In this document: positions 1 through 64,000 of the stretch, piece after piece
Layout of the letters: every line of letters begins with the position of its first letter
Numbering within the stretch: position 1 is the stretch's first letter
Assembly: GCA_034780895.1 (NCBI GenBank)
Contig: JAUZTB010000127.1
Coordinates: 19,052,769-19,116,768, forward strand
DNA length: 64,000 bases
Source of the DNA: Rhynchobatus australiae
Lineage: Eukaryota
Reading direction: 5' to 3'
Position numbers and translations under genes: made by a program
The notes under the pieces: model-generated
Told to the model about the DNA's origin: nothing
Databases searched by the model: none
Seen by the model: the letters and a program-made list of their open reading frames with translations, nothing else

Positions 1-73
1 AGGGTTAGATAGTGTGAGGTGTGGTTTGATGGACAGCACAACATGGTGGGCCGAAGGGCCTGTATTGTTCTAT
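1..73 (+). mobile_element. CR1/HER1-type LINE (or partner SINE) 3' tail
   Basis: CACAACATGGTGGGCCGAAGGGCCTGTATTGTTCTATG, the typical elasmobranch CR1 3' end. Confidence 0.75.
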
Positions 74-1533
74 GGAAGACTGAAGGAGGTACTTAGGGGA
101 GAGGTAACAAAGGAGGGAAAGAGAGAAGGGAACTGAAGGTGGGAACCAGAATCAGGAAGTGTGCATATGCAGAGTCTGAGATCGTGGGGTGGAAGTAAGA
201 ACATTTGTGTGCCTGTACGTGTGAGTACATGCACGTCCACACACTGATGTGTGTTAAGTCCTTGCAGCAGAGTCTGGTCTCCAATCATCTTGGACCTCCC
301 TTCCAGAGGACATAGATCTCACTCTGTCTAGATTGTACATCAGCTATCGCACATTGGCCACCCCATGTTAAAGGAATTCCCCAACATGCATCTTCCACTC
401 TCCACAATTGGAGTTGAGCAAATCATCTTCAATCTGAGGGACTGCTTAAGAAAATATACTGCAGTTCCTCAAAATGCAATGCATGCTGTTTCTTTACTGC
501 CTTGCAATTGACTGCGCCTGCTCACAACAATGCATAGTTTTTCTAAAACAGAAAATGGACACAGCACTCAAAGAGGAAACAACATGGTGTTCTTAGGTGG
601 ACACAATATGCACAATAACCATAATATAACAATACCGAAAGGGACCATTGCAAAATGAGCTGAGATTTGGTATTGCTCACTTTACATTGAGATTGAATGA
701 AGTAATTGCGATTTTCTAAGAGATGGTGTCTTTATTTCAATTTGTCAAAGTTTGATAAGGTTGGAACAGTTTGTAAAGTTTAACTAAAAAATATAGATTT
801 CCAACACTTTCTAACATCAATTAATAGTTATAAGTTTATTGTTAAACCCTTGAACAAATTTCTGAAAAGAAATATTGCCATAAAACACTACATGTAATAA
901 AATCATTTCTCTCAGAGTCTAGTTATGGTTTATTGTAATTCATTTAAAAATGTCTTCAATCCTTTGAAACATTATGCAAATTTTGTAATAATTTGTAAAA
1001 ATAAATGTAGATATACATTTTATACATAAAATGAACATTTATTTATTAATAGAAATGCTAAAGAGAGGATATCGAACATCTTTTGGTTGTCACCCTTGCA
1101 GAGTTGCTCTTGGATAAAAGGCTGCAATACAATTTACTTTCTCATGGTAATACCAAGTGTAGATGTGTCACATAGTTGGACATTGGCTCCCAGACTATAC
1201 GTCACAGTATAGTGAAGGGTGCTTCAATCAGCCACCCTTCACTAATAGCAAGATCCTAATTTTCCACCATGGTCGTCGGGGGCACTACATACGAGTATTT
1301 GCCTTGTAGTATTGGAGATGAGGGAGGTCACTCTCCAAGCACGTGAAGAAAGCTCTTCAGCACCCAAGCGATTCCCCCTTGTACTCCCTGATGGAAGTAT
1401 ACACTAGGTAGAATCTTAGTCTTGTGTAGGAAATGGAAAGGTGCTGTCAAAAACAGTAGCAAAGAGTAAGTCACATCACAGAGGATCCAAGTATTAATTT
1501 GCTAAAAGTTACTAAACATGTATGACTGAAATA

Positions 1534-1612
1534 AAACCAGAAAATGCTGGGAAAAAATTAGCAGGTGAGGTACCATTTTTGGAGAAACAGCTAACATTTC
1601 AGGTCAATGATT
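1534..1612 (-). mobile_element. Highly decayed Penelope-like terminus
   Basis: AAACCAGAAAATGCTGG...AGCAGGT...AACATTTCAGGTCAATGA resembles the copy at 56703. Confidence 0.4.
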
Positions 1613-1884
1613 GATATTATCTCCTTTCAAGCAATACATTAAAGTTTGTAACAGCTCTTTATCTTAATGAAAGTTCAGCTCTCACTTTAGTGCTGATCAG
1701 CAGAAATATGTGTCTGTTGGTTACTGACCAGCAACCCCACCACCAACAGCCCCAACTCCACTCCCAATGTGGAAACAGCTGTCCTCTAATAGATAAATAG
1801 GCACCCTTCATAATTTTGAACCTCTCTTAAGTCTCCCTGGTCAACGCCAAGGAGAACAATCATGGCATCTAAAAGTATACAAGT

Positions 1885-2740
1885 AATAAGAACAGGTGTG
1901 GCACACCAGCTCCTTTGAGCCTGCTCCACCCTTCATTAAGATCTTGGCAGATCTTCCGCCCCATGTTCCTGCACTATACCTGTATCTCATGATTCCCTTA
2001 ATGTCTAATTCTCTCTCTGTTGAATGAGCCTGATGAATGGGCCTCCACAACCCTACCAGACAGAAAATTCCAAAAGTTCACCACCCTCTGAGTGAAGAAA
2101 ATTCTTCTCATCTCAGTCCTAAACAGCCTAGCTTTATTATGAAACTGTGCCCCTGGCCCTAGGCACTTCAGACACCATAAACTTCCTTTCTGCATTTTGC
2201 CTGAAAAGTCATTTAAGAATTTTATAATTTTGAGGAGGATTTTCTCTTATTCTTCTGAACTCTAGGGAATAGAGTCCCAGTCTATTCAAGCAGTTCTCAT
2301 CCTTGGAACCAGTCTCGTGCACTTCACTCCCTCCATGGCAAATACATCCTTTCTATATGGGGACACCAAGCTTGTACACAATACTCTGGGTGCAGTCTCA
2401 CCAAAGCTTTCTACAATTGTAATAAGACTTCTTCACTTTGTATGCAAATTCTCTTGCAATAAAGTATAACATACCATTTGACTTCTTAATCGCTTACTAC
2501 ACCTGCATGACGGGTTTCAGTGACATGCACAAGCACAGCCAGGTCACGATGGACTTCAAGAATACTAATCTCTCATAAATACTCTGCTGTTCTTTTATGT
2601 GCATCAAAATAAATAACCCCACACTTTTACCACACTTGCCTTGTTTTTGACTACTCAATCAGCACATCCATATCCCCCTGAACCCTCTTTACAACTTCTT
2701 CTATGCATACAAATCCACACAGTTTAGTATCACCAGAAAA
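1885..2740 (-). mobile_element. CR1 LINE 3' fragment (decayed ORF2 C-terminus)
   Basis: ORF 1998-2195 contains FRTEMRRIFFTQRVVNFWNFL...VVEA, a CR1 ORF2 C-terminal motif; CR1-type 3' UTR adjacent. Confidence 0.85.
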
Positions 2741-4132
2741 CTCCAGTCAGAGCCTGCCAATCTGATAAGGATTTGCTTCTTCCCACTCTTTGCTACTCTA
2801 GTCTTTCCACATAACATTAGAGGAATTTCAATGAAAGGGACTTACATAACAATAGATACAATGGATACCAATAGTGCAGAAAATCTTACAACTATGCAAG
2901 GATGAAATTTGGGATTTGAGATCAGGGCTTTTTTTATTCATCCACAGTTCAACACCATTAAACATCAGTACAAAGAGCGGTCCTTAGATCTTGTCCTGTG
3001 AATAGCCCATTTGAATTGCAAACATTTCTATTTGTGCTATGATTGTCCATTCAATCTGGCAAAAATCAGGCATTACACATCCCTATTGGCAGAGAATTCA
3101 AAACCTCTGATGTTTCTCTTTGCCCTTTAATATAGATAGGACAAAAATACCTTCTAGAGAATTTTCTAGAGAGGAAATCTGCTGATATCATTGTGGAAAT
3201 TATCCACAGTTCAAGTCCTATTGACACAAATGGAAACTGGGAAGAGTGCCCAGTTAGGTTAGCTTTAATAACAAAATCCAGCACTTAAAGACGTAAACAT
3301 GAATGTTTCAGTCAATGAAGGATAGAATCAAATGCAGCAACTGACGTCTGAAAATGTCACTGTGACTCTGGAAATATCTACCCATAATATTCCCAGGCAG
3401 TCATTTTATTCTAAAACACATCATCCTCACTTGTCCTGTTTAACCAAGCCCTTTAAAACCAAACCCTGACACATAGACTTTATCTTACTTAGCTTCACTA
3501 GATAATGACAATTCAAGATTCACATCTGCAGTGATAATTTTTGGGACTGCAGTTCTAAACACAATAGACTTTTGGTAAAGCCAGGATGTACTGAGATCCC
3601 TTTTGAACTAATTCAGTTATTAAGCACTTCATTAAAGATAAATTAAATTCCTCAATATCCTATCGTGCCTGGTAGCTTTTTTTCCAAGAATGTCAGGTAT
3701 TAATATTACTCATCTGTCTAGGGGGCATGACAAAACTGGTGGTTCTCATTTCTACAAAATCACACATGGTAATCATGTTTTTAAAATCTGACACCAATGT
3801 TTCAAATATAGGAACGGACTCAGAAGTGTTACTGCTAATAAAATCTCCAGAAATCGTGAGGGTGATTCTGTTCCCTGTATGTTCCACTGGCACCATATGG
3901 TAAGGAACGTGTGGATGGAGTTAGGTTGCACTAAAGCATTAACAGATTTATGGCAAATTAAAAAGTGCCAAGTAAACGTTTTACTTTGATGTGTAGCTTA
4001 TCTTAAACACTACCATTGATCTCAATATAGACTAATATTACTCAGGCTGACTTTAGTGTTGAATATTTCTCACGTTTTGAAATAAAAGAATGATCTTAAT
4101 ATCATGTTGCCTCATTCCCTCCTTGACTTTAG

Positions 4133-4980
4133 AGGCATAGTCACACAGGACAGAAGTGGACCCATCAAGTCCATGCCAACTGCTTTGCTTATTTATAATA
4201 ATCCCAACTGCTGCATTAAGTCTGTGCCTCACTTATTCAAATACTTGTCTAAATATAAATGCTGTGGTCGTATCTTAATCCACCACCTCCTCTGGCAGTA
4301 CATTCCAGATATTAAACATATTTTCTCTAAAAAATCTTTCCTCTCAGACCCCTTCAAATCTCCTCCCTCTCACCTTCAATCTATGGTCTCTTGTTTCTAA
4401 TCATTTACCATCTCAGTGCCTCTCATATTTTTATATACATCAGTCACATCACCTCCTCAGTCTCCTTTGCTGCAGGAAACACAAACCCAGCCTATCCAAT
4501 CTCTCCTTCAAACTAACGTTCTCTAATCCAGACAACATCCCAGTGAATTTCCTCTGCACCCTCTCCAGCACAGTCACATCCTTCCTATAGTGTGAGAAAC
4601 AGAACTGCACACAAAACTCCATGTGCAGTCCAAGCAGTGTTTGGTAAAGTTGCAACAACATGATGTCCCATCTTTTACATTCTATGCCCAGGCTGATAAA
4701 GGAAAGCAACACCATACGCCTTCTTCACTATCCTATTTACTGCGTCCCCACTTTCAGGAAATTATGGACTTGAACCCTGAGGTCTCTTTGTTTATCAACA
4801 TTCCTTAAGGCCCTAGTACTTGTATGTTCCACCCTTATTTGACATCCCACACTTGTTGGGATTAAGTTCCATCTGGAAATGCACCACCAACTTTTCTGCT
4901 GAAGCCTGGGACAACATTCTCTATTATCAAGGACAGATGCAATCCTGGTGTGAGCCACCAACTTACTAATCATACCTCCT
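4133..4980 (-). mobile_element. CR1 LINE fragment
   Basis: ORF 4449-4715 LYQTLLGLHMEFCVQFCFSHYRKDVTVLERVQRKFTGMLSGL...ERLDRLGL matches the CR1 post-RT region. Confidence 0.9.
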
Positions 4981-7423
4981 TTGATTTAAGGAGTGCCTGC
5001 AGATATTTCAAATTATTAATGCATAATGGATCTTGGCAGAAGCTTGTAGTCTGTGTCTTCTGTTGAAGGGCATAAGCAATTTAATAACAGGGAACTAGGT
5101 GGGGCACCTGTCAATCTTCTTAACCAGGACAATGGCAGTCACCGCTGGTGAGCAGAAGTTAAAACTTATGGCCATCAGAGAGAGTCTTTCCTTAGCCATG
5201 CAGTGCCTGCCAATACCATGAGCATAGAAAAAAACCTTGTTCAAGGTCACCAATAGTTCTAACTTAGCATTGTCAGTTTACATTGTAAGTTACTAGAATC
5301 CAATGATTTATCCAACAGAACAACTTCCATTTATGTTGTGTATTAAATTTGGTAGCACATCCCAAGATCCTTCACAGGAGAGATAAAGTGACATTAGTTC
5401 AGGTGACCAGAAGTCTGGTCATAAAGAGAAAGGAAGTGAAGTACAGAGAAGAAATTCCAAAGTTTAGGTGTGTGGCAGCAGAACATTTAGGAGATGCAAA
5501 AGGTGAGAACTGAGGAACTACAGAAATCTCAGAATTGTCAAGAAGACCTGAGAAAAGTCATGATTAATTATAAACTGGTGCCACGATTAGCAGGGCATCA
5601 GAGACTTTTGTTGCTTTATGTTCTCTGAGTTAATCCATCTGAAATATTTAGGGAGAAAAGAACAATGCTAGTCAGCAGACAATTATAGAGAGGATAATAA
5701 TCCCATTCAGCTTTCCCTACTCAGTCATCCTTTCGCATTTATCATTGAATAGAACCCTTAATTCATGCAAATGCATGGTTTTGATACTTTACTTGGTTAG
5801 AGACTGCTACATTGTCTTAGCTTCATTGCACTAAGGGAACCATACACTGATCATTGATAAGCTGTTTCCGAATTATCATTCTCTTTGCTAAACTCTCCTA
5901 CAGAAAGTTACGGAGCATCTCTGCTGCAGGACATACAACAGGCTAACTTAATATTCCATGAATTTCCTCCAGCAGTTCTGTTTCACAACCTGAACATTTT
6001 CCAAAGACTGTTTCTCTGCTTTATCTCTCACCATTCTACAACAATAAGTTGCACTTGTACGGTAGCATTGGCATAATAAAACACATGAACGTGCTTCAAA
6101 CAAGAAGCCAATCCAACAAAGGAACATTAGGACACTTAAACTAGTCTTGAGGGACATCCCATAGGAGGAAAGAGAAGTACAGGGTAGGTGAATGTTAGGG
6201 AAGGAATTTCAGAGCCTAGGGCTAAGGCTTTGGAAGGCACAACTGCCAATGTGGAACAATGAACATCAGGTAGTGACCAGAATTGAAGGAGCACAAAGCC
6301 AAGGAAATTGTAGGGATATACCACACACAGTGAGCCTTGAATTACTGCATTGAGAAAAATTAACATATTGAAATCTCGGGGAGAAAGAAAACCAATGAAC
6401 TTGTTAGCCACCTTACACTTGGATCCTTTTCCTGGACTTGCAAAAATACAGCTCTCCAAACCCAGATCTGAAATACTTCTTGTTCCAAATTGTTCTCATG
6501 GAACTGTGGTAACTGTTGTAGAGTATGGGAAGAATTATTATGTGGAAATCCAGCTAAATTGCCCTTTATCCCACATTTCCCCCACCTAGATTAGTCTAAT
6601 TCTGCACTGCTAACAATATGGAATGCCAAGGAAGTAATATCGCAATGGAGAAATCATTCATCATACATGTTTGAAACACTCCCCAAGGCTCAGTACAGTA
6701 ATCAAAGTCACTATAGCCTTTGAGTTGATAGTTAAACCATATATTGTTGAATAGGTATAAATAGGAGTTGATGTTAACGTGGTGCCTTAATTCAGTAAAG
6801 GATTCCTGTGTACAGATGGTACCCTGAACACCTAGTAATGTTAAACATTTAATGATAAGCATAACAATGATTTTAAGGGCATATATTTGTAGAAATTGTG
6901 AGGCATACTGCAATTTTTCTATTTTGACCCACTCTTCGAAAAGAAGTATTCTGCCATTGGATTAATTAGATCCAATTAAAGTATGGAGTGTACTTCCTAC
7001 TACAAAGCATAATACAGCCCACACCAACTCTGTGGTAAGTTTAACATACCTAATTGGTAGATTGTCCATTCTGGTTGGCAATGCATCAATCAACTCAGGG
7101 TGCAGACAGAAATTATGTTCGTTTAAAGCATTTAAGTCACTTCATGTTTGAAGACGTGATAAAACTGTCCCGGGCCCTGAAATTCCAGGATGTTCTCTGT
7201 GCTGCAGTCAGACGACTTATGTCACTGTTGTTATTTCACCATTGCTATTCACCAGAAGAGGGAGTTGAATCCCAGTTCCACAAACCAAACTAAATTATTT
7301 TTCACAGGAAGCTGTGTAAATTCTAGCATGATTAGAAAATAAAAAATGTAATCAGCTGCTGAGGCTGCAGGAGACCCCAGTGCAGAAGCAAAATGGCCCC
7401 AGTGAAGACTGGGGAGGCACAAC

Positions 7424-7548
7424 AGAGACTGCAAATGCTGTGATCTGGAGCAAAATACAAACTGCTGGAGGAACTCAGCAGGTCAAGCAGCATCTGTGGA
7501 ACAGAGGGATAGTTGATGTTTCCATTTGAGACCCTGTACCAGGACTGA
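7424..7548 (-). mobile_element. Penelope-like terminus, decayed hammerhead
   Basis: TGCTGGAGGAACTCAGCAGGTCAAGCAGCATCTGTGG...; minus strand CAGTCCTGGTACAGGGTCTCAAATGGAAACATCAACT. Confidence 0.7.
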
Positions 7549-7549
7549 T

Positions 7550-8150
7550 GGCCTTCGTGGGCCGTGATGATCACCTTTGTGTGTGACTGTATTAAGCTGT
7601 GCATATACTCTGAGCATGCAAACATAGCTTCTTTATGTACAGAGACTATCTATCCCCATTTTTGTAAAGGATGGATCTGGTAATGTTCCTTTCAGTAGGA
7701 TTGCACTGTATCACCTCTCCTTCATAAAATAAAAATGTGCAGGAAAAGACCTTTGACTGCAAGTCAATCAGGAAATGGTCTACACAGAATATCCTCAAGG
7801 TCCTCTGGGGGAAAAAAGAGATGGTGTACCCTGTTGTATGGTTTCCCAAGCAGACTGCGAAAGTCATTCATCAGAATACCACATCGCCCCGAAGTGTTAA
7901 ACAAGCAACTGGACCTTACTTGGTTGATGGAGAGGGATGCACTGAAGCTTGCTGCAGCTGCTGTAAAAGGTCAGTGGGGAAAAGCCATGGTTTTGGGCTT
8001 TATCACCACTACATACCGACAAGCAAGAACCTGTGCTAAAACTCATTGCTCAAGGAATGTAGCCAAAGCATACTAATATAATATGAATATTGTAAGAGGA
8101 AGAATCGGTCTTGTATTGTGACTGGTGATATATGAATGTACAAGATTATA
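7550..8150 (+). mobile_element. Tx1-like (L1 group) LINE 3' fragment with internal deletion
   Basis: TFDCKSIRKWSTQNILKVL...VWFPKQTAKVI, then NKQLDLTWL fused directly to DALKLAAAAVKGQWGKA; these resemble separate parts of shark Tx1 ORF2. Confidence 0.65.
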
Positions 8151-9210
8151 TATTTGCAAATTTTATGGAAAGGGTAGATTGAAGGTACTCCTGTACTAAC
8201 CTTTTTGAATTGCATCTTCTCACACCTTCATCTGAAGTGTAACCTGCCAAAGTTATGGGCAGTCACATGCCAGCTAAGTCACTAAGACAGAGCAGCACCT
8301 CATCAGTGGGTCTGAATGCCCTCCTTGAAGATGTGCAAGAATGAAAGGAGGATCCGCTTGCCATGCCAGACCACAGGTCAGCCTTGTTAATGGGAGGGAC
8401 AAGGCCTGCTTCTCACGGCTAGCATCCTGTCATACTACCTTTCTCCCTTCACTTCCCATACTGTTGATCCTTCTCTGCCATGAGGAAGGAATTCAGAAGT
8501 GTGTCCATAGGAAAATTCAATCTTTCTGCAGAGGCACTTTGAACATGCAGCAGGGGGATGGGTGTGACAGTAGATGGAGACAACTACAATGAGTGGGAGG
8601 AGTAAAGTATGAGCCACAGGGACCAAAATTGGAAAGAAATAAGCTCTGGAAACTAGAAATCAGTAAGAAACTTTCAGAAAATTTTCAGTTTACAAATTCT
8701 TTCAACCCACCCACCTGAAATCAGGTGACTAGAGCAACAGCTACATCCAGTTTAATTGGCATCTAATTTTCCAGAGGGCAGTTAGGGCTTTTTCTACCTT
8801 GGGAAATGGTGCTTTTCAAATGAGCATCTGGTGGCTTAGGCAAATGATCGAGGAAATGCACATCGAACTCACATTTACACGTAACACAAGTTTCCTGCTT
8901 CTCTTTAGCACAAATATAATGTTATGTTCAGGAGAGAATTAGAAATTCCAAGGAAATCTGGTCCACGGTCCTTCTTGCTGTTGGCAAGTAAAACGTAGAT
9001 CTGTGGTAGATTTCTCAAGGTGGAATTTTGGTACAGGTTAACAAGAAATAATTGATGATATTGAAAAGCAACAGTAGACATTGATGTGAATATAGGGTTA
9101 TCAACAAGTTCACTATAACTCTTCAACTCTGAAATGTGATGGTCCATAGAGATTTATATAGTTGAATACTAAAATCACTAAGAACTGGTGAGCAGGTACA
9201 AAAGATAATT

Positions 9211-9500
9211 TACTGCTCCGCCCAAGACTGCAAGAATCTGCAGAAAGTTGCAAATGCAGCCCAGTTCATCATGCAAACCAGTCTCCCCTACACTGACTCT
9301 GTTTACACTTCCCGCTGCCTCAGGAAAGCAGCTAACATAATCATAGACCCCTCCCTTCCCAGTCACTCTCATTACTTCTCTCTCCCATCAGTCAAAAGAT
9401 ACAAAATCTTGAGAGCCTGAATCACCAGGCTCAAGGACAGCTTCTATCCTACTGTTATTAGACTCTTAAACAGACCTCTCAAAGGCTAAATGAACTCTTA
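9211..9500 (+). mobile_element. Rex1/Babar LINE 3' fragment
   Basis: Homologous to the Rex fragments at 41600 and 63300 (CAGGCTCAAGGACAGCTTCTATCC motif). Confidence 0.8.
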
Positions 9501-10965
9501 ATATAAGATATCTTTTAGTCACATTAATATTACTTACATTATATTACTTATAATATCAATTATCTTAAGATGAANNNNNNNNNNNNNNNNNNNNNNNNNN
9601 NNNNNNNNNNNNNNNNNNNNNNNNNNNNNNNNNNNNNNNNNNNNNNNNNNNNNNNNNNNNNNNNNNNNNNNNNNATAAAACTATGTGACCGCATCTTTTT
9701 CTATGAAGTGGATTGCAAGGGCCAAAGCCAAAATAAATCTTAGGACTTTGATTTTAAAAAAAATTATAGTAAATTTTTCACAAAATGTCAGATCAGGAAC
9801 TAGATCTGTATTCCAGAGGAAATTAAAGAGAAATTAATATCCACAGGTGTTATATAATTTCACAGCAGGACTCCAGTGTAGTCAGTTCCTGTTATGGCCA
9901 ACCCATAATGTGATCCTCAGTGCTGTTCTATACAAATGCTCTGATCATAAGTTGATTAAACAAACTGTTTCAGACTGGCAGAACAAGAATTACTATTTAG
10001 GATTTTAAGGAGAACTACCAATAGAGACAATGAAGTTGGTTGATTGATCAACTACATTTTTAAAGATAGTTCATAATTAAGTACTCAGTAAGTCTTCAAG
10101 AGTTAGATAATGCACATTTATATGTCGCACCTTTGAAAAGTAATCTAACAACACACAACGATATTATTTGTGTTACAATAAAAGATTCTTAATAAATGAC
10201 TAATGGATAATTGTTTGGCAAATATTGCAAGGTTACATTAAATCAACTGAGTACATTATAACTTGGAAAGTACAACTTGCTTAAATATAACTGGACAGGG
10301 TCAAGTAATGTTTCTGTAATAAAGCACAAGGGACATAATTATATATTAGTCAAACTTATTTTTAAACCCTCCACAGTTGCTCGCAAACAATCGAAATTAA
10401 TTTAAACTTTGGCAAACTTTGTAAAAACAACTTGTTCATAAATAATTTTTAAAAAATAACTACAATATATCATCTCTATTCATTTAGTATCTTCCGGGTG
10501 AAGCACAAGTGAAAATTATGAGTTAAAATTCAAACTGTTGCAATGAGTATTTTTTTTGGACTGTTTTAACTATCCCATTGTATATTTTAACGATCCTTTA
10601 TTTAAAACAAGAATATTATTGTGGCAATGTTGTGAATGTAAAAGATGTGTCACTTGAGTAAAGTCGCACAATCATTTCTACCAAACCCAATTGATATTGC
10701 TACATACATTTAAAATATGTCATCTGAGGAGATGACAGAAACCTTTAGAAAATGTAAAGTAAAACAAAGTACAATCCTAACCAAATGAAAAAAAAAGTTC
10801 ACACTTAATGTCACTTGCTACACTGTTCATTTTTTAGAGCGTAGAATTCTGTAAGTGTACTTGAAAAAAAAATCACACTGGATGTTTCCCAGTATCAAAA
10901 GAGCAGCAGAAGTGAAACACTGAACAACACGCCAATTCAATTAATAAAAACTCTAAATACCTAAA

Positions 10966-11092
10966 CAATCACTAACAGTATCACTAACACTGATACTAAC
11001 ACTCTTATCATCACTAACACTTATACTATCACTATTCAAAAATGCTAATGTTATCACTAACACCAGTGTTAATACTATTTCTATCATATCAC
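10966..11092. repeat. Degenerate hexamer array (CACTAA/CACTAT/TACTAA)
   Basis: Repeated TCACTAACA(C) units with ~6-bp periodicity. Confidence 0.7.
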
Positions 11093-12609
11093 AAAAAATT
11101 GTGCTACAATAAATAATTAATTTTTGTCCACAGCTGTGATCTGAATTTGCATCCTTCAACAGTATCTGTAAAATGTGCATGCATTTAGCAGAACATTTAA
11201 GAATACGTACAAAAAAAATGCATGCTCTAAGACAAAAACTACAATAAGTGTTGACCTGTGCATTAAAGACAATTTGTGGGGTAAATTTTCCATTATTGGT
11301 GCTAAAATTAAATCATCACAGAACAGCAAATTTAATGCTGACTTAGCTGGCCCTACCTGCTGAGGCTATCCAAGGTTGGTCTCATTAACTATTCACGGTC
11401 AGTCCCAGGGCCATATTGACTGTGTCTGTAGTTGATGTATGGGGGAAGGGACGGCTAACAATTTTGCTTTTTAAATCCTGCAACCATTTTTTAAAAGAAA
11501 TTCTTCATTGTTAAAGAAACAATGCCTTTTATGCTATCATGACATCCCAAAGAATATTACACAGCCAATGATACAATGTAGGTGCAGTTGTAATGTAAAG
11601 ACAGGTGGCAGTCAATGTACTTGCAATAAAGGTAGCAGCAACACCAATAGGGCAAATCACTGGTTTATTTGCTTTGGCTCTTTGTACTGGGAGATAAATG
11701 CTGTCTAAAATGCAAGTCAAGGAAAACATCTTTTGTTTGTTTTCAAAATTTGCCCTGAAATCCATCTGAATGGGGTTAGTGGGGTGGGAGAGGGGAGTGT
11801 TGGGGAGCATGGGGGTATTAAATATGCAGTTTAACATTCCATCTGAAATACCCACCCAGGTTATGTATTTAGTTCTGAGGTAGGTTTTGAATGCATAACA
11901 CCCTGACAGAGTCAAAATACAATCATTGCAATGTGATTTGCTTTGCAGAAGAGGAAAGGTAATTGGGTAAGGATACAAAGTATCTCGATTTTCAAACTGA
12001 GCACGGAAGTAAAAAATTAAAGAGTATCAGCACAAGAGCATTTCCCTTCACATTCACACCCACAGTGCATCAAGACTGTCACTTCAATCTGCAACTGTTG
12101 TCATGCAATGATTGCAAAATCTGAGAGCACAAAGCAAATTTGCAAACTAACAGCTTTGCACAATATTTCTTCAGTGGCTCTTATGTAAGCCAGGATGCAG
12201 TATTGGTCGTCACATATCTATGTGCTTTTCAGTGTTCAAGAGGTTGTTAGTGCAGCTCCAACAGGCCGGGTACTGGAATGAGAAGTGTAAACCTACTTCT
12301 ATACCTTGGTGACAAATAGTGAGGCAAACACATTCTGCATGATTGCAATACAAGCCTATAGCTGCAACGAGGTAGCTTTCATGTAGGTCATAGAATGGAT
12401 ACCCAGGAGGAAAAGAATAGTGCCCCCTATGCACCCTGCCAATCTTCTTTAGGGTTCATACAGTCCTGAGACTAAAGGACATAGGGGTCAAGAGAAGGGA
12501 ACAATGGAGATAGACCATGGATGCTGGTGGTCCTTTTCCAGGAGGATGGACCAGTTCCCCTACCCCCTTAACTACTCATATGTTTGAAAGTGTGCTGGGC
12601 AGGTCTCGG

Positions 12610-12710
12610 TATATTATTGTCTGACGTGCCGAGATACAGTGAAAAGGTTTTGTTTGCGTGCCATCCAGACTTGCCATCACAGTATTGCAAAATGTACAAA
12701 ATGGCAGGGT
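12610..12710 (-). mobile_element. Short Rex-type 3' tail
   Basis: GAGATACAGTGAAAAGGTTTTGTTTGCGTGCCATCCAGA is similar to the tails at 33833 and 62880. Confidence 0.5.
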
Positions 12711-12795
12711 CGCAACAAATTAGTCGACCAGCTTTATTATCCTGGTACTGTGAAACTGCTCACAGACTGTAGTGGGACTGACCAAGCTGGGACAC

Positions 12796-12828
12796 CTGAT
12801 GAAGGGTCTCGACCTGAAACATCAACTG
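12796..12828 (+). ncRNA. Hammerhead motif, core intact, 5' strand of stem I lost
   Basis: CTGATGA-A-GGGTCTCGACCT-GAAA-C-ATC-AACTG; the upstream CAGTC is replaced by flanking sequence. Confidence 0.5.
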
Positions 12829-12890
12829 TCATTTCCCTTCACTGATGCTGCCAGACCTGCTGAGTTCTTCCAGCTTTTTGTGTGTTACAC
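12796..12890 (+). mobile_element. Penelope-like terminus
   Basis: Reverse complement of the family at 7424/34940 (GATGCTGCCAGACCTGCTGAGTTCTTCCAGC). Confidence 0.75.
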
Positions 12891-15450
12891 AGGAATGTAA
12901 ATGCTTGGACTTCAGTGTGGCTGGACTGGAATCTTCCTGCTGATCAGTGAGCACTTAAGTGACAGGCAAAAGGTACTAGGCAAAGAGTTAAGATACACCC
13001 AGTAGGAGTTTTAGGTGAACCCAAGACAAATACATACTTCAATTCTAGTTTAGCTCCCTTTCTATACGCAAGAAAAATGACTTCTCCTCTCTCAAGCTAT
13101 TCCCTTGGATATAGAACAGAACTCTTATGTCCTTTCTCATTCAGGTTGGCTATTTATCTGAAACACATTGTGTTTAATCTTTCATTGGTTTTAGCCAATT
13201 CCACTTTAATTTAGCAAAAGAGCATAAATCAGAATTTTACCTTCATTGTGTTTACCATTCCAACAAACTTCTGTTCTTCTGCATTGTATAAGTGGTAATG
13301 ACATTGTAAGAGTGCAAAAACCGTTATTGCAACACTTGATAATTATGACATGGTCGAGTAGAAACCAAACAAAAATCTTTCTTTTAAAAAAATACTTTGA
13401 GGAATCATTGGTTGCCTGTTCCTGCTCCGTTTGAAAGCTGTCGCAGGAATTCTAATCACTTGCTCCTCCCCCAACGCTTGGCAATTTTTCTCCTTCGAGT
13501 ATTCATCCAATTTACTGACAACTAACAATGCCAGATTGCGCAAATGTTTCCTGTCATTTGAGTAGAACAGGTTGTTAAGAACTCACCATATTTGCTAAAG
13601 AGTTGGATTGAATTAGAATTTAAAGCCAGGGGTTTGCAGACTTGGACGTTGCGATTCTGGTTTCCGAATCTTTGGGGTACTTAAGTAGCTCAGGGACTTA
13701 ACAAGTTGAAGGCTGCTGAAAATTTATTTTCCGCTGCTACGTTTCATTCATAGTTTGTGCGGCACCTGTAACCATGGCTGGTTTTGAAACATCTGGCTAT
13801 TCAGGCAGGTCGGAGAGGATGGATGCGATAATTCCCAATTTCAGAATGCACCGTCTATTACCACATCACCACTGTCAATATTCGGAAGTCTCAGTTGTTC
13901 GTTAGTCCACTAGTTCAACAGTTCAAAAAAGTTTCAAATATGAAAACTAAACAATAAATCGTAATTTCTCATTTACATCGATGGAACTAATGGAGCTCAC
14001 CCGAATTTGTTTTTCAAATAGAAATGATAGCTGCTTGATTGTTTGAGTGTATATTACATATTCATGAGAGAGTCGTGGCCCATTTAAACTGCCTATCTTC
14101 GTCACGTACATTCGAGCAGCTGTGCTATTGAACAGTTGATGGCGATATGATTTTGTGTATGGTGGTTTAGCCCGGGAACAGCTGTTGCAAGTGGAGAGCG
14201 GGAGATTCTTACGAATTCAGTCCACTTTGCAGAAAAGCGATTTGATTTGGCAGAAACATCAACTGCTCGTTTAGACGCTTTGTGTTAAAGGCTGAAAAAA
14301 TACACTTCAGGTCAATTGAGACTAAACTTTCAACCATAAAGACATTAAACTTCTCGAAACAAAAGCCGTTTGACTTGGAACTGTTGATATTAATGAACTG
14401 CTTAACAAAGTGTGAAAACTCGAAGAGTGGGACGGCGGGAAAGGTTAATTATGTGTGATTATTGGTGCTTTATGTAGGAATTAATTGTCAACCACCTTGT
14501 GTTCCAGAGTTGGACCGGTCCGACGAAGGTTAAAAATACTGCAGTTACGATGTAGTCGATAGAACAGAATATTCTGGGGATGTGGTCAGGGAATAACCAC
14601 CTCCAGCCTGAAGTAAGATTACGAACTACTTCCCTAGTTCAGTGTGAGTTTTCGAAACTATGCGCTTTCAGTTGCAGCGAAACCAATTGTAAATTCGCAC
14701 CTCGAAAATGTTTAAAACTGAAGACACATCCTTTGAAAGTGGGCACCCCATGAGACACATACTATTAGCAGCAAAGCTTTAAGACTTGAATTTANNNNNN
14801 NNNNNNNNNNNNNNNNNNNNNNNNNNNNNNNNNNNNNNNNNNNNNNNNNNNNNNNNNNNNNNNNNNNNNNNNNNNNNNNNNNCAGATATGCTAATCTTCC
14901 AACATTGAATTCCGAATCATTCGATTTTGCTCCCGAATCTGCAAATTTAAAAAAAAATCTAGCGTTTTGCCATCTTTGCCACCTGTTTACTACCAAGTGT
15001 CGAATGGCCCGTAAAAAGGAAAACATGACAATTAAAATAGTCATGAGGAATTATGGAGAACGGCTGAAGAACTAATGGAACCTTCTGCACAGCGCCTCTT
15101 CCATCTGTTTCAGAGGGGTCTGTTGCACCAAGGGTGGCCTTTAATGAGATGCCGCTTTTTTCTTTAAACACTTTGCAAAGCTTTTGCGCAGGGGGTGGTA
15201 CCGTCACGGGAGCGGGAGGCTTTCTGAGCAGGGAGTGCTGCTGCCGTTGCTTGCTGCATGTGGTAGTGGGAGGAACTCTGCTAACGAGTTGTAGCTCGTC
15301 GTGTGTGTGGATGTTGAGGTTGACCCCCGTAGGCACTCCGGGTACCCTCCCCCTAGTGGCTCCAAACTTGGGAAAGAGGATGCACACCGGGCACCTAATG
15401 CCCCTCTGCACACCCTGCTGCTCGCCGCCGGTGAACGCACGGCGATAGTG

Positions 15451-15474
15451 CACACACACACACACACACACACA
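15451..15474. repeat. (CA)12 microsatellite in promoter
   Basis: Direct reading. Confidence 0.95.
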
Positions 15475-15487
15475 GACTTTCCCACGG

Positions 15488-15495
15488 TGACGTCA
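15488..15495. promoter_or_regulatory. Full palindromic CRE (CREB/ATF site)
   Basis: TGACGTCA exact match within the promoter CpG island. Confidence 0.65.
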
Positions 15496-15556
15496 CAATG
15501 CATTCAGGCTGTCACCCAGCGGCGAAGACCTGATCGACAGCTCTACCTGCCTCCTG

Positions 15557-15746
15557 ATTGGCTTCAGGCCCAAAAGGTGGGTCGGAGAGCCGCAGCCTCC
15601 GCCACCGATTGGCTGAGGGGACTCGATCCCAATTGGTTCTTCGACGTTTCGGTTAAGCCGCCCGCCGATTGGCCGGCGCCGAGGGAGAGGTGGGCGCCAT
15701 TGGCCGGTCGCTGGCAGAGCGGGGAGGAAAGGGCGGCGGCGATTGG
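15557..15746 (-). promoter_or_regulatory. Cluster of six inverted CCAAT boxes (NF-Y type)
   Basis: ATTGG at 15557, 15608, 15632 (inside palindrome CCAATTGG), 15668, 15699 and 15742, mostly in GATTGGC context, 100-290 bp upstream of the ATG. Confidence 0.75.
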
Positions 15747-15766
15747 CTGGAGCGGGAGCAGGAGCC

Positions 15767-15802
15767 GGGGAGGGGGCGGGGCGGGGGAGGGGGCGGCTGG
15801 GG
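15767..15802 (+). promoter_or_regulatory. GC boxes (Sp/KLF) and potential G-quadruplex
   Basis: GGGGAGGGGGCGGGGCGGGGGAGGGGGCGGCTGGGG: five G4-5 tracts with 1-nt loops plus a sixth tract; overlapping GGGGCGGGG motifs. Confidence 0.7.
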
Positions 15803-15847
15803 CTCGGCTAACCTGGAGTCCGCCGGCATAGCGGCTTCACAGTGAAA

Positions 15848-16057
15848 ATGGTGGCCGCGGCGTGCGGGCGAAAGTTGGCGCGGCGCTCGAAATCCGCCGT
15901 GATCGTGGCACTCACCGTGCTGTTCGTGCAGACTCTGCTGGTGTGGAATTTTAGCAGCCTGGACGGCGAGGAGAAAGGCGGCGAGGACAAGAAGCAGAGA
16001 GCCCGGCACGTCCGAGAAGCACCCAGGAAAGGGTTCCCCTTCCCTGGCCAGGGTCTG
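15848..16057 (+). CDS. XYLT1: Xylosyltransferase 1, coding exon 1 (cytoplasmic tail, type II membrane anchor, start of stem region); rest of gene lies beyond the window
   Basis: ATG at 15848 in good Kozak context (aaaATGg). Translates [39 protein letters not shown]..., closely matching the vertebrate XYLT1 N-terminus as I recall it ([39 protein letters not shown]) and better than XYLT2. Ends after 70 codons at a phase-0 donor CTG|GTATGT. Lies in a CpG island. Confidence 0.93.
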
Positions 16058-18469
16058 GTATGTGCGCGCTCGGCATTCTCCAGCGCAACTTCCCAAGTCC
16101 AGCGTGAATGAATGAGTTCAGGGGAAGGGGGTAGCATTGCACCTCCACAACTCCGCAGCCCTTCGCATCTGGCTGCATCGAAGTTAGCAATCGCGTCTGG
16201 TGTGATGCGCCAGCCCAGTAACTGTCAGGTCCTGATGTGGGGATCTGAGGCTTCAGTGCTTTCCATCCCCTCCCCATTCGATGGTGTACTTTCTGCGCCC
16301 CCCCCCTCCTTTTCCCCTTGGAGAAAGTGCACCCAATCGGCGTGGGCAGCAACAAAAGCCACCAAAGGGCCAGTGATTGCGAGCCGCCGCCGTTAGCAGC
16401 CGATGGTGCAAAAATAATGCGGCTGTGATCAGCTCTGTCCCCCCGACTCTTAAACATCTTTGTGAAAGCGCTGCTTCCGTTTTCCCACTTCCCCACGAAA
16501 TTCAGTCCACTGAAAGCGATGTAGATCGGTCTCATTCATTGAGATTCAGCGAGGGTGTCAGGGTTTTTTTTGGCAGTCACGTTTCATGATTTAATGTTTT
16601 CTCTATTTAGAATCGATACGTTTCTGATTTACAATTTTGCATTGCTGTGTCTTTTACTGAGGCAGGCGACCCAGGATTTAACATCGCAATTTAACAGCAC
16701 GTAGATTGTGTTTGGAATGTATTGCGCTGGAACCGTACAGCGCAATGGTTGCTGAGGATCTTGAATGCTGTGGTGTGCTTCAGCAGATAGATATAATATG
16801 CTTGTTCACATTTAATGTCACATGAGATCATAAGACCAGAAATTGTAGGAATAGGGCGGCGAACTTGAAAGATCGGGAAGCAGAAATGCATAGGTGTGTG
16901 GTGTTCTCTGCGCGCTGCTTGTGCTTTTCCTCCATCTCACTGTGGTACAATCGCCACAGTCTGCTTGTTTGGGAAGTAGTTGCGAAACGTGGCGTTAAAT
17001 ATCAAGAGGCAAACCCATGGCTGAGCCGGTTGGAAATGTCCAATTCCAGCTCGAGTTCGATCCAACCCCCAGATCCCTCTTTATTTCTCGAAGTGGACTT
17101 TCCTCAAAAGTTGCACCGAATAATGGACCTGTTTGTTCTGGGATAGCAAGGCGAAACCTCAGTTGTTTGCCTTTTGAGGGTAGCGCTGTTGGGATGGGGA
17201 TGCTGGCGGTGGTCCGCGGAGTATGCCCCTCCCCCCCCACTTCTGTATTGTAGCTTCCGAGGTTGAATAGGAATCCTGCTCTGTCGGAGGAACTCCTCGT
17301 TCCGTGCAGCGGGTGGCTGTAGCAGTTACTACTAGAGGAACTGCAAGGCATTAGCAGCTAGCTCTCTTGATACCGACAGAATGCCCACGTCGGGTTCAAA
17401 CACAAGCGTTGTAACTTGTCCGCGGAAGAGGGGAGTAAGAGGGAACGTCGGCATGTTGGTGTAACCCAAGAAACACGGCACCCCCGTGATTTGTGGATGA
17501 GACCGGAGTCTAGTTTTATTTTCTCTGAATGAGACATATTTGTGAGCTTGTCGGAGCGCTTGTAACGTAACATCAACAGGGTTACTCTGTCCGTGGGTGT
17601 GATGATGGACACTGTCGGAAGGTTGTCTGTGACAGTGGTTCCGCGCTGCAGTTGAACAGGCAGATTCCCACCGATCTTGCTCCCGCCAACTGGAAGCAGA
17701 TACGGGGAGCTGGTCATCTGTGAGGGTGTTTTCCTACAACAAGAGCGCGCTGCTCTCCCGACCCAGAACAAAAGTTGGGTAGTTTGAGGGTATCAGATGC
17801 AACAAATAAAAATATAAGAGCAGTAAGAACTCGCTGTAACCTCGCAAGGACAGCGTGGCCGCGCGGTGAAACCCAGCGAGGAAGCTGTGGTGTTTCTACC
17901 GAGAGTCGTCAGCCTCCTGACCCCGGCCACAGAACCCCCTGGGCTGGTGCGGAGCGGGGCCACTCAATGCTTCACCAGCAAGAAGCACCAATTCATTCTC
18001 CGAGGGAGAGAGGGGGCGGCGGGGCGCTTCTCAAAGGTGCAAACATCCGGCGGGGGTCTGCGGCACTCGGAGAGAGCCGGCCGCCGTGGTCTCTCTGGGG
18101 ATCAGGGAGAATCCGGGAGACGCGGAGAGTGTGGACCCGCGGCGCCAGTGCGGAGGGTGGCCTCGTCCCGGGACGGGAGTGCGGGAGATGGCAGGGGTGG
18201 AGATGGGTTTCTGGGATTTTAGTCATGAAATGTAAAACAGGAAGATCCTGGAGCAGAGGTGGTCGGTCGTGGATCCAGTGACATGTGCTTGAATCAGAAG
18301 AATAAATGAAACGGGATCGTTGTAATGGGGCAGATGGAGGGGGTTGTGCCCGTGATGTGCAGGACCAATGAGATGGGAATAGGGGTAGATATTGCCAGGA
18401 AGTGGGTGAAGATGGATCAAATGGAGGTGATTATGAATGGTGCAGTGGAATTGAGTCTTAAATGAAGAT

Positions 18470-18822
18470 GGACAGACAATAAGAGGCTGCAGGAACTCGG
18501 CAGGTCAGGCAGCATCCGTGGAGAAAAGCAGACGGTCAGCGTTTCAGGTCAGGACCCTTCTTCGGGACTGACCCTAAACGTTGANNNNNNNNNNNNNNNN
18601 NNNNNNNNNNNNNNNNNNNNNNNNNNNNNNNNNNNNNNNNNNNNNNNNNNNNNNNNNNNNNNNNNNNNNNNNNNNNNNNNNNNNGGACCCTTCTTCGGGA
18701 CTGACCCTAAACGTTGACCGCCTGCTTTTCTCCACGGATGCTGCCCGAACTGCTGAGTTCCTCTAGCATTCTGTTGTGTCTTTTTCCATCTAGATTCCAG
18801 CACCTGCAGTCCTTTGTTTCTC
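18470..18822. mobile_element. Penelope-like inverted terminal pair spanning an assembly gap
   Basis: Left arm GGCAGCATCCGTGGAGAAAAGCAGACGGTCAGCGTTT and right arm AAACGTTGACCGCCTGCTTTTCTCCACGGATGCTGCC are near-perfect reverse complements. Confidence 0.75.
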
Positions 18823-21800
18823 TAAAATGATGATGGCTTTTGGTCCTTGTTGGAGGGGCAAACCTGTGTTTGCCGTACGTTGATAGGTGCTTGGAGATAG
18901 AAACTGTAGATCATCATTGTGGGATGATCCTCTTTTTTTTCAGGGAGTGAGACAGGTCTGAGATCGGCATTTACGGCCAAGATAAGTTTAAAAGATATTT
19001 AGAGCTGTTATAAACCACACTCAGCGGGTTAAATCCTTCACAAATAGATTTTGTTGATGTGGCAGATGTAAACCAGCATCTACTGTAGAATTGGCAGTCG
19101 ACATTGAAAGAATTGTCCACTTGTAATGCAGATACCGAGTAAAAGTTGTCAGCAGTGTAATTGTTCTGGTAATTCATACAGTACGACTGGCTTCCAATCT
19201 AACAACAAAATACACTCAAACCACGTATACGACACAGTGGATTGTAAAAGTGTGTTTTAATAACCGGCCATTTTACTGGATAATATTCACCGGAATCTAC
19301 TTCACTAGATGCAATTTTACTTTCCTGTTCTTTTGACCTCTTATGGAGAGTAACATCCTGAGGCATAGTATAACACATGCTCTTACTGTATAAGCTAGGC
19401 GAATGTATGTTAAAAGATTCACTGACCACTGCAATAGTCCAGACAAGATCAGCTCCCTGGATAATTGTGACATTATGGAGCAAATTGTCTTTTTAGAATA
19501 ATGTGAAATCTTCAGTGATAAGTGAAATCGTCATTTGCATGACTGATGTAGAGGATGGTCTCTGACTTCAGCCTTCTAGCCAAGATGGGCGAAAACACAT
19601 ATCTGCATTCCTCCACACTGAGGTTAGCTCAAAACGTTGGGAGCTACGCTAAATAATAGCAGCAATGATAATTTTTTTAAAGAAGGTATCTTTCATGCAG
19701 TCTTTTGTTTTGCTTTGTTTTGTTGCCAAACATTAATTATTATGAATAAATCTCCAACACTAGAAAGAAAAATGAACCTTTTAATATTCTATGCACTGTT
19801 TAGTAACTCATTTGAAATAATTTTTGCGTTGTCGGCCTGAGGCAGAATGAACTGTGAAACCAACCTTTAGGTAATGTCGGATGAGCAAACGTGGAAGACG
19901 ACAGCAGGAGCTCTTGGGCTGGTTCTGCCATTCTGTCATGCTACTGACCTGCATCATAATTGACTGGATGTCATTCCTCCTCTGTTCATTACCATACAAT
20001 TACTCAACATCTAGCCCTATTGAAGACTTCCCTGTCACTTTTTATTGCTTTTAATTGCTTAATCTCAATTGCCAAGTAAAGGTCAGTGTCCTGATGAACA
20101 ATTTAACCCAGTACACTGCTGTCATTTAATTTGAGATAAAAGGATTGCAGAAGACTTTTTAATAGAATGCTCATTTTAAAATCTTACAGAATTAGTCGGC
20201 CAAAAATAGCATTTGTATAGATCTTGGAGCACCTTAAAGCATCTTTAATTCCTTGGAAGCATCTCTCTAAAAGTATTAAAAACCAGGAAACACATTTTAG
20301 TTTGCTAATAACTAACCGGAAAGATATATTTGCTTATCATAAAATAATGAAAAGGTACTCTAGGCATTGCAAGTCATCAACCTATATGTTTAATAAATCT
20401 CAATACTCTTACTGAATCACTTGTATTTTTGTTATTGATAATGTTGAAATAATAAATTGCCTCCATTGTATTGATAATTATTAGCATAACTTCTGATAGA
20501 ACTTAACTATCTTATAGTAACACAAAAGTTAATGCACATTTAATTAAGGTCACTAACTAAACTGTTAATCTTAACCAATCTGGCAATTATGCAGGTAGTC
20601 ATTAAGGAAATTTGAAAACTGATTTTGAAAGAACCCTTTGTAGATATCTTGTAAAATATTATTCTTGTGGCCACCTTGTTAAGCAAGCAAGTTTCCTCCA
20701 AATTAAGTTTTTAAACCACTGAAAGTAACTGTACAAAATTGAATTGTACAAACATGAAGATCTGATGAAAATCTAAGGCCTCTTCAATCTCATTAAATGG
20801 CTGTAACTATTGTGGTAATGTAGTAGAGAAATGTTGAGGAAACTTTTAATTCAGATGTTTAATTTTTGATTCAAATTTGGCACATGGATTGATGACACTA
20901 TGTTTGCTTCTGTATGTTTAAAATGTACCTGTGATTGGACAGGTACCTTGAGAACAGCTTCATGACAAGAATGGTGCTACCTCACAGTTCCACAGCTCAT
21001 CTTGACAATCTTGCACAGGTTCTCACAACATTCCAGTATGATTGTTGAATGGTGCATTAGCTGTGCAGCAATTAGTATTCATGCTTAAATCTACAAAAAT
21101 CAATTATGAATCGCTTCTAATCAGACCACAACTGCTATGGAATTGCTGGTATTTCTTATAACAAGTGATCTAGCACACAGCTGGTGCTGTACAGCCATAG
21201 TTCCACAGCTGGTGACCGTATTTATCTAATATGCCTGGGACCTCATTGCTGATGTATTGTATGAAAGAATCATTGGCTGTGAAAATGAGGTAACCACAGT
21301 ACATATTTTGCAGCTCTCTGCCAACCTTCAGATCAAATTAATCTGGGCTAGTTTGAGAATAATGTACTAAACTTGGCTGTGACCTTCCACACCTTGGTTT
21401 TTCAAGGAGTCATGTTTCAACAGCAAAGACTTTTATTTGTACTTGATGAATTTGTGAATGGGAGCAAGTAAACTATCCACATTGAAATCTACTTCAACCA
21501 ATGCAAATAAAAGTGTTTATCAGCATTAATACCCACCCAATCCTGACGTTCATATGTGTGCCATTTCAGAATGATTGTCTCCCAGCTGACATATCATATT
21601 TCCTCAAAGATTAACAGTGTGATGATTGAGTCCCATTGTTTTGGTCCATTCCACAAACTCTCCTCCTTTCTCATTACTTCTGCTGGCTAATGCAGTCTGT
21701 GCAAAAAGTTGCCACTGTGTTCAATTTCAATATCCAATTGTTACCAAAGCCTTTCGGCTCATTCATTATTGTCCCTGTTAGGTCACCATTTTTCACTCAC

Positions 21801-22176
21801 GACCTTCAAAAATTAGCTGGCCCACTTGTGCATGAGCTTTGGCTCCCCTTCTCCTGAAACATTAAGCATTAAATTAACCTTTCTCCATGACCTACTTGTG
21901 CAATGGTCTCCCTCTGCAAAGGTTCTTCAAGGTTGTTCCTCAGTGGATTGTTCCTTCTTGCTGGGGAAGGCCACAGGGACAAGAAGGTGGTGGTGGGGGG
22001 GGGGCTCCTTTGGCAATCTTGACTCTACCCTCCTCATCCACCACGATACATCACCCCTACTTTGCCACAACCCTGCCTCACCCTCTCTCTGCCTTTGAAA
22101 ACGATGCACATGCAGGAAATTTTAGTTTTCAGTCAGCTGCTAATTTATTATGGATCAATGCCCATATGTGCAAGAT

Positions 22177-22930
22177 AAAGTCATACAAAACAGAAACAGG
22201 TCGTGCTGCGAGAATACATGTTTCCACCGTGATGGTTGTGTTCCACAATGCAACCATCATCTGGGTGAAAAAAAATTCTTCCTCTGATTCCCTCTAAGCT
22301 TCTTGCTCTTCACCGTTTAAACCTATGCCCTTTGGTCATAGACACCTTTGCCATAGGGACTAGTTTCTTACCATCTCCTCTATCTATGCCTCTTGCAATT
22401 TTTTTTATACCTCTATCAATTCCCCACCCAGCCTATCCAGTTTCTCTTCCTAATTCCATCCTAAGCAACATCCAAATGAATCTCCAATGCATCCTTCCAG
22501 TGAAATCATGTTCTTCCTATAGTGCAGCAGCCAGAACTGCACACAACACTCCAGCTGTGACTTAACCAACATTTCCCAAAGTTGTATCAAGACTTCCATG
22601 TTCTTGTGCTCTGTGCCTCAGCTGAAGATGGCAAGCTTCTTGTATGCTGTCTTCACTACTGTCTCTACCTGTGCTGCCACCTTTAGGGATCTGTGGACCC
22701 CTACACTTAGTTTCTTTGTTCCTCAATACTTTTTCTAAGTCCTCCCAAAATTCTTCAACTCACACTTATCAGGTTTAAATTCCATCTACCATTGCCCTCT
22801 CAGCTTACCAGCTGGTATCATTCTGCAGCCTAAGACCACCCTCCTCACTATTAACAACACTCATTTTTTTGTGTCATATGTAAACTTACTAATCATACAT
22901 TCACATTTAAGTCACTAATGTATATACTAA
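22177..22930 (-). mobile_element. CR1 LINE fragment
   Basis: Colinear with the CR1 copy at 4133-4980 (CCAGCCTATCCA, CAGAACTGCACACAA motifs). Confidence 0.8.
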
Positions 22931-24799
22931 GCAGCATTTAAGATATTTAAATATAATTTATTTACCTTCACTTTTGAACTTGATTCATGTCCCTTTTTAT
23001 AGAATTTGTGATTGCATCAAATATATTGTCTCAAATCACTTATGTCATTTAGATTGTTGAATATCTCAAGAAGATCTAAACTGAGCTCCTTTTCCTCTAA
23101 AGCATTATTTCCATTTTCCATTAGCTTTCTCTGTCTGTGCCATCACTGGCCTTCACTGAATCCTCTCCAGTGACAGTGGGTCGTGCTGAATTATGGTGAA
23201 CAGAATTACCAACATTACTTTAGCGGGATCAACCTAGTCTTCAGTTTCTTTTGCCTTTCCATATTTTTTAAAACTGCCAAAACAATAATTATTTTGCTTG
23301 CGCTGGTAAAACCTTTTTGAATACTACAAAGTCCATTGCAAGACCAAAACAACATTCTTCTGCTTCTTTTGATTTGAGTGAGACAAAACCACAAATTGCC
23401 AGCCGTGGAGGCATAAGGATGGAATATCTTTTATCCTGGTAAGTATTAGGAGGCAAATCTTCTTAACTTCTGGTCTAATCCATAGTAAGCCATATTAAAC
23501 TGCAAAGCAGCTTAGATGATTGACTCTGAAATGCATGAAGATACATACTGTAAAGATTTGAAATCTGCACCCTTAAAGCAGTCTGAAAGATATTAATTAA
23601 AATAAAATATTGTAAGTCAAATAGTTTTTTTTGCATTTGGAAACAACATTTATAATTTGACAATATTCTGAGATGAAAATATGATTTTATCACACACATT
23701 TTAGTGAATATTTGAGAATATATTGAAATCTGTGGAAATGTATACCAGGCTCTTTGTCACTCAAATCTCATCAATAAACCATTCAATTAATGGTTGGGTC
23801 AAATACTTAGAATTACACACCAAAGAAGGAACCCATTTGACTTATTGGCCCTCTGCTGGCCCTTTGAAAGAGCTGTTAATTGATCCCACTCCCCTATGTT
23901 TTCCGCCTGGCACTATAAACCTCTACCTTTCAGATAATTATTCAGTACCCTATACGAAGGGATTATCAAATCTGCTTTTATCATTCCTTCATACTCTAGG
24001 TCACAACTCACTGTGCGAAATAAAAAAAACACAAATGCTTCAGAACTTCTATCTGGTTCTTTTCTCCTTATTATAGATTTGTATGCACCATTCAGCAGAA
24101 GATAACATATTGCCAAAATTGTGACCAGTTGCAGTATTTAGTTATTCTTTACCCACACCTGCTGAATGTTTTGTCCCTCCTGACATAAATGAATGGACTC
24201 AAGTTTCTTGTCCTATCTCTTCAGTCAGCTCAGCTCCTTGGAGCTGGCCCACACCATTTGTGCTGCTGAAGCCATTCACTGTAGCCTGGAGGCAGCAGAC
24301 TTGTCTAGCCAGCTTTAATAGCACAAATAAGGCAGCTACCCATAGACAATGGAGCTGCTGGAAGCTCAAAGAAGAATCCTTTTTCCTTTATTTGCGTGAG
24401 GAACAGGTGCCAGAGCCTCGTGATCTGCTGCTGCTGTTGTGTTGAATGCGCAACTATAATGATGGAAAGTCCAAGGTTTTGACTGAACTACAGTGAAGTG
24501 ATGCATCTCAAAGAGATGGTTGTCACTTGGGAAGGGACTGGGATCTGATGTTTTCATTGCAGCATTACTAATTTTGATATTTGTGGTGGTAAGTGTTTGC
24601 AGGGATGAAACGTCCTCTCATTTCCAGATGCTAGGCTTCTTCCAGGGTATCTCCCCAGAATGTTGTTGAGGGATGGTTTTATAAGTCAGTTGTACAGCAT
24701 ATTGCATACTACTTAGTAGAGTAAACTGGAATCATAGTTGATTTTTAAATTTTAACCACATCCCTTTTACCTAGTGAGGCATTAATACTAACACTTACT

Positions 24800-25165
24800 G
24801 GTCACCCTGTTCACTCTCCATTGTGCCTATGTATACAAATTCCACTTGTCTGCATTAATTCCATAACCCTCTATGCCTTGTTCATTCAAGTACCTGTCCA
24901 GATGCCTCTTAAATGTTGTTACTGTTCCTGTCCCCACCACCACCTCTGGCAGTTCACTTCAGATACCAGCTATGATTTCCTGAGAAATGTACCCCTCAGA
25001 TCCCCTTTAAACCTCCCTCTCATCTTAAGCCTATGCCTTCCCGTGGGAAACTGGCTATCTATCTTATCTATGCCTCTCATAGCCTTACTTGCTTCTTTCA
25101 TGCCACCTCTAGCCACTTGTACTTCAGGGAAATGGATCCAGCCTATATAATCTCTCTTTATAACA
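24800..25165 (-). mobile_element. CR1 LINE 3' fragment
   Basis: Minus ORF KAMRGIDKIDSQ...RHRLKMRGRFKGDLRGTF. Confidence 0.8.
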
Positions 25166-26244
25166 TATCCAAACTCAATCTGGATTGGAGGGTTTATCAA
25201 GAGAGTAGATAAGATGGATGATAGTTCTAGGATGGTATCTTGTTTCTTGAGCATTGTCGCAATTAAGTCTTTCAGAAGATCATTAAGTGTCCCTTCATGT
25301 CATGCTTGATTTTGCTAGAGTTTTACTAGGTTCACGATTGAGCCTTACTTGGGAGCAGACCCAGAAATATTAGTATTTGCTGATCTCTGGCACTGCAGGT
25401 TAAAGGCTCAAGCTGGGAACATGCTGGTTACACAGTACTGAGTATTTGCGTGTGGCATTGGATGATGAGGTTGGGGGATTGGGGTTCCACTGGACTGAAC
25501 CCTGCATTTCCATTGGAAACTGTGGTTCAAGAGTCCTACTAATTTTCATAAATTATTGGAGATGCTGTTCAAACCTGGACAGTGAACAAGGTGACCAGTG
25601 AGGGTTAGTATTAATACCACTCAATAGGTAAAAGAGATGTGGTTTAAAATTTAAAAATCCACCATGATTCCAGTTTACTTGGCCAACTCGCCACCCCACC
25701 ATGTAATCATGTGTTCTGTCCTGTAATCTCTCCCTTCCTTCTGACTGCAGAAGTCCTCAATACAATCCCAGTATTTCCCCACTGGCAGGAACTGTGCCCA
25801 ACAACTTCTGGCTGTGGCCTCATGCTGCCCAGCCAGGAGCTGTTGGGCAACTTTTACTGCCCAGCAGCCAGGCTGCCTGGCTCTCTGGCCAACATTGGCT
25901 GAGAAATGGAATGCTGTAGAAATGGATCTTAAGATCCTGCTGTGAAATTTGGCAGGGGCTCCAGGTCCCTGGGACATACGGGTTCTACTTTCCCTAGCAC
26001 CCTCACTTTCTGCATTGGGGCAAGGGTGTCATTTGGCTGCTCCACAGTAAAAGGCATCAAAGCAGAAACAGTGCATCCATGCATTTTCCAGCCCAGGCCA
26101 CTGGGTTATATTTTATCTCCAATCAAAGGCACTAATCCAAAGTTGTGAAATTGAACACTTACTCTGGTTACCAATCAATGATCAATTAATGATTTTGTTT
26201 TGCCTTTGCTGACATTCCGTTTGTAATTGGTGCTTTCCTGTAAA

Positions 26245-26570
26245 TGGGAAGTTAGTAGATGCTTGGAATACTGCCAGGGCAGGAAGTCAAAGTAGATACA
26301 ATAGCAACATTAAAGAGGTGTTTAGACAGACACCTGAACAGGCAGGGAATAGAGGGATACAGACCAGGTCCAGGCAGATGGGATTAGTTCAGATTGGCAT
26401 CATGTTCGTGTGGACGTGGCTATAGAGTGAAACTGCTCGGAAACAGGCCTTTCAGCCCAAGTCATCCATGCTGATCAAGATGCCCATCTAAGCTAGTTCC
26501 ATTTGGCCGATTTCTCTCATGGTGGGCCGAAGGGCCTGTTCCTGTGTTGTACTGTTTGATGTTCCATGTC
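26245..26570 (+). mobile_element. CR1 3' end with a nested inverted CR1 tail
   Basis: Ends ATGGTGGGCCGAAGGGCCTGTTCCTGTGTTGTACTGTT; about 26420-26518 is an opposite-orientation tail (GGAAACAGGCCTTTCAGCCCA). Confidence 0.75.
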
Positions 26571-28992
26571 CTACACTCACAGAAAACGGTGTCCCTGATC
26601 ACCTGCTTCTTAACCAGAGCTAACAGCCGTACCATCAGATTGTTCTCTGAGTAATAAGTAAAGGATTATCATTGTGGACAATAGAGGAGGAAGCTGGAAT
26701 TATTGTTCTGCTGTGTTTAGTTAGTTTATGCAAGGTTTACATGTCCAGATATTTTAGCATTATTTAAGTCAGAATTAGGAGATCATTTGTCTGTATAGAG
26801 ATTTTCCCTCCAGCCAGCTCAGTGTGTAATCTGCCTTGTACTTTCCCATGATAATTGCTGCCCTCTGTACTCTAGATAAGCTGCTGCATTAGCTTTGCCT
26901 TGTGTCAACTGAGGCTGATGCAATGCTCTCTCAGCCTTCTATGTCATCGGGGCCACAGTTGAAATAGTTGATCAGGTGGTAGCTTTCAACAAGATTGACT
27001 GCACATTCAGTGCTGAATTTAAAAAAAACTGTTTCTAAATCTCAATACAATCATTGAAAGACAAAAGATTTAGTAGTCAATGATCTTAGACTAGAATATT
27101 TTGAAATAACTTTTCACTTATGTTATTGTTTGTACTTTTGGCATTTGAATGGATGAGTTTCACCATTGTGCCCTTGTCTGTTTGTCAGTTGTTGTACTAA
27201 ATTCTTATCCTATTTGCCATTAAAATGTAAGGGCAATTCATTCACTAATAAAGTAGTAATTATAATTCATTCAAGTGTAGCCCACACATAGTAATTTATG
27301 GAGAACTTCACAGAGGGATCCCTTTGCAAAACACCACTACATTCTGAGAGTTGAATTGAATATTTCACTGAAAATTTTGTCTTTTGATGTTTGTTCTGGA
27401 GATATCCACTACTGAATAAAATTGTTTCTATAAGTCCAGTTAAGTTTCAAAAATATTCTTGCAAATCATATGTTGATCATATATTCCAGTTGTGAGCTGT
27501 TAAAGTACTGTGGAAGGTTGAGGGAATATTCTGTCTGGCCCAGTTTCCAACAGCAAAGCTAAAGCAGCAGCCTGCCTATGGTATAAAGGGCAATGATTAA
27601 AGTATGTAATGTAGCAAATTACAGATAAACATTCATATACAAACAAATGATCTCTTCGGGCTGAAATAGATTTTTGGTCAATAGTGGAGTCTGAGGTTAT
27701 GCTGAGCAATAAGGAAAGTGAAGTTGAGGCCAAGATCAGATAGGTCATCCAATGCTGATGGAGCAGAATCAGCAGCTGTATGGGTGACCTCTGCTCCTAT
27801 GTATGTTCCTCATGCTGAACTACATCCGACTCCTCAGCAGAATATTCGGATTAGCATGGCAATTTATCTTTTTGTGCTTCAAACAACACTCCCTTTCATC
27901 AGTAAGGGAGAAGAAGCAAAAATATATCAATTTTATAAGAGGCTTGTATAATTGATGCAATGATCTGATTCAAAACCATTGGATATACTATATAGTTTTA
28001 GACAAATGGACAAGGAAAATGTGCAGGACAATTCTGGATAAAGCAGATGGCCCTATGTAATGAATTTTTTTTGCTACTTTCTTAAACTGAGTTATTTTTA
28101 TGAAACTTTTTGAAGCAACTTTCTTGTTGAAATGGAACTTGGAGTACTATTCATATGACTAACATGGGTTACCAATATGTTGGATAAAGTAGAATCTGTT
28201 ACAGTGCATGGTTGACTGTAGGCATTCAACTGAACAATGTGTTGAGTGATTGATTGAGTTGTTGTGCTGGACTGGAAGGCTAAGATTAGGACTACCATTT
28301 GAAGTCCTCATAGATTCAAGCTTTGCGTCCCTTAATATAACTAATTATTTTCTCCTTGACGCACTTCAACGTTGCTGGCATCTGGAAGTAGTAGCACAGG
28401 GCCTCCATCTTGATCTCAATTTTTAAAAAAAATTCTTGTATTCTCTTAGGCCAATATAGGCATCAGGTGATGCTTACATGGCTCTGGTGATTTAAACTTT
28501 GTTCTCAATTGATCTGGAAAAGTGCTAATGAAGATTAGATTGCTGTTAATTGGTCAGATTCTAATTCTAATTTCAACTATTAACTGTCACTAAGGAAAAT
28601 TAGGCTCTGCAGATAATATTTTTGCTTTCAGAGCAATTGACCTTTTAATGTATTTAGCTTGGAATATTGTGTCTGAAGAGTGGATGCTGTTCTTGTAATT
28701 CAGAGGAATTTGAGTTTGTGTAAAGTACAATGACATTCAATGACAGTGACAAAGATTCAGTGACAATGCAATTAACACTTGGTATCAGGATACATTCATG
28801 CATTTTGCACCATTACATTCTGACCAACTTTAACATAATTATTAAATTCTGTAACTATATTCTCAGCAAAAGAAAATATTTGTATTGTACTTTCTTTTAA
28901 CTGACTACACATGGAGTTGGGAAGATTGAAAAGTTTTGTTGAGATGTTCAAAATCGTTGAAAAGCTTTGATTATAGTAAATAAAATAAGATA

Positions 28993-29278
28993 TCTTTAAT
29001 CGTCTCATGTACATTGAAACACACAGTAAAATGCATTTTTGCGTAGAGTATTCTGGGGGCAGCCCCGCAAGTATCTCCATGCTTCCGGCGCCAACATAGC
29101 ATGCCCACAACTTCCTAAACTGTACATCTTTGGAATGTGGGAGGAAACCAGAGCACCCGGAGGAAACTCATGCAGACACTGGGAAAACGTACAAACCCTT
29201 TACAGACAGAAGCTGGAACTGAACTTGGGTCACTGGCGCTGTAAAGCGTTATGCTAACCTCTATGCTACCGTGCTGTC
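28993..29278 (-). mobile_element. V-SINE (tRNA head, V domain, Rex-like tail)
   Basis: CTTTGGAATGTGGGAGGAAACCAGAGCACCCGGAGGAAAC is the reverse complement of the V-SINE core. Confidence 0.8.
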
Positions 29279-29402
29279 ATTTTAAGGTTGAATTGTGTGA
29301 GAAGACATTTATCATCTACACACTGAGTTTTTATCTGGAATTCACTGCTGGTGGCAGCAGATTCAACAGTAACTTCCAAAAGAAAGTTTCATACTTCATT
29401 AC

Positions 29403-29695
29403 AACATAGAAGGAGTTTATTTCAGCTGATCAAATGTATGCCAGCTCAGAGAGCAAACCCATTCCTCTGTAACCGATTCTCCTCACATCCCCATCAACTC
29501 CTTCCAGGTTCTACCATTCACCTACACTTGAGGGGCAATTTGCAGTGGCCAACTTAACAGATCAATTTGCATATCTTTTGGGTTATGGAAGGAAATTGGA
29601 GCTCCTGGACAAAACCCACGGAATCAGAATGTGCAAACACCACACAGACAGCATTACATCTAGGTCACTAGAACTGAGAAGTGGCACAGCTAATA
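29403..29695 (-). mobile_element. HE1-like V-SINE, decayed
   Basis: GGGGCAATTTGCAGTGGCCAA...GGAAGGAAATTGGAGCTCC...GTGCAAACACCACACAGACAGCA. Confidence 0.7.
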
Positions 29696-31499
29696 CAAGT
29701 GTTATTGTATAAGTTTTTGAAGGGTAGATGTTAACAGGTCAGGGAAATGGACTAATGGAAAAACTATAACAAAAACAAGCAAAGGTTTAATAAGATGACT
29801 ACTCTTCTGTTTTGCATCATTCAATATACAGTGAAAAATCCAAAAAGAGCAAAAAGATTTGTAGTTTTTCACCTGTAAGATCAATGACCTAATGACAAGA
29901 GAATTGGTTCCCTTGGTATTTTGGGGTTTAGTGTTGGTTTTTTTTGATCTCTGATGCCTGTGGTTCACTACATGAACACAGTGTCCAGCTGTGTCTTGTA
30001 GCTTCAATATCTGCTTTCAAATCGCAAATAGTGAAGTTGGTGAAAAGGTTAGGTGAGGACTTTCGTAAGTGTACATCTGCCAATATAACCCTTAATTCCT
30101 TGAGAATGTTGATATCATGTTTTACTCCTAAAAGCTTTAAGATATTGAACTTTAGTAAATGTCCAAGAGCTGAATTAATAATTGAATGACCACATGTCAG
30201 ATTTTGCTGTCAAATAATTTCCTCTTGACTTGTTTATGTTGCCAATGGCGAGTCTGGTTGCATGTTCTGACCTTTAATTGATAACATCCGGTGAACTTTC
30301 ATAGGAAATTGGTTCGTGACCTGTTTCTGGTACATTATAAGCAGCTAGTGGCTTGTTCAAATGTTCCTCACAAACCGTTGGGCAAATTTGTACTTCACTG
30401 ATGTGTGTCTAACTTCATTCCTAATCCAAACATAATCTGGTTACACCCACTGAATTTCCAGGAGATTCTTTGCAAATGTTTGTGTTACAGTTATATAATA
30501 TTATTTTGTTAGTTTTTTTGAGGTGGAACTTTTCTTCTGTCTACTGCAAGGTATTCACCTTGAATTTCTCATTATCTTTCTACCCATGAACAATAATTTG
30601 AGGATTATCAGTCCCATAATATCTGCTGTTATCATGTAGTTGTACTCATCCACAGTTATAAGACATGAGTAATCCTGCTGGATATGCATTAGTTTGTTTT
30701 CTTTGACGTATATCAACTTGCAGGACTCGTTCACAATATGAACCACACTGTTTTCCCTTTTGGTTGCAAAAGCCCGTAGGTTTATTGGAAATTTAGAAAA
30801 TGGAGCCTTAAAATTAGAACTTTGCCATTAGAGAGTACTTCAAGCAAAAAGCAGTGAAAATCTGGGATATCCCCATTCACCAACAAAAAAAAAATCTGTT
30901 GCTTCTCGGTCAACTGATTTCAAAAACAGATTGCTAGTTGGGTGGATGGAGTAAGATACAAAGGAGTCATGATTAATAATGGAATGATGAATCATGCATG
31001 AGGAATTAACTTGCTCCCATTCCTGTACCTCCTGAGATATGTAATTGTGCTGAAGGAATTGTAAACTATTATTCTAATGCTTTACACATTATTTTCAATA
31101 CATTTTTAAGGCAATAGTTAATCTAATAATAAATTCCACTGAGGAAATGAATTACCTGATTGGGAGGGTTTCACATCTTGATCCCTTGTTGAGTTTTCCT
31201 ACCTGGATATGAATTCTGCATTTCAGCAAAAGAGGGTTGATTGTGAATCTTACTACGCTGTTTCTTTGTCCGACTGGACCAAGGCTGAATGTGTAGAATG
31301 CCAGCTTGAGTGAAATACAGGAGTGTTGCTGGAAGCATACTCATTCATTATTGCTTAACAAAGTGGGAGGAAGGCAACAGGGATTGGAAAAGTAAGGGCA
31401 TGACGGTTTTTGTATGTAAATCTTTCCATAGCTGTTAATAACTATTCCACAATTCATTAAAGTAGACTTGCTTATATCTTGGATCTTTCACTGCTTCGG

Positions 31500-31790
31500 A
31501 CAAAACATCCAAAAGGCCCACTTCTTGTGGTGTACTGCAAAAATTACAGCAGCCAATTTATGTGCAGGAAGGTCTGTCAAACAACAATGTAATAATGATC
31601 AGATTATCTGACTTGGTGGACGTTGGTTGAGGAATAAATATTGTCTTAGGGCAGCAGGGAGAGTGTACCTTTGAAATGGTGCCATGGATTTCTCTTGCAT
31701 GAAGAATATTTACAGCTTTATTTTTTCACCTAGATATGACCTGTCTGTACTACTCAGCAATGCTTTGCCTAAGCTTGGTGTCAAGGTGAC
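31500..31790 (-). mobile_element. Deu-domain SINE fragment (SacSINE1/AmnSINE1-like)
   Basis: GCAGCCAATTTATGTGCAG...CAATGTAATAATGATCAGATTATCTG...GTTGAGGAATAAATATTG is the reverse complement of the Deu core/tail. Confidence 0.7.
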
Positions 31791-32494
31791 AATTAATTAA
31801 ACAGTGGACTGCAGGAAAATGATTCCTTTCCATTCTTGTATAACAAAATTGTAAAGATCAGCCTTATGTTTTATCCTGTGAGTCAGACTCAACAAAAGGT
31901 AATAAATTCGAACCACATCCGGAGATGTAGACTCATACTTAATCCCCATTGGTTAAGCACCTTGCTATGAAAGCCTGTCAGAGAATCTTTAAGCCTTTGT
32001 CCTTTTGGTGTGGTGTGTTTGATACTTAAAATGCTACTAATTGCAGAGATGAAAATAACTTCAATGGTCAGACCAATACTCTGCAAGAATCTCCAGTGTT
32101 ATGTAGAAATCCTTTTATTTATAATTTGTGACTAAGTTTGCAGCACTGCTTCCATTATTCTGCTCTAACAAAAGTATTTGAAACAAGTCTGACATTCAGT
32201 CTCCTTGAATGACACGTGTAATTTAGGATCAAATTGCATACCTTTAATCTGTGACCTCACAACCACTAGAATTAGTTGGGAATAACCTAGAACTGGAAGA
32301 GCCCAACAAAAAGAAAAAAAAACTTCAACCAGCAAAGTGTATGAGTGAGATAAACCGGCCATGACTGGCTGATTGTGAAGGAGGAAATAAATGAAGTTGA
32401 TATTCATGGGGTAAACAAAGCAGCAGGCGGGGTTATGAATGGAAGCTTAAAACTCAGCATCTTCACAGCACTGTCACTGAACACCAAGGTTCCC

Positions 32495-32670
32495 AACAAA
32501 CAATCTGCTGGAGGAACTCGGTGGGAGAAACGGAATTGTCAACGTTTCGGTTTCGATGCAGGGTATTGACCTGAAACGTCGACTGTTCCTTTCCTCCCGC
32601 AGATGCTGCTTGACCTGCTCAGTTCTTCCAGCAGATTGTTTGTTGCTCCACATTCCAGCATCTGCAGTCA
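32495..32670. mobile_element. Penelope-like inverted terminal pair flanked by a 16-bp direct repeat
   Basis: CAACAAACAATCTGCTGGAGGAACT ... AGTTCTTCCAGCAGATTGTTTGTTG; flanks CACCAAGGTTCCCAAC (32482-32497) and CACCAAGGCTCCCAAC (32669-32684). Confidence 0.8.
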
Positions 32671-33680
32671 CCAAGGCTCCCAACTCAGGCAAACAAGACC
32701 CCTGCTCCACCAAAGCCCAGCTATGACACTGCACTGCTATAATTTCCTTCAGCACAACAAAACACATCACCTTCTCCAGTCCCGAGTGCTACATACTTTC
32801 AATTATCCAAGTGTTGATGTATATACAATAGGTAAAGGAATATTCAGAAAACAAAGGTCATCAGTTATTGTTATCACAGAATAAATAACATTCATAGAAA
32901 TCAAAATCCAAAGCACCCATAAACAATCCACAGAGCCGCATAATAAAAGCTGAATTGCACTTAGTCACTGTAAATAAATGACTCTGAAGAAGCAATCTAT
33001 ACTATCGTTTGTCGTAAAACATGATTTGCACTGAATGCTACCACAGCAACACAGCTGGTAATACATTAAACACCATGCATTTCATGGGAGATTTTTATTT
33101 TTTGATCATAAACTCAGTTCTTTTCAAAGAGTAAAGGGAAAGTTTGTCTGAGCATGTCAGTATTTAGGTTGATATATTTTTGAAAATAATTTAAATACAA
33201 ATTGCACAGCAGACTTAACAAACATTTCAGTGAAATCTTTAAATAAAAGTAATTTAACTTTATGAATCATGCCAAGTTGTCCAACTGTTTTCTTTTAATT
33301 ATTGTTTATGTACTTAAAATCTAGAAGGCAAATTTTAGCAGCTCGGTGTATGCACCTGCTTTTATTGCTGCAATGAATGTGTGAAATTTTATTCATTGAC
33401 TGTTGACTAGAAATACCTAGAAGTTACAGAATGTAGTGTGTTGTATTTTAACTTGGTCATGTAATCCATTTCATTATTGTTGAGTTTTCAATTAAAGGAA
33501 ACTTGGACTGTTATTTCAGGAGAATAATGTGGCAGAATGTTCAGACACCTGGGAGCACATTTTTTTTCTGCATATTAACCAGCTGTTGTTGAAACTGCTC
33601 AATTTACATTAAATAAGAATTTAATTGAATTGAAAAGTGGGTCCCATACTCGTGGACAGGAACAAAGTTTGTTCCTCTAT

Positions 33681-34476
33681 CAGAATCAAGTTTATTATCA
33701 CTGACCTATATGACATGAAATTTGTTGTTTTGCGGCAGCAGTACAATGCAGAGATAAAATTAGTGTTCATGGGTTCATGGACCATTCAGAAATCTGATGG
33801 CAAGGGGAAGAAGCTGTTCCTGAATTGTTGAGGGTACAGTGAAAAACTTGTCTTGCATACCATTCATACAGGTCAATTCATTATGCAGTGCATCTCGAGT
33901 TAGTACAGGGTAAAACAATAACAGAACGCAGACTAAAGTGTAACAGTTACAGGCAGACAATAAGGTGCAAGGTCATAATGAGGTAGATTGTGAGGTTAAG
34001 AATCCATCTTATCATATAGGTGACCATTCAATAGTCTTATAACAGCAGGGATAGAAGCCGTCCTTGAGTCTGGTGCTACATGCTTTCAGGATTTTGTATC
34101 TTCTGCCCGATGGGAGGGAAGAAGAGAGAATGTCCGGGGTGAGAGGGGTCTTTGATTATGCTGGCTGTTTTACCAAGGCACGTCCTGGATGGTGACATTC
34201 TTCACCATCCTTCTTCGTGCCTCCTTCATAACTGCATCAATGTGTTGGGCCCAGGATAGATCCTCCAAGATGTTCATGCCCAGGAACTTGAAGCTGCTTG
34301 CCCTTTCCATTGCTGACCCCTCAATGAGGACTGATGTGTGCTCTCCCGACTTCCCCTTCCTGAAGTCCACAATTAATTCCTTGGCCTTGCTGATGTTGAG
34401 TACGAGGTTGTTGTTGTGACACCACTCAAGCAGCCAAACTATTTCACTCCTGTATGCCTCCTCGTTACCATCTGAG
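33681..34476 (-). mobile_element. Composite Rex1/Babar fragments (two subfamilies)
   Basis: ORF 34170-34370 DFRKGKSGEH...ERASSFKFLGMNILEDLSWAQHID. The tail of the 41600-type is interrupted at ~33832 by the 62880-type tail. Confidence 0.85.
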
Positions 34477-34939
34477 AACTTTGTCAGGAGTTGTACTTAT
34501 GGCTGTGAGTTTATTTACTGATCTGGAGAAGCACAAATGTGGAGAGTAAAACAACATGTACTTATCCAGCACCTCTGACATAGCAAAACATCCCAACGTG
34601 CTCCACAGGACACTTACCAAAACAAATTTAACACTCAGCCATGTCGAGAGATTTTGGGCAGGACGTCAAAAATCTGATAGGTTGAAGAAGCATCTTTTAG
34701 GAGGAAAGAGAAGCAGAGAGAGTTGAGGAGAGAGTGTGGACCACAGCTCATCTCAAGGTCAAATGACAGAGATCAAGGTTGCAAACAGTCTGGTTCTGGT
34801 TCAGACATATATCAGGGAAAGGAATGAAATCAGTGGCTAGGGATTGGATTATGAAATGTTTCATATATTTTGTTGTAAATACTTGTGCAAAATAGTACAC
34901 TTTCTACAACCATATCGTAAAATAACCAGTGTCAGAATC

Positions 34940-35133
34940 GAGAGATTCTGCAGATGCTGGAATCTGGAGCAACTCACACAAAATGCCAGAGGAACTCAGC
35001 AGGTCAGGCAGCATCCGTGGAGGGAAATAAACAGTCGATGTTTCGGGTTGAGACCCTTCATCAGGACTGGAAAGGAAGGGGGCAGAAGCCAGAATAGGAA
35101 GGTGGGGGAAGGGGGAGGAGCACAGGCTGGCAG
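34940..35133 (-). mobile_element. Penelope-like terminus (best preserved copy), truncated by gap
   Basis: CTGCAGATGCTGGAATCTGGAGCAA...GGAACTCAGCAGGTCAGGCAGCATCCGTGG...hammerhead...purine-rich UTR. Confidence 0.8.
35032..35069 (-). ncRNA. Minimal type-I hammerhead ribozyme motif in a Penelope-like terminus
   Basis: Minus strand reads CAGTC-CTGATGA-A-GGGT(CTCA)ACCC-GAAA-C-ATC-GACTG: 5-bp stem I, CUGAUGA core, 4-bp stem II, GAAA and NUH site. Stem III palindrome ACGT is mutated to ACAT. Activity not shown. Confidence 0.7.
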
Positions 35134-38100
35134 NNNNNNNNNNNNNNNNNNNNNNNNNNNNNNNNNNNNNNNNNNNNNNNNNNNNNNNNNNNNNNNNNNN
35201 NNNNNNNNNNNNNNNNNNNNNNNNNNNNNNNNNGGAGGGTTCTGTTGCATTGTCCACAAAAGCTTGGAAGAAAAAAATCTTACACTTTTTAAACTGTGAT
35301 TATATATGGGATTAATTTCACCCTTTGATTTACATTACAGTATTTAAATCATTACCAGCTGTCTGTTATTGTAATCTTCGTATGTAATTCAAATCAAAGG
35401 AATGGAAGGAAAAAGTAACACAGCTCTAGAAGCAATCATTTTCCAATCTTTGTGCCACAGTGTTTTCAACCAAAAAGGTGGCCTCAAATAAAGCAACAAG
35501 TATGGCAGAATGACAGGCCAATGCTTACTATTGATCCAGTTCCTGCTTACAGGATTGTACAGCACAACCTGGCTTGTTGAAATAGCTTTCCAGGTAGTCC
35601 CACTCCATTGGCCTTTCCATAAAACCCTGCCACATTTTCCCTTTTCAAGATCAAGTTTAAAGGTTTCCCTTGTGACACTGTATATGTGCAGCTTTTATTC
35701 AGTGGAGGTGAATTTCTGCATCATGTTAGATTTAGCACTATATGTTTAATCTTCTGTGTTTTTACTACTTGGATACATTTTCTTTTAGCTTAAAAATTTT
35801 ACCTGGCTATGGTCAAAGTCATTAAACTGGAGTAATCTTATTTTTTTTCAATATGTACACTGAAATTCAGAGTTCTGAGTCAGTATTTAGAGAACAGTTT
35901 ATTTAAACTTGGCTATTTGCACAGCTTTGGATTCTGAGATTAGATCTAATTAGTAATTGACTTTCATTAAAAGGAGTATGATGGTGATACTGTACTAACT
36001 TAGTTGGACAGAATTCATACGATATTCATCATGCTGGAAGTATTCTGGAAGCAGTTCACCTGAAATTGTGCAACAGTCCAAATCCTAACATCGAAATGCC
36101 TGAACTTCATCCATAATGAAATAAATAGTGGTGTTTGCTTTTGGAACAAATGCTGAAAAACACCCGCTGGTGTGTGATTGTGGTCATTAGTATTCAGTGC
36201 ACATGGGCTCACCAAGCAGAATCATCTTAATGGACTCTGAATGAGCCCAACTGCCAGTGATTGTTGGATGGAGAGAGGCTGCGAACACTACCCATCATGA
36301 GTTATGACGACGACTGTCTAATGCTGAAGCAGATCAGGGTCAGGAGGCAGCTTAACGCGACATCAATCAAGACCAGTAAGACAGTAGAGACCTGCTGAGC
36401 CAGGATAAAATTCCCAGAGCATGCTAGAAGGGTGGTTGAGTTAAATAACACTTTCAAGATAAAGCTTTGACTAAACTTTTCTCTGCTTTTTTTGATTGTT
36501 GAAAGCAGTGATTTAGTGCATCCTAGCAAATACTTATTTAAGACACAAGGTTTATTCTTGCCTGGATGACCTGCCTGACTACTGTGGCTCAGTTTACTTT
36601 GTTGCTGAAATTGTTTATTTTTGTGAGCCAGTCCTGGCCACTGGTCCTGAAATTCTTCATGGTTTTCCTGCCTTCTACCAATTATACCCACCATTCCACC
36701 CTCCACCCTACTGCAACTCCCCACCCTCTCCATAACTTCTATGGAGGCTCTCAAAACCCCTGTTGAAGCACCATAAACAACAACTCTGCACACAGCACAG
36801 AACTTTTATGATTCCTAATTCCCCTGCTTCTTTCTGTCATGTGTATATTTCCAGTCAGAAGGAAATTTGGCCTGGTGTATTGCTTGGATTTATACTTGTA
36901 TTTTATCAAAGCATTTTATCTATTTTTTCAAATTTCAGATTTCCTTTCATTATAAAGCATTTCCTCACCTTAAAGTATCCTCCAAGTTTCCTAAAGATAA
37001 TTGGTCTACACTGCCAGTTAGTCTCATGTAAATGCTGCCAGGAAGGGGGACCTTATTTTGCCAGCAGTTATTGGCTGAGATATTACGGTTGACTATCAGC
37101 TCTCTAAGTTGGGAAGTGAAACAAATTCAGCACCATTACTATCCAGTTACTGGGAAAAGGTGACCAATTGTTTCCTGCTGAAGTTCATTTGGGGAATAAA
37201 GAAAACTTGGAGGAACGGGGCTTTAAATGTTAATCTCCAGATGTGTTAAAGATTAGGCTGATTTCAGTTTATGATCCTTGCTTATTAAAAGCTTTTGAGT
37301 TGCCTCAAATAGTTCATGAACCAGGAAGGCATGGACGGCAGTCAGTCTCCTTCATTAGATTGTAAATGCATGAGTCTGGGTCTCTTCCCGAGTTGCCCAG
37401 CAATTCTAACTAACTTGCCTTTGATAAACCCAGCAGGACCTCTGGCTACTGAGAGCAGAGTTTTTATAGAAGCTCAGTAACTTTCATGGTTATTTTTAAA
37501 GTACAGACTTGCAGGTTGAATTTCACAATTTCATCTAATGGACTTCGAACTCCTAACTTCTGGATTATTAATTCAGTGCTTCAACCATGAGGTTACCATA
37601 CTTGATTCAGTTTTTCAGTTTCTCCTGCACTCCTGTGTTAATTTTGAAGGTGGCTAAATGTATTTAGTTTAGCTGTTCAGTTGTAAGAGCCAAGCGTCAA
37701 TATAAGGCATTCCTTCCACTGCATTTTCATTCCCTGTCCATAGTTACTCGGCAGTGAGCTTTTTACAAACAGTAGCTCTATGTCTGCAGGCTGTTAGTAT
37801 TTGTATATTCAATGTTAATTGACACGGTTAGGTGCTTTGAGGTTCTATTATATTTAACAAAATTTTGAAAGGAAACCTACGAGTGTGCTCAACTCCTGAT
37901 ACTGTTGGGGATCTGAAAGCTTGGTAATACTTTAAAGCCTTTCGATGTGTAGGAATGATGCTTGACAAGGGCTAATGGTGGGAGAGGTGATTTATTGATC
38001 TATGATTTGCCATGCCGCTGATGGCACTTCTGCTTTGGTGATCCTCACCTGAGGGCGCTACTTAAAAGGCAACCACTCGTACCAACGTAGTCAGAGGTGA

Positions 38101-38255
38101 AACTCCAGCTTGTGAGGGGAGTTGGGAGAAGATGGGTGGAGGGAAGCCTGTTCAGCAGCAATTCCCTCCCCTCCAGAAAACTTGATAGGAAGCAGCATTG
38201 ACTGGTAGAGGCCAAGACAAATGTACTTTATGGACTTTGGGCCTTCTCTGTAATG

Positions 38256-38870
38256 TAAGAATATAAGAAATGGGAGCAAGAATAGACCATTTGCACCCTC
38301 GTGGCTGCTCTGCATTCAATAAGATAATAACTGATCTTTCACCTCAGCGCTTCATTCCCATACCAACCACATGTCCCTTGCTTCCCATTTATGTCTAAAA
38401 CCTATCAATATTTGTCTTGAATGTACTCCATGACTGAGCCTTGGCATCCCTTTTGGATGATGAACTGTAAGGATTCACAATCCTTTCTTATTTCTTCTCA
38501 TCTTAGTCCTAAGTGTCAGCCTCCTATACCTGAGACTGGGACCCTTGATTTTAGACACAAGCCAGGAGTAACATTATCAACCCCATCAAGCCCCATAAGA
38601 ATTCTGTAAGCTTCAATGAGATCACCTCTCACTCCAAACTCGAGAGTACCAGCCTAGACTCCTTAATTCGTCATCTGACAACAAACCCAACATCCCAGGA
38701 ATCAATCTTGTGAAACCATTTTTCCTTCGGTTGGGAGATAAGATCTGTACACAATTTTCCATGTGTGGTTGTATTAGAGCTTTATATAATTAGAGCAAGG
38801 TGTCTGTATTCTTGTTCACAAATCCCTTTGCAATAAAGGCCAATATACTGTTTGCCTTCTTAATGGCTTC
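38256..38870 (-). mobile_element. CR1 LINE fragment
   Basis: Colinear with 1885-2740 (TCTCATCTTAGTCCTAA, TTGCAATAAAGGCCAA). Confidence 0.8.
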
Positions 38871-41524
38871 CCTCTTTGTCTTTACTGCAAAATGAGAACC
38901 TAACTGTCTCTTTCCTCACCTGCACTAGAATCTGGCTGAGAACCCGTCCAGTACTTGGGGGTTAGTACTGAGAAAGCCCTCAGTACTACTGAGTACTAAT
39001 GTTAAACATCCGGGCAATTCCCAGGTTTCCAGCAGAATTGCACCCCAACTCTTCCTTTCATCCAACTCCCATTCACCCCCAACTCCAGCTCCTGCCCACC
39101 AGCCTTGATGGCATTCCTACTAGTCCTCAGGGTGAGAGAATCATCACATATTGAAATTAATCCCAGCAATTACATGGGTCAGGCTCCACTCCTTTCTCTT
39201 ACATTAACCACAACAATCCAGTCGACCCACTATACAATTTTATATTGTATATCAATATTTTTGAAATATGGATACACTCTTGCTCACTACACTAATTAGC
39301 TTGATAGCTGGTGGATATGAGGCCAGAAGACTGGGGACTTGATCCTCATCGGTCCCGAGTCTGATCTTGGGTGGGATGACAGTAGGGGTACTGCAGCTGA
39401 TGTTGGCATCCTTGATCAATGGAGAAGATCATCTCCGCGGGTTCTGGTCATGATTGTTGTCAGTGACCCATGTTGGAGGTGACCATTCAGTCATTGAGTG
39501 ATGGCAGAAGTGGCCTTTCATATGATACCTTTTGTAGTTGTAATTTAAAAATCCAACTCTGGAATTATTTGGGAGATAAATGTATGAAATATTTCTAGGG
39601 CTTTTCTATTTTGTTGTTGACTCATTGAAACTTTTTCAGTGGGAGCTTTCCTTCCTCCTCTCTGATTCATCTGCCAATGCTGATGAACTGCTTGCGCACA
39701 AACTGCACAGTCCCCACAGTGCTGTGTGTTTTAAAAAGTCTCAGAGGACATTTGGAGGAATGCAAACCATTCTGCTGAATCAGTGCCACTAGTGTTATTG
39801 ACTTTATCGCCTTGAATACCAGCATTACAGAAATAGCATTGGATGCCAATTGATTAAAGATATCAACAGAATTTAATTCGCAGTCATATTATAAACTAAA
39901 ACACTGCAAGCTTTTGATTCAGTCAACAAAGCAAATAGAATGCTGAGCTGCATTGTTGGATGCAGAGTCAATTTTTCTCATCCAATACATCTTGGATCAC
40001 TTAGTTCACAATCAGAGGGGAGAAGAAAGAGGGATCAGAGATCTAAAGTAGGGGATTCCCATTTTCTAGGGTTTCAGGATCTGCTTTGGGAATGGAGTTT
40101 GGGGTAAGGTTGAGGGTTAAAATGCTTGCTATTGGAGCGAACAAGGGTTATGAATTAGGAATGGATGTAACTGTCCCCTCCATTCTTGAAGGGTGCCTCT
40201 TTTGAGGAAGGCTAATTGAGATGGTTAATACTCCCTGCATCTGACCAATCTCTGATTGGGGGATCAATGAGAAACTGACAGTGAGGTGATACCACCCAGA
40301 AACACTTTCCTTTGCTATCCTTAGGCTGGTTTGTTGGATAGCAGCCAGAAGGCACTGCAGGGCATGGCCACTTCCTATCCAGTGTCGGGTGCAAAGGTCC
40401 ATAAGGGGATACAGCCACGATGGGGGAGTGTGTAACTCAGGCTGATGCCCCAGATCTGGAAATTAGGGCATTTATATCATGTGAGCTGACACGGGATACC
40501 CTGCACCAGACTGGCTTCTGAGTGAAGGATGGAGAAAAGTACAATTTCCTTGTCATTTTCATCAGCAGGGTTCTAAGGAAATATTCAAGTGGAGCAAAGC
40601 ATGCTGGAGGAGGAAGAGGAATGAAATATGAAGAAAAATGAGTACTTTTTAGCTTTAGCTTGAAGAAAGGGATCTTGTAGAGATGCATATCCCTTTCTGA
40701 CTCTATCCTACTTGAAGAGGAGTACAAACCGTAGGATCAGTGGTGGAGTTTCTGCTTCTCATCCTCCATTGAGGATTGAGTCTTCAAGTGATCCTCACTG
40801 AAGGCAACAAACCACTACTTCATGTTAAATATAACTGCAATAAATAAGGACATTTGGGAGTAAGGGGAGATCAGAATTAATATCTTCATAAAGATGGTGA
40901 CCAATAACTCTGAAGTGTTCTTTTTAGTCATATCATTAGAAGTCATAAGGGGAAAAGTTTGGCCTCTAAGCTGCTTGGCTAGAAAAACTAAATAACTTCT
41001 CCAAGCCATCCTTATCAATATGAAGCTTATATTTTTATGCCCATCAATTATATTAATGGAATCACCAAAGAGTTGCAATCTCTTTTTGTAATGTTGGCTT
41101 GATTTTAGAGAGAATACTTAAGTTATGGCCTGAAGCATCTATGTGGTTATTAGTCATAGCATGTTATCCAGAATAAAGCCTTAATCCTCCTGGAAATGCC
41201 CAATAATAAAATATTTAAAGTGAAAAAGATAGAAGTATGTTTATATAAAACTCTACTAACCCTCCATCTAATTAAGCTGCATTACTGCAACAAATTATCT
41301 TTCTACTTCAGTGAGTTCCTTTACACAGTCTTACAGCTGGTAGCTTGAACTCGGCAAGAGCAAGTAAAATGATTGACTTCATAGCTAAGTGAATTTGCCA
41401 ATCAACAAGTAGAATGTATGTGGCCACCCACTGCTGACAAGAAATCCTTGTAACCCTTGAGGTCTGTGTAGGGAGTTCCCTCCTTTGCCTGTCTGGGGAG
41501 TGCCTCCACTTTGGTGGCTCATTT

Positions 41525-42290
41525 GGCATTCCACCCTCTGAGTCATTGGTTTAAATTCCACTTTGGAAACTTGAGTGCAAAAATCTTACCTGATGAATTA
41601 GAATCAGGTTTATTATCACTGATGCATGTCGTGAAATTTGTTGTTTTGTGGCAGCAGTACAGTGCAAGACATTAAAAATTACTGTAAGTTACAAAAATAA
41701 ATAAGTTTGTCCAAAAGAAGAATAATGAAGTAGTGTTCATGGACTGTTCAGAAATCTGATGGTATAGGGGAAGAAGCTGTTCCTAAAATGTTGAGTGTGG
41801 GTCTTCAGGCTCCTGTACCTCCTCCCTGATGGTAGTAATGAGAAGAGGGCATGTCCTGGGTGGTGAGGGTCCTTAATGATGGATGCTGCCTTCTTAAGGC
41901 ACTGCCTCTTGAAGATGCCTTCGATGGTAGGGAGGGTTGTGCCCATGATGGAGCTGGCTGAGTCTACAACCCTCTGCAGCCTCTTTTGATCGTGTATATT
42001 GGAGCTTCCATACCAGGCTGTGATGCAACCAGGCAAGATGTTCAGTGTAGTACTGAGTGAATGTTGAACTGCTGGGTGTGCTGATTTATGGATGAGACGT
42101 TAAACCAAGATTCTAGCTGCTCACTCAAGTGGATGTAAAAACTCCAGTGGCACTGTATCAAAGAAGTGAGGTTCCCTGATGTCCTGATCACAATTTATCC
42201 TTTAATCAGTATCATCATCACATTTCTGCTTATGGGAGCTTAGTGTGTTCAAATTAGCTGTGGTATTTGTCAAATTTCTGCAGTTCAACT
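41525..42290 (+). mobile_element. Deu-domain SINE interrupted by a Rex1 insertion
   Basis: Head (CTCTGAGTCA...ACTTGAGTGCAAAAATC) before 41597; the core GGATGAGACGTTAAACC...AGTGGATGTAAAA...GGCACT resumes after 42040. Confidence 0.75.
41597..42040 (-). mobile_element. Rex1/Babar LINE 3' fragment
   Basis: ORF GCITAWYGSS...LQRVV...IIKDPHHPGHALFSLLPSGRRYRSLKT...FRNSFFP. Confidence 0.9.
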
Positions 42291-44813
42291 CACAATGACA
42301 TCTGTAAATTTGGGCTGAGATGGGCTCTCAATTATTCTTGGTGGGAGGGTACAGCACTGTTGCCTCCATGCTATTTTCTACTTGTCTACCTTGGCATTCC
42401 ATTATTGCCTGAGTACTTGGCTGGGGTGGTTAGTGGGAATCACTGACTTTCTGACTTGATGAATAGTTGAGGATACTGGAAGAATAAGGGAACTTAACAG
42501 TGGAGGTGGCTCTGAGGGAGTGGAAGTCACAGGAAGACTTATTCCCAATGTGAATGTACTGTCACAATCAAGAAAATATGGCAACTGTGAGAACTATAAT
42601 TTTCTAGAAATCATTACATTAAATAGTAGCATATATTTGGTTTCATTTAAGTAGGGTAAAGCTCAACGTATATTGGGTATTAGAGAAAACTGGAAAATGA
42701 GGACAACTGTTGTGTACTTTCTAGCTTTCAGTCAGATGTTTGGTAAACACATTTAGTTTAGCTTTGACTTTCTGATAGGCTTAGGCTCAGCCCTTGATTT
42801 AACTAGGCCCTGGCTCTAATCTCCTTCAGATATATTGGTCACAAGATCAGACCTGTGCTTCACAGTCAGCTTTCAGTAATAGTCTAACTGCTAAACTTAA
42901 TTTCGTTTTCAGCTGGGTAAATCAGGAAGGAATGGTTATGTGGCAAAGAAACGTCAGAGACCAAGAAGGAACAAAGTAACATAAAGTAGGTCTGCTAGCT
43001 TGTTTTTCAACTTTGCGGTTGAACGATTTTCCCCTAGATGGTACCCTTGATAAGAAGTACTACATTTTTGTTGGCGTGCATGCTGCTTACAGTGCACGCA
43101 TACAGTTTTTATTTTTCTAGGTTAACCAGACCAGCTTGATGAGACATTGGGCAAAGGTAGTGTTAGTGTGGGACTTAAAAAAAGCATCTGGTTACAGAGC
43201 TGAAAGTTTGACAGAGATGACACTTTGTTTCCTTATTTAACTTATAGTACTTCAGAGTGTGAAACTACAGAGAAACTAAAGTGAATCACATTTAAAAGGA
43301 AGCTTTTGGGTGCATGAAAGAGGAAGGAACAGAGTTGATGTGTTTAGATGAAACATTAGGGTGGTAGACTTGAGTGGAGCACAAAGACAGACGAGTTGAT
43401 CTAATGGGATTTTTGTGTGGTGCAAGTTCAACATCATTTGATGTAACTGTATGGCATTAGCTTCATATTCAACCCAGCTGTTATCACTTGCCTTGCAATG
43501 TTTTAAACTGAGGCTTTCAAAAATGAATGGAATCTTTTTTCCCCACTGTATAAAGGTATTACATTCAGGACAGCAAACTAAAAAGGACATCACTATTACT
43601 TGTTAAACATCATAGAAACCAATAAAAGAAAGTGATTTAATGAGCTTTAACGAAATAATAACAACCAATAGAATGACTTGATTATTAACTTTTACTGGCT
43701 CAGTGAAAAAATACATGATTCAAAGTGAACNNNNNNNNNNAAAGTTCCATGAGGTTTAAATTTCTGGTCAAGAACATATTTAGGTTTTATTAAAACAGAG
43801 CTTGAAACTTAAATTTGCCAATTAAACAAAATATTTCTTGAAGTATGGCATTTTAGCATGTAGTGGTAGATGAAAGTGAACTACTTAAATTGCATATTGT
43901 TGTTATACAATTATCTGTGTATTACCAATGTTCTATGTATTTATTGGTTAGCTTAATTTTAAATACTTTAAGACCTGTGGAAGGTACAGTTCCATAAATT
44001 GTAATCTGTGAAGCCGGAGAACAAGATGCTATCTGTTCAGTGCATTGAGTTGGAATTCCCAGTGCTCCAAGTCTACTGTCCAGTATTTGAGTAATATTTT
44101 GATTGAAAGAACCTCAAACAGTGACTGGAGCTGTTTTATGAGTCTTGGTATTGTGAGCAACTTTCACCTTATCACTGTGCAGCTACTGCAGCAGATTAAC
44201 CATGGAGTGCTGCTACAAGAAGTGAGCTTTGTCAGCATCGCGTCTCACTGTGAAGCCACATGACTAAAGTCTGTCAAGATTGGCAGCAGCACTAAATAGG
44301 CTTCATTCATTAGATGTGCAAAACTTGGCTAACGGACTGCAACATTTGCAAAGGACACAGTGCTGCACTATGGTGAGAATAAACGTTGCTCCTCGGGGAT
44401 GTGACAGACTTGCTGCTGTGGTGCCAAATGTTTTAATCGGTTATCCTGATGAATACAAACCATCCCTAAACTGTGACATTTCTAAACAGCAGTGAATTGT
44501 AGACAACCAAGAGGAAGCTCAAACCTTTTTCACCAAAATTACTAACTTCAGAGACAATGCAAAATCATCACTGACTGAAACTTCTTTGTTTCCTTGTAAA
44601 CTTCCTTATGCTCAGTCACTTTTTTTTGATTAATAAATGCTCACATTGTTATTTCAAAAGTTATTTGTGTTGAATGGTGGCAGCAATGACTATAACAATG
44701 GACATGAGCCATTGGCCCCATTATTTGTAGGAAGAGCTGATTGGAAGGAGGTTGGGAGGTTCTGTATAGGAGGATGAATTAGAAGGGAGATGGGAAATGC
44801 TGTAGGTTGGATA

Positions 44814-45170
44814 TAAGAGACTGCAGATGCTGGAATTTGGAGCAAGACACAAGATGCTGGAGGACCTCAGTGGGTCAAGCAGTACCTATGGAGGGAAATA
44901 GACAGTCAACAGTTTGGGTTGCATCCCTCCATCTGGACTGAGAGGGGAGATGGGTGGAGTAAGAGCTACCAAATGATAGATGAGGAGGGGTGATAGGCAG
45001 ATGGAGGAGGGGAGAGTGGAAATAGTGCCAGAAGCTGGGAGGTGATGAATGTCAAAGGGCTGAAGATGATAAAATCTGACAGGAGAGCAAGTACAGAATG
45101 GAATCCAGATGGGTGGGAACAGTGGGGGAGGGGGACCAGTGGGAGGGATGTGTGGGTGATGGGCAGATAG
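44814..45170 (-). mobile_element. Penelope-like terminus, decayed
   Basis: GAGACTGCAGATGCTGGAATTTGGAGCAA...; hammerhead core degenerate (CAGATGG, CAAA). Confidence 0.7.
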
Positions 45171-45424
45171 TGGGCTGTATGTCAGTTAAGGTGTTCTGCC
45201 AGGCTGAGATTGGCAAGGTTGGTGAAGGGGAGATTGGTAAGGAGGGAATATTGGAAGGGTTAGTGAGCAGGAGATTCAAAGATGGATTTTTATGCCCACC
45301 TGTCTTGCAACCACCACGTTACATTTCATTGATTTAGTTATCCAAATTATTGTTGTCTCATGCAACTAAAGAAGTTTGGCTGTATTTACCAGACTTCCTA
45401 CGTGTCAATGCCAGTTGAGGTTCA

Positions 45425-45612
45425 CTTTTCTGTATTGTGCTGGTCAATGTTTATTCTTCAATCGTACTTCCAAAGTAGGTTATTTTGTCATTACCAGATC
45501 CCACAAATAGCAATGTGATAATGTGCAGATTAGCTTTGGTATTTCCTACATAATCTTAATTACTACACTTCAATGGTATTCATTGGCTATAAAGTAGTTT
45601 GGGAGCTCCTAA
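45425..45612 (+). mobile_element. Deu-SINE 3' part with internal micro-inversion
   Basis: TTTCCTACAT...ACTACACTTCAA...TTCATTGGCTATAAAG...TTTGGGA tail. Confidence 0.65.
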
Positions 45613-45629
45613 AGGAGAGTTTTTTAAAT

Positions 45630-46065
45630 TAATTTTTTGGGATCTTGGCATCCCTGGCATGGCCAGCATTTATTGCCCATCTTAAATTGTCCTGTGGTGA
45701 TGGGCCTCCCTCTTGAATCACTGCAGTCCTTCTGGAGAAGGTGCTACCACAGTACTGTTGAGTCTGGAGTTCCAGGGTTTAGATCTAGAGACAAGAAAGG
45801 AACAGCAATATATTTCCAAAAGACTAGAAGTAATGGGACTGCAGAGCTTTGATCAGATTTGTTAGTTTTGGGATAGTTTAGCTCTGTCTATTGCATGCTG
45901 ATTTTACTGTTGAGCACTTGCATGTGGCTTTACTGTGTTGGTACCTCCAAAGGAAGGCTGGTCCTTCTGCACTCTGCATTGAGCCAGAGTTGAATCCCTG
46001 GCTTGATGGTGACATTCGAGTGGGGGATATGCCAGGCCAGGATTGTGGTGGAATACATTGCTGTT
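45630..46065 (-). mobile_element. CR1-group LINE 3' fragment (same family as 48945-49676)
   Basis: GGCCAGCATTTATTGCCCATC...CAGCAATATATTTCCAA is the reverse complement of 49480-49660. Confidence 0.7.
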
Positions 46066-46199
46066 GATACATATGTATATGTGTGTATGTATACATACAC
46101 ATATGTGTATATATGATAGGTATATATAATTAGATATATGGTTATATAGAACCCATTTATTACCTGGGGTGGGCTGGCACAACTGGCTCGCTGAAGCAA

Positions 46200-46490
46200 C
46201 AGTAATGGACTTTGGGTGAACTACGTTAGTGGATCTGGAGTCACAAACAGACCAGACTAGATTAGGGTGGCAGATTTCCTCCCCACAAGGGCATTTGAGG
46301 ACCAGATGGGTTGTTCTGAATATCTGTGGCTTCATGATCGTCCTCAGTACTGATGACTATTTCTTTTTCTAAAATTGCTGATTATTAACTGAATTTGAGT
46401 TCCACAGCTGCTGTGGTGTGATTTGAACTTGGGTCTTTGGATTGTTAGTGCAAATCTTTGGATTATTTGACCAGTAATAACTGTTCTACC
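46200..46490 (-). mobile_element. tRNA-derived SINE
   Basis: GATCTGGAGTCACA...GGCAGATTTCC...GATTTGAACT; related copy at 51690-52010. Confidence 0.6.
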
Positions 46491-47106
46491 ATTAGAGTGA
46501 GCAGCTAACTATAAATGGAAGTCTGTCTTTACAGATTTCCTCACTTCAGAAAGACTAGAGTAGTGTGGGTAAATGCTGCTTTTTAAAGTTTACTTCAGTT
46601 CTTTATCACTAAGATTTAACTTGAATGTTGCTTGATTGAGTTAATTAAGGGTAAATAGTGCACACGTGTGCATTACAGGCAGTTCCCAGGTTTCGACAGG
46701 GTTCTGTTCCTGAGAATTGTTCATAATCTGAACTGCTTGTAGGTTGGAAATGGACAAAAACATTGTGTGGGAGAGGATCACAGAAACAGCTGTGACAGGA
46801 GAGCGAGAAGAGCAGCCGGCCTTGCCGACCCAGTGAGCGAGTGAGTCTGCTCAGTGCTTCCAGCTCTGCTTGGACTTGATCCAGCCCCTGGTTGTTGCGG
46901 CTCAGGAGGGGCAGGGTGGTGGGGGGAGAGAAGGTACGCAGGAATACCTTGATCCTACCCAGCGGATGCCTGCAACCCCACGGCAGCCGGCAAGTCCATC
47001 CCACTGGTGTTCCAAATGCTCATTCATGTGTACGGGGTCAGGTGCTCATCACCTGGAGAGGTGACGGGTCACAAGTATGTCCATATTTGTTTGAGGGGTG
47101 AGCTGT

Positions 47107-47692
47107 AGAATTAGAATCCAGTTTATTATCATGGTCTTGTATGTTGTGAAATTTGTTGTTGCAGCAGTACAGTGCAAAAATATAAAATTACTAAAAATCA
47201 CAAAATAATGCAAAAAAAAAAGGGAATAATGAGGTAGTGTTCATGGATTCATGGGCCGTTCAGAAATCTGATGACTGAGGGGAAGAAGCTGTTCCTGAAT
47301 CATTCTTTGTGGGTCTTCAAGCTCCTGTACCACTTCCCCTGATGATAGTAACGTGAAGAGGGCATGTCCTTAATAATGGATGCTGCCGCCTTGAAACACT
47401 GCCCCTTGAAGATGTCCTCGCTGGTGGGGAAGGCTGTGATAGAGCTGGCTGAGTCTACAACCCTCTCCAGCCTCTTGTGATCCTGCACATTGGAGCTTCC
47501 ATACCAGCCTGTGATGCAACCAGTCAGAATGCTCTCCACCGTACATCTATAGAAATTTGTAAGAGTCTTTGATGACAGACCAAATCTCCTCAAACTTTTA
47601 ATGAAGTAGAGCTGCCGGCGTGACTACTTTGAGATTACATCAATGTGTTGGGCCCAGGACAGATCCTTGGGGAGGTTGACGTTCAGAAACTT
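47107..47692 (-). mobile_element. Rex1/Babar LINE 3' fragment
   Basis: ORF RRFGLSSKTLTNFYRCTVESILTGCITGWYG... Confidence 0.9.
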
Positions 47693-48944
47693 AGAGGAGC
47701 TTATACAGAAATATAATGGAAAGCTGCATTTTATCAGTCCTTTGTTCAACAGAATAAAAGGACTGAAAGGGATATAAAGTGGGAAAGACCTGGTGGGTGC
47801 CCAACCTAGTAATCAAGCTGAAAAGTGAGGCAGCATTATCCAGGACATTGCAACTTGCAGAACAGCCACAGCATTGGGTGTGCTTGGTTAATGACAGCCT
47901 GAAACCTTAACATCCCCCAAAACAAGGGGAGGGATGAAAGAGCTTGGATTTCTGCCAGCTCTTCTCTAACAAGCTAAAGTATTACAGCTAGTGGCTCTAT
48001 TCCAAAAGGTAACGGGCATTGAAGCTTTCATTCCACAGCCAAGTGCTTCAGGAAAAATGATTAGCAGAAAACAAAGTCTGAGAGGGCCTTGAGTTTTTAC
48101 TATATAATATGTTTTCTTTGGAATTGGGATTAAAAAGAACCCTGGGCAACTCCTCACCAAACATGCAAATCTGCAGGAAATGCAATTGATGGAGTTGAGA
48201 TTGCCAGAGCTTTTTAAAATCACACCAATGTGCTGTAAGCAAACTGTTATTAGTAAAACTCGAGATTTTTGCAGTCACGCAGCATAAATGCTGATGGGTA
48301 TTTTTGCCATACCTGGTTTGCTGTTTTACTGCTCGCACATGGTGTCGGGGCAGTGATGACTGATCCTTAAAATCCTTTACCAAACCATTTATTTCTTCAT
48401 TACCTGAGCTGTGGATGTGGTTGGGAGAACCAGATTTGTGACATTGCACTAGCTTGAGAGGTATGTACCTAGCCAGTTTAGCATCAGATGGGAAACAGCA
48501 GTCTGAAAATCTCTGCAATGTTTGAGTTGGTGTTGTGCCTGGAAATAAACATCATTCTGTGGTTTTCTGCCAGAATTGCATGTAATAACGATATCATCAT
48601 GTTCTGTCTGTAATTATAGTGGAAAAGTGATTTCAAACTAGATAGAAATTATGGGTGTTTGTTTGTGATCCTGAATTTCTCTAATATGTGTGCACAAATT
48701 CAAGAAGTAAGTTAGTAAAGTAGTGTATTATTCAAGGGTGTGGTCGTCTATACTTTATAACATGTAATTGAATTATAAAATAATTAAACTCATAATGTGC
48801 AGCATAGCCATTTGGCCCAACGTCTCTGCAGGTGTTTTGCCCCACCTGAGCCTCTTCCCAACTTGCTGAACTTGGAACCTTGAAACGACCCCTCTCCCTG
48901 TTGGACAAATTCCCACTTAAACTATCCTCAGATAATAGTCCACA

Positions 48945-49676
48945 TCCAAATGCAGCTTAACCTGGCCAGTATCCAGGCCTGGGATGATGGGTGGCAAATA
49001 ACATTCATGCTGCATGAGTGCCAGGCTATGACGATATCCAACAAGAGAAAATCCAGCTATCATCCCCTGCGTAGCATTACCGTCACTGAATCCCCCACCA
49101 TCGATATCCTGGAGGCTAGGAATCCTGTGGCAAGTAACTTGCCTCCGAACTCCCAGAAGCCTGTCCAGCATCTCAAGGCTCAAATGAGGAGTACGATGGA
49201 ATACTTATCACTTGCCCGGATGAATGCAGCTTCATCAACACTCAAACTTGACACCATACAGGACATAGCACCTCATCCACAACCATTCACTCACTCCACC
49301 TCTGATGCACAGTAGCAGCAGTTCATACCATCAACAGGATGCACTGCAGCAGCTCACCAAGAATCCTTAGACAGCACCTACCAAACCCATGACTTCTACC
49401 AGCTGGAAGAAGATGGGCAGCAACAGCATGGGAACACCACTACCTGGAAGTTCCCTTCTGAGCCATACACCATCCTGACTTGGAAATATATTGCTGTTTC
49501 TTCACTGTTGCTGGGTCAAAATCCAGGAACTCCCTCCCTAAACAGTATTGTGGGTATACCCACAACCCGGACTGTGGCAGCTCACTACCTTCTCAAGGGC
49601 AGTTAGGGATGGGTAATTAAATGCTGGCTCAGCCTGTGACGCCCACGTCCCTTGAATGAATGATTTAAAAAAAAAT
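48945..49676 (+). mobile_element. CR1-group LINE 3' fragment with A-rich tail
   Basis: ORF LASIQAWDDGWQITF..CQAMTISNKR...KAQMRSTMEY.SLA is an RT thumb-region remnant; ends TGAATGAATGATTTAAAAAAAAA. Confidence 0.8.
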
Positions 49677-50904
49677 CATTGGTGTATCTGAACCTCATGG
49701 CTGTACCTTCAATGCTCCCCACTTGAAAAACATTACAACTTTTGAAATACCCTGTTAAAACACTTGGGGGAAATCCATAGTATACTTGAAATCCCTTGAT
49801 TATTATTATAGAACATTCTGGTATTAAATTTTGCCAGTGGAGTTTATATGTTGGGGCTGGCAGCCATAATGGCTGGTAAGCTCTGATGTTCAGCTTTGCA
49901 TCAGATACAATCATCAGATAGCTAAAAATCTAGCCATTTTTCAACAAAATTGTGGCATCAGATCAAAGGTAAATTCAGCAAAGTGACTTATTATTTTATG
50001 TATATTACTCCTCATTACTTTTATGAACCATATATCTTAGTGCAGAATAACAGAAATCTAACATTGTTGTGATGCATAACCTTAGAAAAAGTCAGTCATT
50101 GAAATGTAGCATTGAATTTAAAGTTATAACAATCTTTAGCAGTTTTTGAGTAATTACAGGTACCAATGTTTGCATGTTCTGAGCAATCTTTTCAAAGAAG
50201 TAAGCCAGAGTACCAGCTAAACTTTATGCCATTACTCCTGAACCAAGAATGTCGTGACCAATGGTAACATAGATCCACCAGCAAAATAATAACATTTTGC
50301 ACAAATTAGATTTTACATAATGGCCAGAAAAGTTTCTGAAAAGTTTGAGGAAAAACCAGCATATGTGATTTTTCTTTAGCCGATTGCATGATCTTTGTTT
50401 AGATTTTGAGATGCCCTTTGTAGCTCATTGGCCCAACGTATTGAAGGCGACCTGCATGGCTCCTGACATTCTTGAGGCCTTGCTGCTGCAGCCATCCCAC
50501 AAAGCAAAGCTGCCTGGGAGTTTCAACTAGGCCTCAGGTGGCAGATCATGAATCCCTACTCCCAGACTACCCAGAGGACCATTCCTCAGCTTGTGTTGTC
50601 AAAGAAAGGGCTTCACTAGTTTCTAGATACAGATCCTCCCTCCTGAGAACTATTTGTAACCTGAACCATTCCCAAGTTGGAAATGCAGTTGCCCAACCAG
50701 GGGAAATGTGTTTTAAAATGGTGCATTTAACTCAACCGTTCAGATATTGCCACGAGCCAAGTTCCCACACAAAAGGTACCTGCAGCCATGCAGCAGATCT
50801 ATCCCGCTGGTTTCCAAATGCTCATTCACGTGTATGGGTTGTTCATAAGTCGAGTGTCTATAACCTGGGGCGGACCTGTATATACATTTATGCAGAGGAG
50901 AATG

Positions 50905-51310
50905 TTGGTGCCTCAGCAATGCAGGTTTGATCCTGATCTCTGAAGCTCACTGGGGCGATTTGCAGGTTTCCCCTGCGACCTTGGGTTTCCCCTCAGCGAC
51001 CCAGGTTTAATCCTGACTTCTGATGCTTACAGTGTGGAATTTGCAAGCTCTTGCTGTGACTACATGGGTTTCCCCTGCTTGCTCTTGTTTCCTCCTACAT
51101 TCCAAAGATGTGCTGGTTGGTGGGTTAATGGTTACACTAAGTTACCCCCAGTGTCAATGGGAGGTATGCAAATCAGAAGCAAGTTGATAGGCATGCCAGA
51201 CCCAATAGGTTACGGGGGGGGGGGGGGGTGAAGGGGAATTCAAATAAAGGGATTTCTATGAGAGCTGGCATAGACTTGATGGACTGAATTGTCCCCTATG
51301 TCATAACAAA
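50905..51310 (+). mobile_element. HE1-like V-SINE with duplicated head
   Basis: GTGTGGAATTTGCA...GGGTTTCC...TTTCCTCCTACATTCCAAAGATGTG V core; ~80-bp head present twice. Confidence 0.75.
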
Positions 51311-51689
51311 ATGGGAGAACCATCAGATGAAATTTATTTAATTAGTGGTTAAAAACAAAATTAAAATAGATAAAAATACATCTAAATACTGTTAATTAGA
51401 AATGTAAGTGAAATAAAGAAAGGAAAAAAAAACTTGACCTTCACTTTTCTTTAATAAAGGTCAATGACCCCATTTAAAATGAGGCCATGGTAGATCTGAC
51501 AGTTATGGTTGGTTTAAAGCTGAAGGGTTGGATATGAATGTAACTGCAACTGCCCTTGGATTTGGTGATTCCAGTGGCAAGGCAAGAGGTCAGATATGCT
51601 GGCATCTGACTCCATCTTGTTCAATACTCCTCCTGTGCTGCAATGGACAACTAGCCAAAGTGTGTTTCTTTTTCCACTTATTTGTTTAT

Positions 51690-52010
51690 TGTGGATGTCA
51701 TGGACAATACCAGCATTCCCCTGAAATGAGGAAGCAGTTAAAAGTCAATGATCTGGGCTCCCATATAAGCAATACCAGGTAAGGTGAACAGATTTCCTTC
51801 CATGAAGGACATTAGTGGTCTGGATAGGTTTTTGCAATAATCCAATCAGATTTACTGGTCACTGAGATCACCTTTCATTAAATTCCAGGTTTAGTTCATT
51901 ATTTCAATTCAATTTTCCTGGTTGCCGTGTTGGGAGTTGAACTTGTCGTTTTGAATCAATAATCCAGAACTCCAGCTGCTGGTCCAGTAACTTAACCATT
52001 ATGCAAATGC
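51690..52010 (-). mobile_element. tRNA-derived SINE (family of 46200-46490)
   Basis: ACCAGGTAAGG...CAGATTTCCTTCC...AAGGACATTAGTG. Confidence 0.6.
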
Positions 52011-52834
52011 ACCCAAAAGTAAGTACAATTCAGGGCATTATCTATACAACAAGCTTTTGTGGATTGACACACATCACAAGGTGGCATAGGTTTTAAGCCT
52101 ACATTAATTTAGACATAGAACAGTCTGAAGCCAACTGGTATTGGTGTAACAAGGATTTGTACAGTTTAACCTTTGGCAGTGTTAGACTTGCACTGTACAT
52201 GGACATTGGCCATAGTGCAAACGAGATTTTCAGACATGAGAACAAATAAATACTCTGTGAGCCTAGTGGTGGAGAGATACTGATTCAGGCCGATGATGTA
52301 TCACTGCTTTTGGAGCAAGACCTCCCCTTGCTATGTTTAGAAGGATTAAACAACTGAAGGCATAGAAATTTACCTTGGGCAGAGCACAAGAGGTTTCTCA
52401 TCAGCTGCCTGTTACACAAGTTAATCAATAGTCAATTTGTGAAATTGCTGTTAGTGGAATTGTTTCTTACAGTTTAATATTTAATATTGGGGGATTATCC
52501 AATACTGTCCATTTTTCCCTGCCAACCCAAGACACATTATTTTCACCAGATAAACTTCACAATGTGAATACCCCTGATTTGCATAATGATGTAGGTATGA
52601 GAGTAAAATGCCAAAGTGAATCACTGCAATCCATTGAGTTTCCCATGTTGCTATTGCTATACTGTTTTAGCTGTTATTCTCATTGTTGTGCAGAATAAAG
52701 TGAGCTCAACTTATCCATAAAATCCTTTTTGTGATATTGACACAAAACCTGGCACAATTTTGTGCAACTTCAGCATGGAACCATTTGGGGAAATTCTGGA
52801 ATAAGAAAGGTACGAACTTGTTTTTTTTATGTAG

Positions 52835-53012
52835 ACTCACAGAGATACTGCACAGAAACAGGCCCTACAGCCCACTGAGAATGCATCACCCTTCATGCAG
52901 CCATTTACAATAATCCTATGTTAATCCCCTTTTATTCTCTCCACATTCCTATCAACTCCCCCCAGATTCTACCACTCACCTATACACTGAGGGCAATTTA
53001 CAGTGGCCAATG
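52835..53012 (-). mobile_element. HE1-like SINE 3' fragment
   Basis: CAGAAACAGGCCC...GATTCTACCACTCACCTATACACTGAGGGCAATTTACAGTGGCCAAT, homologous to 29403-29560. Confidence 0.7.
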
Positions 53013-53765
53013 GTCTCCTCTTGAGGTATAATGTATTCCTGTTTCTAATTCTTCATCGAACTGTGTCTTTCATTCCTTAATCAAATCTAATTTCTGTCTT
53101 ATTCTGAAACATGTCAGGCCTGATTTTGTGGGGATAGAAAGGCCAATGTTTGGTGGTCCACTTTGAGTTTGCATGACTCCCATCCGAATAGAAAATCGGC
53201 TCAGTCTTTCAGTTACGCAAGTATCCACTATGCTACTGTACCCTTAAGGTGGTAGTTAATATCTTAACTCTTTTGATTTAACTTAGTTTGGGATAAGGAG
53301 AAATAAGATGAACAATTGTTGTATTTTGTTGTATGTTAAATATAAATACTAGTTTTCAGTTCAATTAGTTTTATCAGTTCACATGTAGTATTAAGCTTTC
53401 CTTTCTTGTAAAGGTTGCAGTAATGTAAATAAAGCTCTATCGTACCCTGCAGATAATTTAAGAGGCAAATGGAAGGGGGTATTTTTGCGTCAGTGACTGT
53501 AAACACACAGATTCTATTAGCTGTTTTTGGCAAAGTGTAATTTTTATTGCTTTCTTAGTACTCAAGCTGTTAACAATGAGATCTAATAAAAAAAACTGTT
53601 CATTGCAGCCAGACTTGAGGTTTCATTTGGCTCCACGATGCCTCTCCATTCACTTTATCACTGTCATTTATTCCAGCTTCTAGTACTTGTCTGCTAAATG
53701 TAGAAGATCAGAAACTCCAGTGTATTGCACTCTTTTCTGAAGAGTTCTTCTGTTGTAATTTAAAA

Positions 53766-53824
53766 CAGAACTTCATATTCCTTTTTTCCAGAACTTCATA
53801 TTCCTTTTCCAGAACTTCATATTT
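53766..53824. repeat. Three tandem copies of a 21-23 bp unit
   Basis: CAGAACTTCATATT(CCTTTT[TT]C) x3. Confidence 0.9.
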
Positions 53825-54174
53825 TTTTAATCTTTATTACCAGCATGTACCATACTTGGTTAAGTATCTACACTCATTACATAGCTTTCAACTGAACAAG
53901 TGGAGGATGCAAGCTGCAGTTATGGGAATGGACTATTCAATTTACATGAAGTTGATCTTACAAATTAATACTCAGTAACTTTTGCTGATGGGAGTTATGT
54001 CATGACTCGGAGGAAAATATCATTGACTCAAGTCCTACTTGATTCAATACAGATGTACACAGTTGAATTCTTCAATACATTGACTTTCAAGTACTCCTGT
54101 CAGTGAGACTTGAGTTGCTTAGTACCTTCCTGGATACTTTGTGCAGTTAGTGGCTGTGAGTTGGTTTGGATATA

Positions 54175-54780
54175 TTTTTTATCAAGGAGGCTCTGAGAGC
54201 ATCTTTGCTGCGCTAGAAATCTCTCGGCATGATGGAGCTCAGGGTAGAGTACTACTTTCAGGAGTCTGGGGTATAGTTTGTGGACTGTGAACTCTATGGC
54301 CTGTCCATCACAAGTCGTTGAGTGTGATCAGATCTTCAGTGATGGGGATGTTAGTTTGGGAGAGGACATTGGTCCACCTTTTTTGTTGGTGGATTTGGAG
54401 GATTTTGCAGAGACAGCTCTGAAGCTCGCAGTGTGTTGAGGTGCTTACAATAAGTCGTCTGTCTCCCCAAAAGACACTGCGNNNNNNNNNNNNNNNTGCT
54501 CAGTAAACCATGAGCTCAGTGCCGCATTTGTGGTCTTGGTCTTGGTCTTTTGAACACTTTTCGTTGGTGGCTAAAAATTGTGCTGGTGCACTTCAGGAAT
54601 CAATATCTGCCTTCCTTGAGAACTGGGTACAAATAGTGATCCAAGTATTCCAGGTTCTCATTGTGAACTGTAACTGTTGGGAATGGTGTTGTTCGATGGT
54701 GGCAGCTTCTGGAGGACTTTTCTCATGCAGATGTTTAGTTTATGGCTCGCCTCTTGTTCACTTCAGTGAATGAATCATTT
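54175..54780 (-). mobile_element. RTE (BovB-like) LINE fragment, decayed
   Basis: My minus-strand translation gives LCKILQIHQQKRWTNVLSQTNIPITEDLITLNDL*WTGH and TVHNENLEYLDHYLY, which resemble RTE ORF post-RT motifs (CLRKIL.I.W...LRWAGH). Confidence 0.75.
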
Positions 54781-55166
54781 GGAATTGTTGATGACTTAGA
54801 ACTTGGCTGCTTCCTGTGGATATATACAAGTGCAGTCGGATACAGAAAAGCCTTTGCAAGAATCCTCCTCGACAGTCTCCACCAATGGCCAGACAACGCG
54901 AACTGAAGTTGCAGTGCGGATTCCATTCATCAAGTGGTGTAACGGACGTGATCCTTGCTGTATGACAGATCCAAGGAAAATGCAGAGAGCAGCACCAACC
55001 GCTTAGTGTTTTCTCTTTGGTCGAACAAAAACCTTAAATGTCACAGATTATAGAGAATTCTTCTCAAATAAAAATTAGTTACTGTTCTCTATCTGCTCCA
55101 TAATGATCTGCAAGCTATGATCCTAACCAATAGGTGTACCATATACATAATCTGAGTGTAGACTAT

Positions 55167-55501
55167 GAGGATACAAAAAAATAGGAGCAGGAGTAGGCCA
55201 CTACACCCTGCTAGGCTGCATCGCCATTCAGTGTGATCATGGATGATCCATGCAGGGTGTAGGGCAGGGACAAGCAAGGCTTTGTCATTACACCAACCAT
55301 TTACTCAATCTTTTGCTCTGCAGTGATGCACCTCATCTCCAATAACATCTCCACTAGAGTGAAGTTAATCTTATAGGAAGAGAGGAAAGCTGTTCAACCC
55401 TTGTCATCTCCACCATAATTAACCATACTTGGAGTTGAGGCCAGCATAGATCAGTGGTGAGGGGTCTAATGACCTACTCTTGCTCCTATTTTCTTGTGTT
55501 C
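55167..55501. repeat. Inverted pair of CR1-type tails
   Basis: AAAATAGGAGCAGGAGTAGGCCA at left; TGACCTACTCTTGCTCCTATTTT at right. Confidence 0.65.
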
Positions 55502-55589
55502 AGTTGTTACATTACCTTACAGCCACAACAAACGTATATGTGCGCTCTTGAATGCTGAGCCCCAAGTCATCATTGATTCTTTCACAGAA

Positions 55590-55800
55590 CTTTTGGTCAG
55601 GGTAGCGAGGATTATTGCCCTGTTCTTCTGAACAAAAAATGGCACCTTTTAGTGTCTACTATTTCCACTGGAGAATAGATGGGGTAAGCTTCATCCAAAA
55701 GGTGGCACCACTGACAGTACAGCACCACACATAGTCAACTATCAGTATAGTTGCTGGAGTCGAAGTTGAATTCAGAAACATCTGGCTCAGAGACTGCTGA
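55590..55800 (-). mobile_element. Deu-domain SINE fragment
   Basis: TTCATCCAAAAGGTGGCACCACTGACAGTACAGCAC...TCTGGCTCAGAG, reverse complement of the 41525-42290 family. Confidence 0.6.
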
Positions 55801-56702
55801 TGCAAGCAGACTCCACGAATTAAGGGTTAAACTAAAATATTGTGGTGTCACACCTGGGGGGGAGGGGAGATGAAATCATAGGGGCATTAAAATGTATGCT
55901 TTTCTTTGTCTTTGAATAGATTTGTTTATTTATGAATAAATAATGGAAAGGGGGCTTTGCTTGATGGCCAAATGTTTTTCATATTGGGCGAAGTTTATTC
56001 TATTTCCCCCGATTGGTGAAAAGACCATATGCTGTGCGATTGGATATGTAGTGTTACCAATGGCAAGTTGCAGGGTGACAGGTAGTGATTGGAGGTAGGT
56101 CACTTGATGAAATCTGTTGAATATTGTCCAATATTGGGTTTTTAAAGATTGAGTACTTTATGTTAGAGCAATCTGGTAACAGTAGGAGTGTCATGCACCT
56201 GGATAGATGGCACTCTCTCAAAGTGGCTTCCATCCATATTACTGTTTGAGTTTCAGCAACTACTGATCACAGCAGATTACCTCCAAGAACCATATTAAAC
56301 TGGGAAGATGAACATGTATGACAGCTCTGTCACACAGCTTAGTATGGTTGACAGGAGTGTTAAGGCCCAGGAAGCTTAGTCAATTAGTAAGCAATCCATT
56401 TTTCTACACAACTCTGTTTCTTGGGGAGCCCCAGCTGACTGGGCAGCTTGAAGACTCGGCAGGTCTATTAGTTCTCTGCAGAGGCACATTGTTTCCAGCC
56501 TGTGCATCTCGTCAATTTNNNNNNNNNNNNNNNNNNNNNNNNNNNNNNNNCCACCTGCAGCATTCTGAAATAGGGCTCCTGTTATAGCACAAGATTTGAT
56601 TTAATTGATCCTTGCATTATTTCTAAATGGTTAATATTTAAAGAATATTGCAACATAGTCACACCACTATATAATCTTGTTGCAGTTCTAGTTTGCTAGA
56701 TA

Positions 56703-56797
56703 TAAACAGAAAATGCTGGAAATGCACAAAGGGACAGGCAACATCTACAGAGAGGGAAAAGGAGTTAACATTTTAGGTTGATGAACTTTCATCAGAT
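56703..56797 (-). mobile_element. Older Penelope-like terminus
   Basis: Minus strand CTGATGAAAGTTCATCAACCTAAAATGTTAACTC: CUGAUGA kept, GAAA changed to AAAA. Confidence 0.55.
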
Positions 56798-57319
56798 CCA
56801 CCTTGTGAAATACAGCATTTAATAAAAGGAAGAATAGAAGAAGACAACACTAATTTGTGACTGCTGCAATGCTGTTACACTTTAATGGTTTAAACTTTTT
56901 TCTTTTGAACCATTTTATTCAAACATCAAATTAAATTTGTTAGGTAGTAAAATTTGAGTATAGTCAGCAGCAGACAGCCTAATACTTTTTGTTACCAGTT
57001 TTCTTTTCATCTGTCTTTCTTGTCCACTCAAAGCATTAAACTCTATTACAGTTTCTGATTTCTCTCAATATTTGTTTTCTGCAAAGATATGAAGATACTT
57101 ACTGTAGGTATGCAGAGGCCTCTATAAGCCAAAATATGACCTTATCAATGTTAGTAGATTGAGCATCAACTCGTGCTTCTAATATAGTGTATTGAGGATC
57201 ACTGAGCCACACATGAGCCTATCACATTTGTATCTATTGTCTGCTTAATCATTCCAAGTCAAATTCCACTGACCTGTCCTTTTCCCCCATTATCCACTAT
57301 CTTCCACTGCCTCAACTGT

Positions 57320-57948
57320 TTGTTCTCGCTTTACAATATTTTTATTAGATCCATGAAAAAAATAGAGTACGTGCATCAAAAAAGAGTCAAAATACTACTG
57401 AATACATTGTGTTAAAAATCATACTTAGGATCACAATACTCTAAATTAATAATCACATTTAATAGTTAAAGGAAAAATTGGANNNNNNNNNNNNNNNNNN
57501 NNNNNNNNNNNNNNNNNNNNNNNNNNNNNNNNNNNNNNNNNNNNNNNNNNNNNNNNNNNNNNNNNNNNNNNNNNNNNNNNNNTTAATAATCACATGTAAT
57601 AGTTAAAGGAAAAATTGGAATATTTTTAAAAAAAAATCTACTCCCACTAACAAAACCAAAGCTGTTTGATTCTTTTTAAAAAAACAAGGAAAAACCCTTG
57701 AAATGTAACAATGTCAGCCAATATCTGTATTTTAGTCACCAAATCAAAGATTTTGAAAATAATTCAAAGAAGGTCCCCACAGGGTTTGAAAGTCCAAGTT
57801 AGATTCAAAAACTGGACAGCGAATCTTCTCTAGATTCAAGTATGACATAACATCCCTTAACCATTGAGCATGAGTAGGCAGAGTAATTTCCTCCATTTAA
57901 GCAACTCAGCTCTCCTGGCTATAAGAGAAATAAAAGCCAGAATGTGTT
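57320..57948 (-). mobile_element. L1-clade LINE 3' end
   Basis: Minus-strand translation with frameshifts: HILAFISLIARRA.LLKW...PTHAQWLRDVMSYLNLEKIR...FQTLWGP, the fish-type L1 ORF2 C-terminus. Confidence 0.8.
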
Positions 57949-60900
57949 CTTAAAATATGTTCTGGCGTCTGCCACAGTTGCTTCCAGTAGCAAAAGCAAC
58001 ATGTTAGGAGCATAAAATTTCTTCTGAATTTTCTCCTTGTCTGGAAACAGAGCTTTATTGCAAAGTAAATAGTTTTGAACTTCAGTCACTTTTTCCAGTG
58101 CAGGAATTGCATTGCGGATTTGGGGATTATCATAATGGCACTATTCAATTGATCCAAACATGTAGAAACAAAAACTCCTGATTCATCATGAGGTATTTTA
58201 ATATATGCAATCTAATATGAGCTGCTATCCTTTTTATTACATATTAGTCATCAGCACTCTATAATGCCAAATGGTATTCTGTTTGGAATTGCACCAAATT
58301 TGGTGTCAATACAGCACAATGCACAGGATCTTGGGTCACCACAGTATTTAAATAGTGTCCAGGATACTGGGGAGATCCCTCTACTCTTTTTTTAAAAAAA
58401 AAAGTGACAAGAATTCCAGCCTCTTGCTGGTACCTCCAAATCTTTTGTGCCTACCTGAGAGATCAGATGTGTATCCAAATGACAAAGTATCAGTCTTTTG
58501 GCCCCGCACTGGAGTATGGCAATGATCGGAAGCTGTTATTCCTTAGAAATTCATTCCATGAGTGGCAAATGTATGTATGTAAAGGCACAATTTATTCTAA
58601 CTCTGAAATTTATTCCTTTGACTTTAAAGCAATGAATTTCAAAGATAGAGTAGAATGTGTTGATGCTACTAACAACACTGCCAACGGGACAAATTACGAG
58701 GGATCGGAGTTCTGTTTCTCGACAGTATTGCCCCTTGTACCGAATTGCATGAATTTCACATGATGGTGAACCACTTATGTCATGTTGCTACAACAATCAG
58801 GAACAAAGGTCCTCCAGTTTTTAACTGAGAACCCTCATACAAGGCAAGTTGTGCCAGGGATTGAGAATCAAATTATCTTGACCTTTGTGGATTGATGGAG
58901 TGTCATTGTTTGTTAATAATGCTGCTTTGTATTCAAGTTTGAGTTGTTAGGAAACAGCCTCCTGCATTATATCACTAGTGACCCATCCCATGGAAAGAAA
59001 ACATGCATTCAGAGAAATGGTGAGAATCATTTAAGTGCCAGGTGAAAGGTCTCCTTTTAAGCAATCACTATTGCCTACAGCACAACAGTCTTTTTAAGTC
59101 CTACCAATTGAGTATTAAAGTAATTTTTCCAGTAGAATAGCCTTTCAGCATTTACACAGATATTGGAAAAGCAAGCTCTACTCGTCCCAAAATACTTGCC
59201 TCTTTCACTGTGACCCTGCTCTATGTGCAGGTTTTATTTGTTAAATTATTGTTGCGTTATTTGAATTTGAGTTCAGAAGTCAAAAATAGAACTACAGAAT
59301 TGTCCTAAAATTTGTAAACCCAGTCTCTTATCTGTACCAAGTTTCATGAAGTATGTAGTGTACATATTGTGGTATGTCTACTTTTCATTCTGTGTATGTC
59401 CACATTAATTTCTTCTACACTACTGTGAATATATTAAAAAAAATATCTTTCTCAGTTCTACGTGAGAGCTTGCACCTAATACTAAAACACTACAGCCCAG
59501 CAGACATTAGCTTGAATAATTTTGATTCTCTATATCTGGTGAAATATCAAACAAAATAATTCAAATTTTCTGATTTAGTCCAATTGTAGGCATTCTGCAT
59601 TGCTGTTATATCTGTAGAATGTTACCATATTTGGAAAGGATGTACTTTCTAGGCTAAATACCTTTTCCTCAGTATTTTATGAAATCACAATTATCTTCAA
59701 TTATATGGTACTGTCATGACCTTGTATCTTGTAAGTAAAGTTACAATGCAAGATGCACAAACTCTTAGAACCTTTTAATATTTTTTTAAAAAAGTGTTTA
59801 TTTAGGATGTTACTGTGTCTCCAAAATACCTGAACAGAAGAATGAGGTTCTTGAATGTCTAAACAATGGCTTAATATTGCATCCAATGTAACTAACTGCT
59901 TTACCTGTTTCAGACTTGCATGTCAAGTTGGATACTAGGTACCACTATCCATATATCTGAATGTATTGGGCCAGATTGTGGACCACAGATCTGATATTAT
60001 ACTTTCTGCTTTGTGGGCATTTTTCTCCTTGGACTAGAGGGTGAAATGGAGTCCAGCAAGTTAATTTTCCATGTCCATCCATCATTTCAGCATTAGTGAA
60101 AGCTCCTTCATAATGGCTCAATATAGGTAATTATTAAAAAAAAAATGGCAAAATTGTCAGCAACTGCCATTGTTACAGGATAAATCCAAAGAAACCTCTT
60201 GGAGTATTCACCTGTGCAGTTGAGAACACAAATCCAGATACTACTGCTATTACGTAGTAGGTCCATGACCAAAGTGCTCACTGGTGTGAGGTAATGGCTC
60301 CACCTGCTTTTGTGTGGGCCAGTGAATTTCTGGGCAAAGCTATTTCTGTTATGTGCTTAGTCTGTAGACATGGAATCTATTTTAACATTGTGCCAACTGA
60401 TATCGGGCTGGTGTTGACAACAACTTGGTAAAATAATGGAATTAAATGCCCTGAGGAGTGTCAGCTGGACATCATGTACTTTGGTAACAAAAGTTTTCAA
60501 ACCCTAAGATTCTAACTGCCAGGTGGAAACAATATTCCATAATATTATCCACTATAATCAAGGAGCTCTTGTCAAGTGATTGTGAGTTCTCATGTTTCTT
60601 AGGCAAACTAATACAGATTGCATAAAAGCCCTGCTATTGGTAGCAGTCTTTCACAGTTAAGAGAAGTGCTTTTGAGTTACCACTACCTACCTTTTCAATG
60701 AAAAGTTTGGCTCGATCTCAAGCTTATTCAGTGGCTCATTATGGCTGCCCTTCCTGTTGAATAGACTGCTGCATTCTTTATACATTTTCCTTGGGGAGTG
60801 CACAAACCAGGAAAGCTGTCAGTTCTCTCTCCTGCTTGTGATTCAAACTGCAACTTCAGGCAATCCAACCCATCAGCTGCAAGTCTGAAATGTCTGAAGA

Positions 60901-62879
60901 TGTGAAAGCAAGAGGACATGTGAGGAAATGAACAGCACAAAGCACTGTTTGTGAATGGGGCAGTGATTCCAGGAATAACACTTTTTTGAAATTTGGAACA
61001 AATGTTTCCTTTGAGCAATAGATATCATGTGAGTGTGAATACTGAACATCCTTGCTTGCCTGAATTCATGAGCTACCTGTGAATGATTTTTCTATATGCT
61101 GTGTTACCCATTCTTAAATTTCTGCCCTCATATATGATCCAGCACGTCTGATTGATCTGCATCGGCCCAGTTATGTGTTAAATATAACAGTATAGCTCCA
61201 TTCTTGAAATATTAAGTACGTGTTTCCATGACACAAAGTGCTGATATTATTGGACTCGAGAGAAAATCAGGCTAATACTTTTGGAATGATGATGTTGTTG
61301 CATTCTTAGCCACATCTGCAAACTTCTCGGTTTGACGAAGATCTCCTGTGCAACAGGATTCTCAGTTGGAAATCACTCAGCCACACAAACTGCAAGGTTG
61401 TCCAATCTTAATGCTGATATGATTTATAAAAATTGTAGATTGAAGTAAATAAGACATTTTCTGGCTTTGTATTAATTTTGACATTGAGAAGATTCATGCT
61501 GTTCCTTGGAATAGCTGACCCACCTACCTTGATGCTGAGTAATTGGTGCTTGGGATATAAAAAGATAAGTGAGACTTTCAGAATGTTATATCATTGTTCC
61601 TTTCACTTGTAATCTGAGTGATATTTCCAGCATTGACAATTCTTTTACCAGAATGGAGTTTGTATAGGCTATTAAAACAAGGTTCCCTGATGTTAATATG
61701 GATGTACTGTATGTACAGTTGGAAAGAATACATGCACTCTGTATAATGATGCTTCCATTTCAAACATAACACAAACATTTTTCCTTCCTCAACTAATCCT
61801 TTTATATTTGTTTTTTAAAAAAAAATCAAAGCTCAAATTTTATTTTGGGAATCTGAATTCTTCTGCTCTCAAGGTTGAAGAAATGTAGAGGACACACAGA
61901 CACTTTTTTTTTGAAAATGCATATTCTTCCATAAATGCAGTGATGTATAGAAGTTCATGCTTTGCTGCAGAACTCGTATTTTCAGTGTGAGAGCTGTCCA
62001 GAGAAAACAAGGACGCACGAATCTGCCAGTTACCTGGCAACTGCAATGTCTTCATGCTTCCAACTAACTCATTTTGACAGAAGTAAGGGCAAACTCCTTT
62101 AGAATACTGCTTGTAACAAAGTTTACTGCCAGTAGCTGGTTACCTGTTTGATTCTGTGTGTTGGAAGACAAATATATCTGGAATGTCTTGCAGTGAAGAA
62201 CTTGTCTCATCAAGATAAACTGAAGTTATATATCAAAGCTGTTTTACATTTAATTTTAGAGTCAGCAAAATGTGTTCAATCTACAAGAGTAGGGAAGGAG
62301 ATGGGCACAAATTTCTGCCTCTTGGATTCAGTTATGTTAGTGGCTTCCTTGACACTTTTGTGTTCAGGTATTCATCCAAGTCCTCCCAATACTCAGATTT
62401 AGTTCCCAGAAACAAATTTCTGAAATCAATAGGAAGCTGAAGAAATGAGTTGATTTCCTCTTCCATACCATGACATTTCCTGTATGTGCTTGAATAGTTT
62501 TCTGTATTACTTAATAGTGCACATTGCGAGATAAGGAGGAAATGATTGTCACTAGAGCCTTGTTCTTTGTGGTTTCAATAAATTACCCTGAGAAATTAGT
62601 CTTGCATTAAGGAGAAGTTTGCAAGGGTGTAAATTAAGCAAAAGATTCACAAGTGATGGAAAAATATTGTGGTATCTTTCTCATTCTGAGCTTTGAACTC
62701 ACTGCAACAAAACTTCATCGTACTCTGAATTAGGGATTTGGGTTCAAAACATTGCTAGAAGATTGTGCTTCCTGTTTGGAAAAGTGGTTTGCATATTGTA
62801 CTGCTGCCACATAGTCTGGAGGACTGATTACATCCCTCTTTTCCCAGCTGACGTGGCTTGTGCGGATAATTCAGTTGGT

Positions 62880-64000
62880 GGTATTGGTTTATTGCTGTCA
62901 CTTGCATCGAGGTACAGTGAAAAACTTGTCTTGCATACCATTTGTACAGATCAATTCATTACACGGTGCATTGAGGTAGCACGGTAAAAAACAATAACAG
63001 AATAAGTGTCACAGCTACAGGGAAGTGCATTGCAAGTAGACAATAANNNNNNNNNNNNNNNNNNNNNNNNNNNNNNNNNNNNNNNNNNNNNNNNNNNNNN
63101 NNNNNNNNNNNNNNNNNNNNNNNNNNNNNNNNNNNNNNNNNNNNNNGGTAAAGGTTTATTATTGTCACTTGTACCGAGGTACAGTGAAAAACTTGCCTTG
63201 CACACCGATCGTACAGATCAATTCATGTGCATTGAGGTTGTACAGGGTAAAAACAATAACAAAATACAGATTAAAGTTTCACAGCTGCGGGGGAGTGCAG
63301 TGCAGGTAGACAATAAGCTGCAAGGTAAACAAGGTAGATCGTGAGGTCAGAGTCCATCTCATCATGTAAGGGAACCATTCAATAGTCTTAACACCGTGGG
63401 ATAGAAGCTGTCCTTGAGCCTGGTGGTATCTGCCCTCAGGCTCTTGTATCTTCTGCCTGATAAGAGAGAAGGGAAAATGACCTGGATGGGTGGGGTCTTT
63501 GATAATGCTGGCTGCTTCTCCAAGCAGCGAGGGGTATAGACAGTCCATGGAGGGGAGGCTATTGGGCTGTGCCCACACTCTGCAGTCCTGGGCAGAGCAT
63601 TTGTCATACCAAGCCATGATGCATCCAGATAGGATGCTTTCTCTAGTGCCTTGATTTAAAAATTGATGAGTGTCAAAGGGGATGTACCAAATTTCTTCAG
63701 CCTCCTGAGGAAGTAGAGGTGCTGATGAGCATTCTTGGCCGTGACGTCTCCGTGGTTGGACCAGGACAGGCTACTGGTGATGTTCACTCCTAGGAACTTG
63801 AAGCTCTCAACCCTCTCTGCCTCAGCACCATTGATGTAGAGAGGTGCATGTACACGGACCCATTTTCCTGAAGTCAATAACCAGCTTTTTTGATTTGCTG
63901 ACATTAAGGGAACAGTTGTTGTTATTGACACCATGTCACTAAGCTCTCTATTTCCTTCCTGTAATCTGACTCATCATTATTTGAGATAGTCTACTACAGT
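62880..64000 (-). mobile_element. Rex1/Babar LINE (two tandem 3' tails plus ORF remnant), runs off window
   Basis: ORFs ERVESFKFLGVNITSSLSWSNH...HLYFLRRLKKFG and SGRRYKSLRADTTRLKDSFYP. Confidence 0.9.

Follow-up and report, generated by a model that had tools for sequence, protein, structure and literature searches.

The hammerhead copy at 35032..35069 and its surroundings

The window, that is, the whole stretch of 64,000 nucleotides of Rhynchobatus australiae DNA analysed here, contains coding exon 1 of XYLT1 at 15848..16057 on the plus strand (99% identity to a manta ray protein) and a minimal type-I hammerhead at 35032..35069 on the minus strand, located in the pLTR end of a Penelope-like element (PLE). 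A CpG island surrounds the exon, and several CCAAT-like boxes precede it. Since no other XYLT1 exon occurs within the 64-kb window, the hammerhead appears to lie antisense in intron 1 of the gene. A Pfam scan of 145 of the 249 ORFs of the window returned no host gene, and no remnant of the PLE ORF is present within the window.

The 38-mer of the original prediction is found letter for letter at 35069-35032 of the minus strand, and its computed fold in isolation has the stem I of 5 bp and the stem II of 4 bp of the proposed type-I hammerhead (z −2.9; 2 of 200 shuffles equally stable). Stem I is formed by 35069-35065 and 35036-35032, and is followed by the core CUGAUGA (35064-35058), the extra A after A9 (35057), stem II (35056-35053/35048-35045) and the GAAA box (35044-35041); the predicted cut site lies between 35037 and 35036, all on the minus strand. 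With CUGAUGA, GAAA and AUC, both boxes and the NUH triplet of a minimal hammerhead (min-HHR) are in place, as are stems I and II, the extra base after A9 and the G10.1–C11.1 pair. The palindromic positions 15.1–16.1, which would build stem III in a dimer, are lost: the minimal stem III described earlier is the remnant ACAU (35041-35038, minus strand) of an ACGT palindrome, in which G16.2 has become A at 35039 and the middle is unable to self-pair. The minimum-energy form of the isolated motif also pairs GAUG of the core with the bases preceding the cut, giving an inactive rod, and a genomic copy with an intact pattern is predicted to fold into the same rod.

On the 3' side of the hammerhead, a conserved block with a tail of ~30 nt (34941..35031, minus strand) corresponds to the 5' UTR of the ORF in tandem units, while sequence matches identify 35070..35132 (minus strand) as the pyrimidine-rich 3' UTR of the element, which ends at an assembly gap. 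This gap of 100 N (35134-35233) conceals the 5' end of the copy. An Inr-like motif spans 35065..35070 (minus strand), and its A at 35068 is position −32 relative to the cut, the putative transcription start of the family to judge from a pile-up of 5' ends and an extra G, which are described below. Contigs from one sequencing run labelled with another organism cover the two flanks along with 23 letters of tail, against a bridging standard of 31 letters, which is only a hint that the insertion is shared; the 100-N gap is not bridged by these contigs.

Relative to the majority of its subfamily, A1, the copy is 94.8% identical, and the 10 differences over 192 nt, which include G>A at 35049 and at 35039, each a CpG site, represent an ordinary neutral load. 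It is the best preserved copy in the window, with every feature present except the palindrome; the nearest copies on the same strand are 10 and 16 kb off and have damaged cores. Because the ACGT palindrome has been lost by CpG decay and a same-strand partner is missing, the copy is probably inert.

All seven further loci named in the original prediction were recovered by BLAST and an iterated nhmmer profile, giving 10 hits at 8 loci in total, and the reversed-sequence control for the profile search of the window gave 0 hits. The bare core pattern has 10 matches in the window versus 5.5 expected (5 of 100 shuffles), which is barely above chance; the case rests on family homology. In the suggested check against Rfam, no hammerhead model reached E ≤ 10 with the window, with the focal copy or with a pattern-intact copy. 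The further copies include a minimal A1 copy starting at −29 (12795..12885, plus strand), which has an intact core and ACAT and lacks the 5' strand of stem I; an A2-type copy with a U4A core and several core matches, the 3' UTR of which extends upstream (44815..44949, minus strand); a decayed minimal copy from −34 resembling C2/A2 (7419..7548, minus strand); and, from the old subfamily E, a copy from −30 (56697..56796, minus strand) and a fragment without the 5' core (1529..1610, minus strand). Two loci are head-to-head inverted pairs. The pair at 32494..32666 belongs to subfamily C1 with an A9C core and joins 32494-32550 on the minus strand to 32555-32666 on the plus strand. Its copy at 32573 had been put forward as showing the ancestral palindrome, and GAAACGTC, with ACGT, is indeed present; this copy begins only at G5, with C at position 9. 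The pair at 18476..18825, of subfamily D, is joined inside the hammerhead (18476-18571 on the minus and 18701-18825 on the plus strand) and is interrupted at its centre by a gap of 100 N, on either side of which the same 33 bp occur (18552-18717). A similar duplicated edge occurs at 57446-57619, and both are likely scaffolding or assembly artefacts. No tandem hammerhead array occurs within the window.

Two further repeats of the window deserve mention. A second dispersed family (33679-34264, 41595-42099, 47108-47667, 62880-63970 and 9280-9470) includes three ORF pieces resembling the 3' ends of LINE RTs, two of them with weak ALKBH8_N Pfam matches, and it probably consists of L2/CR1-type remnants. 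An AT-rich imperfect hairpin at 46060-46132 is a simple repeat with weak matches to miRNA families in Rfam, far below threshold.

The parent element, its abundance and its subfamilies

The anticipated link between the hammerhead and an RT+GIY-YIG ORF is borne out by 9 of 30 RT-anchored loci, in which RT, EN and hammerhead lie in one orientation. The best 29 other genomic matches (~91% identity over 192 nt) have the pyrimidine-rich tract upstream, preceded by the GIY-YIG C-terminus and, in L006, also by the RT, and at four loci (L259, L248, L263 and L245) the hammerhead tail runs on into the N-terminus of the ORF, which aligns in tblastn with the start of intact homologues. These homologues contain RVT_1 and often also GIY-YIG (117 hits). 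The order of the unit is hammerhead, tail/5' UTR, ORF, pyrimidine-rich 3' UTR, hammerhead and tail, and its length of ~3.5 kb is pieced together from offsets in different copies. The ORF comprises an N-terminal domain, the RT, a CX4CxxC linker and GIY-YIG. As in EN+ PLEs, a single ORF combines a telomerase-like RT with a C-terminal GIY-YIG, for which the Pfam match by itself has an E-value of only 0.082, all ORF-bearing copies examined being broken, and the pLTR arises from a partial tandem, with an inverted 5' copy and a tail of 30-40 bp. In L006 and L063, RT and EN are separated by the CX4CxxC motif, which the homologues P0004 and P0026 have at the equivalent place, in agreement with the CX2-5CxxC linker of Neptune; by this linker, a mark common to Neptune and Nematis, the element is provisionally assigned to the Neptune type. 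A regex count of the Cys motif in 113 of 117 homologues was set aside, as the pattern also matches EN itself. At L259:1370-1560, tandem 48-nt repeats lengthen a Pro/Ser/Thr-rich linker of the ORF, with other expansions at the same site in L240 and L261. A short reading frame directly upstream of a PLE fragment (L017:870-1000) resembles thymidylate kinase by its motif.

The abundance of the family was assessed in 120 ten-kb regions of large scaffolds, chosen by round coordinates and totalling 1.2 Mb, a sample that is not a formal random draw. The very high copy number proposed from the window is upheld by 226 hits, with 0 in the control, which corresponds to 4.2×10^5 fragments genome-wide (bootstrap range 3.6-4.9×10^5); 56 of the 226 hits form 28 head-to-head pairs joined within 30 nt, with the junction inside the hammerhead. 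Exact-pattern searches of the genome found 578 strictly intact A/D-type motifs that keep the ACGT palindrome, 1,629 motifs when positions 4, 9 and 17 are relaxed and 79 motifs of the old E-type pattern, each with a backwards control of 0.

Score and length filters retain 187 of the 226 hits, which fall into subfamilies E (82), C1 (37), A2 (25), C2 (16), D (15) and A1 (12). The core is canonical in A1, D and E, of which A1 and D are the youngest subfamilies, and not in A2 (U4A) and C1/C2 (A9C): of the 37 C1/C2 copies scored, 36 have C at position 9, and of the 14 A2 copies scored, 11 have A at position 4. Subfamilies in which a core change is fixed make up 78 of the 187 copies. To judge from mutagenesis of other hammerheads, A9C and U4A would be expected to impair cleavage. 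Changes of the hammerhead core in general drastically lower activity (passages of PMC3088659). The literature search found no report of A9C/U4A lineages; Lunse et al. 2017 may already hold such core variants. The subfamily majorities differ at N7 and H17 and their loops vary freely, while all six keep the ACGT palindrome (allowing for CpG decay), G5, A6, G8, G12, A13 and A14 and both stems. In subfamily E, the C-G pair at the foot of stem I is replaced by U-A, a compensatory change, and G-C at 10.1–11.1 of stem II by G-U or A-U. With 10 of 80 copies excluded because of long deletions, the remaining 70 give a covariation score of 0.185 versus 0.150 (1 of 500 shuffles), which reflects one or two lineage changes, mainly that of E, and few independent events, in an alignment whose E rows are misregistered in stem II.

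The proposal that copies were inactivated mainly by CpG decay of the palindrome stands in part. It is the commonest palindrome lesion, affecting 52 of the 83 copies that span the full motif, among which ACGT is found in 10, ACAT in 31 and ATGT in 21. It is not the whole reason why most copies are dead, because 104 of 187 do not span the full motif and 78 of 187 descend from core-changed masters; a single copy among the 187 is intact on every criterion. Half of the products of CpG decay are AUGU, which is still able to self-pair through G-U wobbles. Change rates are 33-52% at CpG sites and 7-17% at other sites; decay after insertion is about neutral, with CpG loss 3-5-fold faster. No excess conservation of the core after insertion was found, non-CpG changes amounting to 67/633 and 58/534 in the boxes versus 835/6721 in the tail block.

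Copy ends and the form of the template

The 3' ends of the family fall into two groups ~30 nt apart, one at +64..+72 and the other at +100..+105 relative to the cut, and the 5' ends cluster at −36..−6 with an edge at −33..−31. Among the 168 uncensored 5' ends of the 187 sampled copies, 41 lie beyond −40, 53 at −40..−26, 55 at −25..−6, 9 at −5..+5 and 10 further in; the modes are −32 and −30, and exactly one end falls on the cut, while a simulation of uniform truncation is flat. The pile-up persists once family E is removed (31 of 93 ends at −40..−26 and 26 of 93 at −25..−6). It is weaker in a second set, taken from the flanks of targeted loci, in which 17 of 53 ends lie beyond −40, 14 at −40..−26, 9 at −25..−6, 8 at −5..+5 and 5 further in, with none on the cut. 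A peak at the cut site is absent from both sets, with 1 of 221 mapped ends. At the 31 of 60 pattern-intact loci that were checked, 7 of 23 uncensored ends lie at −33..−31 and none at −42..−34. Genome-wide, 741 matches begin at −32 versus 20 at the cut with foreign upstream bases, a comparison of unequal sensitivity.

The Inr consensus is YYA+1NWYY, and in every subfamily the A at −32 stands in an Inr-like context. Upstream of −32, the 30 inspected loci show unrelated flank or an inverted partner. Where the template C is absent before A(−32), G takes its place in 64 of 100 A1-type copies among the matches listed (first 100 of 741) and in 42 of 100 D-type copies among those listed (first 100 of 222), with 26% expected in both tallies, which were counted by hand. 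G also precedes A(−32) in 7 of 11 copies of the sample; of the inspected loci, 8 of the 11 with an inverted partner and 7 of the 14 that are truly solo have it. In full-length L1 insertions, an extra G at the 5' junction marks the cap (passages of PMC11702581). The control position −27 is likewise G-rich (G in 26 versus C in 4 of 100), a result confounded by A2 and fold-back junctions, and thus part of the extra G may stem from fold-back or from the junction; in the C family, for which a design flaw let in the template bases, the test gave 12 G versus 10 A. A YAG at −33..−31 was considered as a splice acceptor and rejected, there being no common upstream exon among the copies with these 5' ends. 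Of the 12 minimal solo copies, 5 are flanked by TSDs of 9-13 bp, against none of 132 mismatched pairs, which identifies these copies as insertions rather than deletion remnants.

The most probable reading, to which we assign a probability of roughly 0.7, is that the focal copy is a decayed pLTR hammerhead of a Neptune-type PLE whose family likely spread mainly via capped, uncut transcripts starting at stem I. Short copies likely derive from capped uncut RNA because the 5' ends pile up at −32 and not at the cut; a cut template would begin at G1.1, a start rarely seen. Hammerhead activity in the family is not supported, and the copy ends point to uncut templates. A scheme of Pol II initiation, internal priming and copy length set by the priming site is somewhat favoured. 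In this scheme, Pol II would start at A(−32), inside the first stem of the hammerhead, as read from DNA fossils, and the RT+EN protein would nick DNA and use +68 or +101 as internal priming sites. If the 5' copy of this signal is used, only 100-135 nt remain to the capped end, which would yield the mass of tiny insertions, whereas priming on the 3' copy after read-through would yield long copies such as the focal one. Both nicked strands would be extended and joined at the palindromic stems to give head-to-head pairs, numerous junctions of which use palindromic microhomology in stems I/II. The monomer would remain an inactive rod, cleavage would need an ACGU dimer and/or the element protein, and cleavage would be dispensable enough for the A9C and U4A lineages to amplify. 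Long copies could equally derive from cut-and-ligated circles, which leave no sequence trace, and through such circles cleavage could keep a place in the autonomous cycle.

It is doubtful that cleavage is obligatory. In this alternative, which uses the circle model of Cervera and de la Pena, a read-through RNA is cut by its pair of hammerheads acting as a dimer, the unit is circularised and reverse-transcribed round the junction, tiny copies are by-products and A9C or U4A transcripts are cut with protein help. The palindrome, the core residues and the stems kept in six majorities despite varying loops, and the canonical cores of the youngest subfamilies A1 and D, fit this proposal, as does the protein-assisted hammerhead of PAc described in passages of PMC11167929. 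The rarity of ends at the cut in the mapped sets and, with its unequal sensitivity, in the genome-wide matches argues against it, as do the core-changed lineages, and a cut linear RNA would part the ORF from the downstream priming site. It is likewise unlikely that the 5' pile-up arises because RT stalls or switches template where the hammerhead is folded, or because an antisense template primes itself (an idea put forward in PMC3846280), with the motif acting as a structural or recombination signal. The spread of 5' ends over −36..−6 with a shoulder at stem II, the microhomology at the head-to-head junctions and an extra G that is not confined to −33 would suit such an origin. RT, however, reaches the fold from its 3' base and would be expected to stall there, and stalling sits poorly with the sharp upstream edge at −33..−31 with its mode at −32, the Inr-like context in every subfamily and the G in true solo copies. 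That the focal copy was co-opted to cleave a host RNA, either XYLT1 pre-mRNA or an antisense transcript, is highly improbable, since this best preserved copy of the window, although located inside the gene, is antisense to XYLT1, has an ACAU unable to form a self-paired stem III, lies 10 and 16 kb from core-damaged same-strand copies and carries an ordinary neutral load.

Relation to known systems

Hammerheads in the pLTRs of PLEs are a known class, and the identity given in the original prediction (type I, PLE pLTR, extra A after A9 and, in the family, a palindromic stem III) agrees with it. As described in passages of the min-HHR survey (PMC4209133), these ribozymes are of type I with a stem I of 4-5 bp, an extra base between 9 and 10.1, G10.1–C11.1, a palindromic 15.2–16.2 and no loop 3, and they occur in pLTRs of RT+GIY-YIG elements and in dispersed truncated copies, with reports from fish Neptune/Poseidon/Xena, coelacanth and Xenopus. 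Stem II has 4 bp in the ray copies versus 7-8 bp in Schistosoma, and the abundant A9C/U4A lineages of the ray are absent from the survey's description in these passages. A shark or ray entry was not found in the survey passages or its supplement file 2, and a literature search, with bioRxiv supplements outside its scope, returned neither 5'-end mapping of such copies nor shark/ray PLE hammerheads.

A close parallel is PAc, a Poseidon element of Anolis carolinensis (Frangieh et al. 2024, PMC11167929), in which, according to passages of that study, the hammerhead is closely followed by two priming sites, ~30 nt apart, which delimit the tail and which the two groups of 3' ends in the ray match. 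Mutation of the HHR leaves insertion normal, the RNA serves predominantly in its uncut form, as suggested for the ray family, the tail results from internal priming, which was shown in vitro for the PAc protein, and both DNA strands are extended, which fits the head-to-head pairs of the ray. The ray element differs in its Cys linker, which is missing from Poseidon, and in its ORF start, which lies ~140 nt past the cut and not inside the hammerhead. With the Neptune clade, as treated in passages of Craig et al. 2021 (PMC8557442), it shares the C-terminal GIY-YIG, the CX2-5CxxC linker and the DKG motif, as well as 5'-truncation, partial tandems, the inverted 5' copy, the 30-40 bp tail and the HHR in the pLTR; since Nematis shares the Cys linker, the placement in Neptune is by linker and not by tree. 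The same source terms the role of PLE hammerheads unclear. The non-coding non-LTR retrozymes, type-I hammerhead repeats derived from PLE pLTRs with one chondrichthyan case (passages of bioRxiv 10.64898/2026.07.22.740005), form tandem arrays with a hammerhead per unit, whereas the ray copies are solo or inverted, and a second intact motif within 1.5 kb was found at 0 of 31 pattern-intact loci. Two direct pairs of pattern-intact D-type motifs, at G000:C1:2828230/2828306 (76 bp) and C2:515704/516075 (371 bp), are candidates for dimer cleavage.

As the motif itself is already known in PLEs, the potential value of the family lies in a record of ~4×10^5 fragments. Together with the extra G and the A9C/U4A lineages, the map of 5' ends provides a genome-scale, testable case for uncut capped RNA as the usual template, of specialist interest as fossil evidence that cutting is usually skipped, and the natural A9C/U4A variants are usable for cleavage and promoter assays. 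More tentatively, we propose that ray transcripts may begin, at their capped 5' end, with the hammerhead, which would also act as an internal promoter and constitute, with the priming site 100-135 nt downstream, a self-contained Pol II mini-retroposon; the fossil insertions in their hundreds of thousands and the entire lineages with crippled catalysis would then indicate that cutting is dispensable in vivo and that the fold is kept for transcription or protein binding. A precedent is Penelope of D. virilis (Schostak et al. 2008, PMC2377424), for which passages of the study describe a TATA-less start in the pLTR with an Inr and the downstream element RGACGTGY; a 75-bp intron separates start and hammerhead in D. 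virilis, whereas the putative ray start coincides with stem I. The ACGT palindrome of the ray family (−5..−2) is located at +28..+31 from this start, as is the downstream promoter element of D. virilis Penelope, and it may serve both roles.
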